Source: a virus
Virus record (IMG/VR): IMGVR_UViG_3300013132_000036
Location: 20,524 to 84,523 of that record
Reading direction: 5' to 3' (one strand)
Length of the DNA: 64,000 nucleotides
The position numbers and the translations under genes were made by a program. Of the stretch, positions 1 to 64,000 are shown in pieces. How positions within the stretch are numbered: position 1 is the stretch's first letter; every line of letters begins with the position of its first letter. The notes beneath the pieces are model-generated. The model had not been told where the DNA came from. It was given only the letters and a program-made list of their open reading frames with translations, and did no database searches.

Positions 1-141
1 AATAGACCAATCTTTAAAATCGAACCCATATCTTTCCTGAAGTTCTTTTTGCTTGTTGTAAATTAATCCTAAAGTGTCTTCCGACCCTGTGTAAAAATCC
101 TCCACAGGAAGATCCGAACATTTGTTATCTGTGTTTGCCAT
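1..141 (-). CDS. 5' part of a gene running off the window; possibly dimeric dUTPase/dCTPase (T4 gp56-like)
   Basis: Own translation from ATG at 141: MANTDNKCSDLPVEDFYTGSEDTLGLIYNKQKELQERYGFDFKDWSI, open to the window edge. 'L..IY.KQKELQ' resembles the first helix of all-alpha dUTPases; catalytic motifs not visible. Confidence 0.4.
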   Translation of the reverse strand, partial: MANTDNKCSDLPVEDFYTGSEDTLGLIYNKQKELQERYGFDFKDWSI

Positions 142-144
142 AAT

Positions 145-1551
145 TTATGATTTTGCTTTTATTGCTTTTTTAATTTTTTCTATTTCTTTCTCACATTCAA
201 AATATTTCTTCTTAGTAGCTTTTCTCTGTGCATAAAGGCCTTTTAATATTTCTCTAAGTATTGGTTCTTGTCCATCCTTATTGTAGAATACAGCACCGGA
301 AGATGTTTTGATTGCGCCCTCCGGTATTTCTTTTAAGTTCTTGCCTATGTAAGCTTCCGGTGAAATTCCCCACTGCATCATAGTATTAGGATACAGGGAA
401 GCAAAGTCAAAACAAGCTATCCATTCATATAATCCTTTTTCGGGCTTCTTTACATAAGCCCCCTCGAATTTCACATGGGATTCTCCTTTTCTTTCGTTTA
501 CTATAACTTTTTTTCTTTCTAAGAATTTTCTTAACATTAATACCTCAGTAGTCCATACTGGCGAAAGGGCACGATTTATTTCAACTCTACTAACTTCAGC
601 TATTTTAAAGAAAGTGGAAAGTGTATCCAATCTTTTATCTATATAGTGGACTAAAGCGCAGTCTACTGCATTATAGAATATAAAAGTTTCAAAATCAGAT
701 TCATATAAATCTTTCAATGTTCCACTGTAAGATATTTTCTTTATTCCTATAGCTTGGTTTGCCACATAATCTAAGGAATTAGATTCTCTAATTTTTATAA
801 CCCTATCCCATTTCTTATAGATGTCTAGGTAATCCACCATTAAAATGTGCATTGGTATCTGATTCATTCCTAAAAGAATACCGCTAGGTGAAGCTATCTT
901 AGGGTCAATCCCTAATCTTTTTGCTCTGTTAATAAGATAAGGCCAATCATATCCGAACCAGTTCCATCCAGTTATCAAAGGCATCTTAGGAACTAGCTTA
1001 GAAAGAAAAGTGTAAAGCATATCAAATTCTGTTTCGAATTTTCTATAATTAAAAGACCATTCTCCTGGCTGGTCTTTAAAGTGTTCCTTTATCCTCTTTT
1101 CTATTTTTAATATTCTATCTTGTGAGATGTCCTCAAGTCCGATAACAAGTATTTTCCCGTGGGAAGAAGCCATCCCTATCGAAAGAACCCTATTCTTTGA
1201 ATTTTCAGTATCTAATGAATCTTCACGATTATCAGTTATTTCTACCTCTATATCGACAAAGTATTTTTTAGGGGTCTGATAATCCCAAAGAGGCTTTGTT
1301 ATTTCCGGATCTATAGCTTCCAATATTTCTACCACCCTATACTTGTCAAACTTGCTAGTAGTAACTTTCTTCACAGGAAAATTGTCCCACGATCTCCATT
1401 CCTTATCCTTATTTTTATCATTCTCTGATGTCTTTTGCCAAACGAATTTTAAATGCTTAGGTACCTGTATTTTTAATAGATTAACTTCTCCCTCTTCAGT
1501 ATAATGGGAAACAGATAATCCATTTCCTGTATTCTCAATATCTATGATCAT
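145..1551 (-). CDS. gp43: Family B DNA polymerase, N-terminal subunit (exonuclease + palm motif A), gp43A-like
   Basis: ExoI FVDIEV, ExoII GWNWFGYDWPYL, ExoIII YNAVD, FEGAYV, motif A DFASLYP; ends after the first fingers helix (QRKATKKK); motifs B and C (YGDTDS) absent. Confidence 0.92.
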   Translation of the reverse strand: MIIDIENTGNGLSVSHYTEEGEVNLLKIQVPKHLKFVWQKTSENDKNKDKEWRSWDNFPVKKVTTSKFDKYRVVEILEAIDPEITKPLWDYQTPKKYFVDIEVEITDNREDSLDTENSKNRVLSIGMASSHGKILVIGLEDISQDRILKIEKRIKEHFKDQPGEWSFNYRKFETEFDMLYTFLSKLVPKMPLITGWNWFGYDWPYLINRAKRLGIDPKIASPSGILLGMNQIPMHILMVDYLDIYKKWDRVIKIRESNSLDYVANQAIGIKKISYSGTLKDLYESDFETFIFYNAVDCALVHYIDKRLDTLSTFFKIAEVSRVEINRALSPVWTTEVLMLRKFLERKKVIVNERKGESHVKFEGAYVKKPEKGLYEWIACFDFASLYPNTMMQWGISPEAYIGKNLKEIPEGAIKTSSGAVFYNKDGQEPILREILKGLYAQRKATKKKYFECEKEIEKIKKAIKAKS

Positions 1552-1591
1552 ATCTATTTTATAGTGTTATAGGGAAGAGGTTTCAAAAAGG

Positions 1592-1599
1592 AATATATA
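1592..1599 (+). promoter_or_regulatory. Candidate late promoter AATATATA
   Basis: 4 nt upstream of GTG at 1604; one of about ten (G/A)ATATATA copies in front of gene starts. Confidence 0.5.
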
Positions 1600-1603
1600 A
1601 TAG

Positions 1604-1909
1604 GTGAAAAAAATTCTATCTTTCAAATTATTTGAAGACGTTTATCTAAAAGACATAAATCCTTTTGATGGAGAAAGAAAATATACTCCTGGCCTCAGAT
1701 TTGCCAACAGGGACGAAGCTATTAAATCAATTAAAAAGATCCAAGAAATGCTAGATCGTAAAGAAATAGAATTAAAGGATGCAATTATAGCTTCTTATAT
1801 AATGTCAAAAAGAGCGGAGTTACATAAATCCCAAAAATCGGGAATCAAAGAGGGAGGACTTGTCTGGAAAGATTATCTGGAACAGCTTAAAAAGAAAGAA
1901 TCAATCTAG
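1604..1909 (+). CDS. Hypothetical protein with capsid-targeting-like N-terminus
   Basis: 101 aa, starts MKKILSFKLFE; preceded by AATATATA. Confidence 0.7.
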   Translation: MKKILSFKLFEDVYLKDINPFDGERKYTPGLRFANRDEAIKSIKKIQEMLDRKEIELKDAIIASYIMSKRAELHKSQKSGIKEGGLVWKDYLEQLKKKESI

Positions 1910-2491
1910 TTATTTGTTCGATTTAAAGTAGGAAACAAATTTGTTAACTATATCCATAAAATTGTATTCGTCTGTGGTGACAGGAGTAATTGCCTTAGAT
2001 TTCTTACTCCAATCATTTAAGTATTTATAGAAAACTTTAAATGAGGGAGATAACTGATCTTTCTCTTCACTCTTATTAACTTCCTTAATAGATTTAGTGA
2101 ATCCCATCATAAATCGGTCCACCGCATTCTTATCAATTTTCTCAAGATCGCAGTAATCAAAGAATGAAACTAATATGTCCCACATATTATCTGGGGTAAT
2201 ATCAGGAAATCCCTTTTTTACCCTATCTGATCCTAGTGCAGTTGTTATTTTGCACTCACAAACGGATTTTTTATCTGCTGAATTTTCTTTGCCTGAATAA
2301 AAATCTATCCTAGCCTCTTCCTTAATGCCCTTTTTATTGTATATGATAGAGAACGTTCCGTTTTTACTAAAAACTAAATATCCATTTTCCTCTTTCTTCT
2401 CGAATGATGATTCATTGCTTATTATTGCCCAATTAGTTGTTACCATTTGGAGCTTTTCAAAAAGTTGTTGAAATGTAAATAAATGATTCAT
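1910..2491 (-). CDS. Hypothetical protein with capsid-targeting-like N-terminus
   Basis: 193 aa, starts MNHLFTFQQLFE; AATATATA at 2496-2503 on the minus strand. Confidence 0.7.
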   Translation of the reverse strand: MNHLFTFQQLFEKLQMVTTNWAIISNESSFEKKEENGYLVFSKNGTFSIIYNKKGIKEEARIDFYSGKENSADKKSVCECKITTALGSDRVKKGFPDITPDNMWDILVSFFDYCDLEKIDKNAVDRFMMGFTKSIKEVNKSEEKDQLSPSFKVFYKYLNDWSKKSKAITPVTTDEYNFMDIVNKFVSYFKSNK

Positions 2492-2495
2492 GTAG

Positions 2496-2503
2496 TATAT
2501 ATT
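2496..2503 (-). promoter_or_regulatory. Candidate late promoter AATATATA
   Basis: 4 nt upstream of ATG at 2491. Confidence 0.5.
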
Positions 2504-2504
2504 A

Positions 2505-2888
2505 CTAAATCGATTCTAAATACATTTTAAGTTTCTTGTCTTTAGGAATAAATGATGTTTCTTTTTTTATAAAGATCCTCCAGGCTTCTCTTCCGTAATC
2601 CCCTATCCCCGGAAACTTAAACGGGTCTCTTACTCCAGATTCCCAGGCATTTGAGAAATTTTTTATCCTTTTCGCTTTTACGTTTTGAAATCCTGTTGTT
2701 TTTATAAAATCAGAAATAGTTAAGTCATCCTCAGCTATTAAAGATTTAGGATTTGGCCATTTTTTAAAGAAGTTTTCTATCAGAGGCCTTACCTGTTTGT
2801 TACTAGTTTGATTAAGTAATATACAACACACTAAAACTTTCCACGGATCATTAGAGTATTCTTCCTGTATTATCTTAATTCTTTGCAC
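2505..2888 (-). CDS. MBD4-like HhH-GPD DNA glycosylase (minimal catalytic domain)
   Basis: DPWKVLVCCILLNQTS, FFKKWPNP, HhH GIGDYGREAWRIF and PKDKKL parallel the MBD4 glycosylase domain (DPWKLLIATIFLNRTS...GIGKYGNDSYRIF...PEDHKL), catalytic Asp retained. Confidence 0.85.
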   Translation of the reverse strand: MQRIKIIQEEYSNDPWKVLVCCILLNQTSNKQVRPLIENFFKKWPNPKSLIAEDDLTISDFIKTTGFQNVKAKRIKNFSNAWESGVRDPFKFPGIGDYGREAWRIFIKKETSFIPKDKKLKMYLESI

Positions 2889-2913
2889 ATAGCTAAATTA
2901 AGAAAAATAAATA

Positions 2914-3381
2914 TTACTGATTTGATTTTGATGCTTTTTGAAAAGTTTTAAAGTCCATTAAAGAATTACTTATCGGATTTGGGGTTTCTTTAGATATCTT
3001 TTTCTTCTTTTTTTTAGCTGCTGGAGTACCTACAGTTAAGCTAGGAAATTGATCTCCGGATCCCGTTCTTCCTGGTCCAGGAGGTACAACGTTACCCATA
3101 CCAGGTGTTCCAGCCAAAGATGCCATAGCACCTCCGCTCTCTTCAAGTTCACTAGAGATTTTATCTTTAAATACTCTATACATTCCCCTTTCTCCCTCTA
3201 TAACATATCCTATTACTTCACCTACACTGTTCCTAATAGAATCATCAACCCTACCACTTCTCCCGTCTACAAGAGAAACTCTCTTACCAACTAAAGGATC
3301 CTGATCATATTTAGAAGCCCTGTGTGAATCGTAGCTTCTAATGTTATCTGTGACTCCGCCACATCCGCAATCTTCGCTCAT
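2914..3381 (-). CDS. Hypothetical protein (SH3-like N-terminal part, Gly/Pro linker, basic tail)
   Basis: 155 aa; LVGKRVSLVDGRSGRV strand pattern; LEES; C-terminal LMDFKTF. Confidence 0.65.
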   Translation of the reverse strand: MSEDCGCGGVTDNIRSYDSHRASKYDQDPLVGKRVSLVDGRSGRVDDSIRNSVGEVIGYVIEGERGMYRVFKDKISSELEESGGAMASLAGTPGMGNVVPPGPGRTGSGDQFPSLTVGTPAAKKKKKKISKETPNPISNSLMDFKTFQKASKSNQ

Positions 3382-3382
3382 A

Positions 3383-3727
3383 TTATTTTTTTATTTTAGT
3401 TATAAATTCTCTATAATCTGAAAGATTTTGCATCTTCCTAGCTTTAGATTTTTTCGGTGTATTCGATTCTGGACTAAGGTGCGGAATAATAGTAGCTATT
3501 CCTTCTTCAATCTCTTCTGGTAATTTTTTATGTTTTGTACTAGCATAATCCTTAAGAGCTTTCTTCTTCATATTATTAGCTATCTCCACTATAGTTTCCC
3601 TATATGCTGAATCTATTTTCCTTGGATTTAATCCCTCTTTTCCGTTCGTGTCCATCCACTTACGTACTCCGTGTGCTTGCCCCATGAGTCTCTGTTGTGT
3701 TCTTGAAACAGATTTCTCGTTTAACAT
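3383..3727 (-). CDS. DUF3008-like small basic protein; probable 3' half of an interrupted gene
   Basis: KSVSRTQQRLMG...MKKKALKDYASTKHKKLPE resembles DUF3008 (KS.AQQ...ASTK.KGLPE); ATG overlaps the endonuclease stop. Confidence 0.6.
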   Translation of the reverse strand: MLNEKSVSRTQQRLMGQAHGVRKWMDTNGKEGLNPRKIDSAYRETIVEIANNMKKKALKDYASTKHKKLPEEIEEGIATIIPHLSPESNTPKKSKARKMQNLSDYREFITKIKK

Positions 3728-4497
3728 AATTTATTTATTATTATTTCCTTAACTTCCTCCGGTCTATTTTCTATTAAGCTACCATCAAATCTAATAACTT
3801 CATACCCCATATCCTTTAGCTTTTTAGTTTGTATTAAGTCTTTTTCTCTCCTCCCTGGTAAATTGTGCCAATAGTCGCCATCAGCAAATATTAATGTTTT
3901 ATTTATTTTAAAATCAGCTATAGATATATTTTTTATAACATGCTGTGAATCGTATTTTATACCAAGATCGATTATTATTTTCTCGATGATTCTTTCTATA
4001 TTAGTGGAAGATTTATTTGAGAATTTTACTATCCCGATACAATGACATTTTCTAGAGCAATATATAGCTGGGGATTTATAATTTTCAGATCTTTCGAAAA
4101 AAGAATCACAAATAACACATTTATGTTGAATCATATTAACCCTGTTTTTACCTTTTAATTCTGAATGTATTCTTTCTAAAGAACATTTCTTATTACAATA
4201 TTTTCTTTTAGAATTTTTTCTAACCTCAAAAGTATTATTACAATTTACACAATTTCTTTCTTCCCTAGGTATCCACATATGATGTAATTCATTCTTTCTA
4301 CCTTTTTTTGATTTTGATTCAATATTACTAGAAGAATCTATAAACTTTTTTAAAAACTCAGGGTCCTCCATCCTTTTTTTACCATTAAATATTCCGTTGC
4401 ACGATCTAGAACAAAAAATTTTACGTATAATATCCCTTCTATTCCGTATATTTAATATAGAGCTACAATTCTTACAATATTTTATATCGTATTTCAT
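3721..4497 (-). mobile_element. Free-standing homing-endonuclease-like gene: Zn-ribbon repeats + Vsr/DUF559 PD-(D/E)XK nuclease
   Basis: Three CxxC...CS/CNxxC modules, then TNIERII...IADF...FADGDYWH...KD...GYEVIRF; likely start ATG 4497 (MKYDIKYC), TAATG-coupled to the upstream stop (track start 4548). Confidence 0.8.
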
Positions 4498-4670
4498 TAA
4501 GTTTTTTGGAATTTTGGTTTTTTCTTTATATATTCGTTCCATGTCCAAATAAATCTTCTATAGTTATTCTTAACTATATTAAAACCAGTATCTCCTTTAG
4601 GAATCTTTACTGGGGAAACTGGAGGTTCGTATGAACTAGTTTCTGCTGAACTTCTTTTCGTTTTACCCAT
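4497..4670 (-). CDS. 57-aa ORF missing from the track; probable 5' half of the gene interrupted by the endonuclease
   Basis: MGKTKRSSAETSSYEPPVSPVKIPKGDTGFNIVKNNYRRFIWTWNEYIKKKPKFQKT*; A-rich leader, GATATATA 42 nt upstream. Confidence 0.65.
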   Translation of the reverse strand: MGKTKRSSAETSSYEPPVSPVKIPKGDTGFNIVKNNYRRFIWTWNEYIKKKPKFQKT

Positions 4671-4691
4671 TTCTTTTATTTACAATGGGAC

Positions 4692-4729
4692 AAAAAAATC
4701 CCGGTAGTATATTATATATCCTACCGGGA
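4692..4729 (-). terminator. Intrinsic terminator with the late-promoter motif in its loop
   Basis: Perfect 9-bp stem TCCCGGTAG (4699-4707)/CTACCGGGA (4721-4729), then 7 U on the minus strand (4692-4698); loop contains GATATATA (4713-4720). Confidence 0.75.
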
Positions 4730-4747
4730 AATTAATAAAGAATTTTC

Positions 4748-4978
4748 TTATCCTCGAATGTGTATCACAGATTCGATTTTAGACTGAGCTACAGAAGTAA
4801 CTTCAAAATCTAAATGTGCAGTTGCATTATCACCAGCTAGATGCTTGTGTACAGTTGTTTCTGCATCAGTTACACTTTCAGCTTCAACTAAGATCTCAGA
4901 CTTAGATGCTTTTGCTTTACCGGTACTTTTAGAAACATCTCCAGTAAAAAAGCTAACTTTACAAATATAATAACTCAT
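4748..4978 (-). CDS. DUF4494-family protein (Bacteroidetes-associated)
   Basis: YYICKVSF...GKAK...EILVEAESVTDAE...FEVTSVAQSKIESV fits the family pattern (W/YF.CKV...YLV.A.S.TEAE). Confidence 0.7.
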   Translation of the reverse strand: MSYYICKVSFFTGDVSKSTGKAKASKSEILVEAESVTDAETTVHKHLAGDNATAHLDFEVTSVAQSKIESVIHIRG

Positions 4979-4983
4979 AAAGA

Positions 4984-5163
4984 TTAAGCTTTAGTGTTTT
5001 TAGTTTCTTGTACATTAACTCTTAAATCCTGAGCTAATTTCTTAAGCTCTTGACAAGCTGTTCTTACACGTGTACCAGCAGACTTGTTTCCTTTTACATA
5101 GAAAGCTTCCGTGTCTTTTTCCATGCTTGCTACTAATTCCTTGATTTTTTCGTAATTTTCCAT
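4984..5163 (-). CDS. Histone H1-like protein Hc1 family (short Bacteroidetes type), missing from the track
   Basis: Own translation MENYEKIKELVASMEKDTEAFYVKGNKSAGTRVRTACQELKKLAQDLRVNVQETKNTKA; signature GNK(S/A)AGTR.R. Confidence 0.85.
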   Translation of the reverse strand: MENYEKIKELVASMEKDTEAFYVKGNKSAGTRVRTACQELKKLAQDLRVNVQETKNTKA

Positions 5164-5188
5164 TGTTAAATATTTTATTATTCTACTG

Positions 5189-5196
5189 CAAATCTA
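5189..5196 (-). promoter_or_regulatory. Bacteroidetes-type housekeeping promoter -7 element (TAnnTTTG)
   Basis: TAGATTTG on the minus strand, 25 nt upstream of the Hc1 ATG. Confidence 0.5.
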
Positions 5197-5241
5197 TTAA
5201 AATGTTTCATTTTTTAAAGGATTTGGTAAAAAAAATATAAT

Positions 5242-5553
5242 TTATTCGTTTACGCTGGAAGCTTTTAGGATTCTTTTACCTAGAGTAGTTAGAGAGAAAT
5301 AGTTTGCTTCTTCCTCTTGGACTTTATATCTGATATATTTTTTTTGTCCTCTAACCCAATTCATGGAAGGCTTCCTTCCTGAAGCATCTTCTGGTACGCT
5401 ATCTAAGAATTCCGTAAGCTCTCTTTTGGTTACTTTCTCCTTCTCTCCTATAAAGGAAAGAACTTTTATTGTTGTGGCAGATGGTTTAGCCCAAGCTATT
5501 GGAATCCTAGATTCATTTATAAATTCTTTATATGAAAGAATATTACTAATCAT
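5242..5553 (-). CDS. Hypothetical protein, capsid-targeting-like N-terminus, possible winged helix
   Basis: MISNILSYKEFINES; KVTKRELTEFL...YFSLTTLGKRIL resembles a wHTH wing. Confidence 0.65.
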   Translation of the reverse strand: MISNILSYKEFINESRIPIAWAKPSATTIKVLSFIGEKEKVTKRELTEFLDSVPEDASGRKPSMNWVRGQKKYIRYKVQEEEANYFSLTTLGKRILKASSVNE

Positions 5554-6082
5554 GATCCCTTCTAGTATAAATTAAAGTTTCCTCATCAGGTCCTTCTTGA
5601 ACGCTCCATTTTTCATAGCTCCATTCTCCCATTAATGTTTCTACTCTGTCTTTATACTCTGAAAAATCAATATTTAGATTCATAGTAATCTCATCATAGA
5701 TTTTAGAGACCTTAGGATTATTTTGTAAATAGTCTTTTATTGCTTCACTCAGGATTCGGTAAAATCTCATGAACTCTGATCTGGTAAGATTGAAATCGTC
5801 ATCCTCTCTAGATTTGTAATCAGTATCATTTACTAAATAGTCATCAAGTATTCCAATTTTAATTGGCTCCACTGATAAAACACAATAACTATTTTCTGCT
5901 TCATCTATAGAAGATCCCCTGGAAAGTTTACCTATATTAATAATAAATCCTAGATTTTCCTCCTCGCCCTCTATTTTAAAGTAGTACTTGGAAACCTTCC
6001 CGTCTTTCTTTTTAGCAAAGAAGTCTCTTCCGAAACCATCTTCTTCCATTAAAAAATTCTCAAATAATTTTATATGCTTCAT
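5546..6082 (-). CDS. Hypothetical acidic protein, capsid-targeting-like N-terminus
   Basis: MKHIKLFENFLMEE; 178 aa, overlaps the next gene. Confidence 0.7.
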   Translation of the reverse strand: MKHIKLFENFLMEEDGFGRDFFAKKKDGKVSKYYFKIEGEEENLGFIINIGKLSRGSSIDEAENSYCVLSVEPIKIGILDDYLVNDTDYKSREDDDFNLTRSEFMRFYRILSEAIKDYLQNNPKVSKIYDEITMNLNIDFSEYKDRVETLMGEWSYEKWSVQEGPDEETLIYTRRDHD

Positions 6083-6084
6083 AA

Positions 6085-6357
6085 TTAACTATCTCCTTTT
6101 CTTGGAAAAATTGCGGATGTGTTAGGAATATATCCTTTTTTCTTTCTCTTGAATATTTCACCTCTAACAATGTTTCCATAGTATTTATCTATAAGGTTCC
6201 ATCCTTCCTCTAACTCTTGTAAATCTACATCATCTAATTTAGAAAACTCCTCCTTAACTAGATTTATCCTTTCCATAGCCTCTTCTAAAAGTTTTTTACT
6301 ATTAGAAAGGTCATACTTATAGGTATGACCCTCTTTTATTTGGCTATATTTTTTCAT
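6085..6357 (-). CDS. Hypothetical protein
   Basis: 90 aa, tightly packed; starts MKKYSQIKE. Confidence 0.6.
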   Translation of the reverse strand: MKKYSQIKEGHTYKYDLSNSKKLLEEAMERINLVKEEFSKLDDVDLQELEEGWNLIDKYYGNIVRGEIFKRKKKGYIPNTSAIFPRKGDS

Positions 6358-6358
6358 T

Positions 6359-7963
6359 CTAAAATGTTATTCCTAGTTTAGCTCCCCATTTGTCTGCTAA
6401 AGGACCAAGACAAGAGTACATTGCAGGGTCTGTTTGTAATTCTGGGTGTAAATTAAAGAATGTTGCAAGAGCTGCTGATCCTTCCTCTTCAAGATCTGTT
6501 CTCTCTAACCATTTAGCATAGTTACAAACTTCAGTAGGGGTCAGTTTAATTTCTTTACTTTTTCTAATAACTGCTCCAAATAAAGCGTGAGTGTAATCCG
6601 GTTTATTTCCTTTGTCTGCAGGGATTGGTGCTTTTGCCGGATCAGTATATGGTAAAATAAGTTCTCTAACCGGAATGTCCTTAGCAACCTTATAAAAATT
6701 TAAGAAAGATACAGCAGCATCATTACCTACGTTTTTAGAAAATTCCTTCTTTATAACATCCTCTGGGATATTAGTAATTCCTTTTGCTTCTAAATTTCTA
6801 ATTACTCTTGATAAAGAGTTAGAGGCATCAACCCAAGCCCTAGGGGTAGGGTATTTAGTTTTCTTAGTGGCAGGATCTAAATTATGGAAGAAGTCAGGCT
6901 GGAATTCTAAGAAATCTAAAAGTTCGGGTAAAACAACATTTTTATATCTGCTTCTTTCCACATAAGATCTAAATCCTTTTATGGTAGGCACGAAGTTAAC
7001 TGCTTGAAATCTGTCTCTAAGTGCAGTTCCTAATTCTTTAACAGATTTATCATCCTGCTTTCTGTTACCTGCTGCTACAATATACCATCTTTCTGGAATA
7101 TTATAATTGTTTCCAATTCTTCTTGATTGTGCAAGTTTCATAAATATTTTAATAACCTCCTCTGGCATACGATTTAACTCATCAATAAATATTATTCCAC
7201 CTTTACCATTCCTACCATTATCATAAGGAAGAATATCTATGTTGATATTTGATCTTGTTACTCCCGCACCTGCGTAATTTCTCTCTGGATCTGGCTCTTT
7301 CATAGTTACTACACTAGGTACACCAGCAAAATCAACAGGTTCAGCATTTTCTCCATCTACATTGACTAAAGAAAGCTTATGCCCATATAATTCTTTTCCT
7401 AATTCGTCACAAACCTGTGCTACTATCTGTGTTTTACCAATCCCAGGAGCTCCGTAAATAAAAATAGGCTTAACATCTAGAATTCCCCTGTACATGTCAT
7501 CTAATTCGTCTTCAGTTGCCCCGGCTTTCTTAGCAGCATCCATTTCATCAGCAATTCTGAAGATCTCTCTCATGTTTGTTTTGATGTCCTCCTTTATTTC
7601 CGGTTCGGAGTAATTAGGTACGTCGTCTGAAATAGGATATTCAAGGGGAACTGCATCTTCCCATAAAAAACTTTCACCAAGGGTCTCTGGTTTTTCAAGA
7701 TTACCCATGTTATAGTATTCTGTTCCTTTATAGAAATTATTAACCTGACTTAAAATAGATTCACTCTTAGAATCGTCAAATAAAGCAACCCTCGGGGTTC
7801 CTGTTTTAGGGCCAGAAGATATCAATTTAACTAAACCCGACTTAACCGCATTGTATAGGCCTTTTGCCCATGAAGATATTTTCGATCCTAAATTGGATAA
7901 AAATCCCTCACTCATATATGATTCATTTACGAATTCATCGAAATTATAAATTCTTTTAGCCAT
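6359..7963 (-). CDS. MoxR-type AAA+ ATPase with N-terminal extension
   Basis: Walker A GAPGIGKT, Walker B IIFIDELNR, AAGN, ALRDRF, PTPRAW; N-terminus MAKRIYNFDEFVNES. Confidence 0.9.
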   Translation of the reverse strand: MAKRIYNFDEFVNESYMSEGFLSNLGSKISSWAKGLYNAVKSGLVKLISSGPKTGTPRVALFDDSKSESILSQVNNFYKGTEYYNMGNLEKPETLGESFLWEDAVPLEYPISDDVPNYSEPEIKEDIKTNMREIFRIADEMDAAKKAGATEDELDDMYRGILDVKPIFIYGAPGIGKTQIVAQVCDELGKELYGHKLSLVNVDGENAEPVDFAGVPSVVTMKEPDPERNYAGAGVTRSNINIDILPYDNGRNGKGGIIFIDELNRMPEEVIKIFMKLAQSRRIGNNYNIPERWYIVAAGNRKQDDKSVKELGTALRDRFQAVNFVPTIKGFRSYVERSRYKNVVLPELLDFLEFQPDFFHNLDPATKKTKYPTPRAWVDASNSLSRVIRNLEAKGITNIPEDVIKKEFSKNVGNDAAVSFLNFYKVAKDIPVRELILPYTDPAKAPIPADKGNKPDYTHALFGAVIRKSKEIKLTPTEVCNYAKWLERTDLEEEGSAALATFFNLHPELQTDPAMYSCLGPLADKWGAKLGITF

Positions 7964-7985
7964 TTTTATTCTATTATTTACCTTG

Positions 7986-7993
7986 TATATATC
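7986..7993 (-). promoter_or_regulatory. Candidate late promoter GATATATA
   Basis: 22 nt upstream of the MoxR ATG. Confidence 0.55.
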
Positions 7994-7997
7994 TTTT

Positions 7998-9005
7998 TTA
8001 TATTCTTTTTACGTTCTTGTTGGCAAGAACAATGTCTATTCTTTCACCAAAAGGTTGGGAGTTAGGATAAGGCTCATCATTGAAGGTTAGGAATACCCAA
8101 ATACATCGGTCACCATATTCAGAAATGTCATAGTCATTTTCAGAAGGAAAACCTGCCTCACCGTCAGTAAAGTATATAAAAACTGTGGGTGTTTCACCTT
8201 CCTGATCTATCATGTTTTTTTGAACCCATTTGAATGGGGGCCAAAAATAAGTTCCTCCTCCTCCCGCTATTTTATTATAATCCGGAAGATCTCCTGGCTC
8301 TAATATATCTGGTTCATAAACTTGTGTGTCACAATACAATATAACTGTTTTATTTGGGTTATACTCTTGAGTTATATTCGTAACTTCTCCTAGAAATTGT
8401 TCTATCATTTCTCTTGTAATAGATCCAGAGGTATCTATTGCAACAACTACACTCTGAAAATCTTCCTTATATCTCTTATAGCCATATTGAGCTTTTCCTG
8501 ATCCCAGAAATCTTCTAGAGGGTAATGTATATTTGGATTTAGATATAGCTTGATCTATATACTTTGAAAGTTCTTCTTTCCAATCTATAACAGGTCTTTT
8601 AGTTTTTTGAATTGCTCTCTTTAGCTGAGCCGGGATATTTCCTGCATTAGTACCTGCAATTCTAGTTATATCTTCCCATTCTTCGGCTAATGTTTCACCA
8701 TTAAGTCCGCTGTCTCCTCCGAGATCCCCAAGTTCCCCAGGTCTAAGAATTTCCCCTGGATTATACCCATCCTTGACTTTAGGTCCTCCTCCTCCTGTTT
8801 CGGTCCTTTTAAATTCAGATTCTTCTTCCTTTATTTTACCATCTTTGTCCCTCTCCGGAACTTCCCTATCTGGAACGTCATCTCCCCACTCATCTATATT
8901 TTCTGGCTTAGGTATAGGAAAATCGGGGGGAAAATCTCCGGTTCCGCCTCCGCCGCCTCCTTCTCTAATTTCTTGTATTCTTACGCCTGTTATTTTTGCT
9001 TTCAT
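7998..9005 (-). CDS. vWA domain protein (C-terminal half of a DUF2201-type protein)
   Basis: IDWKEEL, PSRR, MIDAS VVAIDTSGSI, CDTQV, GGGGT.F.PPF, IYFTDG. Confidence 0.88.
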   Translation of the reverse strand: MKAKITGVRIQEIREGGGGGGTGDFPPDFPIPKPENIDEWGDDVPDREVPERDKDGKIKEEESEFKRTETGGGGPKVKDGYNPGEILRPGELGDLGGDSGLNGETLAEEWEDITRIAGTNAGNIPAQLKRAIQKTKRPVIDWKEELSKYIDQAISKSKYTLPSRRFLGSGKAQYGYKRYKEDFQSVVVAIDTSGSITREMIEQFLGEVTNITQEYNPNKTVILYCDTQVYEPDILEPGDLPDYNKIAGGGGTYFWPPFKWVQKNMIDQEGETPTVFIYFTDGEAGFPSENDYDISEYGDRCIWVFLTFNDEPYPNSQPFGERIDIVLANKNVKRI

Positions 9006-9039
9006 ATATTAAATCCTTTTTTTCATAGAACGTATTAAA

Positions 9040-9900
9040 TTAGAAGTCTAATTCTTTTTCTATATCATCTCCTAATATATTTTCACCCTTAGCTTTTCTC
9101 TGTAGATATTCTTTAACCTTATTTTTCGGTATAGGATCATACTCAAGCTCACCTGATGTCTCGTCTATAGACTTAACTATACCATAAGAATCATTATCTT
9201 TATCGTATATAATGTCACCAACTACAGGATCCTTTGGCGGTGGTGGAGGTGGTGGAGGTGTGGTCGGAGGATATCCTTCCTCAGGAACATATCCATTAGA
9301 AAGAAGCTTCTCATATATCCATTCTGCACTCCTGTTTACGAATTCATAATCATAAGGAACATGGCCACATCCAGGATATAATGATCCCTCTACCATTTTT
9401 CCTATCCCTCCTTTAGAAACAGGTTTAGGCTTATCGGAATTTATCGTGCTTGTATCTACGGGTGTTAACAACTGATTAAGTGCATAATCTGCTGCAACGT
9501 TCCATACACCTGCTTTAGTTTTATCCTTAGGACATCTTAAAAAGTGTACCAATGTATTGTGTAAAACCTCATGTGCAATAACCCATATTATCTCCTCATC
9601 TGTACGACCTAGAACAAAATCTGGATCATAGTGTATACTAACACCATCAGTTGCCATTGTTTTATATTCAAGATTTCTGTTTTCTCTGATAATCAATCGA
9701 GATAACATCGATGCAAAAAATGGATATGATCCGTTTAGTAAAAATACACACGCCCTCATTTTTTTCAGAGCTGCGGGATTGTGTGGTGTTTTGTTTCTTT
9801 CGTCTAAATAGATTGCTTCATTTAAACTGTTATACTCTGAATAACCAAATCTAGCATATTCAAAAATTGCAAAATCACTGAAGGATAATATTCTTTTCAT
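9040..9900 (-). CDS. HEXXH metallopeptidase-like protein (DUF2201 N-terminal domain)
   Basis: PFFASML, TMATDG..IHYDPDF, HEVLH...H, WNVAADYALN, SAEWIYE; N-terminus MKRILSFSDF...LNEA; poly-Pro linker then a small beta domain. Confidence 0.88.
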   Translation of the reverse strand: MKRILSFSDFAIFEYARFGYSEYNSLNEAIYLDERNKTPHNPAALKKMRACVFLLNGSYPFFASMLSRLIIRENRNLEYKTMATDGVSIHYDPDFVLGRTDEEIIWVIAHEVLHNTLVHFLRCPKDKTKAGVWNVAADYALNQLLTPVDTSTINSDKPKPVSKGGIGKMVEGSLYPGCGHVPYDYEFVNRSAEWIYEKLLSNGYVPEEGYPPTTPPPPPPPPKDPVVGDIIYDKDNDSYGIVKSIDETSGELEYDPIPKNKVKEYLQRKAKGENILGDDIEKELDF

Positions 9901-9917
9901 TCCTTTGTTTAATTACA

Positions 9918-11927
9918 CTATATATCCTCTTCAGAACCGTTTATTTGTTTGGTAAATTCATTGAAAAGAACTGCTACTGATTTAGGAACTTTACTTTTAA
10001 ATTGTTGAAAATCTCCGTCTTTTATGTAAGTCCTAATATCATTATTATTTGACCATTGAGGAGTTTTATATATTTCTATATCTCCTCCCTCTAAGTCGTA
10101 TTTATTTCTTACCCATTCTCTCTGTAGAATCATGTTTTCAAAATCTCTTTCCCCTATACATACTGACGCAGGGTTAGCATATTTAACAACTGCATTTAGA
10201 GCGTCTTCTAAAAGATTGGACGGTATTATCTGATACCCTGCAAAAAGCTTATTATTCTCCGATGTTAGAGATCCTATTGATTTTCTTATTAAATCTTCAG
10301 AGAATGGATATTTTGATCCAGGCTCACTTCCTGGATGAACCACACAAAGGAAAACAGGTAAATTATTTTCCTTCTTTAATCTGGTACACATTTTTAAATG
10401 CCCATTATTAAAAGGCTGGAATTTCCCGATTACTATATTTACTTTCTGGTTGTTCTCGTTTAATATCTTAATCTTTCTTTTCTCTTTATGTGTAGTTACT
10501 ACTTTTTTAAAATCTTTAAATGAAAAAAATTCGGATGCGTCTTCGCTTTTTTTCTCCTCCTCAGTTATAACCGTAGGCGTTTCTGATTCATTAAGAGAAA
10601 CAGGATCTTCAGAAGAAGATCCCTCTATTATTTCTTCCAGCTCATCTATTTCATCTTCTTCTTCGCTCATTGTTGGATTAAATTTGCTACCTGCTTTTTT
10701 AAACCAAACAAAGCTAGGAACTCCTAAAGATTCCTCTACTAAATCTTTTTTCTTAGCGTTTATATAGCCAGCGATTTCTTCAACTAGCATGTTAAACTGT
10801 TGTATTAGACCTTCTGTGAAAAATCCATGTGGTTTTCTTTTAAGCTTCCTGAAGGAATTAAGAATCATCTGGAGAATGTCTATATAAACTTCATCATCTT
10901 CTATAGACTTTAACACCTCTTCATCGATTATTAAATCCTTGTTTATTTCAAATCCCTCTGATTTTAAATATTCAGGTTTTTGAAAATCAGCGCCTACGTA
11001 TTTTTCTCCCTCCTCATATACAAATCTCTTAAATACATTAAAAACAAAACTGATGTATCTTTCTTCCGGATCGTTTCCTTCAGCTGTGAAATTTTCTACA
11101 CCAGTCTCTAATATGAAATTCATTACATCTATAAGACATAAAGAATAAACATCGCTAGGGAAGTATGAAGTCTGGGTAACTTTTCTACTTTTGTTTATCT
11201 CATGGAAAACTGGATCAACCATTTTTGCTAAAACTGTTTCCTCCTTACCATCTTCATCTTCGAATCTGAAAACAAGAGAATCTATTTCCCCCTGTAGATC
11301 CTTACCAAGGGTTGTTCTTTCTACGTTTTTGTTTAATATAGAAATTAAATAGTTACTAAAGCTAGCAGTTTTAAATTTACTTTTAAGATCCATTAAAGGA
11401 GTTGAAAGGAAATCCATTATCGCTATCTTCTGATCCCTATTAAGTTTACCTTGGAATATAATAGGGGATCTCTCTACTTCTAGCTTATCTGCCCACTCGT
11501 CTAGCTCGTTCTTATCCTGTAAATTTTTAATAACGTCGCCGAATTCATCTCTAACAACAACGTGTGTTAAAACAAGATGATTTTTTGGTACCCTGTCGTA
11601 TTCGATCCTAACAGGTTTTTTATTGGGAAAGTAAACCATTCCAAATCTCCACCCTTTAGGAAGCTGATCAGTGATTTCAAGTGACAATGATTCTATATAA
11701 ATTATAGGCTTTTCGTAATATTTCATTAATATCCTATCAACCTTAGTTATAGGGTTATCTTGATCTTTTTTATAAAAAGATATATTATCTCCAGTAAAAT
11801 CCCTCTCGAAAGAAAAAGAAGGTCCATCTAAATTCTCAGTTACTGTTAAATTTTTATTGAAAAGGCTTTCAATGAAGGACTTTCCTTTTTTCTCGTATAT
11901 GTCCGTTAAGTATTTTATTCCAGCCAT
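9918..11927 (-). CDS. Fusion of an ATP-dependent RNA-ligase-like domain and a cytidylyltransferase-like (HIGH) domain, both degenerate
   Basis: VTENLDG (cf. motif I TEKxDG), PIIFQG, EIDSLVFR, LAKMVD; C-terminal IVIGKFQPFNNGH (cf. GRFQPFHxGH), CIGERD, SNNNDIR; likely start MAGIKYL at 11927 (track 11939). Confidence 0.65.
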   Translation of the reverse strand: MAGIKYLTDIYEKKGKSFIESLFNKNLTVTENLDGPSFSFERDFTGDNISFYKKDQDNPITKVDRILMKYYEKPIIYIESLSLEITDQLPKGWRFGMVYFPNKKPVRIEYDRVPKNHLVLTHVVVRDEFGDVIKNLQDKNELDEWADKLEVERSPIIFQGKLNRDQKIAIMDFLSTPLMDLKSKFKTASFSNYLISILNKNVERTTLGKDLQGEIDSLVFRFEDEDGKEETVLAKMVDPVFHEINKSRKVTQTSYFPSDVYSLCLIDVMNFILETGVENFTAEGNDPEERYISFVFNVFKRFVYEEGEKYVGADFQKPEYLKSEGFEINKDLIIDEEVLKSIEDDEVYIDILQMILNSFRKLKRKPHGFFTEGLIQQFNMLVEEIAGYINAKKKDLVEESLGVPSFVWFKKAGSKFNPTMSEEEDEIDELEEIIEGSSSEDPVSLNESETPTVITEEEKKSEDASEFFSFKDFKKVVTTHKEKRKIKILNENNQKVNIVIGKFQPFNNGHLKMCTRLKKENNLPVFLCVVHPGSEPGSKYPFSEDLIRKSIGSLTSENNKLFAGYQIIPSNLLEDALNAVVKYANPASVCIGERDFENMILQREWVRNKYDLEGGDIEIYKTPQWSNNNDIRTYIKDGDFQQFKSKVPKSVAVLFNEFTKQINGSEEDI
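9919..9926 (-). promoter_or_regulatory. Candidate late promoter GATATATA
   Basis: 18 nt upstream of ATG 9900, overlapping the end of the upstream gene. Confidence 0.55.
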
Positions 11928-12370
11928 TAGTTTAAACAATTAATAATTTTTCTACCTTTTAAATTACAAATTAAAAGATGTCCTATCCTTAAATTTTTCT
12001 TAGGTACAAAATCAGAACTTATTATATATTCCTCTAAAAATTTCATGATGCTGACTACTAAAATCCTAGATCTATAGCTTACTTCCGGATTATTATTTAA
12101 GTCATTTAATATGTCTATATAGTCTTCTAAGGAGCTTTTTTTATCCGGCTTAATCAATGCCTTAAAAATATCCTTTTCAATCGTGTATACAAGCTCTTTT
12201 TCTATAGTAATGCTCCAATTTCCTGTGACGTCTTCTGTTAATATTCCCCTTTCTCCTAAAAACGTCATAAATGAAAAATCGTCGCCATCTGGAGAGACCG
12301 AATGAATCTTACATCCCGTATAGTGCTGTAAAACTGGATAAAGTGCGGTACTTTGTATATGGCTAAGCAT
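11927..12370 (-). CDS. Hypothetical protein
   Basis: 147-aa ORF filling the gap between its neighbours. Confidence 0.6.
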   Translation of the reverse strand: MLSHIQSTALYPVLQHYTGCKIHSVSPDGDDFSFMTFLGERGILTEDVTGNWSITIEKELVYTIEKDIFKALIKPDKKSSLEDYIDILNDLNNNPEVSYRSRILVVSIMKFLEEYIISSDFVPKKNLRIGHLLICNLKGRKIINCLN

Positions 12371-12376
12371 TCTTTA

Positions 12377-13258
12377 TTATTCGTCTTCGTCTTCTTCGTC
12401 CTCGTCGTATTCTTCTTCGTCCTCGTCGTCTTCGATTTCGTCTTCCACTTCATCATCATCTCCTTGAGGAATAGTAGCAGAATACTCGTCATCTTCATCC
12501 TCATCCTCATCTTCATCCTCATCTTCCTCGTAGCTGCCTTCAGTTTCTTCCGGATGACCGTTATGCTCTTCTCCATAGGTATATCCAGAATTTGGATCTT
12601 CGTGTTCTTCCTCCTCTCCCATTTCTTCTTCCTCTTCTATCTCGTTCCAAACAGGTTGCATTTTACAAGTTAGATATTTGCAATAAACATCTCCAGTTTT
12701 TCTGTCTTCGATTGTTACCATTCTAGGCCCGTTTATCTCGTCTAGTTCTATACTTGCAGCAAACATTTTAGACTCTTCTAAATTAGCAAAAGGTCCGAAA
12801 GTGTAAGCTCCTAGATCAGGAGTAGTTTTTACTTTAAGTGGAGAGGACATCATATCTTTACTGTATCTAATCATTTCTCCCCCTTTATCAAAATAAAAAT
12901 CGTCACACATAGTTACGAAATGGTAGTTAGGATCCCCACCATCGCCTACCATCTGCTTAGCCATTTCCATGGTCCTAGACTCATTCATTTTCTTTTTGGC
13001 GAAATCAAATTTAGATCCAGTTGCTTTAGGTTTTATACCCTTCTCTTTTTTATAATCACTCCAAGCTTTAGATAAGCCATCCATGTACTTTTCTTGAGCT
13101 TTTCTATCACCTTGGAATTTTTTATCAAAAGGTCCAGAAACACCATGCTTCTTGTGGTACTTTTTAGAGAACTCAAGGTACATATTTCTTTCATTGACTA
13201 CCTGACTTTCTTTTAGTTCTTGCTTCTTTTTTTCTACTGCTGAAGAGAATTTTTTCAT
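12377..13258 (-). CDS. Protein with basic N-terminus and highly acidic C-terminal tail
   Basis: 293 aa; K-rich first ~90 aa with LKES/VNE/MNES sites; last ~85 aa mostly D/E. Confidence 0.75.
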   Translation of the reverse strand: MKKFSSAVEKKKQELKESQVVNERNMYLEFSKKYHKKHGVSGPFDKKFQGDRKAQEKYMDGLSKAWSDYKKEKGIKPKATGSKFDFAKKKMNESRTMEMAKQMVGDGGDPNYHFVTMCDDFYFDKGGEMIRYSKDMMSSPLKVKTTPDLGAYTFGPFANLEESKMFAASIELDEINGPRMVTIEDRKTGDVYCKYLTCKMQPVWNEIEEEEEMGEEEEHEDPNSGYTYGEEHNGHPEETEGSYEEDEDEDEDEDEDDEYSATIPQGDDDEVEDEIEDDEDEEEYDEDEEDEDE

Positions 13259-13261
13259 TTT

Positions 13262-13870
13262 TTATACATTATTTGTTTGGAATATAGGCTGGGCTGGGTT
13301 TGCCTGATGTTGATAATAGAGATTCACTCTATTTCTAGCTATATCATCTAATACAGGAACTTGTCCCATTACTACGTCACCTCTATTATAAAGATCCCCT
13401 ATGTGATCTGCTAATTGATCCTCCGTTTTTATACTAGGAAGTTCGTTCTGTGCAAAGTCCTCATTTGTATGTCTCATGAATTCTATATCTACTTTCTCAT
13501 CACTAGGAGATTTTTTAGTGAATTCATATTTAGTAGGACCAAATACTCTTTTTAATACATTAGGTACAACAGATAAAGCGCCAAAAAGAATTTCAAATCC
13601 TGTATCAGGTCCCCCGTGGGTTCTCATTGATCTATTTTGTCTTACTTGTTGCTTTCCTATTTCTGCCGCTCTGTTTATTCTATTTTCCATTTTTTGGAAA
13701 AAGTCACGAGTTTTCTGTAGAACAGTAGGATTGCTGCCTAATTCATAATGATTTTTAGCTCTATCTTCATAAGTAGAAGCATTGTTTCCTAAATGCCTCC
13801 TAAAGAAAAGATCTTCACTAGACTCATTAATTTGGCAAAAATCCTTGAAGTTTTTAATTTTATACATCAA
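13262..13870 (-). CDS. Hypothetical protein with capsid-targeting-like N-terminus
   Basis: MYKIKNFKDFCQINES (ATG 13867); GATATATA at 13889-13896. Confidence 0.7.
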   Translation of the reverse strand: MMYKIKNFKDFCQINESSEDLFFRRHLGNNASTYEDRAKNHYELGSNPTVLQKTRDFFQKMENRINRAAEIGKQQVRQNRSMRTHGGPDTGFEILFGALSVVPNVLKRVFGPTKYEFTKKSPSDEKVDIEFMRHTNEDFAQNELPSIKTEDQLADHIGDLYNRGDVVMGQVPVLDDIARNRVNLYYQHQANPAQPIFQTNNV

Positions 13871-13888
13871 AGTGCTTTATTTCTACTC

Positions 13889-13896
13889 TATATATC
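13889..13896 (-). promoter_or_regulatory. Candidate late promoter GATATATA
   Basis: Intergenic, at the boundary of the replication block and the accessory island. Confidence 0.55.
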
Positions 13897-13903
13897 CTAT
13901 TTC

Positions 13904-15451
13904 CTAAATTTTGACGTTATATATTTTGTAATCGAAATGCTCCCTCTTATAAATCTCTATTCTTTCCTTGGAGTGCTTAAGCAAATAATTCTCTTTTCCT
14001 TCCCAAGCAAAATCATCTACAAAATCTATTATATTAACTTTCTCCTTCCCTTCGAACAATCTCATACCCCTTCCCAAACTCTGTTTTATAAGTACCTCAG
14101 ATTTATAGGACTCGGTTAAGAATATATTGTGGATGTTTTTTACGGAGATCCCAGTAGACATTGTTCCGAAAGAAGCTACCATTATTTTATTAACTCCCTC
14201 CTCCATTCTTTTGGTGAATATATCTCTCTTGTCAGGCTCTGTATCTCCATCTATATAGTACGCTTCCCTATCGTTGCTTCTTTCCCTTATTCCATCATAT
14301 ATTTTCTTACCGTATCCTTCTCCAACAGATTGGAAAAGTATTAATGAGTTCTTTGATGTTTTGAGAACAAAATCTATTATATAGTTAAGCCTTTTCTCTG
14401 AACCGACAACAAGTTTTCTTTCCAGATTAAAGATCTCATTACCTTCCATTTCAGTTTTGTTCTCTTTAAGGGAGGATAATTTTTCTTTTATCTCGTCATC
14501 CATCCAATCCATTTTTACTATCTTAATAGAGACGGGGGTAGCATATTTGTTATCAAATAAAAACTTGGGTGATATCTCCATTATTAAAGGTCCGAGAAAT
14601 TGCTGTATGGTTAGATATTCAGCAGTGTTTTTGTTTGCTAATGTTCCAGACAATCCAAATCTCCATTTAGAATCCTTACAAACTGCTACAACTTTTTTTA
14701 TAGAAGCACTTTGAGCTTGGTGACACTCGTCAACAAAAACAGCTTCGATGTCGTTAAAAAATTCAGGATCCATTTTCACCAATGATTGATATGTTCCTAT
14801 CATTAGTCCGCCTGATATTTTTTTCTTATTCGCACCGTGTATTTGTTGAATCTCGCAATCTTCTAATTTCTCTAATCCATATTCTTCGAAATCTTCAGCA
14901 CCTTGTATAACAAGGTTTGTATTGGGAACTATCATAAGGAATTTCTTAACCTTCATTACTTCCTTAAGATATGACATAACCATAAAAGCAATAAGAGTTT
15001 TTCCTGAGCTTGTAGCAACCTCAGAAACAGAGAGTTTAAATTTTATAATCTTCCATGCTGTTTCTATCTGGTAGTCTCTTGGCATCTTGTTAGGATCACC
15101 ACCTACGCCATCTTTAAAAAATTCATTGATCCATTCGGTATAAGATTCAAGAGTGAAAGATTGATCTATTAATCTTTCTAATCCCTCTATTTTTACTTCG
15201 ATCTTATATTTTTCACAGATCTGATATACCTCAGACCATAGACCTATAGGTATTCGCCAAACGGGTAATTTTTTATCAACAAAACAGATTGAACCATCCC
15301 AGTGTTTTTTCTTAACGAGCGGATGGAAAAAGTGGTTGTGTATCTTTTTAGTTAAAGAAATATCAATTTGTTTTCTTTCAAATTCCTCATTATAATCTAC
15401 TAAGCTTAACCAGTTATTATCTTCACTTACCCTAAATATTAACATTATCAA
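13904..15451 (-). CDS. uvsW: SF2 DNA helicase, T4 UvsW-like
   Basis: WDGSICF, PRDYQ, ATSSGKT, DECH, GLSGT, STGISVKNIHNI, QSLGRGMR, DFVDD. Confidence 0.92.
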   Translation of the reverse strand: MIMLIFRVSEDNNWLSLVDYNEEFERKQIDISLTKKIHNHFFHPLVKKKHWDGSICFVDKKLPVWRIPIGLWSEVYQICEKYKIEVKIEGLERLIDQSFTLESYTEWINEFFKDGVGGDPNKMPRDYQIETAWKIIKFKLSVSEVATSSGKTLIAFMVMSYLKEVMKVKKFLMIVPNTNLVIQGAEDFEEYGLEKLEDCEIQQIHGANKKKISGGLMIGTYQSLVKMDPEFFNDIEAVFVDECHQAQSASIKKVVAVCKDSKWRFGLSGTLANKNTAEYLTIQQFLGPLIMEISPKFLFDNKYATPVSIKIVKMDWMDDEIKEKLSSLKENKTEMEGNEIFNLERKLVVGSEKRLNYIIDFVLKTSKNSLILFQSVGEGYGKKIYDGIRERSNDREAYYIDGDTEPDKRDIFTKRMEEGVNKIMVASFGTMSTGISVKNIHNIFLTESYKSEVLIKQSLGRGMRLFEGKEKVNIIDFVDDFAWEGKENYLLKHSKERIEIYKREHFDYKIYNVKI

Positions 15452-15915
15452 TAATTATTTCTAACAGCACCAGATCTTAAATACTCCTCCAGTGCTATTC
15501 TGCTTTTCACCCCGTATAACATGTGATCCACAGTTTTCATAGTTTCATTAAAGAAATAAATCTGGCCATCAACTAGGTCCATCCTTTCTTTTAATTCAGA
15601 TAGATCTCCCTCTATTAAAGGGGTCTTTTCATTTGCTCCATATTTAACTTGAACAGATTCCGAATAATATCTAAGTCTTTCAGCTTTATCTTTTCTATAC
15701 TTAGCATTAAGCTTTACCATAACCTGTCCTAGCTTTGAATACATTTCCAATAGAACCTGCCTACTAGAATATAGATCAACTTGAACCTCAGCTAACTCTT
15801 TTATATTTTTCATCCGAATAGAGAGAGTCCTTATTTTCTCCGTCCATTCTTCCCTTTCCAACTGGAAATCTCTAGCGAAATCCTTCTTATCTACATTAGG
15901 CTGTTGCTCTGACAT
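15448..15915 (-). CDS. uvsY: Recombination mediator, UvsY-like
   Basis: 155-aa helical protein directly upstream of uvsW as in T4; C-terminal MKTVDHMLYGVKSRIALEEY. Confidence 0.6.
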   Translation of the reverse strand: MSEQQPNVDKKDFARDFQLEREEWTEKIRTLSIRMKNIKELAEVQVDLYSSRQVLLEMYSKLGQVMVKLNAKYRKDKAERLRYYSESVQVKYGANEKTPLIEGDLSELKERMDLVDGQIYFFNETMKTVDHMLYGVKSRIALEEYLRSGAVRNNY

Positions 15916-16100
15916 TTATTATTTTTTTTATTTTTAGATATTTCTTTCACTTCAGAACTTATCTTACTTTTTAGTTTAGGAATTGAAAAGTTTTCAGAAA
16001 CATCAAATTCGGGTAGCTCTAAATCCCCTTTAATATCTATAGGAAATTTTATCTTATTATTATTTTTTTTAGGCTTTTTCATATATCTATAATATCCCAT
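15891..16100 (-). CDS. Small basic hypothetical protein
   Basis: About 63 aa from the likely start MKKPKK; overlaps both neighbours. Confidence 0.45.
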   Translation of the reverse strand: MGYYRYMKKPKKNNNKIKFPIDIKGDLELPEFDVSENFSIPKLKSKISSEVKEISKNKKNNKCQSNSLM

Positions 16101-17152
16101 TTATCAGAGGAGAAGAAATTATCCAATCTTTTTATTTTCTTTCCTGTGGATCTAACATAGTTAACTACATCATTCAAATCCCATTTATCTCTCTCTGGCA
16201 AATCGCACTCTTTTATGAATCTACCCCAAAGAAAAACTTGTTCACCTTTTTCTAGGAATTCTCTAGCTTTTTGTCTACCAACATCATCACCGTCCAACAT
16301 CCATCTCTTATTACCAACATCAAAAGGAAATGGGTTGTTTATAGAACACAATGCTATTGCATTAGGACAGAGCCAAGCATCTAAAGGCCCCTCGAATGTT
16401 GTTATCATGGAGTCCAAATCAACTGTAGAAAATCCAAATACACTAGATATAGGATCAACCTCCTCAGCTTTTAATATTGTTTCTGGCTCCGTTATTTTTA
16501 GAAGATTCTTGTATATCCCACTAAGCTTGTAGGTGTAATATTTACTTCCTCCATTCTTTTTTGCTACTGGCCTAATTTGGAGGCCAAGTACTTTGGTCTC
16601 GTCTCCAGACAGATTTAATAAATATAAATTCCTTCGAGAAGGATCCCAAAGAAATTTAGAATCCGGTATATGATTTCTTTGGAGCAACCACTTTTCTCCA
16701 TAAGTTCCTGGTAGTTCTATTAGATCTAATTTATTCTTTAGATCCTCTCGGTCAACCAATATTTCCTTGTAATTTTCAGCAAAGAAATAATCTAATGAAT
16801 TTCTTATTTTCTTCCTTATGGTCGAATCCCTAGATATCTGAGCTATTTCTGATATCTCGTCAGAAGAAAGCATAGATTGTATTTCAAAATCTCTAGTTAA
16901 TTGATTGAGATTTTTAAAAATACCGCATCCTCCATTATAACATTTGTAGGTTAAAGTGTCTAGATATAGATTTCCTCTTTTCTTCTTAGCGTCTTTGGAA
17001 TCGCCACAATAGGGGCAACAGAAATTTAATCTATTGCCCCCTTGGTAAATTTTTAATCTATAAGGATCATTACCAAAGAACTTAAGTAGAGCGGAAGATA
17101 CTATTCCTTTTACTCTATCTACTGATAGTCCACTTAAAGCCTTCGATTCCAT
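16079..17152 (-). CDS. gp61: DNA primase, T4 gp61-like
   Basis: Zn finger NFCCPYCGDS...YKCYNGGC; TOPRIM FEGPLDA, MLDGDDVG, KWDLND. Confidence 0.9.
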   Translation of the reverse strand: MESKALSGLSVDRVKGIVSSALLKFFGNDPYRLKIYQGGNRLNFCCPYCGDSKDAKKKRGNLYLDTLTYKCYNGGCGIFKNLNQLTRDFEIQSMLSSDEISEIAQISRDSTIRKKIRNSLDYFFAENYKEILVDREDLKNKLDLIELPGTYGEKWLLQRNHIPDSKFLWDPSRRNLYLLNLSGDETKVLGLQIRPVAKKNGGSKYYTYKLSGIYKNLLKITEPETILKAEEVDPISSVFGFSTVDLDSMITTFEGPLDAWLCPNAIALCSINNPFPFDVGNKRWMLDGDDVGRQKAREFLEKGEQVFLWGRFIKECDLPERDKWDLNDVVNYVRSTGKKIKRLDNFFSSDKWDIIDI

Positions 17153-17172
17153 AACAATCCATTATTATTTTA

Positions 17173-18144
17173 TTATAGATCGTTATAAAGATCGTCTAAA
17201 GACGGTGCTGACTTTTTAGGTGAGGATTTAGCAGGTTTTGCTGGAGCTTCCTCAACATCATCATCATCATCAGATGTTGATGTAGTTGATCTTGAATTAG
17301 CTTGCTCGTAAAAATCATCCGCAGAAACAGAAGGATCTGAAGATGTTTTAGAATCTGAGCTAGATCCAATAATCTCAGAAACCATTCTTCCGTCAGGAAT
17401 AGTGTTTCTAATAATTCTCATGATTTTTTCAGACTCTTCATCAGACCAATCATTGTAATCATACTTATCAAGATCCAATGGACCAGTTTTTAAATATTTA
17501 GTTACAACATCTCTACCTGATTCTGTTTTTTCGACTGCTTCTCCATTAATCATTATTGGCATTTTGTCTCCAACAAACTGACATAGATCATAGTTGTTCC
17601 ATTCGCCAACTTTTCTTACTTGAATACCGAAATTTTTACCTTCGAATAAATCGTAAGGATTAGATGGATTACCAAATTCTGGTTTGATCTGTTGTTCGAT
17701 AAGATCGTTAACTTTTCTACCAAATTTAAAAATCATGATCTTACCTTCAAGATCTGGACGATTTGAGTCTTTAACTACCTGAATCAAAGAATAGAAATCT
17801 TCTTTTCTAGAGAAAGATTTAGAAATTTCTTGATCCTTAGCAGAAGGGGAATTCTTAAGCTTCCAGAAAAGATCTTTAAGAATTGATTTTTTGCCTACTG
17901 TAGATGGACAAATAGCTTTATGGTTTGTACCATCTACTGGGTCTTTTAACCAAACGTAGTATTGGTGGATTTTTGATTTTTTTGGGTTTGTGATGTTTGG
18001 TAAAAATCTAACCAAAGATTTATAAACCCCGTCCTTACCTAATTCAGGATAAGGTTTATAGAGGAATTCGTCCTCCTCTTTTTTAACTTCTTGTTTAACA
18101 AATGCCTCATTGTCCAAATTAAAAATGTCGAAATTTTCTTCCAT
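17173..18144 (-). CDS. gp32: Single-stranded DNA-binding protein, T4 gp32-like
   Basis: LVRFLP, CPSTVG, VVKD...EGKIMIFKFG, NPYDLFEGKNF, NYD; acidic tail ending LDDLYNDL. Confidence 0.9.
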   Translation of the reverse strand: MEENFDIFNLDNEAFVKQEVKKEEDEFLYKPYPELGKDGVYKSLVRFLPNITNPKKSKIHQYYVWLKDPVDGTNHKAICPSTVGKKSILKDLFWKLKNSPSAKDQEISKSFSRKEDFYSLIQVVKDSNRPDLEGKIMIFKFGRKVNDLIEQQIKPEFGNPSNPYDLFEGKNFGIQVRKVGEWNNYDLCQFVGDKMPIMINGEAVEKTESGRDVVTKYLKTGPLDLDKYDYNDWSDEESEKIMRIIRNTIPDGRMVSEIIGSSSDSKTSSDPSVSADDFYEQANSRSTTSTSDDDDDVEEAPAKPAKSSPKKSAPSLDDLYNDL

Positions 18145-18184
18145 GATACTTAAATTATTTAAATTATTACTTATTATTTAATAC

Positions 18185-18871
18185 TTATACCTTCTTACCA
18201 GATAAAAGTTTCTCTAAATTTTCCTCAACGAATAAAGATATCCAAGTCGCATCAACTAAATCTGAACAAGGACCATCTACTTTATTAGATCCCTTGATCC
18301 ATGAATCCTTATATTCTTTTAAAACGTCCAAAAATGGTTTAAGTCTTAAATCTCCAATTCTTTTCTCTATTAATGTATTATATAGTTCATCTTTCTTTGA
18401 GTTTCCCTTTAATGCGTATTTCTTAATAGTAGTTGGGGAAAGAACAAAGAAGTTATTAGGATCTATTATTTTAACTATAGCAGACCTTACTAATGCAGTA
18501 GTCATTGAAATATCTATTAGTGAATTACCAGACGACCCGAAGGATAATCCTTCCATACCAACTATGGTATTTTCATCAAGATAAGGATTAAGTAGATCCA
18601 TCACTAGGTCGGAGAAATAGACAGCATTTAAAATCTTTTCCCTCTCCTTTATGTGATACTCCCCCGTAAATTCTTTCTTTGATACTATGTTTATTGAAAT
18701 GTTGTTATTATCATTTAGAACTTTAAAAGGAGATCCTTCTTTTTTTAGCATCTTGTCGATGATGTTGGTTGTTCTGTGTAAGCTTATCCAATTACAACTA
18801 TTCTCAGTCAATATTGAAAATCCTGGTGAATTCAATGAAAAATCTATTCCTATTATTCTATCCGATTTCAA
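18185..18871 (-). CDS. RuvC-like (RNase H fold) Holliday junction resolvase
   Basis: IIGIDFSLNSPG, VGMEGLSFGS, SPTTIKK, DLVDA. Confidence 0.8.
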   Translation of the reverse strand: MKSDRIIGIDFSLNSPGFSILTENSCNWISLHRTTNIIDKMLKKEGSPFKVLNDNNNISINIVSKKEFTGEYHIKEREKILNAVYFSDLVMDLLNPYLDENTIVGMEGLSFGSSGNSLIDISMTTALVRSAIVKIIDPNNFFVLSPTTIKKYALKGNSKKDELYNTLIEKRIGDLRLKPFLDVLKEYKDSWIKGSNKVDGPCSDLVDATWISLFVEENLEKLLSGKKV

Positions 18872-19409
18872 GATTGAGATTAATGTAATTGCATTTAAAT
18901 CCTATACTAAAAGTTGAGAATTGTGGAGTAGTACTTGCATAGTTTAATTGTATCTCCGACAACGAAGTATATATCGGTTGTTGTAAAAGAACACTAGCCA
19001 TAACTACACCATCGTTATCTAAAAGCAACAATCTGAAATCTGGAAGATACTCATTAGGATTTTGGAAGTCTAGAAATTTTATAATATTCTCATACAAAAC
19101 CCAATAGTTTATAAATCCCTCACCAAGCTTAAATGTAACGGTGAAATCTCTCTGTATTAAATTTTGAAGAGTTGTTGCACTTTTATACGATTGTTTAAAA
19201 CCGCCAGGCCTAACTTGTTCTACTGAATCTATAGTTCTTAGTGTTGGAAAATTAACCTGTTGTATTGTAGAGTTTATAAAGCTATCTACTGTATCATAAG
19301 GAATAGGCATCCTATTGATATACTTTTCATATTTTTCAACGACTTCTGGTAAAATAAATCCCTTAGGAAATGAAAATATAAAGCCGTTTTGCCTGACATT
19401 TAAAATCAT
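18858..19409 (-). CDS. Tail-tube-fold protein (gp19/gp3/gp54-like)
   Basis: IQQVNFP...FTVTFKL.E.FINY...TSLSEIQLNY...TFSIGF pattern and size (183 aa). Confidence 0.5.
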   Translation of the reverse strand: MILNVRQNGFIFSFPKGFILPEVVEKYEKYINRMPIPYDTVDSFINSTIQQVNFPTLRTIDSVEQVRPGGFKQSYKSATTLQNLIQRDFTVTFKLGEGFINYWVLYENIIKFLDFQNPNEYLPDFRLLLLDNDGVVMASVLLQQPIYTSLSEIQLNYASTTPQFSTFSIGFKCNYINLNLEIG

Positions 19410-21739
19410 TTATTAGGATTATTTTTAACCGAATTAGGATCATCAGTAACTGGGAATCCTAAAGCGTTACAGTATTGTATGTATATTTTATTAAATGCTC
19501 CATTTTCTAGTTTAGGGTGAACTTGAAGAGCTGCTGTTAAGAACTGAGCTGCTTTAAGTCCCTTAAATAAATTAGCACCTGGCGCTCCTGGTGTGAAATA
19601 ATAATTAACCACCTTCTGTACATTTAACCCTTGGGATTCTCTTCCTGATATAGAATCTGCCAAAGCATCTATGTTTATATTATTTGACTGAATGCTGCTT
19701 TTTAAAGGAGTAGTAGTTTCTCCTTTTCCTGTTTTTACAAAACCGCCAGTGGTGTTTATTAGGGATGCTGGTTTAACACTGAGGATAGAACTACTTCCTA
19801 GAGGATAAGGTTTTTTAATGTTGATTTGTTTTGTCAAAGGAACTTTGGAAGCTATTTGATTTCCTTCAGATGTAGTAGCTCCAGTTGTTCCGGTTGATCC
19901 TGTGACTGCTACATCAGTTGTGGTAACAACAGCAGACCCAGTAACACCACCGGTGGCTGCAGTAACTTCTCCTACAGTAACACTAGTTCTTGCTATAAAT
20001 TCTGCTTGTGTTTCCCAAGATCCCGAATATAGCTTAGTCTCTGTTCCGTCCGGTGTTTTTGTTATAATATAAAAATCTCTAGAGGTAAATCCTAAAACTT
20101 TTTTAGAATTAGTGTCTACCACTTTAAATGCTATCTGACCAGCGGAAGGATTAGACACAGTGGATTTGTTTTTTATATTTTCGACTCTTACACTCTGTCC
20201 GCTGCTATCAAGAAAAACAAGATAGTAACTTAAAGACGTTCCTAAATCTATTATCTCGGGAGATGTACCTTCTTTGTAATTATAAACTGTAAACTTATAG
20301 AAGTTGTCAAATGGGTCAACGACTATTTTTCCCTTACCCTGTCCAGATATTTGAGTTGCACCAGGGACTGATGTCTCAGATATTAAATCTCCGTTTCTAT
20401 CTATTACAAGTGTTTCTTTTGTTATTGATATGTTGTTATCCTTATAAAAGACAGGAATTCTTTTTTCTATAGGAGCAGCAGGATTAGGCATAACACCACC
20501 CGACACAACGTTTGGTGCTTGAATTATTTTATTATAGACCTTCTGTGAATAAGCTCCAGTAGTAAGAGAGATGACGTTGTTTTCTTTTCCGTATTTATTT
20601 ACATCAAAAGAACTAATAGAGGATCTTCTGATTATTTGATTCTGATTCCCCTTGTTAACTAATCTCATAGTGTAATTAACTAGGAAAGAAGTTGTCAAAG
20701 GATTTATAAGAATAGGCCTAAATATGTTAGGTGCATTAAAATCTTGTGTCTGAGTGTTACTAAAGTTATAAGTTGTAATGTATGTTAGTCCAACTTGTTC
20801 TTTCACCTCTATCTCGTTTATTACATAATAAATGTTGCCAACTTTACCTTCTGCATTTAAGAAATCCTCTAAAAAATTTCCATCCCAAGTTGGATAAAAT
20901 TCCAGATAGTTATAGAATTGATTTTGTTGGATAACAGCAGCTAAGGAAGAAAAATTATCCTTAGGTATTACAGAAAGAGAGCTTCTTAACTGTGCTATAT
21001 AATTTTCATATCCATTTTTAAGAACTGACTGTGTTATCTCATATAGAGACACATTTATCGGAGCGTCCTTTAAAAACCCGTTTCCGTCCGATGATATCTT
21101 AGCTGCTAGAGTGTTTGCTTGTGCCGGTGTGTTTGCTAGTATATCAAACTCATAAACCATGTTAGCATAAGCAGGAATCTTTACCTCTATGTAATGATCA
21201 TAAAGAGCACCACCTAAATAGATAGGATTAGGATTAAGAACCACAGAAGAAGTATCAGATTTAGTGATTAATCTCTGAAATATAGTTGCTTTCTTTCCAG
21301 TTCTCTCTTGGAACTCGCCCTTTATTATAATACCATCTATGTTTTCGAAATTGTATCCTGCTACTATATGGAATTTTATAGTGTCATAATAAACACCTAT
21401 GTTGGAAGGAAATACTACAGGTAAATTGTTTACTGAAGTTAATTTAGGATCAGTGTCTAGATAAGGAACTAAATAATCCTGATCTAAAGTTACAAATCGA
21501 TTTTTGTCGGTTTGAACAACACTAAGATCCCTTACGTTTCCTGTTGTGAATTCTGATGCTGGGTTATTTAATATCTGGACAGAATTATTGAAATAGCCAT
21601 TAACAATTTTCTCGTATCCTATAGCAGGATTACCTGTGTTAACATAGTAAATTTCAGGAGTTGGTGCAGTCGTGTAGTCATACTCCATTAATAAGTAACT
21701 ACCGAATTTTATAAATCTTTCTGTCGAGGTATAAGCCAT
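19406..21739 (-). CDS. Virion structural protein (unassigned)
   Basis: 777 aa beta-rich, T/G linker; GATATATA 4 nt upstream. Confidence 0.55.
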   Translation of the reverse strand: MAYTSTERFIKFGSYLLMEYDYTTAPTPEIYYVNTGNPAIGYEKIVNGYFNNSVQILNNPASEFTTGNVRDLSVVQTDKNRFVTLDQDYLVPYLDTDPKLTSVNNLPVVFPSNIGVYYDTIKFHIVAGYNFENIDGIIIKGEFQERTGKKATIFQRLITKSDTSSVVLNPNPIYLGGALYDHYIEVKIPAYANMVYEFDILANTPAQANTLAAKISSDGNGFLKDAPINVSLYEITQSVLKNGYENYIAQLRSSLSVIPKDNFSSLAAVIQQNQFYNYLEFYPTWDGNFLEDFLNAEGKVGNIYYVINEIEVKEQVGLTYITTYNFSNTQTQDFNAPNIFRPILINPLTTSFLVNYTMRLVNKGNQNQIIRRSSISSFDVNKYGKENNVISLTTGAYSQKVYNKIIQAPNVVSGGVMPNPAAPIEKRIPVFYKDNNISITKETLVIDRNGDLISETSVPGATQISGQGKGKIVVDPFDNFYKFTVYNYKEGTSPEIIDLGTSLSYYLVFLDSSGQSVRVENIKNKSTVSNPSAGQIAFKVVDTNSKKVLGFTSRDFYIITKTPDGTETKLYSGSWETQAEFIARTSVTVGEVTAATGGVTGSAVVTTTDVAVTGSTGTTGATTSEGNQIASKVPLTKQINIKKPYPLGSSSILSVKPASLINTTGGFVKTGKGETTTPLKSSIQSNNINIDALADSISGRESQGLNVQKVVNYYFTPGAPGANLFKGLKAAQFLTAALQVHPKLENGAFNKIYIQYCNALGFPVTDDPNSVKNNPNK

Positions 21740-21743
21740 GATT

Positions 21744-21751
21744 TATATATC
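21744..21751 (-). promoter_or_regulatory. Candidate late promoter GATATATA
   Basis: 4 nt upstream of ATG 21739. Confidence 0.55.
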
Positions 21752-21753
21752 CC

Positions 21754-22551
21754 TTAAAATTTGATGATAGAATATTGTATACCCACCCCTATATTAAACA
21801 TCGCACCAGCAATAGGTTTTCCATTCAAGCCGTATCCTGCTCCTAAACCGACTCCCACATAAGGACCCACAGAGAATTTCTTATTAGGGAACATGTTCTT
21901 TAAAACAGTAGATTTATAAGGATCAATAATAGCTCCCTCGATATCAGTTATCTTCATTCCTGGATATTTAGGAGTTACAAAAATTTCTAAAGATTTATCT
22001 TTTTCCCTTAATCCAGTCACAAAAGAAAATCCCATTTCGTCTTCATTTATTCTGGTTGCACCTGGAGTCACTTTATTAGTAACAGAATCTATTTTAAAAA
22101 AGCTATTTCCTGAAAATTTTCTATAGTTATTTGCAGAGAATGTAGTGTCAAATTTCCAATCAAGACTATAACTTCCATCAGGATAAACAGTCAGATAATT
22201 ATTAACATATTGTGTGTCAGTCTCGACAACTGTTTCAACATCGTGTATGACAATAACATCACCCTTAACCTTTTTAAGCTCATCCGCAAGATTCTTATTT
22301 AAATCCTCCAGATTTTTCTTAGAAGCAAGAAGTGTTTTTCTAACATACATGTCTTCTCCTGCTTTGTTCTTTTGGAGTCTTACAGTGTCTTTTAGTGCAT
22401 CTAAATTATGATTCTGTATAAACATCTGGGACTTAAGGTCTGCGTTGCTACTACACTGTCTAAATAGCAATAGAAGCAATATTGAAATAGCTGCAACAAG
22501 CACTATATCCTTTCTTTTAAGAATTTTGGTAATTAAAGATTCTTCTTTCAT
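21754..22551 (-). CDS. Membrane-anchored coiled-coil protein with C-terminal beta-hairpin; spanin-like candidate
   Basis: N-terminal TM IVLVAAISILLLLLFRQC, coiled coil, C-terminal FSVGPYVGVGLGAGY...FNIGVGIQYSIIKF. Confidence 0.5.
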   Translation of the reverse strand: MKEESLITKILKRKDIVLVAAISILLLLLFRQCSSNADLKSQMFIQNHNLDALKDTVRLQKNKAGEDMYVRKTLLASKKNLEDLNKNLADELKKVKGDVIVIHDVETVVETDTQYVNNYLTVYPDGSYSLDWKFDTTFSANNYRKFSGNSFFKIDSVTNKVTPGATRINEDEMGFSFVTGLREKDKSLEIFVTPKYPGMKITDIEGAIIDPYKSTVLKNMFPNKKFSVGPYVGVGLGAGYGLNGKPIAGAMFNIGVGIQYSIIKF

Positions 22552-22738
22552 CTTCTCTTGTTTTATTTAATAGATCTACCGTCTCAATTGTTTTTCTTTT
22601 TAGATCTTCCAATTTTTGATCATTTTCTAATAGATCTTTCTTATCTTTTAAATGCTTCTCTATCTCCATTTCTAATTTATTCAGATCATTGTGTAAATCA
22701 GAATATTTTTGTATGAACATCACTTTAATATTTTCCAT
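22517..22738 (-). CDS. Small coiled-coil hypothetical protein
   Basis: 73 aa, heptad-like K/E/L pattern. Confidence 0.55.
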   Translation of the reverse strand: MENIKVMFIQKYSDLHNDLNKLEMEIEKHLKDKKDLLENDQKLEDLKRKTIETVDLLNKTREDERRIFNYQNS

Positions 22739-22740
22739 TT

Positions 22741-25401
22741 TTATGCTACTTCTTGTACTATAAAATTAAGTGTTGCTGTACCAGCACCAAGTCCAGCAAA
22801 AATAAACTGGCATGTAGTAGTACTAACTGCACCATAAGGGAAAACTCCTATATTAGCATTAGTTGGTGTACCAGAATAAACACTACCTAATACAACTAAT
22901 TCACTAGTAGAAAATGCAGTAGTAAAAGTTATCTGTACCCTTGCAGTATTTAATCCGGAAGCAACCATACTGGCGGTAAATCCACTACCACTTACTATAG
23001 TAACCGGATTAGACCCATTCATATTACAAGTAATTACCCCCGATATTATTTTTTTAATAGGTGTTCCACCTGATCCCACTGTTAATGCTCCTCCAGTTAT
23101 TGTATTATTCCCGTTGATTGTAACATCCCCTGTGACGCCAATATCTCCAGTAACCCCAATATCTCCAGTAACCCCAATATCTCCAGTAACCCCAATATTA
23201 CCTTTAGCTTTGATAGCATAATCAGAACCAGCCCCAGAAACACCTATAGCTGATGTATAATCTATTGACTGTCCTATCGATATATTTGTACCTAAATTAG
23301 AAACGAAGAATCCTGTAGTGTTTGCTGCAGTTACTGGTGATGTTCCAGTTGATGCACCTACCGCAATAGCAACGGAGTCATTAGCACTAGGACCAGTAGA
23401 CGGATTAAGCGGAACAATAGAAGTTATCTCTATACCATTCGGGTAATTGTTTACCGAAAGCCCAGAGGCAAATGTTCCTTTACCAATAGAAGATGTTGTG
23501 GAATATAAATTTCTATGTATTTTTAGTAAAGAATTTCCACCCACTGCAGCATTGTTTCCAGTTGCACCAAGATTAAATAAAGAACGAGGATCATCAGTAC
23601 CAATTGTTTGTACCCCAGTAACATATAAGCTGTGATTAGCTCTATTATTAGCTCTGTATGTTGCGCCAGTTAGAGAAGCTAATTCTGGAGATAGGTTTGA
23701 ATTAACACCAATAGAAACCCCTCCTGTTGTACTTCCAGAAGCACCATAAATCGATAGCAAAGAACTATTTATAGTTCCCATGATAATAGTGTTTCCTCCA
23801 CCAGTACCATTGGCCATAATTTCTAATCTCTTATTAGAATTTTTAGTTTCTATAAGAGTTCTATATGCTGCGCTAGAATAATTATAAACCCCACCATTTA
23901 CAAATGTTGTAATTGAAAAAACCGGACCAGAAGCACCTGCATTAGAAACATTAGATATCTTTTGTGTGTAATTTATTAAAGGCTGATTAAAACCACCCAA
24001 GTTGTATCCAGTTCCAGCAAAAAATTCTTGAACTATGCTAGGCCCTGTTCCAGAACTATCAAAGATGCCGTCACCTATTGTTGTTCTAGGAGAATAATTA
24101 GCACCTTTAGTTTTTATTTGTAATCCTGGACCATAATTAGGGGAGGTAACGAATAATTGTGGATATCTTCCAGCTAACTCTGAAGGTCCCGTTGTTTGTA
24201 ATCCGCCGGAGCTATCTCCGGTAGGATTATTGTACCCTACCATTGCATGTCCATTAACAAAAAGAACACCTAAATTATAATTAGGGGTTCCGGATTCTCC
24301 TACAAATAAAGAAGATGTGTGAGGTGATGATCCTGTACCTATACTTGCGTTTCCGTTTACTGCCAATCTTCTATTATCAACAGAAGCACCGACGTGTTTA
24401 AACTCACCAGTTCCTAATCCTACACCTAATCCGGTAGAATTAGCAAAAACAGGAGCAAAAGATTGATTAGTAGGTGTGGACGTGTTATTAGAGAGTTCTA
24501 AAAATCCCCCATTAGAACTAGCATCTATAAAAGTTCCTTTATTAACTGAAGATGTCTTAAGTAAGATATTATCACTGGATGAAGTTGCAGTTATTTCACT
24601 ACTGCTTAGCATGTTTATACCAGACTCGGCAGTTGCTCCATTTGATACTATACCTATTGATCCCTTGGGATTTACAAAGCTAAGATTATAAAATCCTAAT
24701 CCTGCTCCAGTAGACCCCGATGGGTTAACTGAAAGGTCCCAAGAAAAATATGGGTTGTACAAACTTCCAGTTGATCCAGATCCACTCGGGCTTATATCGA
24801 AAGTAGATCTAGCAAAGCTTATTAGCTTTGTTCTGTCATCTTTAGTAGCAATCTTTAGCTTTGCATTTTCGAAGTTTAGATTGTCTATTGCAGTTCCACC
24901 AGGGGTATACTCAGTAATTGTAGAATCAGATAACACCAATCCTTTATCTCCTGCAGTCGCACCTGCTAGTAATATGGCTTGTGCAGTAGCTCCCCCAATT
25001 ATATCAATAGGTGTTACTTTCTGAAATAAATCTCCCGCGTTTAATCCATATCCGGTATTAACCCATCCAGTAGCAGTAAAAACATAAATATCCTGATTTG
25101 CAGAATCTGGATCTAGCCAGTAATCTCCTAAAGTTGGAAAAGTCCAAGGATTTGATCCGGTAATCCCACCAGAGGCAGGAGATGTGTCTTGTACAAACCA
25201 TTTGGTTCCTGAAGGTCCCTGAACTCCTTGAACCCCCTGAGGTCCCTGAGGTCCAATGGGTCCAGTAGGACCTATCAATCCTTGAGCTCCTTGTGGTCCT
25301 CCGCCTGCACTAAGTATTTGGTCAAAGTTATAATTTAATTTATCAACTATGGTAGACTGATTGTCTCCCTGTAAAATATTTAGTATATTAATCTGTGGCA
25401 T
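22741..25401 (-). CDS. Tail fibre / appendage protein with a collagen segment
   Basis: N-terminal GD...KLNYNF anchor motif, about ten Gly-X-Y triplets, GDYWLD, G/S/T-rich shaft, IGVTGD repeats, C-terminal putative receptor-binding domain. Confidence 0.75.
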   Translation of the reverse strand: MPQINILNILQGDNQSTIVDKLNYNFDQILSAGGGPQGAQGLIGPTGPIGPQGPQGVQGVQGPSGTKWFVQDTSPASGGITGSNPWTFPTLGDYWLDPDSANQDIYVFTATGWVNTGYGLNAGDLFQKVTPIDIIGGATAQAILLAGATAGDKGLVLSDSTITEYTPGGTAIDNLNFENAKLKIATKDDRTKLISFARSTFDISPSGSGSTGSLYNPYFSWDLSVNPSGSTGAGLGFYNLSFVNPKGSIGIVSNGATAESGINMLSSSEITATSSSDNILLKTSSVNKGTFIDASSNGGFLELSNNTSTPTNQSFAPVFANSTGLGVGLGTGEFKHVGASVDNRRLAVNGNASIGTGSSPHTSSLFVGESGTPNYNLGVLFVNGHAMVGYNNPTGDSSGGLQTTGPSELAGRYPQLFVTSPNYGPGLQIKTKGANYSPRTTIGDGIFDSSGTGPSIVQEFFAGTGYNLGGFNQPLINYTQKISNVSNAGASGPVFSITTFVNGGVYNYSSAAYRTLIETKNSNKRLEIMANGTGGGNTIIMGTINSSLLSIYGASGSTTGGVSIGVNSNLSPELASLTGATYRANNRANHSLYVTGVQTIGTDDPRSLFNLGATGNNAAVGGNSLLKIHRNLYSTTSSIGKGTFASGLSVNNYPNGIEITSIVPLNPSTGPSANDSVAIAVGASTGTSPVTAANTTGFFVSNLGTNISIGQSIDYTSAIGVSGAGSDYAIKAKGNIGVTGDIGVTGDIGVTGDIGVTGDVTINGNNTITGGALTVGSGGTPIKKIISGVITCNMNGSNPVTIVSGSGFTASMVASGLNTARVQITFTTAFSTSELVVLGSVYSGTPTNANIGVFPYGAVSTTTCQFIFAGLGAGTATLNFIVQEVA
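23123..23194. repeat. 18-bp in-frame tandem repeat encoding IGVTGD
   Basis: ATATCTCCAGTAACCCCA x3 identical (23141-23194) plus one degenerate copy (23123-23140). Confidence 0.9.
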
Positions 25402-25419
25402 CTCTTTTTATAGTTACAT

Positions 25420-25427
25420 TATATATC
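25420..25427 (-). promoter_or_regulatory. Candidate late promoter GATATATA
   Basis: 18 nt upstream of the tail fibre ATG 25401. Confidence 0.55.
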
Positions 25428-25444
25428 AAAAATCCGTCCCTCTA

Positions 25445-28400
25445 TTAAATTTTTCCTATATCTATAGAGAAACAGACAGAATAATTGAAAGAAGGATCTT
25501 TAGGAATTCTAAATTCGTATCTTAGATCATTTACTTTAGTGTATCTTACCTCTTCAGAATTAAAATATCCATTAATCAATTTCTGATAATCTGCTAAATT
25601 ACCTATTACTGGTACTAAAGTCTCATTTGATGACACCGGTACTTTTTTAAGATATCCTCTGTTTAGTTTAGATTGAAATATAGGAATTATATTTTGATTC
25701 ATATATTCTTTGAAATCGTCATCAATATCAGAAGTGTTTCCAAAACCAAATTCAGGAATTATGAATTTATTAAAAGATTCTTTGCCACCGTTTTCTAAGA
25801 AATATCTATTCAGCATTCTATCCATTAAAATAACACCTTTTAATTCAGTGGGGGTATTTTCCCATAGTATTTCATAGTTAGGGTAGTTATTATAATTTAG
25901 ATCTAGTACATCTTTTAATGACTGAAAATACACAAGCTGTTTCTGTGAATTTATCAAGTCTGGAGTCTGCATGAATTTGCTACCGAAGAAAGATTTTTGC
26001 TCCTTCATTACTCTAGTACCCGGGAGATTTACATATCCAGTAGGACCAGTGTATTCTCTATAAAATCCAGGATCCCAAGAACTTTCAAAAATAGAAAGAT
26101 TTCTTTTATCCACTGGGGTTTCTCCTATAATCGTGTAAACAGGATTATAAGGGGAATTTTGTCCGATTCTAAATATCCATTGAGGAGAGTACTTATAATA
26201 GTTAACATTTTTAGATACTCCAAAATTATCTTTATATGGACCAAAAGAACAATAAGAGTACTCTATAGGATCTATTACTTTTATACCCCCTCCCATGTAT
26301 TTTCCTCCATTTGCTACGTAGTAAACAGTAGAAGGGAAGTCATAAGGCACGTCTATCTCTACATAGGATCCAGTAGTTCCTGGTGTTCCAAATAGTGTAT
26401 ATCCCTGAGTTATCGAATCATTTGAAATATCGTTGCCAATTTGATTCTCGGAAAAATATATTTGATATCCAGTATTGCTAGCATCACTAAGATCGAAGTA
26501 ATAGATTACTCCCTTGATTAAATTTATTTCTCCCTGGGCCACACCGTTTATTTCTAAGCAACTAGTAGATCCAATATCGTAAGATGATGATTCTTCTGGT
26601 TTTTCAACAACCTTTACTGTGAATGTGTTATAGTTTGGTATTGTCCATGCAGGAACATCGTATTTTACATCTTCGAAATTTAAAACCTCTCTGAAGCTAG
26701 GAACGTATTCTCCTCCATATCTATAAAGCTCACTTTGTCCGTCGATATCCTCTGTTTCATATCCCACATTAAATACGCTTAACTCTTGTGGCTTATCTGT
26801 TATTTCTACTGGAACAATAACAGTTTCCTGTTCAAAGAACGAAGGCTTGATAAACTCTAAAACGAATTGGTTTTCTAACACCTTCGTGGTTTCCGATGTT
26901 TCATCCCACTCATAAGTTAAATAGTCTATATAAGGATATCCTGTGTTAACCCATAAGGAAAGATTAGCAAAAGATATTTTTTCTAAAATATTTTCCCAAT
27001 ATCCTATTCCGCCTTGTCTTTGGTAGATAGGAATATTTAAAAGCGATGAATAGTTTGCTATAGTTGGTATGTTAACAGGACCAGGTATACCAATATCACT
27101 GAAGTTAAACTGGTATCCTGGTTGTATATTGGTAAAATTTATAACACTCTGTCCAACCCCAGTAGGAAAAGGAAGGGTGTAGCCACTGTAAGGAGAAGGT
27201 CCAGCAATTCCATAGAAAGATCCAGGACTAGTTGTGTTAGGTCCAGAAATTGGATTTGGTTGAACCGAAGGAAGATAAGTGAAATTTATTTCATCTCTTA
27301 AATCCGTTTCATAATCAGGATTAGGAATAATATAAATTTCGCCCTCGTTCCCTACTGTACCGCTATTAACAGTTGAGAATAGTCCTTGGATGTTGGGAGC
27401 AGATGATATATTAAGTGCTGAAGATAGTTTGATATCTCCCACTGTAGGTAATTCTACTAATCCAGAAGGAAGTGAAGAACTAACAACGGTAGAAAAATAG
27501 GAGCTATCTAGTTTGTCTTTCAATGAGTATAATAAGAAATAATCTAAATCTAGATATTGATTTTCTGGACTTATATTTTCAAAATTCAAAACCCTAGCAT
27601 CTTCAATTAAAACCTCTATGATAAAAGTTATATTCTTAAATGTTCTATTCTCTACTACTTTTATCTTAACTGGGGTTTGTATTTCATCTAGTATGTTTTT
27701 TACAGGCACTATAACACAAGAGAACTTATAGTCATCATAAAATCTATCATCCTCGATGTATTTAATTGATTCTCCCTGTGCATAGTCAGTGAATGTCCTT
27801 TTAATTCTTACCTTAGCACCCCTAAATAATGTTTCTGAAAATTTACTACCACTATTAAAGTCAAACACCGAATATCTTTCGGTTAAACCTATTTTGTTTA
27901 TTGTTGTGCTTCCTGGATAATATTGTGCTAAGTCATCTCCCTCGATTGAAAAATAATCTAAGAAATAATCCCTTAAGGCTGGATTTGCATCCGACAAGAA
28001 GGAAAGATTGATTTCACTAGCTAGATAATTTTTGTCAGAATGTATACTTTCTTCTGGAAAAGAATAAGGCGGTTTTTGTAACTGGTACCATTCGTGAGTA
28101 AAGTATTGCGGATCCTGTGCTCTTCTAAAGAAACTCGGTGAAAAATTTAAAGGACTAAAAGCTATATTAGCATTTAATCTATATCCATTTCCTCTAATAT
28201 CTGTTCCTCCTCTATAAACCCATTTAGTTATATAAGGACTAACTCTACTGTTGGTAGCAAATAATGGATTATAATTATCCTTCGTGTAGTCATATTCAGA
28301 ACTTAGCTTACCAAAATTTAACTGTTTATATTTTGTGTCTAATCCTATGGCATTATCAATAAACTCAAGAGACTGTATACCGTAAAATCCAGGAAAAGAA

Positions 28401-31072
28401 TCTAAGTCCGGATAAAAGGAATAATCAAAATTACTAGTGGTAACTCCAGTCGTAATGTTTCCTCTTGATGACAATGTCGGAAAAACATTAGACTCTGCTC
28501 CAGTAGAACCGGTGGCTAATGTATACTCTTCTTCTCCTGCTATCCCTTCAAAGAAATCCGGTCCAATTATAGTATTAATTGGGGATCCTGAAGTTGGATA
28601 TATTATTGTCGCTCCAGAAGATACGAAGTATGTTTTTCCTGGAACTATTTTAGTTATTCCTGAAGGTTGAACATCTAAATGTTTATAGTACTCAGATGTT
28701 GGAGTATATCCATATTGGCTATACCAGAAATCCATATCTATTTCTCTTAATCCATAGAAAGAAAAAATTCCTAGCGGAACGTCATACGTATCAAATGCTG
28801 AAATAGATCCAGATGTACCAAAAGCTATTGATTCAGTAAAATTAGATATTTCGAGCGTGGCGTGTGTTTCAAAATCCTTAAGTCCTACTATTTCACCTTT
28901 CTCGTCTTTAGCATATTGATCAACAAACCTATACTTTCCTACAACAATAGAAGCTCCCCTGTTTGAGTATTCTGGTATATTATTAAATGAATCTGTGGAT
29001 GTACTTTTTATAGTTTCTATAAACGTTTTGCCTATCTCTATCTTATTTGCATCCTCTATCTTAACCTTAACTCTTGTATTAGCATAATTAGATCCGCCTA
29101 AGAATGATTGTCTCTGATTTATATCACAAACATCTTTTTCATTTATAAAGACAATGCCTCTTTTGGTATCAGGCATTCTTTGGGATGTTGTAAAATTCTG
29201 AAAAAAGTCTAAATAATATTTAGTGTTCTCCTGTATACCAACTGCATTTGTTCTTATTACAATCTCGTCTCCTGAATTAAAGGCCTCAAATGAGTTGTAA
29301 TTGAAACTATTGAAAATACCGGTTAAAGCCTCTGCAATTTCTTCATTTGTTCCAAAGGGATGATAATAATAAACATTGTCCTGGGCATAAAAGCTTCCAG
29401 GTCCCCACTCATCAATAGTAGAAGAAAGATCCGATGCTCTAATTATGTCATATTTAGCGCCAGGTAATCCATGATAGCCTAAAGGATTATAAAATATAAA
29501 TGAATTCTCGTTATAATTATTTAGCTCTCCTGCTATTCTAATAACGCTGTACCCTCTTCCTTTCTGTCCTGTAGTTACTGCAGGATATTGCTTTCTAGTA
29601 TCTACGTCCTTTCCTGATAATAAAGATAGGTCTAGAGATGTATCTTGTATTACTAATTGGTTCTCGTATCCATTTATTCCGTAAACTGAATACAGTGGAT
29701 CTGGTGATGAATTTCCATAATCTTCGTACCTTTTTAGAGAGTGAAAATTATCTTTCTTGTCTTTTATCCAAAAAAGTTTAGTTTCCTCTAATATGTTTAC
29801 GTCATCTGAGTTTGGTATAACCCCCGATATGTAGTTAGGATCTAAATATAATCTTACTCCATTGTCATTATATTGGTAATAAGAATTTTCTTGGTAATAG
29901 TATCCTTTATTATTTTTTTCAGGAACTGGGGTGTTTCCAGAGGTTCCTTGACTTTTGTAAAGTGCATCCCCATCTATCTTAAAATTAGCTATCTCTGGGG
30001 CATTAACATATAACCCAAAATATCTATTTATAGTGTAATTGGAAGAGTCGTTGTCATTAAATAAAAACTCTAGATTTAAAAGCTTATAGCTTAATACCCC
30101 ATTGTTTCTGAATCCGTTAGTTATAAAATCTTCGAATCCTATTTGGGTTTCTGGATTTTTATAATAATCTATTAAATAATCCCCTTTCTTATCAAATATT
30201 CCAACTTGATAATTAACACCATTAAAAGTAGTTAACTGATTTTCTTCAAATCTAACATCTATTAGACTATCAGTATACCCAGGAGTATTTTTTATCTTTC
30301 TTAGATATTTACCTATTTTAGAATCGGCAGTTAAATCAAAACTTGCTACAACAGTAGACTTTGGTAATATCTTATCGTAGAAATGATCCTCCGTGTTTTC
30401 AACATTTCCCATGTTGTATAATGGGTCCAAAAGTATTACAGATCCTTGTCCCTGTACAACATTAAAACTAAAAGAAGTAGCAGTGAAAACATTGCCATCT
30501 GTGTAAGTTTGTGTTCCTGAAGATATCTGGAAAGGAAGGTATCCAGCACTTTGTGGATCTATTGAGGTGTCCTGTAAAACTTTATATGTGCTTCCGATAA
30601 CAAGAGAAGTTACTGGAACTTTGTATGAATAATCTATCGGATCATTTAATTTAAAAATAACAAAATGATCAGGTATATCTTCACCTAACCAAAATGGAGC
30701 TAGGTAAGAGAAATCTTCATCATATTTGTCGGAGATTAAAGGAGAAACACCAGAGCTATAAAAAAAACTGTAGCTGTCTGATAAATCCTTTATCTGGTTC
30801 TGGACCGGATCTCCTTCACCAAACATACCAAAAACAAACTGTGATGGGGTTTTACCCTCTCTGAAAAATCTATAAAGATCCTTATCATAAGAAGTTTCTG
30901 GAGATATCCTAAAGCCTTTATAATAGCTGTTAGACATCTCAGAATTAGAATCTATAGAATTAAGCCATATATCACTTTTGGAATCAACTGTAATTTTTAC
31001 ATTTCCGGATATTCTTGGATTGGCTCTGAGAACTCCAAAAGAAGAATTTTGTTTAATTATTTTCCTTGCCAC
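25445..31072 (-). CDS. Large virion structural protein (baseplate/tail)
   Basis: 1875 aa; module YYFDLSDASNTGY...GTPGTTGSY...PSTVYY is typical of T4-like virion proteins; structural context. Confidence 0.6.
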   Translation of the reverse strand: MARKIIKQNSSFGVLRANPRISGNVKITVDSKSDIWLNSIDSNSEMSNSYYKGFRISPETSYDKDLYRFFREGKTPSQFVFGMFGEGDPVQNQIKDLSDSYSFFYSSGVSPLISDKYDEDFSYLAPFWLGEDIPDHFVIFKLNDPIDYSYKVPVTSLVIGSTYKVLQDTSIDPQSAGYLPFQISSGTQTYTDGNVFTATSFSFNVVQGQGSVILLDPLYNMGNVENTEDHFYDKILPKSTVVASFDLTADSKIGKYLRKIKNTPGYTDSLIDVRFEENQLTTFNGVNYQVGIFDKKGDYLIDYYKNPETQIGFEDFITNGFRNNGVLSYKLLNLEFLFNDNDSSNYTINRYFGLYVNAPEIANFKIDGDALYKSQGTSGNTPVPEKNNKGYYYQENSYYQYNDNGVRLYLDPNYISGVIPNSDDVNILEETKLFWIKDKKDNFHSLKRYEDYGNSSPDPLYSVYGINGYENQLVIQDTSLDLSLLSGKDVDTRKQYPAVTTGQKGRGYSVIRIAGELNNYNENSFIFYNPLGYHGLPGAKYDIIRASDLSSTIDEWGPGSFYAQDNVYYYHPFGTNEEIAEALTGIFNSFNYNSFEAFNSGDEIVIRTNAVGIQENTKYYLDFFQNFTTSQRMPDTKRGIVFINEKDVCDINQRQSFLGGSNYANTRVKVKIEDANKIEIGKTFIETIKSTSTDSFNNIPEYSNRGASIVVGKYRFVDQYAKDEKGEIVGLKDFETHATLEISNFTESIAFGTSGSISAFDTYDVPLGIFSFYGLREIDMDFWYSQYGYTPTSEYYKHLDVQPSGITKIVPGKTYFVSSGATIIYPTSGSPINTIIGPDFFEGIAGEEEYTLATGSTGAESNVFPTLSSRGNITTGVTTSNFDYSFYPDLDSFPGFYGIQSLEFIDNAIGLDTKYKQLNFGKLSSEYDYTKDNYNPLFATNSRVSPYITKWVYRGGTDIRGNGYRLNANIAFSPLNFSPSFFRRAQDPQYFTHEWYQLQKPPYSFPEESIHSDKNYLASEINLSFLSDANPALRDYFLDYFSIEGDDLAQYYPGSTTINKIGLTERYSVFDFNSGSKFSETLFRGAKVRIKRTFTDYAQGESIKYIEDDRFYDDYKFSCVIVPVKNILDEIQTPVKIKVVENRTFKNITFIIEVLIEDARVLNFENISPENQYLDLDYFLLYSLKDKLDSSYFSTVVSSSLPSGLVELPTVGDIKLSSALNISSAPNIQGLFSTVNSGTVGNEGEIYIIPNPDYETDLRDEINFTYLPSVQPNPISGPNTTSPGSFYGIAGPSPYSGYTLPFPTGVGQSVINFTNIQPGYQFNFSDIGIPGPVNIPTIANYSSLLNIPIYQRQGGIGYWENILEKISFANLSLWVNTGYPYIDYLTYEWDETSETTKVLENQFVLEFIKPSFFEQETVIVPVEITDKPQELSVFNVGYETEDIDGQSELYRYGGEYVPSFREVLNFEDVKYDVPAWTIPNYNTFTVKVVEKPEESSSYDIGSTSCLEINGVAQGEINLIKGVIYYFDLSDASNTGYQIYFSENQIGNDISNDSITQGYTLFGTPGTTGSYVEIDVPYDFPSTVYYVANGGKYMGGGIKVIDPIEYSYCSFGPYKDNFGVSKNVNYYKYSPQWIFRIGQNSPYNPVYTIIGETPVDKRNLSIFESSWDPGFYREYTGPTGYVNLPGTRVMKEQKSFFGSKFMQTPDLINSQKQLVYFQSLKDVLDLNYNNYPNYEILWENTPTELKGVILMDRMLNRYFLENGGKESFNKFIIPEFGFGNTSDIDDDFKEYMNQNIIPIFQSKLNRGYLKKVPVSSNETLVPVIGNLADYQKLINGYFNSEEVRYTKVNDLRYEFRIPKDPSFNYSVCFSIDIGKI

Positions 31073-31075
31073 TTA

Positions 31076-34000
31076 CTAGATAGTTGTTTTCTTACTTTGA
31101 GAATAAGCTGGTGAAACTAACGAAGTCTTAGTATAACTTCCTGACACTAAAACATCGAAAGAAAAAAGATCTTCGTTTTTTACCTGTATATCTATTCCTA
31201 TTTTCTTAGTGTAGGTAATATTCTTAAGGTTACCTGCAGATCTCCATCCTCCAACGTATCCTAGTTTATCTTGAGCTCTCATTTGAAAAACAAGTGGTAC
31301 TGTTATAGCATTCTCCTGACCAAAATCTAATGTCTTTTTAGCCAATTGAGTAGATCCTTCTATCTGAACCGCTGTGTGATTAGTAGGAGCTAAAAATAAA
31401 TAGGATCCACAAGAGAACTTACCACATAGGAATTCGTCAGTTTCTACAAATCCTAGTTTATTAGGATATGAGTTATCGTCAGTACCAAAAGAAGACCCGG
31501 AGTTAGCTGGATAATATTCCAACTGTTGGTACGAAGAAGATTGAGTTCCTGGTACAGAAGCTGATATATTTGTATCAGTCTCAAATCCTAAAGCGTGTCT
31601 AAAAGAGGGATAATTCATAGGTCCTGCAGGTAAAACTGAAGGCCTTATCAATGATTCAAAAATTGTTGAATTTCCGTCGTTTATATCAGGATGAGAAATA
31701 TGGATACAGAACTCATTAAGATCCCCATTAATATCTGGTGATCCACCTGTGTATGTACCACTCCATATATTAGCGTTAGCACCCGCACTTACCACACTTG
31801 TTGTAGATGGTTTAAATGGTATTATTATGCCATCATTATTTATAGGTAACTGGCTGCCTCCCACTGTTGAACCATTATCTATGTTCCATGCTAATGTTGT
31901 GGAAGGAACAAAATATAATCCCTCGTCAAGTCCTACACTCTTATATCTATTATAAACAAACTGTGAGTATGCGTTTCCACTTTGATATCCAGAAGCTTGA
32001 ACAAAAGATCCAGGAGAAGATGTATTAACATTAGCATCAACAATACCAGAAAGCTGAATTGGAGTTTCTCCGTACTTCCTATTATTGTTGTAATCAGCCT
32101 GACTAGTAATAGAATTTGGTGCTTTAACTCCTTGACCTCCTGGTATTAATGAAGAAAGTTCTAGTGGTGTTGCTGCTTCGTTTCTTAATTCTAGATAGTA
32201 AACAACGTTTGCTATCTTACCTTTGTTACTAGGATTTGAAAGATCTATAAGTTGATCATAGTATCCAGCAAATAAGTTTATAGTACTTCCAGGATTCACT
32301 TTGTTAGAAGTGTTTCCACTTCTAATATAAACACCTAATGTTCCTTTAGCTCTAGCAATCAATGCTCTTAATGATTGTAGTTCGTTATCAATTTGTGTTA
32401 GCTTCTGGAAAAGATCTAGCGCCTTCCCTGTTGCATCAAAAAATCCAGATGCAATCACTGAAGAATTATGAGCGTAAAATTTATCACCCGATGTGAATTG
32501 AGTAGATAAATGCTGATCTAACCCTTTTGCCTGTAAATCGCTTTGTACTTTAGAAACTGCTGTGTCTGTGTTGTTTTGTACAATAAAAGATGAGTTGTCA
32601 ACCTCGACAACAAGATCTGGTGGAAAATCAACTATTGCCGATGTTGACCAATCAGAAGTTAAAGGGTTAGTTGGCCATCCAGCTTCAGATACTGACTGTA
32701 CTTGGATTTCTACTTTTTCCCCTTTTGTTATAGAAATATCTAGCTGGTTTATATTGACTGTATTAGCGTCGCTAACGTCTTCAATTTGCCATACATATGT
32801 TCCAGTATTAGTATCATATACTTTCTTCCTTACGTCGCTTTTAAATTGAATCCAGTTAGTAAACTGACCAGTTTTTGCTACGCCATTGTTATCAATGTAA
32901 TCTATCTGATCTACTCCGTTGGGATTACCTGTCAAAGAAAGATATCTGTATCTTACATTAAACTGAACTATATTTTGCTCTCCAGTTTTAGGATCAATTA
33001 TAGGTTCAGGTATAGGCCAAAATCCCCTTACTCTATATTTAGGTGCTTCAGTTAATTCCGGTACCGCTATAATTAAATTGTTTAATTCTGTTATCGTGGT
33101 AGCTACCAATTCAGTTTTAACACTTTTGTCTTTTGTGAGAGCACTAATTTTATCATTTAACTTTTTAAATTCTGCGGTTGGTGTTTTACCAACAGAAGTT
33201 GTCGTTAGTTCGGATAATTGTTTTCTAGTTTGATCTATTGCTCTATCTATAGAATCCACTTCATTCTTAAGTGTATTCTTAGTTTTAACCTTATCTTTAA
33301 AAGCGTCGCTCTCTTTAGAGTTTGTTATTTGTGAATTTACCCTTACAACTTTAAAGTTACCAGGAGAAACTACAGGAGCTGCTGGGGTTTGTCCGTATAT
33401 AGCGGGAATAGTATTATCTTTTGCAGATGCTATAAATATTTTTCCAAAATCAGAAACCTGAGAGTTGTAAAAAGCCTCTAATGTTTTTACTCCGTCAGTA
33501 GTTGATATCTGAAGCTCATTAGACCAGAAGCAAATTCCTGGGCTATATTTACTAGACGCAACATTAAAATCGCCATCAATAGATTTGATAAATACTCCCT
33601 GTCTTTCATCGAATCCAACATTTACCCCTACCTGTCTATTAGACAACACATTAGAATATATTGTTAATACTGAATCTCCCAGCTGTATAGGTTCAAATCC
33701 AAATAATCTTTTAACTACCACGGTTTGATTAGTGGAATCAATCGATGTTATTTCATATTTAGTTCCTCCAGCAGTTATTAATATATCACCTTTGGTTAAT
33801 GTTCTAGAGTTTTGTGTATCTGCTAAAACGTCGTTGTATTTTAGAGTATTAAGTTTGTATTTTCTAACTGTATTAGTAGTTGTTGTTCCATTTACAGTTA
33901 TCTGTACTTCCTCATCAAATATTCTTAATACTCCAAAAGAACCTGTATATCTTATTGTTCTTAGATCTAAATCATTTATTTGTTCGTCAATAAAATACTG

Positions 34001-34576
34001 AATGCCTTGGCTCTCTAACGAAGCTATAAAATCAGCATCGCTTAAATCATTTCTACCTTTAATATTATTGTCAAAATATTGCTTCTGTACATCAGATTGT
34101 GTGTTAGCAATTATTCTTTTTACATAAACACTTTCTGAATTTTCAGGTATTTGATTTTCAACATCGATTTCTATATAAAGAAGAGGATTTAGAAAAGATT
34201 CAAAAAACCAATTATTTCTAGCTTGGAATGTCGAAGGAACCTGTAGACTAGCAGGAGATGATGGATCTTTTAGTGTTTTAGCTTGATATATTTTAGCAAC
34301 TGTTCCGTCCGGATTTCTAACATTCGCTCTGTTATCTTCTAATCCAGATAAGGCTTTTATATTTTGGTCCAGCCTGTTTATTTCTGTTTTTAAATATCCG
34401 AATGATGGTATTTGTATATTTTCAGAAGTGTTATCATCCATCAGGAATTCTATCTCAACAGAATCCTTAGAAGATGTTGTCACATCATTAAGCTTATTTA
34501 TAATCTCAAGAGAGTTTTTCTGTAGCCTAAGAAACTGTGCTATTAATGATGAAAATGAATTTTTAGTATTCGACAT
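31076..34576 (-). CDS. Large virion structural protein with coiled-coil segments
   Basis: 1166 aa; coiled coils near residues 430-500 and 720-745, flanked by beta-rich regions. Confidence 0.55.
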   Translation of the reverse strand: MSNTKNSFSSLIAQFLRLQKNSLEIINKLNDVTTSSKDSVEIEFLMDDNTSENIQIPSFGYLKTEINRLDQNIKALSGLEDNRANVRNPDGTVAKIYQAKTLKDPSSPASLQVPSTFQARNNWFFESFLNPLLYIEIDVENQIPENSESVYVKRIIANTQSDVQKQYFDNNIKGRNDLSDADFIASLESQGIQYFIDEQINDLDLRTIRYTGSFGVLRIFDEEVQITVNGTTTTNTVRKYKLNTLKYNDVLADTQNSRTLTKGDILITAGGTKYEITSIDSTNQTVVVKRLFGFEPIQLGDSVLTIYSNVLSNRQVGVNVGFDERQGVFIKSIDGDFNVASSKYSPGICFWSNELQISTTDGVKTLEAFYNSQVSDFGKIFIASAKDNTIPAIYGQTPAAPVVSPGNFKVVRVNSQITNSKESDAFKDKVKTKNTLKNEVDSIDRAIDQTRKQLSELTTTSVGKTPTAEFKKLNDKISALTKDKSVKTELVATTITELNNLIIAVPELTEAPKYRVRGFWPIPEPIIDPKTGEQNIVQFNVRYRYLSLTGNPNGVDQIDYIDNNGVAKTGQFTNWIQFKSDVRKKVYDTNTGTYVWQIEDVSDANTVNINQLDISITKGEKVEIQVQSVSEAGWPTNPLTSDWSTSAIVDFPPDLVVEVDNSSFIVQNNTDTAVSKVQSDLQAKGLDQHLSTQFTSGDKFYAHNSSVIASGFFDATGKALDLFQKLTQIDNELQSLRALIARAKGTLGVYIRSGNTSNKVNPGSTINLFAGYYDQLIDLSNPSNKGKIANVVYYLELRNEAATPLELSSLIPGGQGVKAPNSITSQADYNNNRKYGETPIQLSGIVDANVNTSSPGSFVQASGYQSGNAYSQFVYNRYKSVGLDEGLYFVPSTTLAWNIDNGSTVGGSQLPINNDGIIIPFKPSTTSVVSAGANANIWSGTYTGGSPDINGDLNEFCIHISHPDINDGNSTIFESLIRPSVLPAGPMNYPSFRHALGFETDTNISASVPGTQSSSYQQLEYYPANSGSSFGTDDNSYPNKLGFVETDEFLCGKFSCGSYLFLAPTNHTAVQIEGSTQLAKKTLDFGQENAITVPLVFQMRAQDKLGYVGGWRSAGNLKNITYTKKIGIDIQVKNEDLFSFDVLVSGSYTKTSLVSPAYSQSKKTTI

Positions 34577-34582
34577 TTTTTT

Positions 34583-36766
34583 TTATTTTATTTGATCAAC
34601 TTCAAATATTAAGTTCTTATCATCTATACAAACAATATCAAAAATTGGTTTATAATTAGATCCAGAAAACTGCGTGTTAAGGAATCCTGCAACTACAGAA
34701 GAATATGGTACTCCTGAAGGGGTTGATTTAGGATATTCACCTAATGCGTCAGTTAAAATAACAAGTGAATAATTTCCTAGATCTATATCATCTCCTATAA
34801 CAAGTCTTAAAACTTGTCCTTTTTTCCATTTGTTTATGCTGTCATCTATTCTTATAACAATGTCATTATTAGCTGTTATTGAAACTCCGTTATTTTTATG
34901 CTTCAAATAGTTAGTATAAATCGAAAGAGGAATAGTATTTCCTGCCACCGGATTTATAGTAAACAACGAATTGGTTGAAATATTATAATCCTGTTGTGTG
35001 ACATTAACTTTTAATATATTAGGAGTGTTTCTATCTACTGATGTTCCGTCACCGTCTTTTAATAGGTCAAGATTATATGACATATTAATAGAAGTCTGAT
35101 TCTGTAATATGTCGTTGATTGTATCGCTATTGTTTTCTATAAGACTTAGAATATCCTGCGTGTTATCGAAAAGAGCCTGATTTGCTTGTAAAGAAGCCTC
35201 GATTACATCTAATCTTGCTTTTATCTCTGTGCTGTCGTCAGTGTTTATTATCAGATCTTTAAGATCATTGATATCATTCTGCATACTAGCTATCTGCAAT
35301 GTCCTGTCATTAAGATTCTTAGCGGCATCTTGTAAAACAGTAGCTGCGTCCATAAAGATGGAAAGTGAAAAAGATGAGTAGTCATTAATAGCCTGCTCAA
35401 CTCCAGTGCTTTCCACATCGGTATCAAACTTTAGGTTTATTTTAAACCCGTAAGAATTACCATTAAGTTTAGTAATTGCATCTGGCTTAAATTTCTTAAA
35501 CGAGGGAAGCTTGGCTGCGTTTGTCGAAACAGGCTCAGGATCATTTAAGAAAAGAATTCCATAAAGATTAGTTTCTGAATCGGTGGGATTATTAGGATCA
35601 TAAACATCATAATAAACTAAAACTGCATTAAACTCAAAAGAAGTTGTAATAGGGGTTCCGTTCCATTCTTCAATCGTTGAAATTCCCACGTAATTTTGAA
35701 TAGCTTTGTATGATGCTGGATCAAAATCTATCTGAACTCCATCAAGATTGTTTCTTTTATATGTTACAGAGTAGCCACCAGGACCAGAAACTGCTAAGTA
35801 TTTTTCAATTTCATAGTTACTACTATCGAAAAAAGTGGGATCAGTAAAATACGAATTAGCCTCATCTCTTGGGGAATACCAATTGTTTGTAAAAGATCCA
35901 GTTGCAGATGTTCCACTAACACCAGGTTCTCCTAAAACGTCCTGATCAAATATTGCTAATTTAGGTAATCCATTAGGACCGTATAGACCAGAAGCAGAAT
36001 CACGTCCCTGGATATATTCAGTATCAGTTGGATCAAGAGGTAAGTGTGTCCATGTTCTATCCGGATAATAATTTTCGTCTGCTATTGTTTTAAATAAAAC
36101 ATAAGGCGTTCCTCCGTCTCCGGTAGGTACATGAATATAAACCTCTGAATATGCGTTTTCTGAATTTTGTACAGAGTTTACAACGTCTATGTCCCCTATA
36201 TACTGAACTATTCTTTCGTATCTAGGATTAGGTGTTCCGTTTCCTGTTAATAAAGTGTCCTCCTCTACCCATCTTTTATCGGAATATGGATATCCATCTT
36301 TTGATGTTGTCAGTGTTTGATTTAGGGAGGCAACTACTTCATTCGTGTTTGCTGTCCTATATCTAACACCCCCTAGTTCTTTAACCCATTTCCAAAAAAC
36401 CCTTTCTGAAACGTTTCTTTTTAAATCCTGATTATAATTAGGATCTGAAATAATAGTTGACTCTAGGTTTAAACAATAATTTTGAAAAGAGATCTCTGGT
36501 GAAGGACTTAAATTATTTGGATTTGTTAATATAAAATCCCCAGCAGCAGCATCTAAAAAAGTCGTATCGATAGCATTAAACTGTAAGGTGTTCTCTCCAT
36601 ATGTCGGAGTTCCGAATTCTGGGAGTTTTAATAAAGCATATTTAGAGAAAGTAAATTTCTTTAATGAATTATTAAAGGTTAAAGATAAATCCTCTGCAGA
36701 AGAAGAGAAGGTATAAAAGGTGCCTCCTTGAACTGCTATAGGTCTTATATAAGGTGTCTTTGCCAT
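34583..36766 (-). CDS. Virion structural protein
   Basis: 727 aa; beta-rich N-terminal part, coiled coil near residues 475-560. Confidence 0.55.
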   Translation of the reverse strand: MAKTPYIRPIAVQGGTFYTFSSSAEDLSLTFNNSLKKFTFSKYALLKLPEFGTPTYGENTLQFNAIDTTFLDAAAGDFILTNPNNLSPSPEISFQNYCLNLESTIISDPNYNQDLKRNVSERVFWKWVKELGGVRYRTANTNEVVASLNQTLTTSKDGYPYSDKRWVEEDTLLTGNGTPNPRYERIVQYIGDIDVVNSVQNSENAYSEVYIHVPTGDGGTPYVLFKTIADENYYPDRTWTHLPLDPTDTEYIQGRDSASGLYGPNGLPKLAIFDQDVLGEPGVSGTSATGSFTNNWYSPRDEANSYFTDPTFFDSSNYEIEKYLAVSGPGGYSVTYKRNNLDGVQIDFDPASYKAIQNYVGISTIEEWNGTPITTSFEFNAVLVYYDVYDPNNPTDSETNLYGILFLNDPEPVSTNAAKLPSFKKFKPDAITKLNGNSYGFKINLKFDTDVESTGVEQAINDYSSFSLSIFMDAATVLQDAAKNLNDRTLQIASMQNDINDLKDLIINTDDSTEIKARLDVIEASLQANQALFDNTQDILSLIENNSDTINDILQNQTSINMSYNLDLLKDGDGTSVDRNTPNILKVNVTQQDYNISTNSLFTINPVAGNTIPLSIYTNYLKHKNNGVSITANNDIVIRIDDSINKWKKGQVLRLVIGDDIDLGNYSLVILTDALGEYPKSTPSGVPYSSVVAGFLNTQFSGSNYKPIFDIVCIDDKNLIFEVDQIK

Positions 36767-36783
36767 CGATTATTTTTTCTTTA

Positions 36784-37701
36784 TTAGAATGTAAAGCCTT
36801 GTGTAGAATTAACAACCACCCAAGATCCTTTTTGTGTCGCTGCTCCCTGATCTATTCTTGGCTCCCACATAAGTGTAATTGATGACTTGTATTGGTTACC
36901 AGGTGTTTGTATAATAGGATCTGAATAAGAGCCGTCTCCTGTAGAAAATCCTGTATAATAGTAAGGCGAAGGACCAGTAACTCCAGTAGATATTATTCCT
37001 GCAGTGGTAGCAGCGTCTACTAATGTTACTGTGTAGCCAGCAGGAATATCAGAAGCAGTTGCTCCATTACCTGTTGCTGCATAAAAGAAAAATCCTGTAG
37101 CGTTTGAAGCATCAGCCGTCGCGCCTGAAACAAAGTCTGATTGTATATAGATAACATTTTCAGTTAAATTTAATTGGTAAGGACTGGAATATGTTCCAGT
37201 AACACCTGCACCAGGTGCAGAAGGAAAAGCTGTAGTTGAACCAACGGTAGCTTTTCTATTTGTATTTACAAAATTACCGGAAGCTCCTATCGTCATTCTT
37301 CCTTCTACATTAAGAACACTTTGGAAAGTTGCTGTTGCCCCAAATGTTGATGCCCCAGAAGCAGAAAAGCTATTGACCTGAAGAATGTTTGAAAAAATAC
37401 CAGTAGCTCCTGCCACTGTGTTTGTAAACACTATAGAACCTCCACTTGCTCCTGTACCATATATTTGAATGGTGGGTGAACCAGATGCTGGCATCACCAA
37501 GCTGTTAGATAGGAGGGATTTAGATTTTATTTGTCCACTCGATGCACTAGAAACGTCTAATGATCCAGTTAACACATTAATATTAAATGTGTTTTCTAAA
37601 TCATTATAAGCATTTTCTAGGAGCAAAAAGTTAGCATTAATAGTTAATCTTGATCCTGATATAGAATCCGTTCCGAGGATTTCAGTAATTGTTATTGCCA
37701 T
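36784..37701 (-). CDS. Short fibre / baseplate-attached protein
   Basis: N-terminal TD...SRLTINANF anchor motif; G/S/T/A-rich; ends with a WVVV beta-strand. Confidence 0.6.
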   Translation of the reverse strand: MAITITEILGTDSISGSRLTINANFLLLENAYNDLENTFNINVLTGSLDVSSASSGQIKSKSLLSNSLVMPASGSPTIQIYGTGASGGSIVFTNTVAGATGIFSNILQVNSFSASGASTFGATATFQSVLNVEGRMTIGASGNFVNTNRKATVGSTTAFPSAPGAGVTGTYSSPYQLNLTENVIYIQSDFVSGATADASNATGFFFYAATGNGATASDIPAGYTVTLVDAATTAGIISTGVTGPSPYYYTGFSTGDGSYSDPIIQTPGNQYKSSITLMWEPRIDQGAATQKGSWVVVNSTQGFTF

Positions 37702-37718
37702 TTGATTTTTCTTTTTTT

Positions 37719-37728
37719 GATATATATC
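37719..37728. promoter_or_regulatory. Palindromic GATATATATC, possible bidirectional late promoter
   Basis: Reads GATATATA on both strands, between divergent genes 37701(-) and 37813(+). Confidence 0.5.
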
Positions 37729-37812
37729 CTGTATTTAATACTTTAAGAAAAGACGGGGTTAATTATTAAACAGAGAAACATCAAATATGTTTCTTAAAAT
37801 AAAAAAAATCTT

Positions 37813-38487
37813 ATGACTACAGGAAGCAACTGGACACAAAAAAGAAAACCTAAAAATCCTATTAAGTTTAAAATTAATCTAAACGACGAACAAAAGGATG
37901 CTAAAGCTATCATTTTAGAAAATCCCGTTAACGTTCTTAAAGGAGCTGCTGGGTCGGGAAAAACGTTACTAGCAGTACAAATAGCTCTGGACATGCTATT
38001 TAACAGGGAGATTGAAAAACTAGTTATTACTAGACCAACAGTGGCAAAGGAAGATATAGGTTTTCTTCCTGGGGATTTAAAAGAAAAAATGGATCCTTGG
38101 TTAGCTCCTATCTATGCAAATCTCGAGATGGTCTATGAAAAAACTAAAGTTGAGAAATTACTCAGTGATGGGATTATAGAGATTTTACCATTTCCTTTTA
38201 TGAGAGGTAGAACACTCGTTAATTCTTGTGTGATTGTTGACGAGGCACAAAACGTAACTATGAACCAGATGGAAATGGTATTAGGAAGGCTTGGGATTGG
38301 TTCTAAAATAATCATATGTGGAGACACTTCACAGATTGACTTGAAAAACAAAAAAGAATCTGGACTAGATTTTATGAATACTCTTTCTGCAAGAGTAGAA
38401 GGAGTTAAAGTCATAACATTGAAGAAAAACCATAGACATCCGATAGTACCGGATATTTTAGATGTTTATAGGGAATATACAACATAA
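37813..38487 (+). CDS. phoH: PhoH-family ATPase
   Basis: GAAGSGKT, ITRP, IGFLPGDLKEKMDPW, FMRGRT, VDEAQN, GDTSQID, HRHPIV. Confidence 0.95.
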   Translation: MTTGSNWTQKRKPKNPIKFKINLNDEQKDAKAIILENPVNVLKGAAGSGKTLLAVQIALDMLFNREIEKLVITRPTVAKEDIGFLPGDLKEKMDPWLAPIYANLEMVYEKTKVEKLLSDGIIEILPFPFMRGRTLVNSCVIVDEAQNVTMNQMEMVLGRLGIGSKIIICGDTSQIDLKNKKESGLDFMNTLSARVEGVKVITLKKNHRHPIVPDILDVYREYTT

Positions 38488-38513
38488 AAATAATATACAA
38501 ATAAAAAATAAAC

Positions 38514-39032
38514 ATGAATTACAATTGGCTTAAGGACGAAAAATCCCCAAAAATACTAGTAGAAGCGGTGAAAAATCTAGGGGTAAAAGAAATAGTTGGC
38601 TCCGCACACAATCCAGTTATTCTCGGATGGGCAGGAGAACTTGGACTAAAAAGTATTTACACTAACGACGAAATACCCTGGTGTGGTTTATTTATAGCAC
38701 ATTGTGTACATGTTGCTGGATTCGAAGTGGTTGAAAGACCCTTATGGGCTTTAAATTGGGCCAAGTACGGTAATAAAGTTGATGAGCCTATGTTGGGTGA
38801 TATCCTAACTTTCAAAAGAAATGGAGGAGGGCACGTTGGAATATATGTTGGTGAGGACGAAAAATATTACCACGTTTTAGGGGGTAACCAAAATAATTCG
38901 GTAAGTGTTTCCAGAATTGCTAAATCAAGACTCCACCAGGCAAGAAGAACTAAATGGAAAATTGCACAGCCTGGTAACGTAAGAAAAGTTCTACTGGAAG
39001 CTAAAGGAAATATCACTACAAACGAAAGCTAG
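38514..39032 (+). CDS. TIGR02594-like NlpC/P60-CHAP peptidoglycan hydrolase (endolysin candidate)
   Basis: LGVKEIVG..HNPVI, DEIPWCGLF (catalytic Cys), GGGHVG (His), LGGNQNNSV. Confidence 0.85.
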   Translation: MNYNWLKDEKSPKILVEAVKNLGVKEIVGSAHNPVILGWAGELGLKSIYTNDEIPWCGLFIAHCVHVAGFEVVERPLWALNWAKYGNKVDEPMLGDILTFKRNGGGHVGIYVGEDEKYYHVLGGNQNNSVSVSRIAKSRLHQARRTKWKIAQPGNVRKVLLEAKGNITTNES

Positions 39033-39040
39033 CCAGAATT

Positions 39041-42000
39041 TTAAAATAAATCTTGATACTTATTCAGAGGGGGAAATCCTAATTCTTTCCTATTATAATA
39101 GATGGATCTTAGTAAGTAGTCCTCAGGATTTACAACTTCGGGTTTTAAATCTCCTGCGAAAGCTTCTTTGTGATCTATAACCCTTATCATCCCCCTATGC
39201 TCTGTTTGATATATGTTACCATTGGCATCTTGTAATTCACAAGATATTGTATAGAATCCAGGATTTAAGAAGGTCCATATAAAGTATGGGGTTTTTCTTA
39301 TCTTCACTATGGTCTCACCTGTTTCTGTATCGGTAAGGGTCCATATGTGATTCTTTTTACCGGGGATTAATGAATCAATAGGATTTATAAATATAGTAGT
39401 GGCAAGAGGAATTTCAAACTCCTCCTTGTATAATTTTTCCTCTTTCCATGACCAAGAATGAGAACCTAGCCATGATTGAACTCCACCAATTTTTAATCCA
39501 CTTTGGAATCTTTGCTTAGGGATTTTTCCTAAGAAAGCATCTAAAGAACCGCCAGGAGGGGAAAGGACAATATATGGGGAAAATTCAGATTCACCCTCAA
39601 AGTATCCAGTTATATAAAGATTCTCTTCTTTGTCCAGTACAAGGTCTGCTCCTGAATCGTTATTGATTCCACCTGCAGTAACTATGTCTACTAATAAACC
39701 GTCCTTATTAAATTTTGTTAAGTAGATGTCTGTACCCCCTCTAGATTCAATTTCTTCTGGAGAAAAATATGCAGGAGAAGTGTAAGATCCTGTTATATAA
39801 ACATTTTCCTCAGAGTCACTTTCTATATCATAAGCAGCATCTCCCCCCTGCCCTCCACACATTTTCACCCAAATTAATTTTCCAGTAGAAAGAAGTTTAA
39901 GTACAAAGATATCTGTTGTTCCTGGGAATGATGATATTTTCTGATTTTCTATCTCTATAGTTCCCTCATAGGATCCAGTAACTAGTACATGCCCTTTTGG
40001 GTCTATACATATAGAGGTGTTTCCAAATGATGTACTAGCATCATAAGCAAAGCTGTCTCCCCATAAACATGTTCCGTCTCCAGTAGAAAACTTAGCAACA
40101 AACATGTCAGGATTTCCAACTCCGTTTAGTGTGATAGGATCAAGATCAATTTGTGTTTCGAAAACTCCTGTTAAGTATAAATATTCCTCCTTAAGAACTG
40201 ATAGTTCATAAGCTTTAGAATATGTCGTAGTAGTAAGTTGTTTAGCCCAAACAAATGATAATGATGGATCTATTTTTGCAACAAAAGCTGAATCTTGTCC
40301 AGTAGAAGTAAGTGTGTATGTACCTAATGTGAGAGTTCCTTCAAATGATCCACAGATGTAAATATTTTCATACTTATCTACTTTTATATCTCCCAGGAAT
40401 TGATCTGGCGTAACATTGACGGTGATTGTATTTAATAAGATCCCATCCGAATCATATTTGTTTATTTCTATAAATCCGGTGAGATTGTTATCGCAAGCAA
40501 CATAAATATTATTGTTAGCATCAGTTATAACAGATCTAGCATAAATAGGACCTTGTGGAGAAGTGGAAGATACTGATGTAGCCCATTGAATAACGCCTCC
40601 TTTATTATATTTAGCAACGTAAACTCCTTGATCTAAACTATTTAAATAAACGTCCTGTGTACCTATATTATTAACCTCTCCCATAAATATAGTACCAGTA
40701 AAATCTCCTATTGCTATAATGTCTCCCTCGTTGTCAACTGTGACTTTTACTCCTCGATCTGGGCTACTGTTTCCTAGAGTTATAACCCATTCAAAATTTT
40801 CGAAAAGATCCCTTGATTTTTTCTGAGCTATTCTTTCTATTTGTGAATTTCTCCAATAAGGTTCTTTGTTTGCTTTTCCATTTAAAATATCTCGTAACGG
40901 AGCGTATAAGAAGACATCGTCGATGTTTAAAGATGGAAACTGATCTTTCAGACGATCGACGTTATAACGCTGCCAAATAGGCTTATACCAAGAGTATCTG
41001 TCGACATTAGGCATGACAGGTCTTGTGTAATCAGAGTTGAGAGTTATATTATCATTAAAAGGACCAACTATAAAGCTGAAACCTAATTGTGAAGTTCCTA
41101 TCCCACTACTGGTGATATATTCTACTGAAGGCAGAGGCTTTGAAGTTTCATGATAAACAAAGTCCCATCCGCTAGTTCCTACTGATTTAGCTGTTGCATG
41201 AATATGAGGTATGATGTAATCAATTTTTCCTATTTCTCCATCATCGGTAACAAATAGAAGATTTTTTGGATATGTTGTTTCTCCGTTTTTAATAGTTTTC
41301 CAAGGAGCTGAAAGAAGAGTTTTACCGTGTGAAACATTACAAGGATTTATGAGTGTAGTTCCGTCATTTCTATATAAAACTTTAGTAAAGAAATACCCAT
41401 CAAAGAAGTATAACTCCGTTCCTCCAGGGGAAACCGTTTGATCAATAGTGAACCATATATTAGCATTTCCAGTCTCTACTATATTTCCAAACTTACCTGA
41501 CGATAGCTCAGGATTTGTAGAAGTATTCCATACCGCCCATCTAGTGTGATCCCAATATGCTAAAGCAGATCCAGTACCAATCCACTTATGGTCTAATTTG
41601 TCAAGTTCTATAGAATAAACGTCATTGTCGGGTAACCCTGAATTGGTGCTTGTGTAATTTTTAAAATCTATACCATTAAATCTAGATAATCCAGCATCCG
41701 TTGCTATCCATAGATACCATTTATTCATTCCATAGTATTCTAATCTAAGATCCCTGATATTATCAGAAGGAATGTCAGAATTAGATGTAGTGTAAAGAGA
41801 CCAAGATTTAGCATGGGAATCGTAGAATAAGAGTCCATCAAAAGAAGGCGAAGAGTTACAAGTAAAAGCTGCAAATATATCACCGCTTTGGGGATTTATT
41901 TCTATTGCATTTATACTAGAAGCTGTTATTGGACTAACAGGATTTCCCCCGTTATCTACAAAATCATTAACAGAATAAGCAAAGCTATCGCCTGGATCTT

Positions 42001-45000
42001 TTTCATTTATTTTAATTAGAGGGGTTAAGCTATTTTCTATTCCTATCCACTTAACATCGTTTCTATCTATTTTTATACAATTAGTAAGAATAGAAACCCC
42101 AGGCATTACACTATTTGAAGAATCGTACGTTGTATAATTAGCTCCATCAAATTTAATAACGTCCTCACCAGTAACCCAGATATCACCATCAGCATCCCAA
42201 GCTATTCCTGTAGGCTGAAAAAGAACAGGTGAATATGTGGGAACTTTGAAAAATTTAGATGATATATTTTTAGGACCAGGATTAGTACTAAGATCTGGCG
42301 AAATAGGAGTGTTGTTTATATAAAAATTATTAGGCAGTTCAGAAAATCCCCTAACAGTATAATCAAATCTTTTTATATTCTCGTCTATAGAATCATTTAA
42401 CTGTCCCGCAGCTTCACTTAAATCTAAATAGTTATTTGCCGGTGAATCTGTTTCGTTAAATACTATTCCTTGGGAGTCTTTAGTTACCCTAACTCTATCC
42501 CCATATTGTAAAGAATATAAACCAAATCCACCTAACCAATCGTTGTGATAATCATACATATCCCAAGTATGTGCATAGGATTTTTCAAATTGAAAGTCCT
42601 CAAATGTGTCCCAGGAAATTCTTTTAGTCCCCCAATACTTCATCTCTTTCTTTGGTAGGGTAGAAAAATTATATTCTAGATATTCCTCGGTTTCGTTAAC
42701 ACCCCCAGTAAAAATACCAGATGAGATATTAGAAAGTATAGATCCAGTAGTTTGTACAGTTAATATCTTACCATTCCATAAAGCTCCTGTGTTGTTAGGT
42801 GCTTGTAGTGTAAATTTCTTATAATTTAAAACGGTTGAATCTATAAGATTTATAACTTTGTACTTGGGGTTTAAAGGTGAAGAATTTATTGTGCTATAGA
42901 TTAAACTTGTAGTAGCATTAAGATCTCCCTGGAAATTGCAATCTGCTATTAATAAAGAGTCCGCTGTGATTTTAATATTACCAGATCCATAAACATATCC
43001 CCCACTTATAGCTGTAATAATTATTTCAGGTATCTCGAACGTGGTAGTGCCTGTTACTGTTATTGGATATTGTCCATAAGGTGCTCCAGTAGAATCATAT
43101 ATCCACACAGTATCCCCTGAAGAATATCCGTGAGCGGTGTTTGTCGTTACTATAGCTAATGAATATCCCGATCCATTGTATGTACTAACAATATTATTAA
43201 TATCTATTTGTAAAACTCCTATTTGAAATTCAACATTTGCTTTTACCTCCTGTATTTTGCTTAGAACTTCACACTGCTGGCCTTCATTAAAGTTATTAGA
43301 GTACTCTGGATAATTTTCTATTACATCTGAAATATCTAGAATCTTGTTTGTGTTCTCTACCGGAAATATCCACTGGGAAGGATAACTTTCCCATTTCAAA
43401 GGTGCATTATCCCAATTGTATATTTCAGATTCTCTAAATCTAGTAATAGTGTTTAGTTCTATAGATCTTCTGTCCACTTTCAGTACAGATCTCTTTATTC
43501 CTAAAGAAATAGAATTTAAAGTGTCCCAAACTCTACATTTAACATTGTACTCTCCAACGTAAGGTACAAAATGAACTATAGTCTCTAATTCTGGAAGCCC
43601 TCCTCTAATCTGAAAAAAGTATGGACTTGTATCATCGTCTTTGTATATTGTCCATTCTATCTCGTAAAAATCTAAATATGGTATCCTATCCCAAGAATAA
43701 AATCCATTAGAATGTACAAAATTCTCGTAATAATCGAAAGTGTATGTACTAAATCCTAAATTAGTTGGAGTAACTTCCCAATTTGAATATTCTCCGGATC
43801 CCCTAGTGTACATCATCTGAATATAAAGATCGCCAGTTAATGTATTATAGTCCCCTGCACTGCAATATCCGAGTACCAAATTACCAGGAGAACTTACAGA
43901 TTCTACTCTAACAAATAAAACCTCTGGGGATGTTGTATCAAACCAATCGTTTCCTGTTCCTATATTAATTGTTACACTAGAAGGAAAAGTTGTAGGTAAA
44001 GTAAAGGTAGTAGTGCTGTTAACGGTCTGTAAAGGAGTTCCTGGATTACTAGAAGTAGTGCTAGTGTAACTCGCTATCTGTAAGGGTGTAGTAGTTACTG
44101 TTGTATCAAAAGACTCCCAGCTTCCACTCACATCATCCCAAGGAAGAACAAAAGTATTGTTCTTAATTATTAAAGGGCATCCAGCAGGAAATACGTATTC
44201 TGATCCATTTGAAAACAACTTATATCCTGGATAGTCATAGTCACCATCACCTAAATTTTTAGGCATAGTCCCATTTTTTACGTCGGCATAAAAAGATTCC
44301 ACCGCGCTTTCTAAAGCAGGGATTGTTGGTAAAGGGTATTGTTGAAAATTCGAGTAAGGATCTATAGTATTTCCATAATAGCTTATACCCTCTTCTGCTC
44401 CATTTACAGCAGGATATAAAAGACCCGCTTGATTTGGTTTAATGTAAAAAGGTCTAAGATCCTCGATGTATCCATCTTGTGGAAACACACTAAAGTCTAC
44501 TTTTATACCTCCCTTTACCTCACTTATATCTAATTGGTCCGTCCACCCTCTTGTTTTGTAGATATTAAAATATACACCTTCACCTGTTATATCAATTATT
44601 CTTGCGTTAAGTGGTAGGTAATCTCTTTTTAATCTTTCTTTTAATCCAAATAATTTTATAAGAACCTCTTCCGGACTAAATGCAAAAGCATCCTCTACTA
44701 TAGGATATCCATATTGATCCTCTTCTTGATCCTCTACTACTCTATTTATATCATAAAAAAGCCCAAATAGGGAAGTTTTCTTAAAAGACTTAGAAGGAAA
44801 TAGCTGTTCAAATTGTTTTTTTAAACCAAAAGTCCCATCCTTTCTTTTTCCGTATACTTCTATTTGTTTAAATTTCCCCTCATTTTCGTCTTTGATTAAA
44901 CTACTTATAAGTTCCAATCTACTTTGTCCCTCTATATTTGGAATACTTAATTCATTTAATATCTTTTGATTTTGTTGTAAAGGAGTTAATGTGTCTGCTT

Positions 45001-45820
45001 CATCCTTCTTTATATTAAGCCAATATTCCTTGATTCTTAAATCATAGTATCCAAAGAACTTTATAGCATTAAATAGGGATTTATATGATCCCAGATAAGG
45101 AAATATGCTTTCTCCTGTTAAGAGTAGCTCCTTTCTTTTATTATTGATTACTTCATAATCAGGAAACTCCTCCTTTATATCACTCTCCCTTACTATTAAA
45201 GCATCGGATTGATTAAATTCTCTACCAAAGTTTCCCAGCATGACTGCAAGTCTACTATCTTCTCCTTCAACCTCCCCGTGAAATCCCACCTTTAAAATAG
45301 TAACGGGATTGTTAGGGTCTGTGTAATCTTCTAAAATAAATGATCTGTCATATATTCCTTCGACATCAGAGTTCAAAGCTATATTAATTTGCATTGATGA
45401 CTCATTAATATCACTGGTGACAACTATCCCGCTCGGAGAATCTATTGTGTCTCCCGGTACTACCTCAGGATAAAATTCAACATTATTAGCCTTAACTAAA
45501 ACTGGAGCATCTAGTGTTCCATCGACCCCCAATTCATAAGTGTATATGATATTTGATACGTCAGTTTTTCCGTCATAATTAGATTCCCATCTTGTTCTCC
45601 ATAAAGGGGTTCCTGGACTAGTCCCATAAGAATGTGGAAATCCATATTTTATCTCAGACGAAAGATCTAGAAATTTTTCTATAACGAAGATATGTTGTAC
45701 TTCAAATAGTTTTTCAGAAACTATAGGAAAAAGAACGGATCCTTCCCAATGGTTACCATTCCATTTAAAAATATATTGGTCCCCCTTTTTATCAAAGAAT
45801 AAAAGATTTTCAAAAGTCAT
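39041..45820 (-). CDS. Giant baseplate wedge-like protein with PKD-like and beta-propeller domains
   Basis: 2259 aa; GSYKSLFNAIKFFG (wedge-like), GEYNVKC/PGFYTISC PKD-like ends, Reg_prop-like repeats (TNSGLPDNDVYSI..D...WIGT), SBBP-like repeats (D..GNIYITG.F...D.FVAK). Confidence 0.7.
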   Translation of the reverse strand: MTFENLLFFDKKGDQYIFKWNGNHWEGSVLFPIVSEKLFEVQHIFVIEKFLDLSSEIKYGFPHSYGTSPGTPLWRTRWESNYDGKTDVSNIIYTYELGVDGTLDAPVLVKANNVEFYPEVVPGDTIDSPSGIVVTSDINESSMQINIALNSDVEGIYDRSFILEDYTDPNNPVTILKVGFHGEVEGEDSRLAVMLGNFGREFNQSDALIVRESDIKEEFPDYEVINNKRKELLLTGESIFPYLGSYKSLFNAIKFFGYYDLRIKEYWLNIKKDEADTLTPLQQNQKILNELSIPNIEGQSRLELISSLIKDENEGKFKQIEVYGKRKDGTFGLKKQFEQLFPSKSFKKTSLFGLFYDINRVVEDQEEDQYGYPIVEDAFAFSPEEVLIKLFGLKERLKRDYLPLNARIIDITGEGVYFNIYKTRGWTDQLDISEVKGGIKVDFSVFPQDGYIEDLRPFYIKPNQAGLLYPAVNGAEEGISYYGNTIDPYSNFQQYPLPTIPALESAVESFYADVKNGTMPKNLGDGDYDYPGYKLFSNGSEYVFPAGCPLIIKNNTFVLPWDDVSGSWESFDTTVTTTPLQIASYTSTTSSNPGTPLQTVNSTTTFTLPTTFPSSVTINIGTGNDWFDTTSPEVLFVRVESVSSPGNLVLGYCSAGDYNTLTGDLYIQMMYTRGSGEYSNWEVTPTNLGFSTYTFDYYENFVHSNGFYSWDRIPYLDFYEIEWTIYKDDDTSPYFFQIRGGLPELETIVHFVPYVGEYNVKCRVWDTLNSISLGIKRSVLKVDRRSIELNTITRFRESEIYNWDNAPLKWESYPSQWIFPVENTNKILDISDVIENYPEYSNNFNEGQQCEVLSKIQEVKANVEFQIGVLQIDINNIVSTYNGSGYSLAIVTTNTAHGYSSGDTVWIYDSTGAPYGQYPITVTGTTTFEIPEIIITAISGGYVYGSGNIKITADSLLIADCNFQGDLNATTSLIYSTINSSPLNPKYKVINLIDSTVLNYKKFTLQAPNNTGALWNGKILTVQTTGSILSNISSGIFTGGVNETEEYLEYNFSTLPKKEMKYWGTKRISWDTFEDFQFEKSYAHTWDMYDYHNDWLGGFGLYSLQYGDRVRVTKDSQGIVFNETDSPANNYLDLSEAAGQLNDSIDENIKRFDYTVRGFSELPNNFYINNTPISPDLSTNPGPKNISSKFFKVPTYSPVLFQPTGIAWDADGDIWVTGEDVIKFDGANYTTYDSSNSVMPGVSILTNCIKIDRNDVKWIGIENSLTPLIKINEKDPGDSFAYSVNDFVDNGGNPVSPITASSINAIEINPQSGDIFAAFTCNSSPSFDGLLFYDSHAKSWSLYTTSNSDIPSDNIRDLRLEYYGMNKWYLWIATDAGLSRFNGIDFKNYTSTNSGLPDNDVYSIELDKLDHKWIGTGSALAYWDHTRWAVWNTSTNPELSSGKFGNIVETGNANIWFTIDQTVSPGGTELYFFDGYFFTKVLYRNDGTTLINPCNVSHGKTLLSAPWKTIKNGETTYPKNLLFVTDDGEIGKIDYIIPHIHATAKSVGTSGWDFVYHETSKPLPSVEYITSSGIGTSQLGFSFIVGPFNDNITLNSDYTRPVMPNVDRYSWYKPIWQRYNVDRLKDQFPSLNIDDVFLYAPLRDILNGKANKEPYWRNSQIERIAQKKSRDLFENFEWVITLGNSSPDRGVKVTVDNEGDIIAIGDFTGTIFMGEVNNIGTQDVYLNSLDQGVYVAKYNKGGVIQWATSVSSTSPQGPIYARSVITDANNNIYVACDNNLTGFIEINKYDSDGILLNTITVNVTPDQFLGDIKVDKYENIYICGSFEGTLTLGTYTLTSTGQDSAFVAKIDPSLSFVWAKQLTTTTYSKAYELSVLKEEYLYLTGVFETQIDLDPITLNGVGNPDMFVAKFSTGDGTCLWGDSFAYDASTSFGNTSICIDPKGHVLVTGSYEGTIEIENQKISSFPGTTDIFVLKLLSTGKLIWVKMCGGQGGDAAYDIESDSEENVYITGSYTSPAYFSPEEIESRGGTDIYLTKFNKDGLLVDIVTAGGINNDSGADLVLDKEENLYITGYFEGESEFSPYIVLSPPGGSLDAFLGKIPKQRFQSGLKIGGVQSWLGSHSWSWKEEKLYKEEFEIPLATTIFINPIDSLIPGKKNHIWTLTDTETGETIVKIRKTPYFIWTFLNPGFYTISCELQDANGNIYQTEHRGMIRVIDHKEAFAGDLKPEVVNPEDYLLRSIYYNRKELGFPPLNKYQDLF

Positions 45821-45821
45821 T

Positions 45822-46067
45822 CTATCTTACGTATTTGTTATTTTTAGAAACTGTATAGTTAACATAGTTCTTTATATACTTAGCAGTTTCAAACCAATAA
45901 TAAACTACCTTTTCAATGCTAGCTAGTATGTCCATCCTATTTGCATCACCCTGTAATATGGGATTAGATAGGGTGTTGTCAAATATCTTACCCTCATAAT
46001 CAAAACCAACATTAGATCTTTCGTCGTTCTGTGTTTTTATAAATTCGTACCAGCTTTGCTTTTCCAT
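45822..46067 (-). CDS. Small hypothetical baseplate-region protein
   Basis: 81 aa, 1-nt gaps to both neighbours. Confidence 0.6.
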   Translation of the reverse strand: MEKQSWYEFIKTQNDERSNVGFDYEGKIFDNTLSNPILQGDANRMDILASIEKVVYYWFETAKYIKNYVNYTVSKNNKYVR

Positions 46068-46068
46068 T

Positions 46069-47766
46069 TTAGTTTCCTGTTTTTAAAGAACTCTTAAGTA
46101 ATCCATTTACTCTTGAATTATAAGTGTAAGGAACAATTGCTCTTATGTCTATATTTATAGAGGAAAGAGTTTCCATACCTGCACCAAGATCATAGAATAT
46201 ACCATTCCTATCGTCCCATCCTCCTGATATAACGACTATTTCGTCCTTACCTATTATTATGTCCCCAAATTCATCAAATCCTATTTCAGGTGCATTAGGA
46301 TTTTGAGCTTTAGCAGCTTCATTTTCTTCACCAACAAAGTAAAGAGAAACTGAGTCTACTCCCTCGATTTCTTCCACAGCAGCAATTAGATCAGATTTTG
46401 GTATTTTATCTCTTCTTCTAATATTAAGGAAATAGTCACTAAGGGTGTTTGTTATTGTTGTTTTTATTGTGTCGGGATCATTGCCCTCAAACATTGTTAA
46501 AGCTATGTTTACAACGTATCTTTTTATAACAGGATCTAGTATTTTAACCTCCGTTGTAACTATCTTTTGTCCACTCTCATCCAAAAGCTGATATATCCTA
46601 TCCCTCTGTGGCTGTGTTAGTTTAAATCTAGAAACAGGGATATCAAAATATGTTTCGTTGCTTTTTAATGTTAATTGAATGTCAGGAACAAGTATTATAT
46701 ATATGACATTATCATCATCAATATACTGATCATCAAATGTTGTAAAAGCCTCTATTATAGAGAATTGTCCAAATTTTTCAAAGAATGTTATGTAGTTAGT
46801 TGGATTGGCTAAAACAAAACTCCTGGAGGTCTTAGGAGCTATTAATCTTGTTAAATCTACAGATTCTTGATTTGCTCCCATTTGAGGAGCAATTGTACAT
46901 GCAACTTGTAGAACCTCAGACAAACTAATAGTATTTCCAAATAAATCTGTACCTTCAGAATCAAAATTAAATATCACTTGGGAAGAATTTTCAACATTTA
47001 TATTGCCATTACCTCCGGATGATTCAAGGTAGGTTACCTCTATAACAGATCCTGCTGCAGGGGGTAATCCAAAATCTCTATTACCAAAGAAAATATCAAT
47101 TCCTGATATAATTGAACTTTTCACTAAGTATCCTAATCCGTTTCTTGGTATATCATATAGAGAATCATATCTCTTCCATTCTACTCCATTAACTTTAACA
47201 TACACTTCAAAGTTTTCTATACCTGAAGTACCTCTAGATGAGATATTAAAACTCTGTAGCAGTCCTCCACCTCCTGTATATCGATTAACAGCAAGGGTTC
47301 CTTCCATTATCGAACACGATAACTGGGAAGTACTGTCAAGATTTAATCTAGTGTATTCTTGAGGAAATTTAAGCAAATAAATTTTACCATTATTAACACA
47401 TTTTATTTGTGAGTTTCTAGGTATAAGAACTGCGCTTCCCCCTATATCCTCTATGTTTTTACCGTTCCATTTTATAGTAACTTCCCCTTTAGCTGATATG
47501 TTTCTAGTGGGGTTGTGTCCAGCTAATGTTGCTAAACCGTATATGGATGATTCCCTTGTAGCTGTGTTTATATTTAACTCTGTTATTGAGTCCTCTATAA
47601 AGAACAAAACAAATTGAGAAAGGTTGTCCAATACAAATATTATTTGTCCCCACACAGAAGCAACAGTAAACAACTGGTTGGACATTCCATATCTTGCTTG
47701 GATTAACTCAAATGTTTGAGATAATAAGTCCGATATTTTCGCTCTATTTTTTGGTATTAAATCCAT
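46069..47766 (-). CDS. gp6: Baseplate wedge protein, T4 gp6-like
   Basis: ELNINTATRESSIYGLATLAGHNP, IFFGNRDFGLPP, VTYLESSG..GN, GANQES. Confidence 0.8.
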   Translation of the reverse strand: MDLIPKNRAKISDLLSQTFELIQARYGMSNQLFTVASVWGQIIFVLDNLSQFVLFFIEDSITELNINTATRESSIYGLATLAGHNPTRNISAKGEVTIKWNGKNIEDIGGSAVLIPRNSQIKCVNNGKIYLLKFPQEYTRLNLDSTSQLSCSIMEGTLAVNRYTGGGGLLQSFNISSRGTSGIENFEVYVKVNGVEWKRYDSLYDIPRNGLGYLVKSSIISGIDIFFGNRDFGLPPAAGSVIEVTYLESSGGNGNINVENSSQVIFNFDSEGTDLFGNTISLSEVLQVACTIAPQMGANQESVDLTRLIAPKTSRSFVLANPTNYITFFEKFGQFSIIEAFTTFDDQYIDDDNVIYIILVPDIQLTLKSNETYFDIPVSRFKLTQPQRDRIYQLLDESGQKIVTTEVKILDPVIKRYVVNIALTMFEGNDPDTIKTTITNTLSDYFLNIRRRDKIPKSDLIAAVEEIEGVDSVSLYFVGEENEAAKAQNPNAPEIGFDEFGDIIIGKDEIVVISGGWDDRNGIFYDLGAGMETLSSINIDIRAIVPYTYNSRVNGLLKSSLKTGN

Positions 47767-47768
47767 CT

Positions 47769-48140
47769 TTATAATATTTTAATTCCTAATATAGGATTTC
47801 CTTTTATTGCAAAATCTATAATACAGGCATCTCTAGTTTCGCCCCTAATAAAACCAACTTGAAATTCAACATTAAAAAGGGAATAAGCTAAAGGCACGTA
47901 AGTAAGTAGGTGGAGATCTACTGCTCTTGTTAGAGTGTTCTGATCTACTTCAAGGTCAAAAATAAGACCTTCCAGATCTATTCCAAAATATGGATCTCCA
48001 AGAACTTCTCCTGGACTAGTAAGCATACAGTTTTTAATCATACCTATAAGTATTTCTACTTCATCATCGGTATGTAAAAGACCTTCCTTATAGTTTGGAT
48101 CGTCTGGATTTCTTGGATAAATTTCGGAATATCTTGCCAT
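47769..48140 (-). CDS. gp25: Baseplate wedge / sheath initiator, gp25-like
   Basis: IKNCMLTSPGEVLGDPYFGIDLEGLIFD; adjacent to the gp6-like gene. Confidence 0.8.
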   Translation of the reverse strand: MARYSEIYPRNPDDPNYKEGLLHTDDEVEILIGMIKNCMLTSPGEVLGDPYFGIDLEGLIFDLEVDQNTLTRAVDLHLLTYVPLAYSLFNVEFQVGFIRGETRDACIIDFAIKGNPILGIKIL

Positions 48141-48147
48141 CTTGTTC

Positions 48148-48155
48148 TATATATT
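48148..48155 (-). promoter_or_regulatory. Candidate late promoter AATATATA
   Basis: 7 nt upstream of the gp25-like ATG. Confidence 0.5.
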
Positions 48156-48173
48156 CAAAGAAAAATTAAAGGA

Positions 48174-48406
48174 TTATTTTATAGACTTTTCTCCTTTAGA
48201 ATTATAGATCCAAAACTCAAAATAAATTCCAAGATCCAGACATGCTTGTTTTTTTGTTTTGTTTATGGATATAATGAATCCAAAAAAGAAGTGAGAGATT
48301 TCAATTGCTTAATATCATTGGTATCCTTAGGAAGATCCCTCATAATAGTTCCAAAAGCTTTTCCTGATTTAGATCTCCACGATTGAATTTTTTCAAGTAT
48401 ACACAT
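48174..48406 (-). pseudogene. Internally deleted homing-endonuclease remnant
   Basis: 47-aa ORF 48263-48406 (MCILEKIQSW...LKSLTSFLDSLYP*), then in another frame INKTKKQACLDLGIYFEFWIYNSKGEKSIK*, resembling the C-terminus of phage PD-(D/E)XK endonucleases. Confidence 0.5.
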
Positions 48407-48449
48407 AAATTTTTTTATATGTATTATATATACAAAACCTATTAATATT

Positions 48450-49229
48450 TCAATTCCATTGAAGGAAATAACTTGGGGTGTTCTCGTCTTTTATCATTTG
48501 GATAATCTCTGTTTTTTCCGTGGTTCCTATAGTTTGTATATTATTATAGTTAACCCTAACACCTCCCGGGAGATTATATTCGAATGTACCTAATAATCTA
48601 CCGATATTAATCTTAGCCTCTGCCAAGCAGAATCTAACAAATAATTCGTCATCATATAGGTTTTCCTCTGGTATGTCTATATAAGCTCTAACTCCTACAT
48701 CGGTGCCAGTAAAAAGTGTTGAAGAACTTCCTCCATCTGTTTGGTATGTTCTATTAGGATCCCTACCTAGAATTGTTAGTCTTTTAGTATTTTTGTTATA
48801 ATTAAATGCGTAAGTTTCCAATAAGTAAGCTTTAGCAAGATCGAAGAAAGAGTATAGAACTGTTCTATAAACTAGGTTATCTCCAGCAAAAGGGGAAAGC
48901 ATAAGCTCAGAACCTAATAATTTAGAATCTCCAAAATCCTTATCTGGTGTACCAATCAAACCAGATCCATTTACTTCTCTTACTTCATATATAGATCTAA
49001 CGCACTGTGGCATTTGTATTTGTCTCGTAGCTCTAAATGCTTGTGTTGAAAATAATTCTCTACCTAAAACAAATATTCTGTCCTCTACTGCATACTGATA
49101 ATTGTCATAAAAATAAGCTCTAGCTCTTTTTATAATCCTTTTTATCTCTTGCTCGTTTAGATTATATGGTAAGGCGCAAGAATGAGAGATGTCATCTCTT
49201 ATCTCTTGGATTAAGTCTGCTTCAGTCAT
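48450..49229 (-). CDS. gp13: Neck / head-completion protein, T4 gp13-like
   Basis: LNEQEIKRIIKRARAYFYD, FNYNKNTKRL, IGRLLGTFEYNLPGGVRVN. Confidence 0.75.
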   Translation of the reverse strand: MTEADLIQEIRDDISHSCALPYNLNEQEIKRIIKRARAYFYDNYQYAVEDRIFVLGRELFSTQAFRATRQIQMPQCVRSIYEVREVNGSGLIGTPDKDFGDSKLLGSELMLSPFAGDNLVYRTVLYSFFDLAKAYLLETYAFNYNKNTKRLTILGRDPNRTYQTDGGSSSTLFTGTDVGVRAYIDIPEENLYDDELFVRFCLAEAKINIGRLLGTFEYNLPGGVRVNYNNIQTIGTTEKTEIIQMIKDENTPSYFLQWN

Positions 49230-49234
49230 GCTAT

Positions 49235-50677
49235 TTAATTATTTGATTTGAAATTTATTCCAGGTATACCGGAAGGCTTGGAGTTGTTATCAGAAAATCT
49301 AGTAGGCTGTGCAGGTTGATCCCCCTCATTTCTATTAGGGAATTGTTTTCTTTTTAAACTTCCTTTTAACTTCTTATCATCCTCTGCGTCATTAACAATT
49401 TCTGTTTCCGGTGATATACTAGCCAATTTTCCTATAAATCCAGATCTTATTATCCCACCAAATACTTCGCAGTTTATTTCTTTGTCCTTATTGTCGATAT
49501 AACTGTCATGGACTGTATTAGTAAAATAAAGATCTGAAAGCATTATCTTAGATCGATTCACCTCATTGTTTGTTATTAAATCGCATTCTTCTATTGTACA
49601 GTCGTTTAATTTACATGTAAACATTCTACAATTCAATATATTACCAGCTATCTCTCCCTCAAGAATATCATAATCTTTAAGAAGATATGCTCTAGTTGTT
49701 TTTATATCCTTAAGTTGAAATTTGCCCAAAGAGCTATCATAGTTTATAAGCCCCTCTTTTATATTATTTTCAACTATTAAATCGTAAAGAACTTCTCTTA
49801 TGGTAATGAAGAAAGATCTTAATATCTGAGTATCAGATCTTAGATCCACCATGATATTCATATGAGGATAATTTTTCTGAAATGTGTCAGGATCTATAAA
49901 GGTTGATGCGTTCTTGTAAATTTCATTTAAGAACATTCTTAACACCTTTAAGTCATTTTCTGTGAATCCATTATTGTATCTTAAAACACCTACAGTATAA
50001 GTTATTATATAATCTATTACCTCTTTTATTGAAGTGTATCTTTTCTGGTAGTCTTTCCCTCCTAAATATCTAACCTCAAAATATCCCTCAGGAAGTTTTA
50101 AGAAATTAATACCCATATTCTTCTCCAATGGTACCTCAAATAGATTTTTGTCTATAAAAGAAACATTAGTAGGATCAACAAACTTATTAACTGGAACTAT
50201 TCTTTTAATTGATTTGGCGTAAAGAGACCCGGATCTTTCTGGAAATCTTTTATAGATGAAGTTTTCATCAAAACCTAGAATATACTTAAGAGTATTAAGT
50301 TGATTCATCGGTGGGACATCTGGATAGATCGATGTGTCGACACTTAATCCAAATTGAAAAGCACACTTTCTATCAGTGTAACCATTCTCGTCTATCCATT
50401 TTAAGGTTTTAATTAGTATTACTATAGCCTCAAAATACGGAAGAGGACCCGTGATGAATTCTACCATCTTGGATCCTCCTGAGTAATCTGGTTCTAGTTT
50501 AAAAATATCCTTGGTAGGTTTAAAGCTAGAATGATATTTTTTAAAGAGAAGTACCTTTTTTCCTAACACCTTTCCTAATTCACTCGCTATCTCATTCCTA
50601 TTTAAGTTGCTGTAGAACTCAAATTCAAAACCTAGCTGAGTAGAGTAGAAAAAATCATTAGTAAGTAAATTAGCCAA
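49235..50677 (-). CDS. Amidoligase-2 (COOH-NH2 ligase)-like protein with repetitive C-terminal domain
   Basis: LGFEFEF, LEPDYSGG..MVEFITGPL, TDRKCAFQF, INF, YFEVRYLGG. Confidence 0.65.
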   Translation of the reverse strand: MANLLTNDFFYSTQLGFEFEFYSNLNRNEIASELGKVLGKKVLLFKKYHSSFKPTKDIFKLEPDYSGGSKMVEFITGPLPYFEAIVILIKTLKWIDENGYTDRKCAFQFGLSVDTSIYPDVPPMNQLNTLKYILGFDENFIYKRFPERSGSLYAKSIKRIVPVNKFVDPTNVSFIDKNLFEVPLEKNMGINFLKLPEGYFEVRYLGGKDYQKRYTSIKEVIDYIITYTVGVLRYNNGFTENDLKVLRMFLNEIYKNASTFIDPDTFQKNYPHMNIMVDLRSDTQILRSFFITIREVLYDLIVENNIKEGLINYDSSLGKFQLKDIKTTRAYLLKDYDILEGEIAGNILNCRMFTCKLNDCTIEECDLITNNEVNRSKIMLSDLYFTNTVHDSYIDNKDKEINCEVFGGIIRSGFIGKLASISPETEIVNDAEDDKKLKGSLKRKQFPNRNEGDQPAQPTRFSDNNSKPSGIPGINFKSNN

Positions 50678-50680
50678 CTT

Positions 50681-51808
50681 TTATTTCTCAATTAATTGTA
50701 TTTTAAGAGTAGAACTATCTACACTTAAGATCGAGAAATCAACCGATTGCCCAACCTCGTATTCTTTAATAGAGCTTACTAATTTCTCCTTTTCGATAAG
50801 GCCGGTTAATCCGTTTTCTATTTTTACAAAAACCCCGAAAGTTTTAATTTTAGTAACCTCTCCTTTATATATTTTCAAATTGGTATTTTCTCCTAAAACT
50901 TCGGACGAAGTATCCTTTATTTCCTGGATACTTTTCATTTTTTCATTCGGTTGTGTTGCTGATAAATTTATTCTTTGTGGATTTTTAATATCAATTACAT
51001 AGAATTCTATTGTGTCTCCAGTTTGATATTTTTCTAAAGATGACCTGTTAGAATCATCAATCGAAATTATACCAGTGTAGATCTCATTCCATTCAACAAA
51101 TACCCCATTGTTAGATAATCCAGTAACAACGCCTTCGTATCTAGTAGAGAATGATAGGTTCTGTACCTCTTTTTCTATAATTTTTCTAAGGTATTTTTTA
51201 AATGATACAACAAAAATATCTCTCTTTTGATCGTATACCTCAACCATTACAGTGAGTTCTTTACCTACATAGCCGGCAAAATTCATAATCCTGTTTGCTG
51301 CAGCAAGACTGCCAGGAAGGAAGCATTCTATTCCAGATAGATCCACCATAAATCCTCCGTTACAAACGTTCTTAACTCTAACCTTGAATGCACAATCTTC
51401 TTCTTTAATAGATCTATGTAGTTCTCTATTAAGTGCTTTTTCATATCCAGCAGAAATAGATCCATTAAATGCACCAGATGAATCTTTGTGTATCACCACA
51501 TCAAGGGATTGACCAGGATTTATCTCTATTGCAGGATATCCTAGTTTTCTCATATTTTTCTCCTCCTTTTTGGTGTCTATTATAATAGTCTGACCAAATG
51601 GGGTTTCCCCTAGAGCAACTCCTCTTTCATTATCAATAGAAGTTATGGTTATTTTCTCTGAAGAATTATTTTGTATGTCCTTTCCTGTTATTTTTTTATT
51701 TTCCTCCGGAAAGGTTCCATTATACATAGCTTCTAATCTTTCTCTTTCAGCTACGTCATAATCGAAGGAACTAAAATTTTTGTTTTTCATATTATTTGGG
51801 TTTATCAT
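50681..51808 (-). CDS. rpsA: Ribosomal protein bS1 homologue, four S1 domains
   Basis: D2-like GGFMVDLSGIECFLPGSL...GKELTVMV..YDQKRDIFVVS; YEGVVTGLSNNGVFVE; GEVTKIKTFGVFVKIENGLTGLI; N-terminal ERLEAMYNGTF resembles Bacteroidetes bS1. Confidence 0.85.
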   Translation of the reverse strand: MINPNNMKNKNFSSFDYDVAERERLEAMYNGTFPEENKKITGKDIQNNSSEKITITSIDNERGVALGETPFGQTIIIDTKKEEKNMRKLGYPAIEINPGQSLDVVIHKDSSGAFNGSISAGYEKALNRELHRSIKEEDCAFKVRVKNVCNGGFMVDLSGIECFLPGSLAAANRIMNFAGYVGKELTVMVEVYDQKRDIFVVSFKKYLRKIIEKEVQNLSFSTRYEGVVTGLSNNGVFVEWNEIYTGIISIDDSNRSSLEKYQTGDTIEFYVIDIKNPQRINLSATQPNEKMKSIQEIKDTSSEVLGENTNLKIYKGEVTKIKTFGVFVKIENGLTGLIEKEKLVSSIKEYEVGQSVDFSILSVDSSTLKIQLIEK

Positions 51809-51846
51809 TGTTTGTAGTATAAAATTGCATTAAAATTTCCAACAAG

Positions 51847-54800
51847 TTAATATTTTTTAGGATTAAAAGCTTTATTGAGTTCCTCGGGAAGTTCTGGTAT
51901 AGGATATACAGGATCTGCAGACCCAAAAAAGAATTTAAATAATCCAGATACATCAGCGGCGCTTCTTAAAAATTCGTCTATATAGATAACATAGTATGTA
52001 TTCCGAAGACTCATTCTTCTCCAAACCGGATGGTCGTCGCTCATTGCTATTGGGTTTATTATATTTAACACATTTCTTCCAATGAGTACTGCAAGAGGCC
52101 AAGGAATTTTAGAAATTAACTCGGATGAAGCAGTAACAACTGGTAAAACTATTTTATCAGGTAAAGGTGTTTTAGGAAGGCTTTTAAAGTATGTCCAGAA
52201 CAAACTATAAACTATTCTAGCTGGAGGAGGTGCACCTAATCCTATTAAAGCCTGCTCGATCATATCTGTTGGTCTAGCAGGGGGAAAAACAGGAACCTTT
52301 AATACATTTAAAAAAGGAGGAACGTCAGGGGAATCTGGATTTATCAGATTTGTAACTAGATTCTTACTTAACTTCTGTATGTCGCTAGGTTCAAGATTTA
52401 AAAATTTAGGAGAATTGACATCGTTTATTTCCGGTAATAGTTTCTCTAATGCTCCAGCGTCCAATGATTTCGTAAGACCCTCAATAAGAAAAGATTTTAT
52501 CTTAGATCCTGGAATAGTAATCTGTATAGTTCCACCAAGTCCAGGTATTTGTGTTAACTGATCTTGTTTAGGGGGAAAAACAGTGGGAAGTTCAAAAGCA
52601 GCCACAGCATTTCCAAATCCACCGTTAAGGGATCCGAGACAAGATAAAGGTCCTTTAGGATATGGAAATCTAGATATAAGAGGTTCTTCCTCATCTAAAG
52701 GTCTAACGGGATCAAAAGGACCTATCCTACTTAATCCTAATTTTTTAGAAACTAATTTTTTAAGATCTTTTACTCTTATTATTAAAATTGGATCCTCTCC
52801 CTCGTATCTAACATATCTAGAAAAATCCTCAGTAGTGTACTCTATTTTAGATAAGCCGTCCATGATTCTTATCTTCATTGCCTCTATAATAGGATTTTTT
52901 TTCTTTAAAAATTTAAGGGAACCTGGAGCAGAATTAGTTATTTTAATTTCTGGAAATTTGAACACTCCCTCGTATTCTCCACTCTCTACTACAGAAAAAG
53001 CACCATCTCTTACCTTTTTAATCACGGATAATTTATTCCCCCAAAGAATAGTACTAGTTATTAGTAAGGATGAACCTCTTATTTCTTTCACTAAATCACT
53101 AAATTCATCATCACTCATGGTTCTAGGATCTTTATCCTTTCTCATGAATATTTTGCTGGAATTAGCAACTTCAAAATTTTGTATTATGTATTTTGGTGGG
53201 CAAACTATTCTCATTAGTTTTAACACCTCTCTCATTTCATCCTTGAAGTTTATATAATCCGGACAATCAACAGGAACTAAACTAGCCCTCATTTCTTTTA
53301 GTATTCTAAGGGACTTTATTATACCAGGAATGTCTATCTTTAGCTTGTCCTTATCTTTAGGAAAATATATCGATTTAGGATCTGGTATACTCGTATTTAA
53401 ATAATCACTTATTACATTTTTTAAAGCATCCTTCCTTTGCCCTATTATACTTTTTAGTTCTTCAGTTTCCGAAGAAATATCAGGGGAGGGTAAATCTAGG
53501 AGAGCAGATTTATTTTTGTATTCTCTTTCTTTTTCCCTTATCTTATTTTTTAGTCCCCTTTCTTTTTCTTGTAGATCCCTAATTTTTTGTATATTACCCG
53601 GAGGAGGAACACTATCAAATATTTTAGTAATATTTGATTTTATATCACCTAGCACTCTAGCGGAAGAATCTAAATTATCCAGGCCAAATCCAGGAAGAGG
53701 AATTAATTTATCTGGCACCCCAAAAGATATCACCTGTTTTATTTTCTCTAAAGGATCTTTTATTCTAGGATCAGATTTTCTTGGTATAAATCTAGGACCT
53801 CTAATACCAGTTAGGAAAAATGAACTGCCCGTTATAAACTCTTTTATATAAACCATAGGTGTAGGCATGAATCCCCCAATAAAAGGTATAAAGATAACTA
53901 GTATTCCTAAATTAAATGGAAGAGGTATAAGTATAGGAGGAACTATAGTCCATATCATGGGCAAAGGAATCCTGATATACGGATTTCCATCTATAGGATT
54001 AGGAATCGGAATAGGGATAAAAGCAGGAGGCAAATATCCTACTGGCCAATATTTAAATCCCAATCTAATTGTAGGTCCTTGTGATAGAAAATATTTAGGA
54101 TCTTCTATTGGGGGAAGGCCATTAGGATAAGGAAGTATTCCGACTTTAGTAACATCCTTACAAAACTGTTTCCACCAGCATCTTTGAAACATTGTTGGAC
54201 AATCTGAGCTTGGTGGAGACGACAACAAATAATTGTCTGTTTTAAAATCCGATCCTGGCTCTCCACAACAAACTGGAGGACAGTTTTCTTTATCATCCTC
54301 AGCAGGGGGAGTATCAGCACCTGCACATTTTATATCAGAAAACCTTTTACCAACATTTTCTGGGTTAATTGTCTCGTTTATCTCGTCTACCTTCTGAGCA
54401 GAAAGAAGCATAAGTTCTTTTATCTGCTCATATTTCTTTTTTACATTAAAATAGTTTTCTAGTATTCTAATTCCTATAACATCAGAAGCGGGTAAAGTCT
54501 TTGCTAATCCCTCACCAGCTCTAATAGCTTGTGTTCTAAGATTCTGTAAAGCTGGGTTTATGTACTGGTTTTTATTCTCCAGATATTTAGCATTCCATTT
54601 AGTTTTAAAATTACTATAGAAATCAGTAAATATTGGGGTAGGTTCTCCCTCCGCTGTAAAACCAGCAGGTCTTGTTTTTGATGGATCCCTGGCATCATTA
54701 TCCCCTCTTTCTTCAGCAGTAAAAAATAACCAATTAGAAGATGATTTTTCTATAAGATTTCCATAAAGTATTCCTCTATCTTCAACTATTTTTTCAATTA

Positions 54801-56949
54801 TGCTTTCCTTTGAATCATTCTTTTTTATTATCTTCTCTATGAAATCATAGAATTTAGCTACATCAGGAAATCCTGTCCTTATATTATTAATTTTTAAAAA
54901 CTGATAAGTGCTTAAATACTCCGGGAAATAATTACTAAGCAATCCTCCGTTTTCTGCGTGCTCATTTCCTATTTTTATTTTTTGTTCGTCTGGCTCACTT
55001 ACTTCGGATAAAGGTTGGGATGACAATCCTTTGAAACTTATCTTGTCAGGTTTCTTTGTTTTCTTATATGGCAGAGGAAATCCATAATCGGTAACAAAAG
55101 ATAACTCAAACTGTAGTTCCCCTCTAGATTTAACAAAGTTTGTTTTGTATCTTACAGAAAAATCTTTCAAAGCTTCTAAAAAATCATACCCATAAGAGTC
55201 ATAGGCATATGATTCAGTAGTTAAACTTAATTCCAGGGGGCTTTTAAAAACTCTTTCGTTTATGTTCAGTGAAGAATTTCCTTGGCCATAAACATCAGAA
55301 GTTGCAGTGTTAGAGGGAAGGAAAGATTTTTCAACATCCTCTACCGAAACAGGAGCATTTTTTCTTTGCGCAAGTGTCTCTACCGCTGCATCAAGTAAAT
55401 CCTGAGTTTCTTGTATTTTATTTTCTATGATTGATATAAAGTTTCCTTCTATCATCACGGATCTTATGCCCTCTACATTTTCTTTAAATCTAAGTATCGC
55501 ATCAGAAACAGGCCATGATTGTGTTGCATCATTATAGGTAACAGGAGATAAACCAGCATTTATCTGATCGTTAAAAAGCTGCTCCAGATCGCTGTCGCTT
55601 AGTTCTGTATCATAAACATCCAGAAGAAATAACTCCTCAGTGAATATGTTATTATTTTCTAAAAATAAAGTCTTGTCGTTGTTATATTTTTGTATCTGAT
55701 CTATTAATTCTTTTTGGTAGATAGAAATTTGATCCTTGTAAGTCAATATAGAAATTCCTATCTGGAGATTAGTAGGATCGCCTCCTTCATTTTTAGGTAC
55801 TCTTGAAAGCCAATTATCATATAGGGATTTTTGATATTCATATATAGCTTCGTAATGATAGAGTATCTCCTCTAGATTTCTCTCTATCATTTGCCACCTA
55901 GCTAAAAGTTTTACATCTTCCTCTAATTTCTTACTTGCATCTAAAGCTGAAGAAACGCAAGCATCTATAGCATCAACATCCACGCTAGGAGGTTCTGGAT
56001 CATTAACTTCCTCTCTTTTGAATTGATAGACGGGAGGATCACAAAAATCTTCTAGAGTTTGATCGAAACCAGATTTAGTTAAAATAGGATCCCCTGTTAT
56101 AGGATCTTCTGGTATACCAGGTAAACAATCATCATCTATTATTGGATCATCCCCGTCGGGATAGAAATTAGCATCAAAAGCATCTACTCTTTCTGAAGTT
56201 GTATTTTCATCTACATCTTTAAAATCACAAGGATTTGTATTACTATTTTGGGTTTTTAAAACGCCATTTATTTTTTCTAAAGCTCCGTCTAAATTTATTT
56301 CTCCGTCCCCAATTTTAACGTGAACTATTTGCGTTCCGTTCATTATAAATTGTAAAGGGATTTCAAATCCCAGTACATTCATTTTTCTTTTCTTTCTAGA
56401 TCCTGAATTAGAAGGCTTCCCTAGTAACAATGGATCTAAATTGTCAAATATTTTTTCATTTGTTTTTTCTAAAAATTCAGGATTTTTATTTTTAAGATAT
56501 TTAACAATCCCATCCGAAGGTATTTTTTTAGAAAAACCTAGATCCCTATTACCCCCCATTTTTACTCCTAGATCCTTTTCCGAGACTGGTAGGTTATCTT
56601 TATATTCATTAGAGTCTAAAAGCTCGTTATACAGCTTAAAATCATCTCTTTTAAGGGTTTCTAAAATGATCCTGCTATATAAGTCATCGCCCTCGTATTT
56701 ACAGGCAAGATCCTCTATGTCTTTTATTGGGATAGGAGGCTTTTGTGGATTTAAGCTGTCTATAATAGAATTAACCTCTTTCTGACTTTTATCTAATTCT
56801 CTTTCGAATCCCTCCTTAGATTGTAGATCTTCATAAGGGATATTAAAATCCTGTCCACCAGATATTATATTTAATATCTCATCGGTAGACATCTCGGAAA
56901 AATCCTTACCTAATAAATCATCTATTCTAGATCCTATATTATCTGCCAT
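51847..56949 (-). CDS. Large unknown protein next to the gp5-like gene (helical, Cys cluster, Pro-rich hydrophobic segments)
   Basis: 1700-aa uninterrupted ORF; no recognised domain. Confidence 0.6.
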   Translation of the reverse strand: MADNIGSRIDDLLGKDFSEMSTDEILNIISGGQDFNIPYEDLQSKEGFERELDKSQKEVNSIIDSLNPQKPPIPIKDIEDLACKYEGDDLYSRIILETLKRDDFKLYNELLDSNEYKDNLPVSEKDLGVKMGGNRDLGFSKKIPSDGIVKYLKNKNPEFLEKTNEKIFDNLDPLLLGKPSNSGSRKKRKMNVLGFEIPLQFIMNGTQIVHVKIGDGEINLDGALEKINGVLKTQNSNTNPCDFKDVDENTTSERVDAFDANFYPDGDDPIIDDDCLPGIPEDPITGDPILTKSGFDQTLEDFCDPPVYQFKREEVNDPEPPSVDVDAIDACVSSALDASKKLEEDVKLLARWQMIERNLEEILYHYEAIYEYQKSLYDNWLSRVPKNEGGDPTNLQIGISILTYKDQISIYQKELIDQIQKYNNDKTLFLENNNIFTEELFLLDVYDTELSDSDLEQLFNDQINAGLSPVTYNDATQSWPVSDAILRFKENVEGIRSVMIEGNFISIIENKIQETQDLLDAAVETLAQRKNAPVSVEDVEKSFLPSNTATSDVYGQGNSSLNINERVFKSPLELSLTTESYAYDSYGYDFLEALKDFSVRYKTNFVKSRGELQFELSFVTDYGFPLPYKKTKKPDKISFKGLSSQPLSEVSEPDEQKIKIGNEHAENGGLLSNYFPEYLSTYQFLKINNIRTGFPDVAKFYDFIEKIIKKNDSKESIIEKIVEDRGILYGNLIEKSSSNWLFFTAEERGDNDARDPSKTRPAGFTAEGEPTPIFTDFYSNFKTKWNAKYLENKNQYINPALQNLRTQAIRAGEGLAKTLPASDVIGIRILENYFNVKKKYEQIKELMLLSAQKVDEINETINPENVGKRFSDIKCAGADTPPAEDDKENCPPVCCGEPGSDFKTDNYLLSSPPSSDCPTMFQRCWWKQFCKDVTKVGILPYPNGLPPIEDPKYFLSQGPTIRLGFKYWPVGYLPPAFIPIPIPNPIDGNPYIRIPLPMIWTIVPPILIPLPFNLGILVIFIPFIGGFMPTPMVYIKEFITGSSFFLTGIRGPRFIPRKSDPRIKDPLEKIKQVISFGVPDKLIPLPGFGLDNLDSSARVLGDIKSNITKIFDSVPPPGNIQKIRDLQEKERGLKNKIREKEREYKNKSALLDLPSPDISSETEELKSIIGQRKDALKNVISDYLNTSIPDPKSIYFPKDKDKLKIDIPGIIKSLRILKEMRASLVPVDCPDYINFKDEMREVLKLMRIVCPPKYIIQNFEVANSSKIFMRKDKDPRTMSDDEFSDLVKEIRGSSLLITSTILWGNKLSVIKKVRDGAFSVVESGEYEGVFKFPEIKITNSAPGSLKFLKKKNPIIEAMKIRIMDGLSKIEYTTEDFSRYVRYEGEDPILIIRVKDLKKLVSKKLGLSRIGPFDPVRPLDEEEPLISRFPYPKGPLSCLGSLNGGFGNAVAAFELPTVFPPKQDQLTQIPGLGGTIQITIPGSKIKSFLIEGLTKSLDAGALEKLLPEINDVNSPKFLNLEPSDIQKLSKNLVTNLINPDSPDVPPFLNVLKVPVFPPARPTDMIEQALIGLGAPPPARIVYSLFWTYFKSLPKTPLPDKIVLPVVTASSELISKIPWPLAVLIGRNVLNIINPIAMSDDHPVWRRMSLRNTYYVIYIDEFLRSAADVSGLFKFFFGSADPVYPIPELPEELNKAFNPKKY

Positions 56950-56950
56950 A

Positions 56951-57856
56951 TCATACTCCAGTTATTCCGCTAGTTCCTGACGTTCCACTGGTGCCAGATG
57001 TCCCAGATGTTCCCACATTAGGTATACCAACAGGAGAATCAGCATTAGCAGGGACGGTAGGAAAGTCTGGTGCATTTTCTCTAGTAACTCTAACAGTCTG
57101 ACTTGTTGCTAATTGTTCAAAGCTAGACGCCAAAGTTGAATTAACCCCAGGTGTGGCTGGCATTTTACTATCAACCGATATAGCTAGTTTTTTTAAAAAA
57201 TCCCAAAGAGGTTCAGCACAAACTGCCGAAAATAAAGGGGAGTGTCCAAGATTAGTTGTTTTTCCATCCATCCAAACTTCTTCAGAACTGTGTTTAATCC
57301 TAGTCACTGCAGTGTTTTCTATTTCCTGGTCTGCATACTTAGTTATTTTACCGCCTTTTAATTCTATCGATGCAGTGTCATCAGCATGTGTAATTAGTAT
57401 AGAATTATCGTTCCTAATAATTATTTTAGATTCTTTTAAATCTATAACTAATCCCTTCTCTACGGTGTAGTACATCTTTAATCTTTCTATACCATCATAA
57501 ATTAAAGAATGAGCTCCGTCGTAGCTAGCTCTGATTTCGTCTACTAAATCTGGGGATAATTCCTGAACTGCTTTGTATTCTGGACTGTAATAATTTCCAT
57601 TGTTGAATTGGACATGTACTACTGATCCTAGCTTGGGAACAGATATTCTTCCAGATCCTCCTCCTAGTCCATAGCTTTGTTCAAATCTTTGATGCGACCA
57701 TGGAAGATCAGCATCCCCTAACTCATCAAAAATACCAAATATCCTAACTTTAGCCCTTCCTTTGAATTCTGGATCTTTGTTATCTACAACTACACCCAGA
57801 TAGTGTGATATCTCAGTATTAGGTTTCTCTAGTTTATTTCTGTCTACTAATCCCAT
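56951..57856 (-). CDS. gp5: Baseplate central spike, gp5/VgrG-like OB-fold without a lysozyme domain
   Basis: GVVVDNKDPEFKGRAKVRIFG...LPW...VPKLGSVVHVQFNNGN..PEY. Confidence 0.8.
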   Translation of the reverse strand: MGLVDRNKLEKPNTEISHYLGVVVDNKDPEFKGRAKVRIFGIFDELGDADLPWSHQRFEQSYGLGGGSGRISVPKLGSVVHVQFNNGNYYSPEYKAVQELSPDLVDEIRASYDGAHSLIYDGIERLKMYYTVEKGLVIDLKESKIIIRNDNSILITHADDTASIELKGGKITKYADQEIENTAVTRIKHSSEEVWMDGKTTNLGHSPLFSAVCAEPLWDFLKKLAISVDSKMPATPGVNSTLASSFEQLATSQTVRVTRENAPDFPTVPANADSPVGIPNVGTSGTSGTSGTSGTSGITGV

Positions 57857-57875
57857 TTTTAATTATATCTAAATA

Positions 57876-60458
57876 TTACTGATTGTTTTCATTTCCTGAC
57901 GAGGGATATACTCTTCCTATATTAGATATATTAATCGGTCCGTTTGATCTTCCATATTGAGATTCGTTTATGGATTCATAATTTCTCCCGGGTGTTCCTA
58001 AATCGCTCCCTGGTACTTTTTTGTAAACATCATCATTCAATATGCTATTAACATTAGATGGAAGGTCATAAGAAGTATCATTAACACTAGGATACTCATT
58101 CTTTACTTCTTTGTATACCTCTCCTAGATTTTCCTCTTTTAAACCGGTCTCAGTATAAACCTTCTCATTTAATCCTGGATATTTATTCTCTATATCATCA
58201 TAAACATCCCCTATGTTTTCAGTAGGTAAAGATACAGGGTCCTTGTATTCTTTATCGCTTAAACTACCATATGTGTTAACCTTTTCTGGATAAACATCTC
58301 CTATGTTTTCAGAAGAAACCCCCTGAACTTCACCATATTCTTTATCACTTAAATTTCCATATGTGTTATTAGTATCTGGATAAACGCTTCCAATTTCATT
58401 AGTATTTATAACCGAAGGATCTGTATAAACATCATCATTTACTGGTGGGTATTGTCTTTCTGGTAATCCTAGATCAGAACCTGGATTATTATCATAAGCA
58501 TCTTCATTTGGCTCTGGATAGATCCTGCCGGGTACACCTAGACTGCTTCCTGGTACATTGTTATACTCATCATCCTGAGCTATAGGATATTGTCTATCGG
58601 GTAATCCTGAATCTGGTCCAGGATTGGTAGAGTAAATATCCTCATCTACCGATGGGTAAACTCTTCCAGGTACACCTGAGTCTGATCCTGGTACATTCTT
58701 ATATTCGTCTCCCCCTGGAGCAGGATATTGTCTATCAGGTAATCCTAAATCAGATCCTGGATTATTAGAGTAAACATCTCCGCTAGCAGTGCCTTGTGTT
58801 CCAGATTGGTTATTGTATGCAGTTCCTAGATTTTGCTGGTTAGGATTGGGAACTCCTAGATAAGCATCCTCACTAATAGTTGGATATTGTCTCTGATCTG
58901 GTCCTCCTAGTCCTTGTCCCTGAGGGGTATTATCAGCAAAGGGGTTAGGTATGCCCTCTTTCAACGTGTTAACTAGAGACTGAACATTTCTTGTTGCAGC
59001 TCCAACGTTAATACCACCAAACCCGTAGATATTACCTAATAAAGCACCTTGTAGTAATTGTACCCCTTGATCTTTTAGATCCGCTACGCTATTTGTTATA
59101 AAATTAGCGGCTAAGCCAGCAAAGTATTCTGAAGGATTAGCTTTATCATCGAAGGTAACTGGCTGTAGTCCTTCGGTTCCTTTGTAATCATAATCAGTAT
59201 ATGGACTTGTCTTTGATCCCCAAATATCGGAAAGGACCATAGATTTTATATTGTCTTCTTTCTTTATAACATCCGATAGAGCATTAAATTGTATTTTGTA
59301 ATCCTTAACTCTTCCTACATGTATCTTAAATTTGTTAGTAACAGCAGATCCTCCTTTGTTATCTATTGAAGCAAAGGAAGGATATGAATCATCAAAATCA
59401 AATTCGCATTGATCAAATTGGTAAATAAAAGCATATGGTCCTAATGTATACGATCCAAATTTATCCTGAGGCTCTTCTTGTGTTATTCCTAAAGCATTTG
59501 TTGATTTTTGCAATAGTCCTCCTGTATTATCTAAAAATCCAGTTTGACTATTAAAACTGTCTAGGAAATTTGCTGCTTGTGCAACGGACGGAATAGAAAA
59601 GGGATTTAAAACATCATTTATACCGTAGCTCATTTGGATATTTCTTATCTCCGAAACAACTAGCCACATTCTAAATTTTCTAAGATTCTCTGGTAACATT
59701 ACACGATGATATGTGTAGTCATATATTGCTTTTCTGTAAAGTTCAGATAAAGAAAATATTCTCATATCAATAGATTCCATACAATCTATTGTTAATGTAC
59801 CCATTCTTTGTGGCTTGCCTCCAGGCTTGTGTATATTTTTTATATCAACTTTTAGTAGCTGATCTAGTCCACTAATTGATTGGAAGTAGTAGGGACATTT
59901 TTCATTTATAAATCTTAAGCCTTTCTTAAATGATTCTAGCATTTGCTGTCTTTTAACAGATCTCTGCGCAAGGAATCTTTGAGCTCCCATGTATCCTACC
60001 CCTCCACCATTTATATTAAAGGCTCCCTGCTGTGCTCTAGAGTTTACTTTAAATTTACTTCCATAGAAAAAATCAGTATCACTATAGAAATTACCATTTC
60101 CTGATTTTTTTTCGTTCTCTTGTAGTGCTATAATATAATTGGGTAAGTCTTGTTCTGCAACTCCACTATCTCGTGCGGCACTGTTTATCTCCTTATCATT
60201 TTCTATGCGTTCGGTTGGTCTAAAAAGAGGAGAAGGGGCAAGGAAAGTTTCTGGGTCCATTATAGAAGTTTCCCCAAAATCAAAAATAAATCTAAAATGT
60301 AAATAAGTAGGATCTTCTTTTTTACCGTGCTTAGTAGTTGATACCCCCTTTAAGAAAGTTTCTCTTTGTCCGTCTACTTTTCTTTTAAGAGCATCCCCGT
60401 CGGGAATTAGCTTACTTCCTAAAGGACCGCTTTTAAAATCAGATAAAAAATTTGCCAT
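57876..60458 (-). CDS. Baseplate/tail-tube-associated protein with a long repetitive C-terminus
   Basis: EDPTYL, YYFQSISGL, LTIDCMESIDMR, LPENLRKF (tube-initiator-like), then Pro/Gly/Asp/Tyr repeats. Confidence 0.55.
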   Translation of the reverse strand: MANFLSDFKSGPLGSKLIPDGDALKRKVDGQRETFLKGVSTTKHGKKEDPTYLHFRFIFDFGETSIMDPETFLAPSPLFRPTERIENDKEINSAARDSGVAEQDLPNYIIALQENEKKSGNGNFYSDTDFFYGSKFKVNSRAQQGAFNINGGGVGYMGAQRFLAQRSVKRQQMLESFKKGLRFINEKCPYYFQSISGLDQLLKVDIKNIHKPGGKPQRMGTLTIDCMESIDMRIFSLSELYRKAIYDYTYHRVMLPENLRKFRMWLVVSEIRNIQMSYGINDVLNPFSIPSVAQAANFLDSFNSQTGFLDNTGGLLQKSTNALGITQEEPQDKFGSYTLGPYAFIYQFDQCEFDFDDSYPSFASIDNKGGSAVTNKFKIHVGRVKDYKIQFNALSDVIKKEDNIKSMVLSDIWGSKTSPYTDYDYKGTEGLQPVTFDDKANPSEYFAGLAANFITNSVADLKDQGVQLLQGALLGNIYGFGGINVGAATRNVQSLVNTLKEGIPNPFADNTPQGQGLGGPDQRQYPTISEDAYLGVPNPNQQNLGTAYNNQSGTQGTASGDVYSNNPGSDLGLPDRQYPAPGGDEYKNVPGSDSGVPGRVYPSVDEDIYSTNPGPDSGLPDRQYPIAQDDEYNNVPGSSLGVPGRIYPEPNEDAYDNNPGSDLGLPERQYPPVNDDVYTDPSVINTNEIGSVYPDTNNTYGNLSDKEYGEVQGVSSENIGDVYPEKVNTYGSLSDKEYKDPVSLPTENIGDVYDDIENKYPGLNEKVYTETGLKEENLGEVYKEVKNEYPSVNDTSYDLPSNVNSILNDDVYKKVPGSDLGTPGRNYESINESQYGRSNGPINISNIGRVYPSSGNENNQ
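58080..58780 (-). repeat. Protein-level tandem repeats: alternating 23-aa units, then ~30-aa units
   Basis: NPGSDLGLPDRQYP and VPGSDSGVPGRVYP alternate five times; then ENIGDVY...Y..L.DK.Y about four times; boundaries approximate. Confidence 0.8.
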
Positions 60459-60464
60459 ATCCTT

Positions 60465-62087
60465 TTAATTATTATATATGTCGCCTTTCAGCTTTTGTGT
60501 ATTTTCCTGAACGGTAAAGGAAACATTCTTAGCTAGGTCGTTGAAATCAGCATCGAATATTTTAGGATCTAAAGGAATAGGCTCTGAAGCTAATCCAGGA
60601 TTTAGTGCCCATTGTTTTTTTCCTAGTAGCATGGTCTGATATATTCCCTGCTCATCATACTCTACGGTAAATCCAAGTACAACATAATTACCGGAAAGGA
60701 AAGCGTTTATTGTTCTTTTATCCGGATCATTAGAAAGAGATTTTTTTTGATCCCCTACTGGACTATAACTAGAAGATGCGCTCACTTCAGGATTACCCTC
60801 AGAGAAGATTGCTACAGGAAATGTCTGTCCTCTATATAGGAAAGGTGTCCATGACCTATTTTTAACTCTAAGTATTATTTTATATGAATCATTTCTATTT
60901 AAAATATTCTGAGTGGAGGCTTGCTGGAAGTTTTCGTGTACATTTTCAAAATACATAGTTCCAACATAGGTCTTTTTTATTTCCTCCTTGTAAGTGTTTT
61001 CTCCTAATCTTCCCTTGTTCAGTGTGTCCCTAGATCCTAAATTTTTATTTGTAACAGACTCTATATCATATTCAACAAATTTATTCTTAGGCTTATCCGA
61101 AACAAGTTTACTATCATAGAACTGTATCTTTTGGAAATATCCCAGATCTTTGTTTATACTACCGGCATTTTGCTCTAAAGAAAGGTCGCTAATAAAAAGA
61201 GGAGATTTACTAAACTGTGTAGAATTTGTGAGCAATAAAGGAAATTCCACTTCGTGGGTCTCTGGCGCTCCTCCTCCAGAAAAAACATCACCAAATGAGT
61301 CAGCTCCATAAGCCATCCTCATATTTTCCAGATTGGGATTTACGTCGTCAAATTGTTTTTTTAGATTTATTAAATTTATATTGTAATATTGATCTATCCA
61401 ACAATCAAAGTAATCCTCTTCGCTCAACCAAGCATTGTTTACAATGTCTTTTATTAAAGTCTGATAATCTAGATTAGGAGATATCCAGTTCATCGAATCA
61501 TTGGTTTTTGCTTCGTTCGAAGCATACCCTAGTCCTAGATCTTCAGATATTTTTAAAAGAGCATCAGAGCTATTTCCACTAAAACTTTTACAGATGTGTT
61601 TATAAAGCTTAGGTATTCTAACCTCCGCCATTATTGTGTATGTCTGATATTTACCCGTAGAGGGTGTGTAGTCTGTATAAGGACCACCATTAAAAGGTGC
61701 TATAACTTCATTTATTATAAAGTCCATTCTTATAGGTTTAAACATTTCCCCATAAGGTCTTATGTATACAGAAACTATATCTCCGTCTTTGGGATAAGAG
61801 GTAAATATAAATTTTTGATCTATCGTTTCAAATCTAAAAAGAAGTGTGGGCTTAAATCCAGTGAGATCTAATTTAAAGTACTTTATACCACTTATTATTT
61901 CTGTGTTTATCCTAACCAAGGGGGTAGTTGATCCAAAATACTTCTTTTGTACGTTTCCGTTCTTTTGGTCGTTTAATTGGGTGTTTCCATCTTGGTTAGA
62001 AGTGTCGATCACGCTAAGTTCATCCAGAAATATATCCGGATTTCTATACTGTAATATCGCCTTCCTTATGTTTATTTCTGCAGGCAT
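60465..62087 (-). CDS. Baseplate hub protein, gp27-like
   Basis: PKDGDIVSVYI, SSDALLKISEDLGL, DSMNWISPN, WIDQYYNINLIN, FLSGNYVV; lies between LysM/gp53-like and gp5-like genes. Confidence 0.6.
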   Translation of the reverse strand: MPAEINIRKAILQYRNPDIFLDELSVIDTSNQDGNTQLNDQKNGNVQKKYFGSTTPLVRINTEIISGIKYFKLDLTGFKPTLLFRFETIDQKFIFTSYPKDGDIVSVYIRPYGEMFKPIRMDFIINEVIAPFNGGPYTDYTPSTGKYQTYTIMAEVRIPKLYKHICKSFSGNSSDALLKISEDLGLGYASNEAKTNDSMNWISPNLDYQTLIKDIVNNAWLSEEDYFDCWIDQYYNINLINLKKQFDDVNPNLENMRMAYGADSFGDVFSGGGAPETHEVEFPLLLTNSTQFSKSPLFISDLSLEQNAGSINKDLGYFQKIQFYDSKLVSDKPKNKFVEYDIESVTNKNLGSRDTLNKGRLGENTYKEEIKKTYVGTMYFENVHENFQQASTQNILNRNDSYKIILRVKNRSWTPFLYRGQTFPVAIFSEGNPEVSASSSYSPVGDQKKSLSNDPDKRTINAFLSGNYVVLGFTVEYDEQGIYQTMLLGKKQWALNPGLASEPIPLDPKIFDADFNDLAKNVSFTVQENTQKLKGDIYNN

Positions 62088-62090
62088 ATT

Positions 62091-62696
62091 CTATCTCCTA
62101 AAAATGTTCTTTTGTGCTAATTTTGTTTTTATATCAGTAACAGAAACGTTTTTCTTTGCTCTACTCCTACATTGTCCTATATCAGGTCCAAATATTAGTC
62201 TTCCCTCAGTAACAAGTATTTGTTGCTGTCCCTCTTGTAGTAAATTAGGAGGAAGGGGGACTTCTGCTAGATTAGACACGTTTTTAGCGTTAAGATATTC
62301 TAAACGATCTTTGCTAACCTGCGATATTTTATCCTGTAGCTCTTTCCTGAAAGATCTTGCTTTTTGTTTTTGGGAAGAAACAGCCTTACCACTCTGAAAT
62401 AAATCGGTAACCATTTGATCTCCTGGTACTAATAATATCTCTCCTGAATTAACACTTAATGGATTTGATATATTATTAAGTTTTAATAGGGTTCCTAATC
62501 TAGATGTGTCACCTAGATATTGCATAGAAACTAAATCAGGCCTCATTTTTGTTTCATCAGTAACAAAAGCTATTGCTTTTATAGAGTATCTTACTGCTCT
62601 AGCAACCCATGAAGGAGTTAACAGGTCAACATACCTATCCTGTGTATTAGGATTAGTAAAGAAGGGCTTATCATTTATAATATCTATTGTTAGCAT
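62091..62696 (-). CDS. Baseplate wedge LysM-type protein, gp53-like
   Basis: MRPDLVSMQYLGD...LLKLNNISNPLSVNSGEILLVP. Confidence 0.75.
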   Translation of the reverse strand: MLTIDIINDKPFFTNPNTQDRYVDLLTPSWVARAVRYSIKAIAFVTDETKMRPDLVSMQYLGDTSRLGTLLKLNNISNPLSVNSGEILLVPGDQMVTDLFQSGKAVSSQKQKARSFRKELQDKISQVSKDRLEYLNAKNVSNLAEVPLPPNLLQEGQQQILVTEGRLIFGPDIGQCRSRAKKNVSVTDIKTKLAQKNIFRR

Positions 62697-62712
62697 TTTT
62701 TATAATTTATAT

Positions 62713-63999
62713 TTAACCGCCTGGTCCCTGAGCATTAGTTTCTGTTCCTGTAAGAGGATCTATATTTTCCTCTACTATATTGTAAATGTTTTGTCCTGCA
62801 GTATTATTAACAAAGTTACCTTGAGTGTTAACAAAGGCATTGGTGGTTTCTTTGCTGCTAACTAGCTGACCTAAGTACAATCTTCCGTTACCCCTATTAA
62901 ACATAGATTCCCAATCCCCTCTGTGTCTTTGCCTTCCTGGTATAAGCTGTAATGAAACAGTCATTTCAGTTGGAAAATCATCAGGTCCTAAATCGTCATT
63001 GAAATTTATTTTTACATTGTTACAAACCAAATTACCCATCATGGCTATAGGATTTAAAGGGTTACCCACAGTCAAATGCCATTCTCCAGTTGGATAACCA
63101 CTTAACATGATTGGACTGTAGTAGATTTTTTTAAGGAATGCCTCGGATAGCATAACGGCAATCGATTTAGAAAGCTGTGTTCCCTCAAATTTAAATGTGT
63201 CAGGATTGCTTATGAATTTCTGAACATCAGCATAAACAGCAGAAACTCCTTTATTTACTTCTTCCTCTTGCGCTTTAGCTTTATTAACTTCACCAGCTGA
63301 TAACATTTTTCCCACCACATCTCTTATATAATTAATAGGATCAGTTATAGATTTTGCATATCCAGCAGGACCTCCAGGGAATCCCATACCTACTGCGGTT
63401 TGTTGTATTCTTATCTCGGGTGTCAAAAACTGTCCATAGTCAGTACCAACAGATAATACATTGGCCATTAAATCTAGAAATAACAATTTAGAATTAACCT
63501 CACCTGCAGAAGTAAGAGTATAATGAAAATTCAGGGTGAAACTATTAGTCCCTCCAGAAAATCCTTGCTGTCTAATTGCAACTTGATTTACTGTGTTTAG
63601 ATTAACGAATATTTTTTTAGAAAGCGGACCATCTGCAGTCACAGCTTCATCTAAAAGAGCTCTTTGTAATTTATTTATATTTTTTTCGGGAGCAACTATA
63701 GTACCTATCAATTTATCAAAAGCCTCTATATCTTCCGCTCCTATAGTGTTAGTTCCACTAGTTATTGCTGCTTTTATTAAATCTCCGTACGGGGTGTTCA
63801 TTAATCCAGGATCCCCAGTCTGTTCGTTTTTCATTGGTTCCTGTGTTTGTAAAGAGAAATTTAATCCTGTATCTATACCTAATATGGTACTAAGATTGTT
63901 TTGTGTTTCTCCTCCGAAAAAAGTAACTAATTGAGCAACTGGAAGAGATGTATTAAAAGCAGCATCAGTATCCTGTAATATACCTAAGTCTTTTATTGG
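62713..63999 (-). CDS. Baseplate/tube-associated protein, 5'-truncated by the window edge
   Basis: Frame stays open from the track ATG (63834) to the window end (PIKDLGILQDTDAAFNTSLPVAQLVTFFGG...); GEWHLTVGNPLNPIAMMGNL...LGPDDFPTEM. Confidence 0.55.
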   Translation of the reverse strand, partial: PIKDLGILQDTDAAFNTSLPVAQLVTFFGGETQNNLSTILGIDTGLNFSLQTQEPMKNEQTGDPGLMNTPYGDLIKAAITSGTNTIGAEDIEAFDKLIGTIVAPEKNINKLQRALLDEAVTADGPLSKKIFVNLNTVNQVAIRQQGFSGGTNSFTLNFHYTLTSAGEVNSKLLFLDLMANVLSVGTDYGQFLTPEIRIQQTAVGMGFPGGPAGYAKSITDPINYIRDVVGKMLSAGEVNKAKAQEEEVNKGVSAVYADVQKFISNPDTFKFEGTQLSKSIAVMLSEAFLKKIYYSPIMLSGYPTGEWHLTVGNPLNPIAMMGNLVCNNVKINFNDDLGPDDFPTEMTVSLQLIPGRQRHRGDWESMFNRGNGRLYLGQLVSSKETTNAFVNTQGNFVNNTAGQNIYNIVEENIDPLTGTETNAQGPGG

Positions 64000-64000
64000 C

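Follow-up and report, generated by a model that had tools for sequence, protein, structure and literature searches.

The window, a 64,000-nucleotide stretch of DNA, comes from an uncultured freshwater (lake-water) jumbo phage that is kin to the huge phages of Bacteroidota, and belongs to a larger fragment of 84.5 kb; the contig is 31% complete and has a G+C content of 34%. A MoxR-class AAA+ ATPase, a protein with a zincin-like HExxH domain and a protein with a vWA-like domain are encoded there beside three small ORFs (Table 1). The coordinates that a sequence-only reading had given for the module at 6359-9900 all proved correct when ORFs and octamers were re-checked. We propose that the genes at 5242-9926 form a pair of late-type transcription units of a T4-related freshwater jumbo phage: in the first, the octamer GATATATA would be followed by the zincin half and the vWA half of a split protein; in the second, it would be followed by the MoxR ATPase and the three small ORFs. 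Module order is maintained in five relatives (L004-L008), and the module genes are adjacent in L027. The module was absent from the cultured relatives examined (MaF61, pT24, PTm1 and PAU).

Table 1. Genes and promoter-like elements of the MoxR/zincin/vWA module, with positions counted from the first letter of the window.
Feature	Position	Strand	Evidence or remark
GATATATA promoter-like octamer	9919..9926	-	18 nt upstream of peptidase-half start; kept in 5/5 relatives (L004-L008)
N-terminal (zincin) half of split DUF2201_N/DUF2201 protein, 286 aa	9040..9900	-	Pfam PF13203, PHROG 1314
C-terminal (vWA) half of split DUF2201_N/DUF2201 protein, 335 aa	7998..9005	-	Pfam PF09967, PHROG 1314
GATATATA promoter-like octamer	7986..7993	-	22 nt upstream of MoxR start; kept in 5/5 relatives (L004-L008)
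MoxR-class AAA+ ATPase, 534 aa	6359..7963	-	Pfam, PHROG, motifs, AF2 model, Foldseek
90-aa ORF, tightly coupled to MoxR stop	6085..6357	-	order kept in L004-L008
178-aa ORF of MoxR unit, leader MKHIKLFENFLMEE	5546..6082	-	kept in L004-L008
103-aa ORF, last of MoxR unit, leader MISNILSYKEFINE/S	5242..5553	-	leader regex

The MoxR ORF begins MAKRIYNFDEFVNES and is laid out as a leader peptide (MAKRIYNFDEFVNE/S, residues 1-14; here and below, a slash marks the boundary after Glu), a clade-specific N-terminal extension reaching about residue 165, the AAA+ core and a C-terminal part that is helical. About 140 further residues after the leader are conserved and partly folded, and therefore the extension is more than a tag. 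Pfam assigned AAA_5 (41.3 bits, cut-off 22) and AAA (28.7 bits), while AAA_3, the MoxR model proper, scored 16.8 bits against a cut-off of 27; the paralogue of this ATPase reached 25.4 bits with bpMoxR (cut-off 27), and precomputed matches to PF07726 or PF20030 exist for some homologues. Both Walker motifs are present, A as GAPGIGKT171 and B as IIFIDE257, and G171, K177, T178, D261 and E262 are invariant in an alignment of 60 sequences. The AF2 model (pLDDT 81.6; below 50 for residues 1-27, with a short helix at 8-14) was matched best by NorQ in Foldseek (E 6e-6, TM 0.54-0.59) and by CbbQ2 in VIA (Z 13.0, rmsd 4.2 over 245 residues), followed by NorQ (Z 12.5), with dynein, VCP and proteasomal AAA+ proteins within about 1 Z of these scores. 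A vWA/MIDAS partner adjoins the gene: the vWA-like ORF stops 34 nt short of the MoxR start. Downstream in the same unit, the 90-aa ORF lacks a leader and, like the 178-aa ORF, had no family match in Pfam or PHROG; Atlas leads for the 178-aa ORF were weak. The leader of the 103-aa ORF contains YKEFINE, near the YQEFIAE of T4 IPII/IPIII, and the protein may be a winged-helix protein, a lead taken from an Atlas score below 0.9 to winged-helix clusters.

The HExxH and vWA ORFs are, by their domain coverage, two halves of one ancestral protein. The zincin half, which begins MKRILSFSDFAIFEY...SLNEA, comprises a leader at residues 1-28 (MKRILSFSDFAIFE/Y...SLNE/A), the zincin-like HExxH domain and, after a Pro-rich linker at 211-222, a small beta domain spanning 230-257. 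It matches DUF2201_N (PF13203) at 60.1 bits (cut-off 23.2), and H110, E111 and H114 of its zinc motif (HEVLH110-114) are invariant in 48 sequences. Its AF2 model (pLDDT 83.6; residues 1-28 below 50) drew weak Foldseek matches, to zincins only (selecase, E 0.018; thermolysins; SPRTN). The vWA half combines a Gly-rich N-terminus and the end of DUF2201_N with a vWA-like domain, whose MIDAS residues are DTSGS191-195 and TDG280; this half matches PF09967 (DUF2201, VWA-like) at 67 bits and positions 199-257 of PF13203 at 27.3 bits. It starts 34 nt after the zincin half and has neither a leader nor a GATATATA of its own. DUF2201_N itself is thus divided between the two ORFs, and the 394 positions of PHROG 1314 are shared out in the same way, 13-151 to the zincin half and 175-390 to the vWA half. 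The sequence-only reading had placed a vWA partner with an intact MIDAS between the two tagged genes; the MIDAS is indeed there, but the ORF is not a separate partner family, and the picture of an untagged partner gives way to that of the second half of a split protein. In the undivided form of the family the two domains share a polypeptide of about 370-490 aa, which makes the present arrangement a split variant. Clade members keep the split, L004-L008 as well as the distant L027, and of 120 DUF2201 homologues 76 are split and 44 fused.

Both tagged genes were correctly said to have GATATATA upstream; the two copies lie on the coding strand, and the one ahead of the zincin half overlaps the stop of the upstream 673-aa gene. 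Counted over the whole window, the octamers do not exceed chance (9 copies, 7.4 expected). Their placement is strongly skewed: 12 of the 15 copies on the 84.5-kb contig sit upstream of a same-strand start at a distance of 50 nt or less (44-fold, binomial p 5e-19), and 25 of 36 copies are so placed in the nearest relative, G002 (29-fold), where GATATATA is the top upstream 8-mer. The octamer precedes head and tail genes, as had been claimed for tail and baseplate genes: it stands ahead of the protease-scaffold gene in 29/29 loci, and ahead of post-capsid and tail-fibre-like genes. By position, GATATATA behaves like a putative structural-gene promoter. It also precedes a topoisomerase-like gene and endonuclease-like genes, so that its timing need not be late. 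The T4 late promoter has the consensus TATAAATA at about -10; GATATATA is a different word, and we rejected it as a T4 late promoter.

The claim that the ATPase and the HExxH protein both start with a peptide resembling a capsid-targeting sequence (CTS) was borne out: the peptides are flexible and end in V-N-E or L-N-E. AF2 predicted residues 1-27 of MoxR and 1-28 of the peptidase to be disordered, ahead of the folded domains. The leader ends read VNE/S, IFE/Y and LNE/A, and the core Y/F-x-E/D-F-I/V-x-E is common to the leader and to T4 IPII/IPIII (MKTYQEFIAE/A, read from the T4 record). A leader regular expression matched the N-terminus of 9 of 72 called genes, compared with 3 internal matches in 26,244 residues, a 68-fold enrichment, and all 5 matches of [YF].[ED]F[IVL].E in the contig fall within the first 20 aa of a protein. 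In G002, 13 of 167 genes matched the leader expression. Overall the leader is common to about 10-15% of genes, which cluster round the two MoxR copies; their products include the ATPase, the zincin, an adenylate kinase and several proteins of no assigned function.

The leader has also been kept, in 117 of 120 MoxR homologues (33-83% identical) and in 66 of 76 split-form peptidase homologues, versus 7 of 44 fused forms. Synonymous codons vary among leaders, so selection acts on the peptide. That the leader is an added, clade-specific part holds as well: it is absent from the homologues of cyanophage S-TIM5 and one N4-like phage and from 37 of 44 fused DUF2201 homologues. Walker A lies within about 30 aa of the start in the leaderless ATPases of S-TIM5 (331 aa) and the N4-like phage (350 aa). 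GATATATA is kept in all five relatives, and leader and octamer are associated both in the contig (odds ratio 8, p 0.004) and in G002 (odds ratio 5.4, p 0.001).

Relatives connect the leader to a head module. G002, whose MoxR is 86% identical, encodes a Peptidase_S77 domain (42.8 bits) fused to a repeat scaffold, together with a gp23-type capsid protein (124.6 bits). Such gp21-type protease and gp23-type capsid genes occur in G002 and 29 related loci; neither is on the 31%-complete contig. The motif [ILVMF]NE[SAG] has 27 matches in the 47,274 aa of G002; the protease-scaffold protein contains 6 of these (Poisson p 3.9e-6), and 11 fall within a protein's first 45 aa. Across the 29 related head loci, its density is 6.6 per 1000 aa in protease-scaffold ORFs versus 0.98 in other ORFs. 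The capsid protein lacks the leader and carries an invariant HSLNE/SAG at residue 41; its alignment to T4 gp23 is too weak for placing the capsid cleavage site. The motif thus behaves like a candidate cleavage motif of the S77 prohead protease. A leader HMM made from 28 sequences, the opening 34 residues encoded by the second gene past the capsid gene, matched the MoxR paralogue at E 8e-6, the peptidase half at 3.9e-4, the 103-aa ORF at 7e-4 and MoxR at 8.9e-4, in every case at the N-terminus; the best reversed decoy scored E 0.81. Head-module genes, assigned to the head by position alone, therefore appear to bear the same leader.

The leader is very like a T4 head-loading tag, so late synthesis of the machine and its uptake into the head as it forms are probable. 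Together, the likeness of leader and motif to the head module and the protease-scaffold and the placement of GATATATA make loading into the prohead, followed by trimming, the best reading, one that we hold with belief and doubt in about equal measure. The ATPase and the zincin half would each bear a flexible N-terminal amphipathic peptide that acts like the T4 capsid-targeting sequence and docks the protein on the scaffolding core during prohead building. The T4-type (S77) prohead protease would then remove the leader after (V/L/I)-x-Glu, with cuts predicted to follow E14 of MoxR and, in the zincin half, E14 and/or E28. The leaderless vWA half could enter bound to the zincin half, because the two derive from a single ancestral domain pair. 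Within the prohead, the most plausible task of the MoxR-vWA-zincin machine would be to assist in remodelling or clearing the long, repeat-rich scaffold; it might instead stay in the head and leave with the DNA. We infer all of this alike: late timing, docking, cleavage, encapsidation and a role in head or host. Delivery of the module into the host is less likely, and we doubt that a T4-like address peptide brings the whole machine into the capsid and that the machine then survives maturation and enters the host with the DNA. If it does, the cargo regulon would comprise perhaps 40-60 tagged proteins per genome, and the delivered machine would remodel or degrade host proteins at the very start of infection.

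Several observations count against head loading. The module is surrounded by replication genes, head genes were not found on the 84.5-kb contig, so that the head evidence comes from relatives, and no function can be assigned to the head-module ORFs in which the leader recurs. An adenylate kinase among the tagged proteins and a tag on some 10-15% of genes amount to a large and odd cargo. T4 prohead cleavage has Leu or Ile at P3, whereas the MoxR leader has Val.

The adenylate kinase would be at home in a cytoplasmic arrangement, in which the module is a late assembly chaperone-protease acting on structural proteins outside the capsid and the leader brings it and other tagged proteins to an assembly site or hub with no encapsidation. 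We regard this as unlikely, though well worth keeping in view: it is the proposal published by Iyer et al. for the same gene pair (PMC7824862), the nearest folds, NorQ/NorD and CbbQ, are cytoplasmic remodellers, and the pair occurs untagged in N4-like phages and S-TIM5. It sits poorly with a leader that ends in the motif concentrated in the protease-scaffold protein and matches the N-termini of head-module genes, and in T4 such peptides lead to encapsidation (PMC5694885). We give little credence to the idea that, in a low-GC phage, the shared N-terminus is an element for translation start or stability whose likeness to the T4 CTS is coincidental. K, I, N, F and E do use A/T-rich codons, which are common in a 34% GC genome; yet the N-terminal enrichment is 68-fold, the peptide is kept while synonymous codons differ and persists in MoxR homologues down to 33% identity, and most genes do without it, the capsid gene and other highly expressed structural genes among them.

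Equally improbable in our judgement is that the leader marks the module's own clients or substrates, with the zincin rather than the S77 protease cutting after NE, or MoxR-vWA recognising the tags, and the ATPase and zincin processing themselves. The module has its own HExxH peptidase with invariant H110, E111 and H114, both of its tagged proteins carry the motif, and tagged genes group around the two MoxR copies. Concentration of the motif in the S77 protease-scaffold protein, with one occurrence at capsid residue 41, is instead the T4 gp21 pattern, and cutting after Glu is a trait of the gp21 family and is not known of zincins.

The sequence-only reading knew of no description of such a packaged system, which is too strong: jumbo-phage pairs have been published, a MoxR ATPase is found in the Acidianus two-tailed virus (ATV) virion, and a peptide of another has been detected in phage DC4. 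The best structural matches of the ATPase model, NorQ/NorD and CbbQ/CbbO, likewise work with a vWA/MIDAS partner; they differ in being cellular systems of metallo-enzyme maturation or Rubisco activation, with neither peptidase nor N-terminal extension. ATV p618, a MoxR ATPase, is reported to be a main constituent of the virion; it binds p892, a vWA protein, and is believed to work within the particle (PMC4124505). The role proposed for it lies in extracellular tail growth, and ATV differs as an archaeal spindle virus with no T4-type head, leader or peptidase domain.

As a loading signal, the leader most resembles the T4 CTS of 10-20 residues, which serves to load unrelated proteins and which gp21 removes (PMC5694885). 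Both T4 (IPI, IPII, IPIII and Alt) and the present phage place a short N-terminal peptide ending in (hydrophobic)-x-Glu on unrelated proteins, and relatives of this phage have a T4-type protease and capsid protein, with the motif concentrated in the scaffold-protease. Here, unlike in T4, the leader is known from sequence alone, is carried by about 10-15% of genes, not a handful, addresses large enzymes (AAA+ ATPase, zincin, adenylate kinase) and almost always has Asn at P2. In the giant phages phiKZ and SPN3US, many internal head proteins are processed after Glu by a gp21-like protease, and their propeptides are thought to be CTS-like (PMC5694885); these phages belong to another group, with an A/S-x-E motif and propeptides often longer than 100 residues. 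The sections of that source on their propeptide-bearing head and ejection proteins report no MoxR module.

The Staphylococcus jumbo phage DC4 encodes a MoxR-like ATPase, UFVDC4_00011 (516 aa), beside a 643-aa "metallopeptidase" gene, and the ATPase was seen in purified virions by one peptide in one spectrum, for which the authors ask confirmation (PMC10638138). DC4 is an AR9/PBS1-like phage, and its ATPase is likened to the present MoxR by description only. Iyer, Anantharaman, Krishnan, Burroughs and Aravind (2021) described a MoxR/metallopeptidase-vWA pair in jumbo phages and proposed a role in virion assembly (PMC7824862). Their pair, found also in N4-like phages and cyanophage S-TIM5, likewise combines AAA_5/MoxR with DUF2201_N/DUF2201 from neighbouring genes; here, by comparison, the peptidase-vWA protein is split in two genes, the ATPase is extended by 165 aa at its N-terminus, the leader is found on both tagged proteins, and every unit comes with a GATATATA.

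The 84,523-base IMG/VR viral contig of which the window forms bases 20524-84523 has a completeness of 31% (CheckV) and a GC content of ~0.34, and carries nearly all its genes on the minus strand; the stretch occurs in sequencing runs from lake-water metagenomes, and a single run carrying an RNA-Seq label is probably DNA. In its baseplate wedge and DNA polymerase genes, the phage comes nearest to uncultured huge phages (462-735 kb) and Lak phages of Prevotella; jumbo phages of Flavobacterium, Tenacibaculum, Chryseobacterium and Sphingomonas are more remote kin. The module of interest, consisting of a MoxR ATPase, a zincin half and a vWA half (Table), lies inside a block of replication genes (DNA polymerase N-half, helicase, UvsY-like protein, primase, gp32-like SSB and RuvC), and no head genes were found on this incomplete contig. 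At the DNA level the 3.5-kb module stretch matched nothing in the phage collection. The module was not found in any of the four cultured relatives checked (MaF61 of Flavobacterium, pT24 and PTm1 of Tenacibaculum, PAU of Sphingomonas), and among the phages compared with these four it occurs only in LR756500 (462 kb, uncultured).

Table. Positions of the features discussed (window coordinates unless a locus or contig is named; L012, upstream part of the window's own contig; G002, a 148-kb relative contig containing locus L011; L006, relative IMGVR_UViG_3300036770_006296)
Feature	Position	Strand	Remark
Family B DNA polymerase, apparently one of two genes	145-1551
Word GAAAC...TATAAAAT upstream of this gene	~1552-1600
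Region of 57-aa and 114-aa ORFs	3383-4670
HNH-type endonuclease gene	3721-4548		between 57-aa and 114-aa ORFs
103-aa leader ORF	5242-5553		end of MoxR unit
90-, 178- and 103-aa ORFs			after MoxR; overlaps or gaps 1-8 nt
MoxR ATPase	6359-7963	-
vWA half	7998-9005	-
Zincin half	9040-9900	-
293-aa protein with acidic C-terminus	12377-13258
Tail and baseplate genes	from ~18.8 kb
Family B DNA polymerase, apparent other gene	L012:2483-3652
Adenylate kinase	L012:15693-16352		upstream of window
Duplicated vWA half	L006:3973-5967
Protease-scaffold ORF	L011:405-2495
VSWL... repeats	L012:6-335; G002 147753-148091		contig ends

Elsewhere on the contig, two genes ~17 kb apart seem to encode a family B DNA polymerase; its N-half matches PHROG 2062, and extra endonuclease-like ORFs lie in the region of the C-half in G002. 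The HNH-type endonuclease gene has the appearance of a homing insertion peculiar to this contig, to judge from three close-relative loci (L005, L007 and L008) in which the flanking ORFs directly adjoin with no endonuclease in between. The 293-aa protein, kept in relatives, ends in ~70 residues that are nearly all Asp or Glu. Similar short peptide-level repeats at the ends of both contigs may be an assembly-breaking repeat or a genome-end feature.

DUF2201_N begins in the zincin half, where its HExxH is invariant, and the model of this half (pLDDT 83.6) gave weak fold matches, exclusively to zincins. The vWA half contains the end of DUF2201_N followed by the vWA-like DUF2201 domain with the motifs DTSGS and TDG. 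Since a single PHROG profile covers both ORFs, the two derive from a single ancestral protein, one half each, and what the sequence-only reading took for a separate vWA partner subunit is instead the second half of that protein. Five relatives (MoxR 73-86% identical) and one distant relative retain the split. The 120 database homologues divide into 76 split forms (161-292 aa, PF13203 only) and 44 fused ones (371-490 aa, both domains). S-TIM5 cyanophage and an N4-like coliphage encode a 331-350-aa ATPase followed by one fused protein of 382-419 aa, whereas here there are two ORFs. A frameshift or sequencing error is ruled out by the five close relatives and the distant one, by the tandem vWA ORFs of one relative and by the 76 split homologues; on these comparisons the split is real. 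The tandem copies, in L006, are 327 and 335 aa long, lack a leader and both begin MKAKIT. A 506-aa leader protein, considered as a second peptidase-vWA copy on the contig, had no Pfam match and no BLAST similarity to either half, and was rejected as such.

The MoxR ORF encodes an AAA+ ATPase (AAA_5, 41.3 bits; PHROG 1297, E 2e-51) with intact Walker A and Walker B motifs. Its AlphaFold model, built from 60 homologues (pLDDT 81.6), most resembles NorQ and CbbQ2, which are MoxR-class ATPases acting with vWA partners, with generic AAA+ proteins at most 1 Z away. A PDB sequence search with the three module proteins returned nothing useful. Within the module only MoxR has a paralogue on the contig, a leader-bearing protein of 35-40% identity. 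The order MoxR, 90, 178 and 103 aa is kept in five relatives, with a leader on the 178- and 103-aa ORFs. Atlas look-ups for two small co-transcribed ORFs gave leads only; those for the 103-aa ORF were winged-helix families at scores of 0.84-0.86, under the trust level, and this ORF may encode a tagged DNA-binding protein.

The leader is a short N-terminal peptide, often ending in V-N-E or L-N-E, that has been likened to the T4 capsid targeting sequence (CTS). MoxR begins MAKRIYNFDEFVNE/S and the zincin half MKRILSFSDFAIFE/Y...SLNE/A, where slashes mark predicted cleavage points. By regular expression, such a peptide begins at least 9 of the 72 called genes on the contig and is 68x rarer inside proteins; the same expression finds it at the start of 13 of 167 genes in G002, with more recognizable by eye. 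In adenylate kinase (PF00406, E 7e-32), the ADK domain starts only at residue 38 and the ~35-aa N-terminal extension carries the leader KKVSNFKEFVKE, so that the tagged set includes a metabolic enzyme. Other leader carriers are the MoxR paralogue and several proteins without any family; Pfam gave no match for several leader proteins. Leader codons vary synonymously from gene to gene; thus it is the peptide that is conserved, and recently copied DNA cassettes are ruled out.

The helix motif of the leader is kept in 117 of 120 MoxR homologues, at identities down to 33%, and NE plus a small or acidic residue occurs within the first 45 aa in 115 of the 120. Among zincin homologues, 66 of the 76 split forms carry a leader versus 7 of the 44 fused forms, and the S-TIM5 and N4-like module proteins have none. 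These comparisons bear out the earlier proposal that the N-terminal peptides of MoxR and the zincin half are additions. Both models render the leader as a tail of low confidence ahead of the fold (residues 1-27 of MoxR, 1-28 of the zincin half). Its retention in the clade, its absence in S-TIM5 and the N4-like phage, its synonymous codons and its low confidence in the models mark the leader as a clade-specific, selected N-terminal add-on.

G002, the closest relative, carries a T4-type head module. Its 696-aa protease-scaffold protein combines an S77 prohead protease domain (PF03420, 42.8 bits; PHROG 207, E 5e-38) with a subsequent scaffold-like region of ~10 tandem 14-residue repeats (YSEYLAENLDKNIS), and its capsid protein is of the gp23 type (PF07068, 124.6 bits). 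The tetrapeptide that ends leaders, [ILVMF]NE[SAG], has 27 matches among the 47,274 residues that G002 encodes. The protease-scaffold protein accounts for six of them (Poisson p 3.9e-6) and residue 41 of the capsid protein for one; 11 fall within the first 45 residues of proteins. We compared another 29 head loci, with capsid proteins 65-89% identical, in all of which the protease-scaffold ORF is 651-707 aa long. There the motif occurs 129 times in 19,536 residues of these ORFs versus 160 times in 163,570 residues of other ORFs, and HSLNESAG is invariant in the capsid protein. A motif at which the prohead protease itself cuts would be expected to show such a distribution. T4 prohead cleavage follows the rule Leu/Ile-x-Glu, and the motif fits T4's cutting after hydrophobic-x-Glu. 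For T4 Alt, PMC5694885 gives ITE-6 and LTE-619 as cleavage examples. When the G002 capsid protein was aligned with T4 gp23, the N-terminal part matched too weakly for the cleavage site to be located.

Peptides like the leader also stand at the starts of capsid-flanking genes, such as MKRIKRLEEFESLNE/GILSS and MLSFCEFINE/E. We trained an HMM solely on the N-terminal 34 residues encoded by the second post-capsid gene in 28 relatives. From the contig it retrieved the MoxR paralogue (E 8e-6), the zincin half (3.9e-4), the 103-aa ORF (7e-4), MoxR (8.9e-4) and 4-5 further leader proteins; all matches were N-terminal, and the best reversed decoy had E 0.81. None of nine post-capsid and nearby leader ORFs of G002 had a PHROG family in a search in which the protease-scaffold control matched head maturation protease. 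T4 IPII and IPIII begin MKTYQEFIAE/A (T4 record), which the contig leaders resemble, and a regular expression from their heptad had five matches in the contig, all within the first 20 residues.

The promoter-like octamer GATATATA, present 5' of the MoxR and zincin-half starts, is not over-represented overall, yet its placement is more biased than that of any other upstream word. In the contig, 12 of 15 copies are at most 50 nt 5' of a same-strand start, as are 25 of 36 in G002, and several leftover copies precede starts absent from the crude gene calls. It stands upstream of the protease-scaffold gene in 29/29 loci and also 5' of post-capsid genes, tail-fibre-like genes and most leader genes (odds ratio for the leader association 8, p 0.004, in the contig; 5.4, p 0.001, in G002). 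None was found at the polymerase, helicase, primase and SSB genes, and the polymerase gene within the window has another upstream word (Table). The vWA half, starting 34 nt after the zincin half, has no octamer of its own. Topoisomerase-like and endonuclease-like genes are preceded by it too; GATATATA thus marks a regulon that takes in structural genes and is presumably late. The T4 late promoter is TATAAATA. A scan for sigma-70-type promoters and terminators gave counts at or below shuffled expectation.

The most economical explanation of these patterns places the module in a large protein set that a T4-like peptide directs to the prohead core, where the S77 protease would trim the proteins; we give this proposal about an even chance. 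The leaderless vWA half would then enter the prohead bound to the zincin half, and the machine inside the head might act, for example, on the long repeat scaffold. Its delivery into the host is a less probable extension. A cytoplasmic assembly chaperone, with the tag merely bringing the module to the assembly site, is similarly unlikely; for the MoxR and metallopeptidase-vWA pair of jumbo phages, Iyer et al. 2021 (PMC7824862) propose a role in virion assembly and processing. We regard it as quite improbable that the module's own zincin or ATPase reads the tag. An N-terminal element with no targeting role is just as doubtful.

Virion-associated MoxR proteins have precedents. PMC4124505 describes ATV p618 as a MoxR ATPase that is a major virion component and binds the vWA protein p892. 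In Staphylococcus jumbo phage DC4, a MoxR-like ATPase encoded beside a metallopeptidase gene was detected through a single virion peptide, which its authors treat cautiously (PMC10638138). No description of a CTS-tagged MoxR module was found in the article texts searched. On that search the combination seen here is new: a zincin/vWA protein in two pieces, together with a MoxR that is extended at its N-terminus, both with a head-type leader and both under a structural-gene promoter word. If the proposal of head addressing is correct, the MoxR/vWA/zincin module, so far only guessed to be an aid to virion assembly, gains a site, either the prohead or the newly infected cell. The leader and cleavage motif are both short and well delimited, and the leader could be usable as a packaging tag in Bacteroidota phages. 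If the tag does load the head, the clade widens the T4 principle, in which head cargo is recruited by a short address that can be removed: T4 tags a few small proteins, whereas this clade would tag a tenth of its genome, large enzymes included.

Follow-up and report, generated by a model that had tools for sequence, protein, structure and literature searches.

Multi-domain S1 proteins encoded by huge phages, annotated as possible rpS1, have been proposed to hijack translation initiation, a role linked to the absence of Shine-Dalgarno (SD) sequences, whether the protein acts 'on or off the ribosome' being left open there (Al-Shayeb 2020, PMC7162821). The concept of an S1-based hijack is thus not new, having already been published for huge phages in that work. 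Virus-encoded bS21 and bL12 have been found to enter E. coli ribosomes, and the S1 domain was set aside in that study as not exclusive to ribosomal proteins (Mizuno 2019, PMC6375957). For phage bS21, metatranscriptomic evidence indicates late expression (Chen 2022, PMC9723584). Bacteroidia initiate without SD pairing and rely on bS1 and upstream adenines, the mode by which their bS1 reads leaders being described as still an open question, and an F(D/N)W helix of Flavobacterium johnsoniae bS1 contacts uS8 (PMC13000457). In E. coli bS1, ribosome contact has been ascribed to F9, K43, F120 and F130, with K43, a lysine in a loop of the first domain (D1), entering the zinc pocket of uS2 (PMC4288201, PMC10123108).

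Here we analyzed an S1 gene of a large uncultured lake-water phage, located in a stretch of 64,000 nucleotides (the window). The open reading frame occupies 50681-51808 on the minus strand, with the stop codon at 50681-50683, and in its longest form encodes 375 residues from an ATG at 51808. Because an ATG at 51790 is kept in 13 of 13 aligned relatives, as opposed to only three of 13 for that at 51808, the true product most likely comprises 369 residues; residue numbers are nonetheless counted from 51808 throughout. The resulting coding sequence of this phage bS1 homologue (50681-51790, minus strand) is delineated by the reading frame, the conserved start, a Pfam S1 match, profile alignment with hhalign and dN/dS. 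The latter amounts to 0.05-0.09 overall, indicative of strong purifying selection that is strongest on the second domain, and the C-terminus is conserved among 36 orthologues.

Homology to bS1 and a four-domain architecture are evident from several lines of analysis. Pfam S1 (PF00575) matched the protein in three stretches (E 1.5e-23), and NCBIfam bS1 models aligned colinearly, as for instance TIGR00717 over positions 56-340 of 516. The best scores, 95.2 bits for NF004952 (cut-off 524) and 94.6 bits for TIGR00717 (cut-off 577), were far below every one of the curated bS1 cut-offs. When the 36 orthologues were compared with 30 Bacteroidota bS1 sequences using hhalign, the match reached a probability of 99.4 (E 1.3e-21) and extended from phage position 12 to 372 on bS1 11-358 of 581, covering the N-terminal helix and D1-D4. 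In the AlphaFold model (pLDDT 81), residues 19-32 form a helix, after which come four OB folds spanning roughly 49-117, 141-202, 223-283 and 314-374, and with the alignment ending at bS1 residue 358 of 581, D5 and D6 are absent. Ribosome-bound E. coli bS1 provided the best structural matches of the model, residues 30-207 superposing on E. coli 3-174 with Z 13.7 and an rmsd of 5.8 over 170 residues. A search for longer S1 proteins recovered only four weak long ones and no fused form.

These results bear on a preliminary description of the locus, drawn up from the letters alone. The gene position it had given is confirmed by the reading frame, the Pfam S1 match and the colinear bS1 alignment, and its count of only four S1 domains agrees with the four modeled OB folds and the lack of D5-D6. 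The motifs it had listed, FLPGSL (D2), TGIISIDD (D3) and TGLIEKEK (D4), are all found in the translation, and its view that D2 tracks bacterial bS1 D2 is borne out by phmmer and hmmsearch alignments to the E. coli domain, FLPGSL included. Comparison with domain models, for which it had called, upheld the bS1 assignment in terms of colinear matches, but not in terms of score, the roughly 95 bits falling far short of the cut-offs (524-577). Likewise, its proposed resemblance of the N-terminus to Bacteroidetes bS1 stood at the level of profiles (hhalign probability 93.5), yet was invisible to plain phmmer.

The N-terminal segment, residues 16-33 (51710-51763, minus strand), was assigned as a Bacteroidia bS1-type helix from the modeled helix at 19-32 and from hhalign. 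Aligned on its own with Bacteroidota bS1, it attained a score of 30.7, the maximum in 30 column shuffles being 14.0. L25 and Y29 align with L24 and Y28 of a Bacteroidota bS1, which in turn align with F5 and F9 of E. coli, so that by profile alignment this segment corresponds to the helix with which E. coli bS1 binds uS2. Y29 is a tyrosine in all 36 orthologues, and the position of L25 is leucine in 28 and methionine in eight. L25 stands where E. coli has the first Phe of the F5/F9 pair, as is also the case in the sampled Bacteroidota bS1. With the first 135 residues alone as query, phmmer against the PDB recovered no bS1, only chance p53 matches (E about 1). The F(D/N)W helix, which precedes the uS2 helix, is absent from the phage protein, which begins about 10 residues before Y17. 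That helix was detected in 24 of 30 Bacteroidia bS1 sequences, in 11 of the 38 sequences representing the wider family of phage proteins, and in a single one of 31 members of a phylum-wide set, this one being a Bacteroidia genome (G001). Since the uS8-contacting helix is missing from the subfamily, docking may be weaker or different.

The first domain, D1 (residues 49-117; 51458-51664, minus strand), is a divergent OB fold, delimited by the strands of the model, by structural alignment with D1-D2 of bS1 and by the hhalign columns. D78 and K81 appear to be the counterparts of E. coli D39 and K43, via the D and K of the Bacteroidota 'DIGFKSEG' motif, a mapping that is approximate as an alignment gap adjoins the site; K81 is lysine in 35 of the 36 orthologues and arginine in the remaining one. 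D2 (residues 139-205; 51194-51394, minus strand) is of the non-canonical type and carries FLPGSL; its limits were taken from where phmmer aligned it with the same domain of E. coli bS1. No other part of the protein is as conserved (mean amino-acid identity 0.92, dN/dS 0.00-0.04), and F153 and F163, which correspond to E. coli F120 and F130, do not vary among the 36 orthologues. At the four positions matching E. coli residues that touch the ribosome (Y29, K81, F153 and F163), the residue is hence kept in 35-36 of the 36, and the docking determinants are retained under strong purifying selection. Viewed together with the model, the alignments support the view that the docking half of bS1, namely the N-terminal helix, D1 and D2, has been retained and constitutes the most constrained part.

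In the other half, positions were assigned according to what we take to be the canonical RNA-binding face of S1 domains, two aromatics and a histidine. D3 (residues 222-285; 50954-51145, minus strand; TGIISIDD) adopts the S1 fold, and its RNA face is remodelled, as apparent from residue counts: none of the 36 orthologues has the first aromatic or the canonical His, and F237, kept in all 36, is what is left of the three canonical residues. It is also the least conserved OB domain, with an identity of 0.71 and, once near-identical pairs are set aside, dN/dS of 0.05-0.18. Phages of the wider family usually keep the canonical His of D3 (25 of 38). D4 (residues 313-375; 50684-50872, minus strand; TGLIEKEK) likewise has the S1 fold, modeled with pLDDT above 90 and matching domain 4 of M. 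tuberculosis bS1 with Z 12.2. According to the residue counts, F324, F327 and E339 are the same in every one of the 36 orthologues, so both aromatics are kept and a Glu replaces the canonical His, and D4 is the second most conserved domain (dN/dS 0.06-0.11, again without near-identical pairs). Third-codon-position identity is raised within D4. Of the earlier notion of 'rewired or disabled' mRNA binding, the first half is therefore consistent with the remodelled D3 face, whereas 'disabled' is not supported, given the aromatics and conservation of D4 and the D3 His usual in the wider family.

The condition of the two halves bears on two explanations other than altered mRNA selection at the ribosome. 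The protein could serve off the ribosome, free in the cytoplasm, by chaperoning RNA or by regulating phage transcripts (stability, processing or coupling to a phage enzyme), with D1-D2 bound to a phage partner instead of uS2, in the way that Q-beta replicase and T4 RegB make use of host S1. This would be congruent with the D4 aromatics being kept throughout, with the absence of the uS8-contact helix of Bacteroidia bS1, with bS1 D1-D2 using the same surface for Q-beta replicase and uS2 (PMC4288201), and with the 'on or off' wording for huge phages (Al-Shayeb 2020, PMC7162821). We nevertheless regard it as unlikely, as the host-type N-terminal helix and the counterparts K81 and F153/F163 are best explained by a ribosomal site, and no partner gene accompanies S1 across the wider family, the downstream neighbor p480 being distant in LR756501-04 and LR745206. 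Alternatively, the protein could shut off the host by occupation, binding the uS2 site as a poor mRNA recruiter and so mainly blocking host bS1-dependent initiation in a dominant-negative manner instead of favoring the mRNAs of the phage. The missing D5-D6 and the two canonical RNA-face residues lost from D3 in every orthologue are compatible with such a blocker, whereas purifying selection on D3 and D4 speaks against it, and the conservation of D4 comes close to that of D2, which would be unexpected were the docking half alone important. N-terminal E. coli S1 fragments are reported to compete for ribosomes and to lower bulk translation, in work ascribed to Byrgazov in 2012 that we count for this explanation; even so, we consider it distinctly improbable.

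The S1 gene resides in a baseplate gene block (46069-57856, minus strand), identified by PHROG matches and conserved order, which comprises a hub-like protein of 301 residues, a 1700-residue protein, S1, p480, a 259-residue protein, a gp25-like protein and a gp6-like wedge protein. The neighbors of S1 are thus baseplate genes (gp5/hub-like, gp25-like and gp6-like), in agreement with the initial assignment of the gene to a structural block, and all 34 related viral contigs have it at the same position, the order being kept also in LR756500 and in one further locus (L038). Such an arrangement raises the option of a virion-associated protein, made with the baseplate because it is packed in or on the particle, and either delivered with the DNA for action on ribosomes at the onset of the next infection, or else exapted for a role in virion structure or assembly. 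The place between hub-like and wedge genes is fixed although the S1 proteins share only 29-36% identity, and the same possibility has been raised for phage bS21 (Chen 2022, PMC9723584). Conversely, S1 lies far from the wedge gene in LR756501-04, LR745206 and Lak phages, bS1 ancestry accounts for the N-terminus, which judged by eye does not fit a candidate capsid-loading leader consensus, and the sequence has no feature specific to a structural role, which renders a virion protein even less likely than shut-off.

Immediately downstream, p480 (49235-50677, minus strand) has a TTG start codon 3 nt beyond the stop of S1 and comes next after S1 in all 34 loci. Its N-terminal part is a candidate amidoligase-like region and its C-terminal part a candidate beta-helix. 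In the Protein Atlas, PF12224 (Amidoligase_2) is carried by 12-19% of members among neighbors; the model matched three of seven p480 orthologues at 14-20 bits, below the cut-off of 22, and gave no match to the p480 of the window itself. The structural model of p480 is poor (pLDDT 58.5), with weak fold matches restricted to pentapeptide repeats; no PDB match was recovered at E <= 0.001, and glutamine synthetase appeared only at a Foldseek E of 0.13. At the S1/p480 junction, third-position identity is raised and covariation is weak (4 of 44 pairs, term -1.46). Adjacency of the two genes is confined to this clade, LR756500 and L038. A functional S1-p480 pair was rejected as a general rule, the genes being far apart in five of six huge-phage records having both.

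Upstream of S1 lies a conserved intergenic element (TTGGAAATTTTAAT ... TATACTA; 51815-51842, minus strand), recognized from the alignment of relatives and conserved in 12 of 13 of them, down to 65% protein identity. Exactly one copy is present in the window, looser matches being at chance level, and no consensus RNA structure was predicted for the S1 leader. The element is a candidate promoter dedicated to this gene or, alternatively, an operator acting in translation. Of a candidate late-promoter motif, GATATATA, the window has nine copies where 7.4 were expected, with none between 37728 and 64000, and scans for sigma-70 promoters and terminators remained at or below shuffle level. In the sequencing-run search, no run holding the locus was recorded as RNA; two 'RNA-Seq'-labelled runs with the locus consist of contigs, one probably of DNA, and are therefore uninformative on transcription.

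The family is widespread among phages. A profile search yielded 166 cluster representatives at E <= 1e-30, which outlines a very large phage clade, and tblastn relatives include LR756500-LR756504, LR745206 and Lak phages, at 24-34% identity and E down to 6e-28. Full-length bS1 was present in 61 of 61 sampled Bacteroidota genomes. As merely one of the 61 also carries the short form, on a contig with phage baseplate synteny, the short form is, judged from its genomic setting, not a cellular gene. A quick IQ-TREE analysis of 98 rows (38 phage, 59 Bacteroidota and E. coli alone for other phyla) grouped the 38 phage rows in one clade (SH-aLRT 100) on a stem of 3.76, outside all 59 Bacteroidota rows. 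Constrained trees scored better than the free one, by +26.0 lnL with the phage rows joined to Bacteroidia and +17.6 lnL with them joined to other Bacteroidota, thus the free search was poor and its attachment point for the phage clade provisional. The phylogeny that the preliminary description had suggested accordingly delivered a single phage clade, but did not place the family inside Bacteroidia. The N-terminal segment, for its part, suggests a Bacteroidia origin of the phage S1.

Gene starts of the phage show no SD enrichment (9 of 61 against a background of 14%), and adenine is enriched at -14, -11, -5 and -3. Of the A/U-rich or near-leaderless phage mRNAs assumed at the outset, A-rich leaders are hence recovered, in a genome devoid of SD signals, as in Bacteroidia. 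No bS21 gene was found on the 84.5-kb fragment, and no tRNA gene on either fragment or window.

Taken together, the phage gene corresponds to the N-terminal 60% of a bS1 of the class Bacteroidia type, with the counterpart of the uS2-binding helix and D1-D4. The likeliest reading, to which we give about an even chance, is that its product docks on the host 30S subunit late in infection and alters mRNA selection. Synthesis of the protein would fall late in infection, at the same time as that of the baseplate proteins or shortly before it, and the protein would then dock at the uS2 site normally occupied by host bS1. Through its shorter mRNA-binding half and remodelled D3, different leaders could be recruited, favoring the unstructured, A-rich and SD-less leaders of the phage over host mRNAs. 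We favor this reading because of the colinear bS1 homology, the kept docking residues, the host-type N-terminus, the strong selection, the lacking SD enrichment, the non-cellular nature of the short form and the bS21/bL12 precedent. Against it, a virion-linked role would equally suit the stable place of the gene among baseplate genes, the scores lie under the bS1 cut-offs, the first 135 residues have no bS1 match in a plain sequence search, the F(D/N)W helix is missing, L25 substitutes for the first E. coli Phe and the phage family does not fall inside Bacteroidia in the tree. More speculatively, as the uS8-contact helix and D5-D6 have been shed and the RNA face of D3 rebuilt, the subfamily might represent a specificity-switched initiation factor, docking through uS2 only and reading a feature of late leaders that host bS1 ignores, with its synthesis set by the upstream element. 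In such a scheme, to which we assign a low likelihood, the amidoligase-like p480, translationally coupled to S1, might modify S1 or a ribosomal partner; RimK, which modifies bS6, offers a parallel.

A minimal four-domain bS1 under strong selection in a very large phage clade offers a probe of which parts of bS1 serve docking and which leader choice, and a direct test case for the idea, put forward in 2020, of host ribosomes being rewired by huge phages; the S1 of the window is a well-documented further example, and adds no new principle. Compared with known systems, it is closest to the 'possible rpS1' of huge phages, which are direct relatives and equally phage-encoded, multi-S1-domain proteins in SD-poor genomes (Al-Shayeb 2020, PMC7162821), LR756500 even sharing the baseplate synteny. 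Relative to that set, the family is here more sharply defined, as a helix plus D1-D4 of about 370 residues with a host-type N-terminus, kept docking residues, a fixed operon position and a gene-specific upstream element, and this subfamily adds the remodelled D3. With Bacteroidia bS1, such as that of F. johnsoniae (PDB 9zcd_A, 591 residues), it shares the colinear order of helix, D1, D2, D3 and D4, an N-terminal helix of the type Y..ER..LE..Y..T(L/F) and the setting of SD-less mRNAs (PMC13000457). It differs in lacking D5, D6, the F(D/N)W helix and the first aromatic and His of D3, and thus has four S1/OB domains rather than the six of Gram-negative and Bacteroidota bS1. Finally, bS21 of freshwater Bacteroidetes phages is similarly an exchangeable 30S initiation protein that large phages encode in a structural gene block, with a late substitution into host ribosomes proposed as we propose for phage S1 (Chen 2022, PMC9723584). 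It is however a different ribosomal protein, backed by metatranscriptomes (Chen 2022, PMC9723584) and by incorporation into E. coli ribosomes (Mizuno 2019, PMC6375957), whereas the phage S1 is predicted from genes.

The open reading frame at 50681..51808 (minus strand, 375 aa), regarded in the preliminary description as a phage-encoded S1 gene, proved to be real. Aligning the upstream regions of 13 relatives, the ATG at 51790 is present in all, as compared to only 3 for the ATG at 51808, so that the product is most likely 369 aa long; residues are here numbered from the latter. The window represents the final 64 kb of a single viral contig of 84,523 bp (G+C 34%, terminal repeat absent), and considering a CheckV completeness of 31%, the full phage genome would by inference span roughly 270 kb. 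Nearly all genes of the window are carried by the minus strand, with replication genes (DNA polymerase, helicase, primase, SSB) in the low-coordinate half, and tail and baseplate genes in the high-coordinate half.

The protein is matched by Pfam S1 (E 1.5e-23) and by 21 NCBIfam models, the top ones being colinear bS1 models with scores of about 95 bits, below the cut-offs of 524-577. The top phmmer match among PDB sequences is E. coli bS1 (E 1.6e-21), residues 93-247 of the query being aligned with 59-217 of the E. coli protein. Modeling with AlphaFold on an alignment of 36 orthologues (pLDDT 81, pTM 0.48) gave a helix at residues 19-32 followed by four OB folds, and Foldseek ranked ribosome-bound E. 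coli bS1 at the top (E 4.7e-22). Using VIA-align, residues 30-207 of the model were placed on E. coli bS1 3-174 (Z 13.7, rmsd 5.8, 170/172 residues), and residues 27-375 on 1-347. A bS1 gene is found in all 61 sampled Bacteroidota genomes (ORFs of 580-850 aa), and when profiles of the 36 phage orthologues and of 30 Bacteroidota bS1 sequences were compared, phage 12-372 aligned with bS1 11-358 of 581 (probability 99.4, E 1.3e-21). Because of this coverage, the phage S1 is, as judged from sequence, the N-terminal helix and D1-D4 of bS1 without D5-D6, in agreement with the four S1 domains originally proposed. The C-terminal end is conserved across orthologues, and the truncation is therefore native. 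Two of the 61 Bacteroidota genomes also harbor a partial-length second S1 paralogue beside full bS1 (G049:C1:313251-314264 and G045:C41:23165-24157), both scoring about 225-230 bits to TIGR00717 at model positions 86-428.

The suspected N-terminal resemblance to Bacteroidetes bS1 was recovered with profiles and not with phmmer, where the first 135 residues alone yielded no bS1 match. In the profile comparison, the helix segment alone scored 30.7 (probability 93.5), and none of 30 column shuffles exceeded 14.0. Phage Y17, E21, L25, Y29, G31, T32 and F33 map onto Y, E, L, Y, G, T and L of one Bacteroidota bS1, the L24/Y28 of which align with E. coli F5/F9. Among bS1 sampled from the class of G001, a Saprospirales MAG and hence Bacteroidia, 24 of 30 carry F(D/N)W followed by Y(S/T)..ER..LE..Y..TL; in a phylum-wide Bacteroidota sample, F(D/N)W occurs in only 1 of 31, G001 itself. 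Of the 38 proteins representing the wider phage S1 family, 11 also carry the motif, and the N-termini of these 11 match that of Bacteroidia with a score of 40.6 (probability 95.0; shuffle maximum 12.0). The S1 N-terminus is thus of host type. The wedge protein has its closest cultured relatives in phages of Flavobacterium, Tenacibaculum, Chryseobacterium and Sphingomonas, and in the window the SD core is found at 9 of 61 gene starts (background 14%), with adenine at 0.57-0.69 at leader positions -14, -11, -5 and -3. Taken together, the hosts of the wedge relatives, the signature at the S1 N-terminus and leaders that are rich in A and lack SD make a host in Bacteroidia likely.

In E. coli bS1, the stacking of F5/F9 on uS2 F32 is reported to be indispensable for binding; K43 reaches into the uS2 zinc pocket, and F120/F130 of D2 form the mRNA pocket at the exit channel. 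Across the 36 phage orthologues, Y29, F153 and F163 are invariant, K81 is kept in 35, and position 25 is occupied by L in 28 and by M in the other 8. Over the whole gene, dN/dS from nine pairwise comparisons is 0.05-0.09, and it is lowest in D2 (0.00-0.04; mean amino-acid identity 0.92); D4 is second in constraint (identity 0.83), and D3 (0.71) and N-terminal residues 7-48 (0.60) are the most variable parts. A helix of host type, K81 and F153/F163 as counterparts of the E. coli contacts, and a D2 under extreme constraint are accounted for most simply if the protein docks on host 30S subunits at the site of bS1. We consider it unlikely that the protein acts on RNA off the ribosome, and somewhat less probable still that it merely shuts off the host by occupying the site.

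For a docked S1, the missing D5-D6 and a remodeled D3 would imply mRNA handling different from that of host bS1. On the RNA-binding face of D3, the first aromatic and the His are gone in 36/36 orthologues, with F237 retained, and D4 retains both aromatics and carries an invariant Glu at the His position. The reported departure of D3 and D4 from the canonical motif was hence correct, and of the suggestion that mRNA binding is rewired or disabled, 'rewired' fits D3, whereas 'disabled' does not hold for D4. Among the 38 representatives of the wider phage family, D3 retains the His in 25 and an aromatic at the first position in 28, and the remodeling is thus a trait of the window's subfamily.

A word-indexed search recovered 314 relatives; of the best 120, 117 are 345-405 aa, 49-100% identical, on contigs of up to 320 kb. 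At E <= 1e-3, an exhaustive profile search returned 5327 cluster representatives, of which 166 also passed E <= 1e-30; 119 of the best 150 matches are 340-450 aa. Where sources name the relatives, they are called 'ribosomal protein S1', and none has a cultured source. In 34/34 viral contigs, S1 is followed in fixed order by the genes for the amidoligase-like p480, a 259-aa protein, a gp25-like and a gp6-like protein, with an S1-p480 gap of 1.66 kb in L021 and of less than 180 nt in the other 33; a 1700-aa protein lies upstream in 33, and the remaining contig begins within S1. The same baseplate order is found in the 462-kb phage LR756500 (S1 29% identical) and in a 64-kb contig binned into G001 (36%), the latter contig being in all likelihood of phage origin and placed in the bin of a possible host. 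In LR756501-04, LR745206 and Lak phages, S1, p480 and the wedge gene are far apart and the order is not kept. We regard a virion-associated S1 as improbable, the least favored of the alternatives to 30S docking.

Some further observations concern the neighborhood. G001, a species-representative MAG, encodes its own 589-aa bS1 beside contig C190 (loci L038/L039), which has complete baseplate synteny and a short S1, and also contains C215 (L040/L100). Certain relatives carry 1.3-1.7 kb of inserted DNA in the otherwise fixed block, between S1 and p480 (L021:11110-12770) or between the 259-aa and gp25-like genes (L005/L007:13354-14639). p480 (49235-50677, minus strand) has a TTG start conserved in 11/11 aligned relatives, GFEFEF near its N-terminus, sub-threshold PF12224 matches in 3/7 orthologues and a confidently modeled C-terminal beta-helix (residues about 310-430), and looks like an amidoligase-like part fused to a beta-helix; relatives occur in six huge-phage records and in none of the Lak phages. 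The 1700-aa protein (51847-56949, minus strand), with long proline-rich and hydrophobic stretches and no Pfam or PHROG matches, occupies the expected place of a tape-measure or ejected protein; it is highly variable in length (944 aa in L038) and the fastest-evolving of the block (55-93% identity).

The baseplate block showed neither the GATATATA motif nor an excess of sigma-70-like sequences or terminators. A 28-nt element immediately upstream of S1 (51815-51842), present once in the window and with no predicted structure, is conserved among 12 of the 13 relatives; it may act as a promoter specific to this gene or as an operator. Third-codon positions are better conserved over S1 codons 301-375 and p480 codons 1-25, where their identity reaches 0.64-0.69 from a level of about 0.5; candidate causes are recombination, an internal promoter or an initiation region serving the TTG start. 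The corresponding region, 50620-50910 (minus strand), shows 0.64-0.69 among 15 relatives versus about 0.45-0.58 elsewhere in both genes. Covariation at the junction is weak; a small hairpin within the D4 coding sequence has two compensatory pairs.

Phylogeny gives no help with the origin of the phage S1, since the free tree was suboptimal and only about 8 lnL units separate the two constrained placements. Mention of viral bS1 fragments dates back to 2019, and phage rpS1 with a link to SD-less genomes was published in 2020; our literature searches turned up no functional work on phage S1. The window's S1 is a well-supported further case of this published kind. In F. johnsoniae, the bS1 N-terminus is reported to associate stably with uS2 and uS8, with F(D/N)W in the uS8-contacting helix (PMC13000457); unlike this Bacteroidia form, the window's subfamily lacks the first, F(D/N)W-bearing helix and retains the second only. 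Finally, the location of the gene in the baseplate operon suggests that S1 may be synthesized late in infection, similar to phage bS21, for which late synthesis has been reported (Chen 2022).
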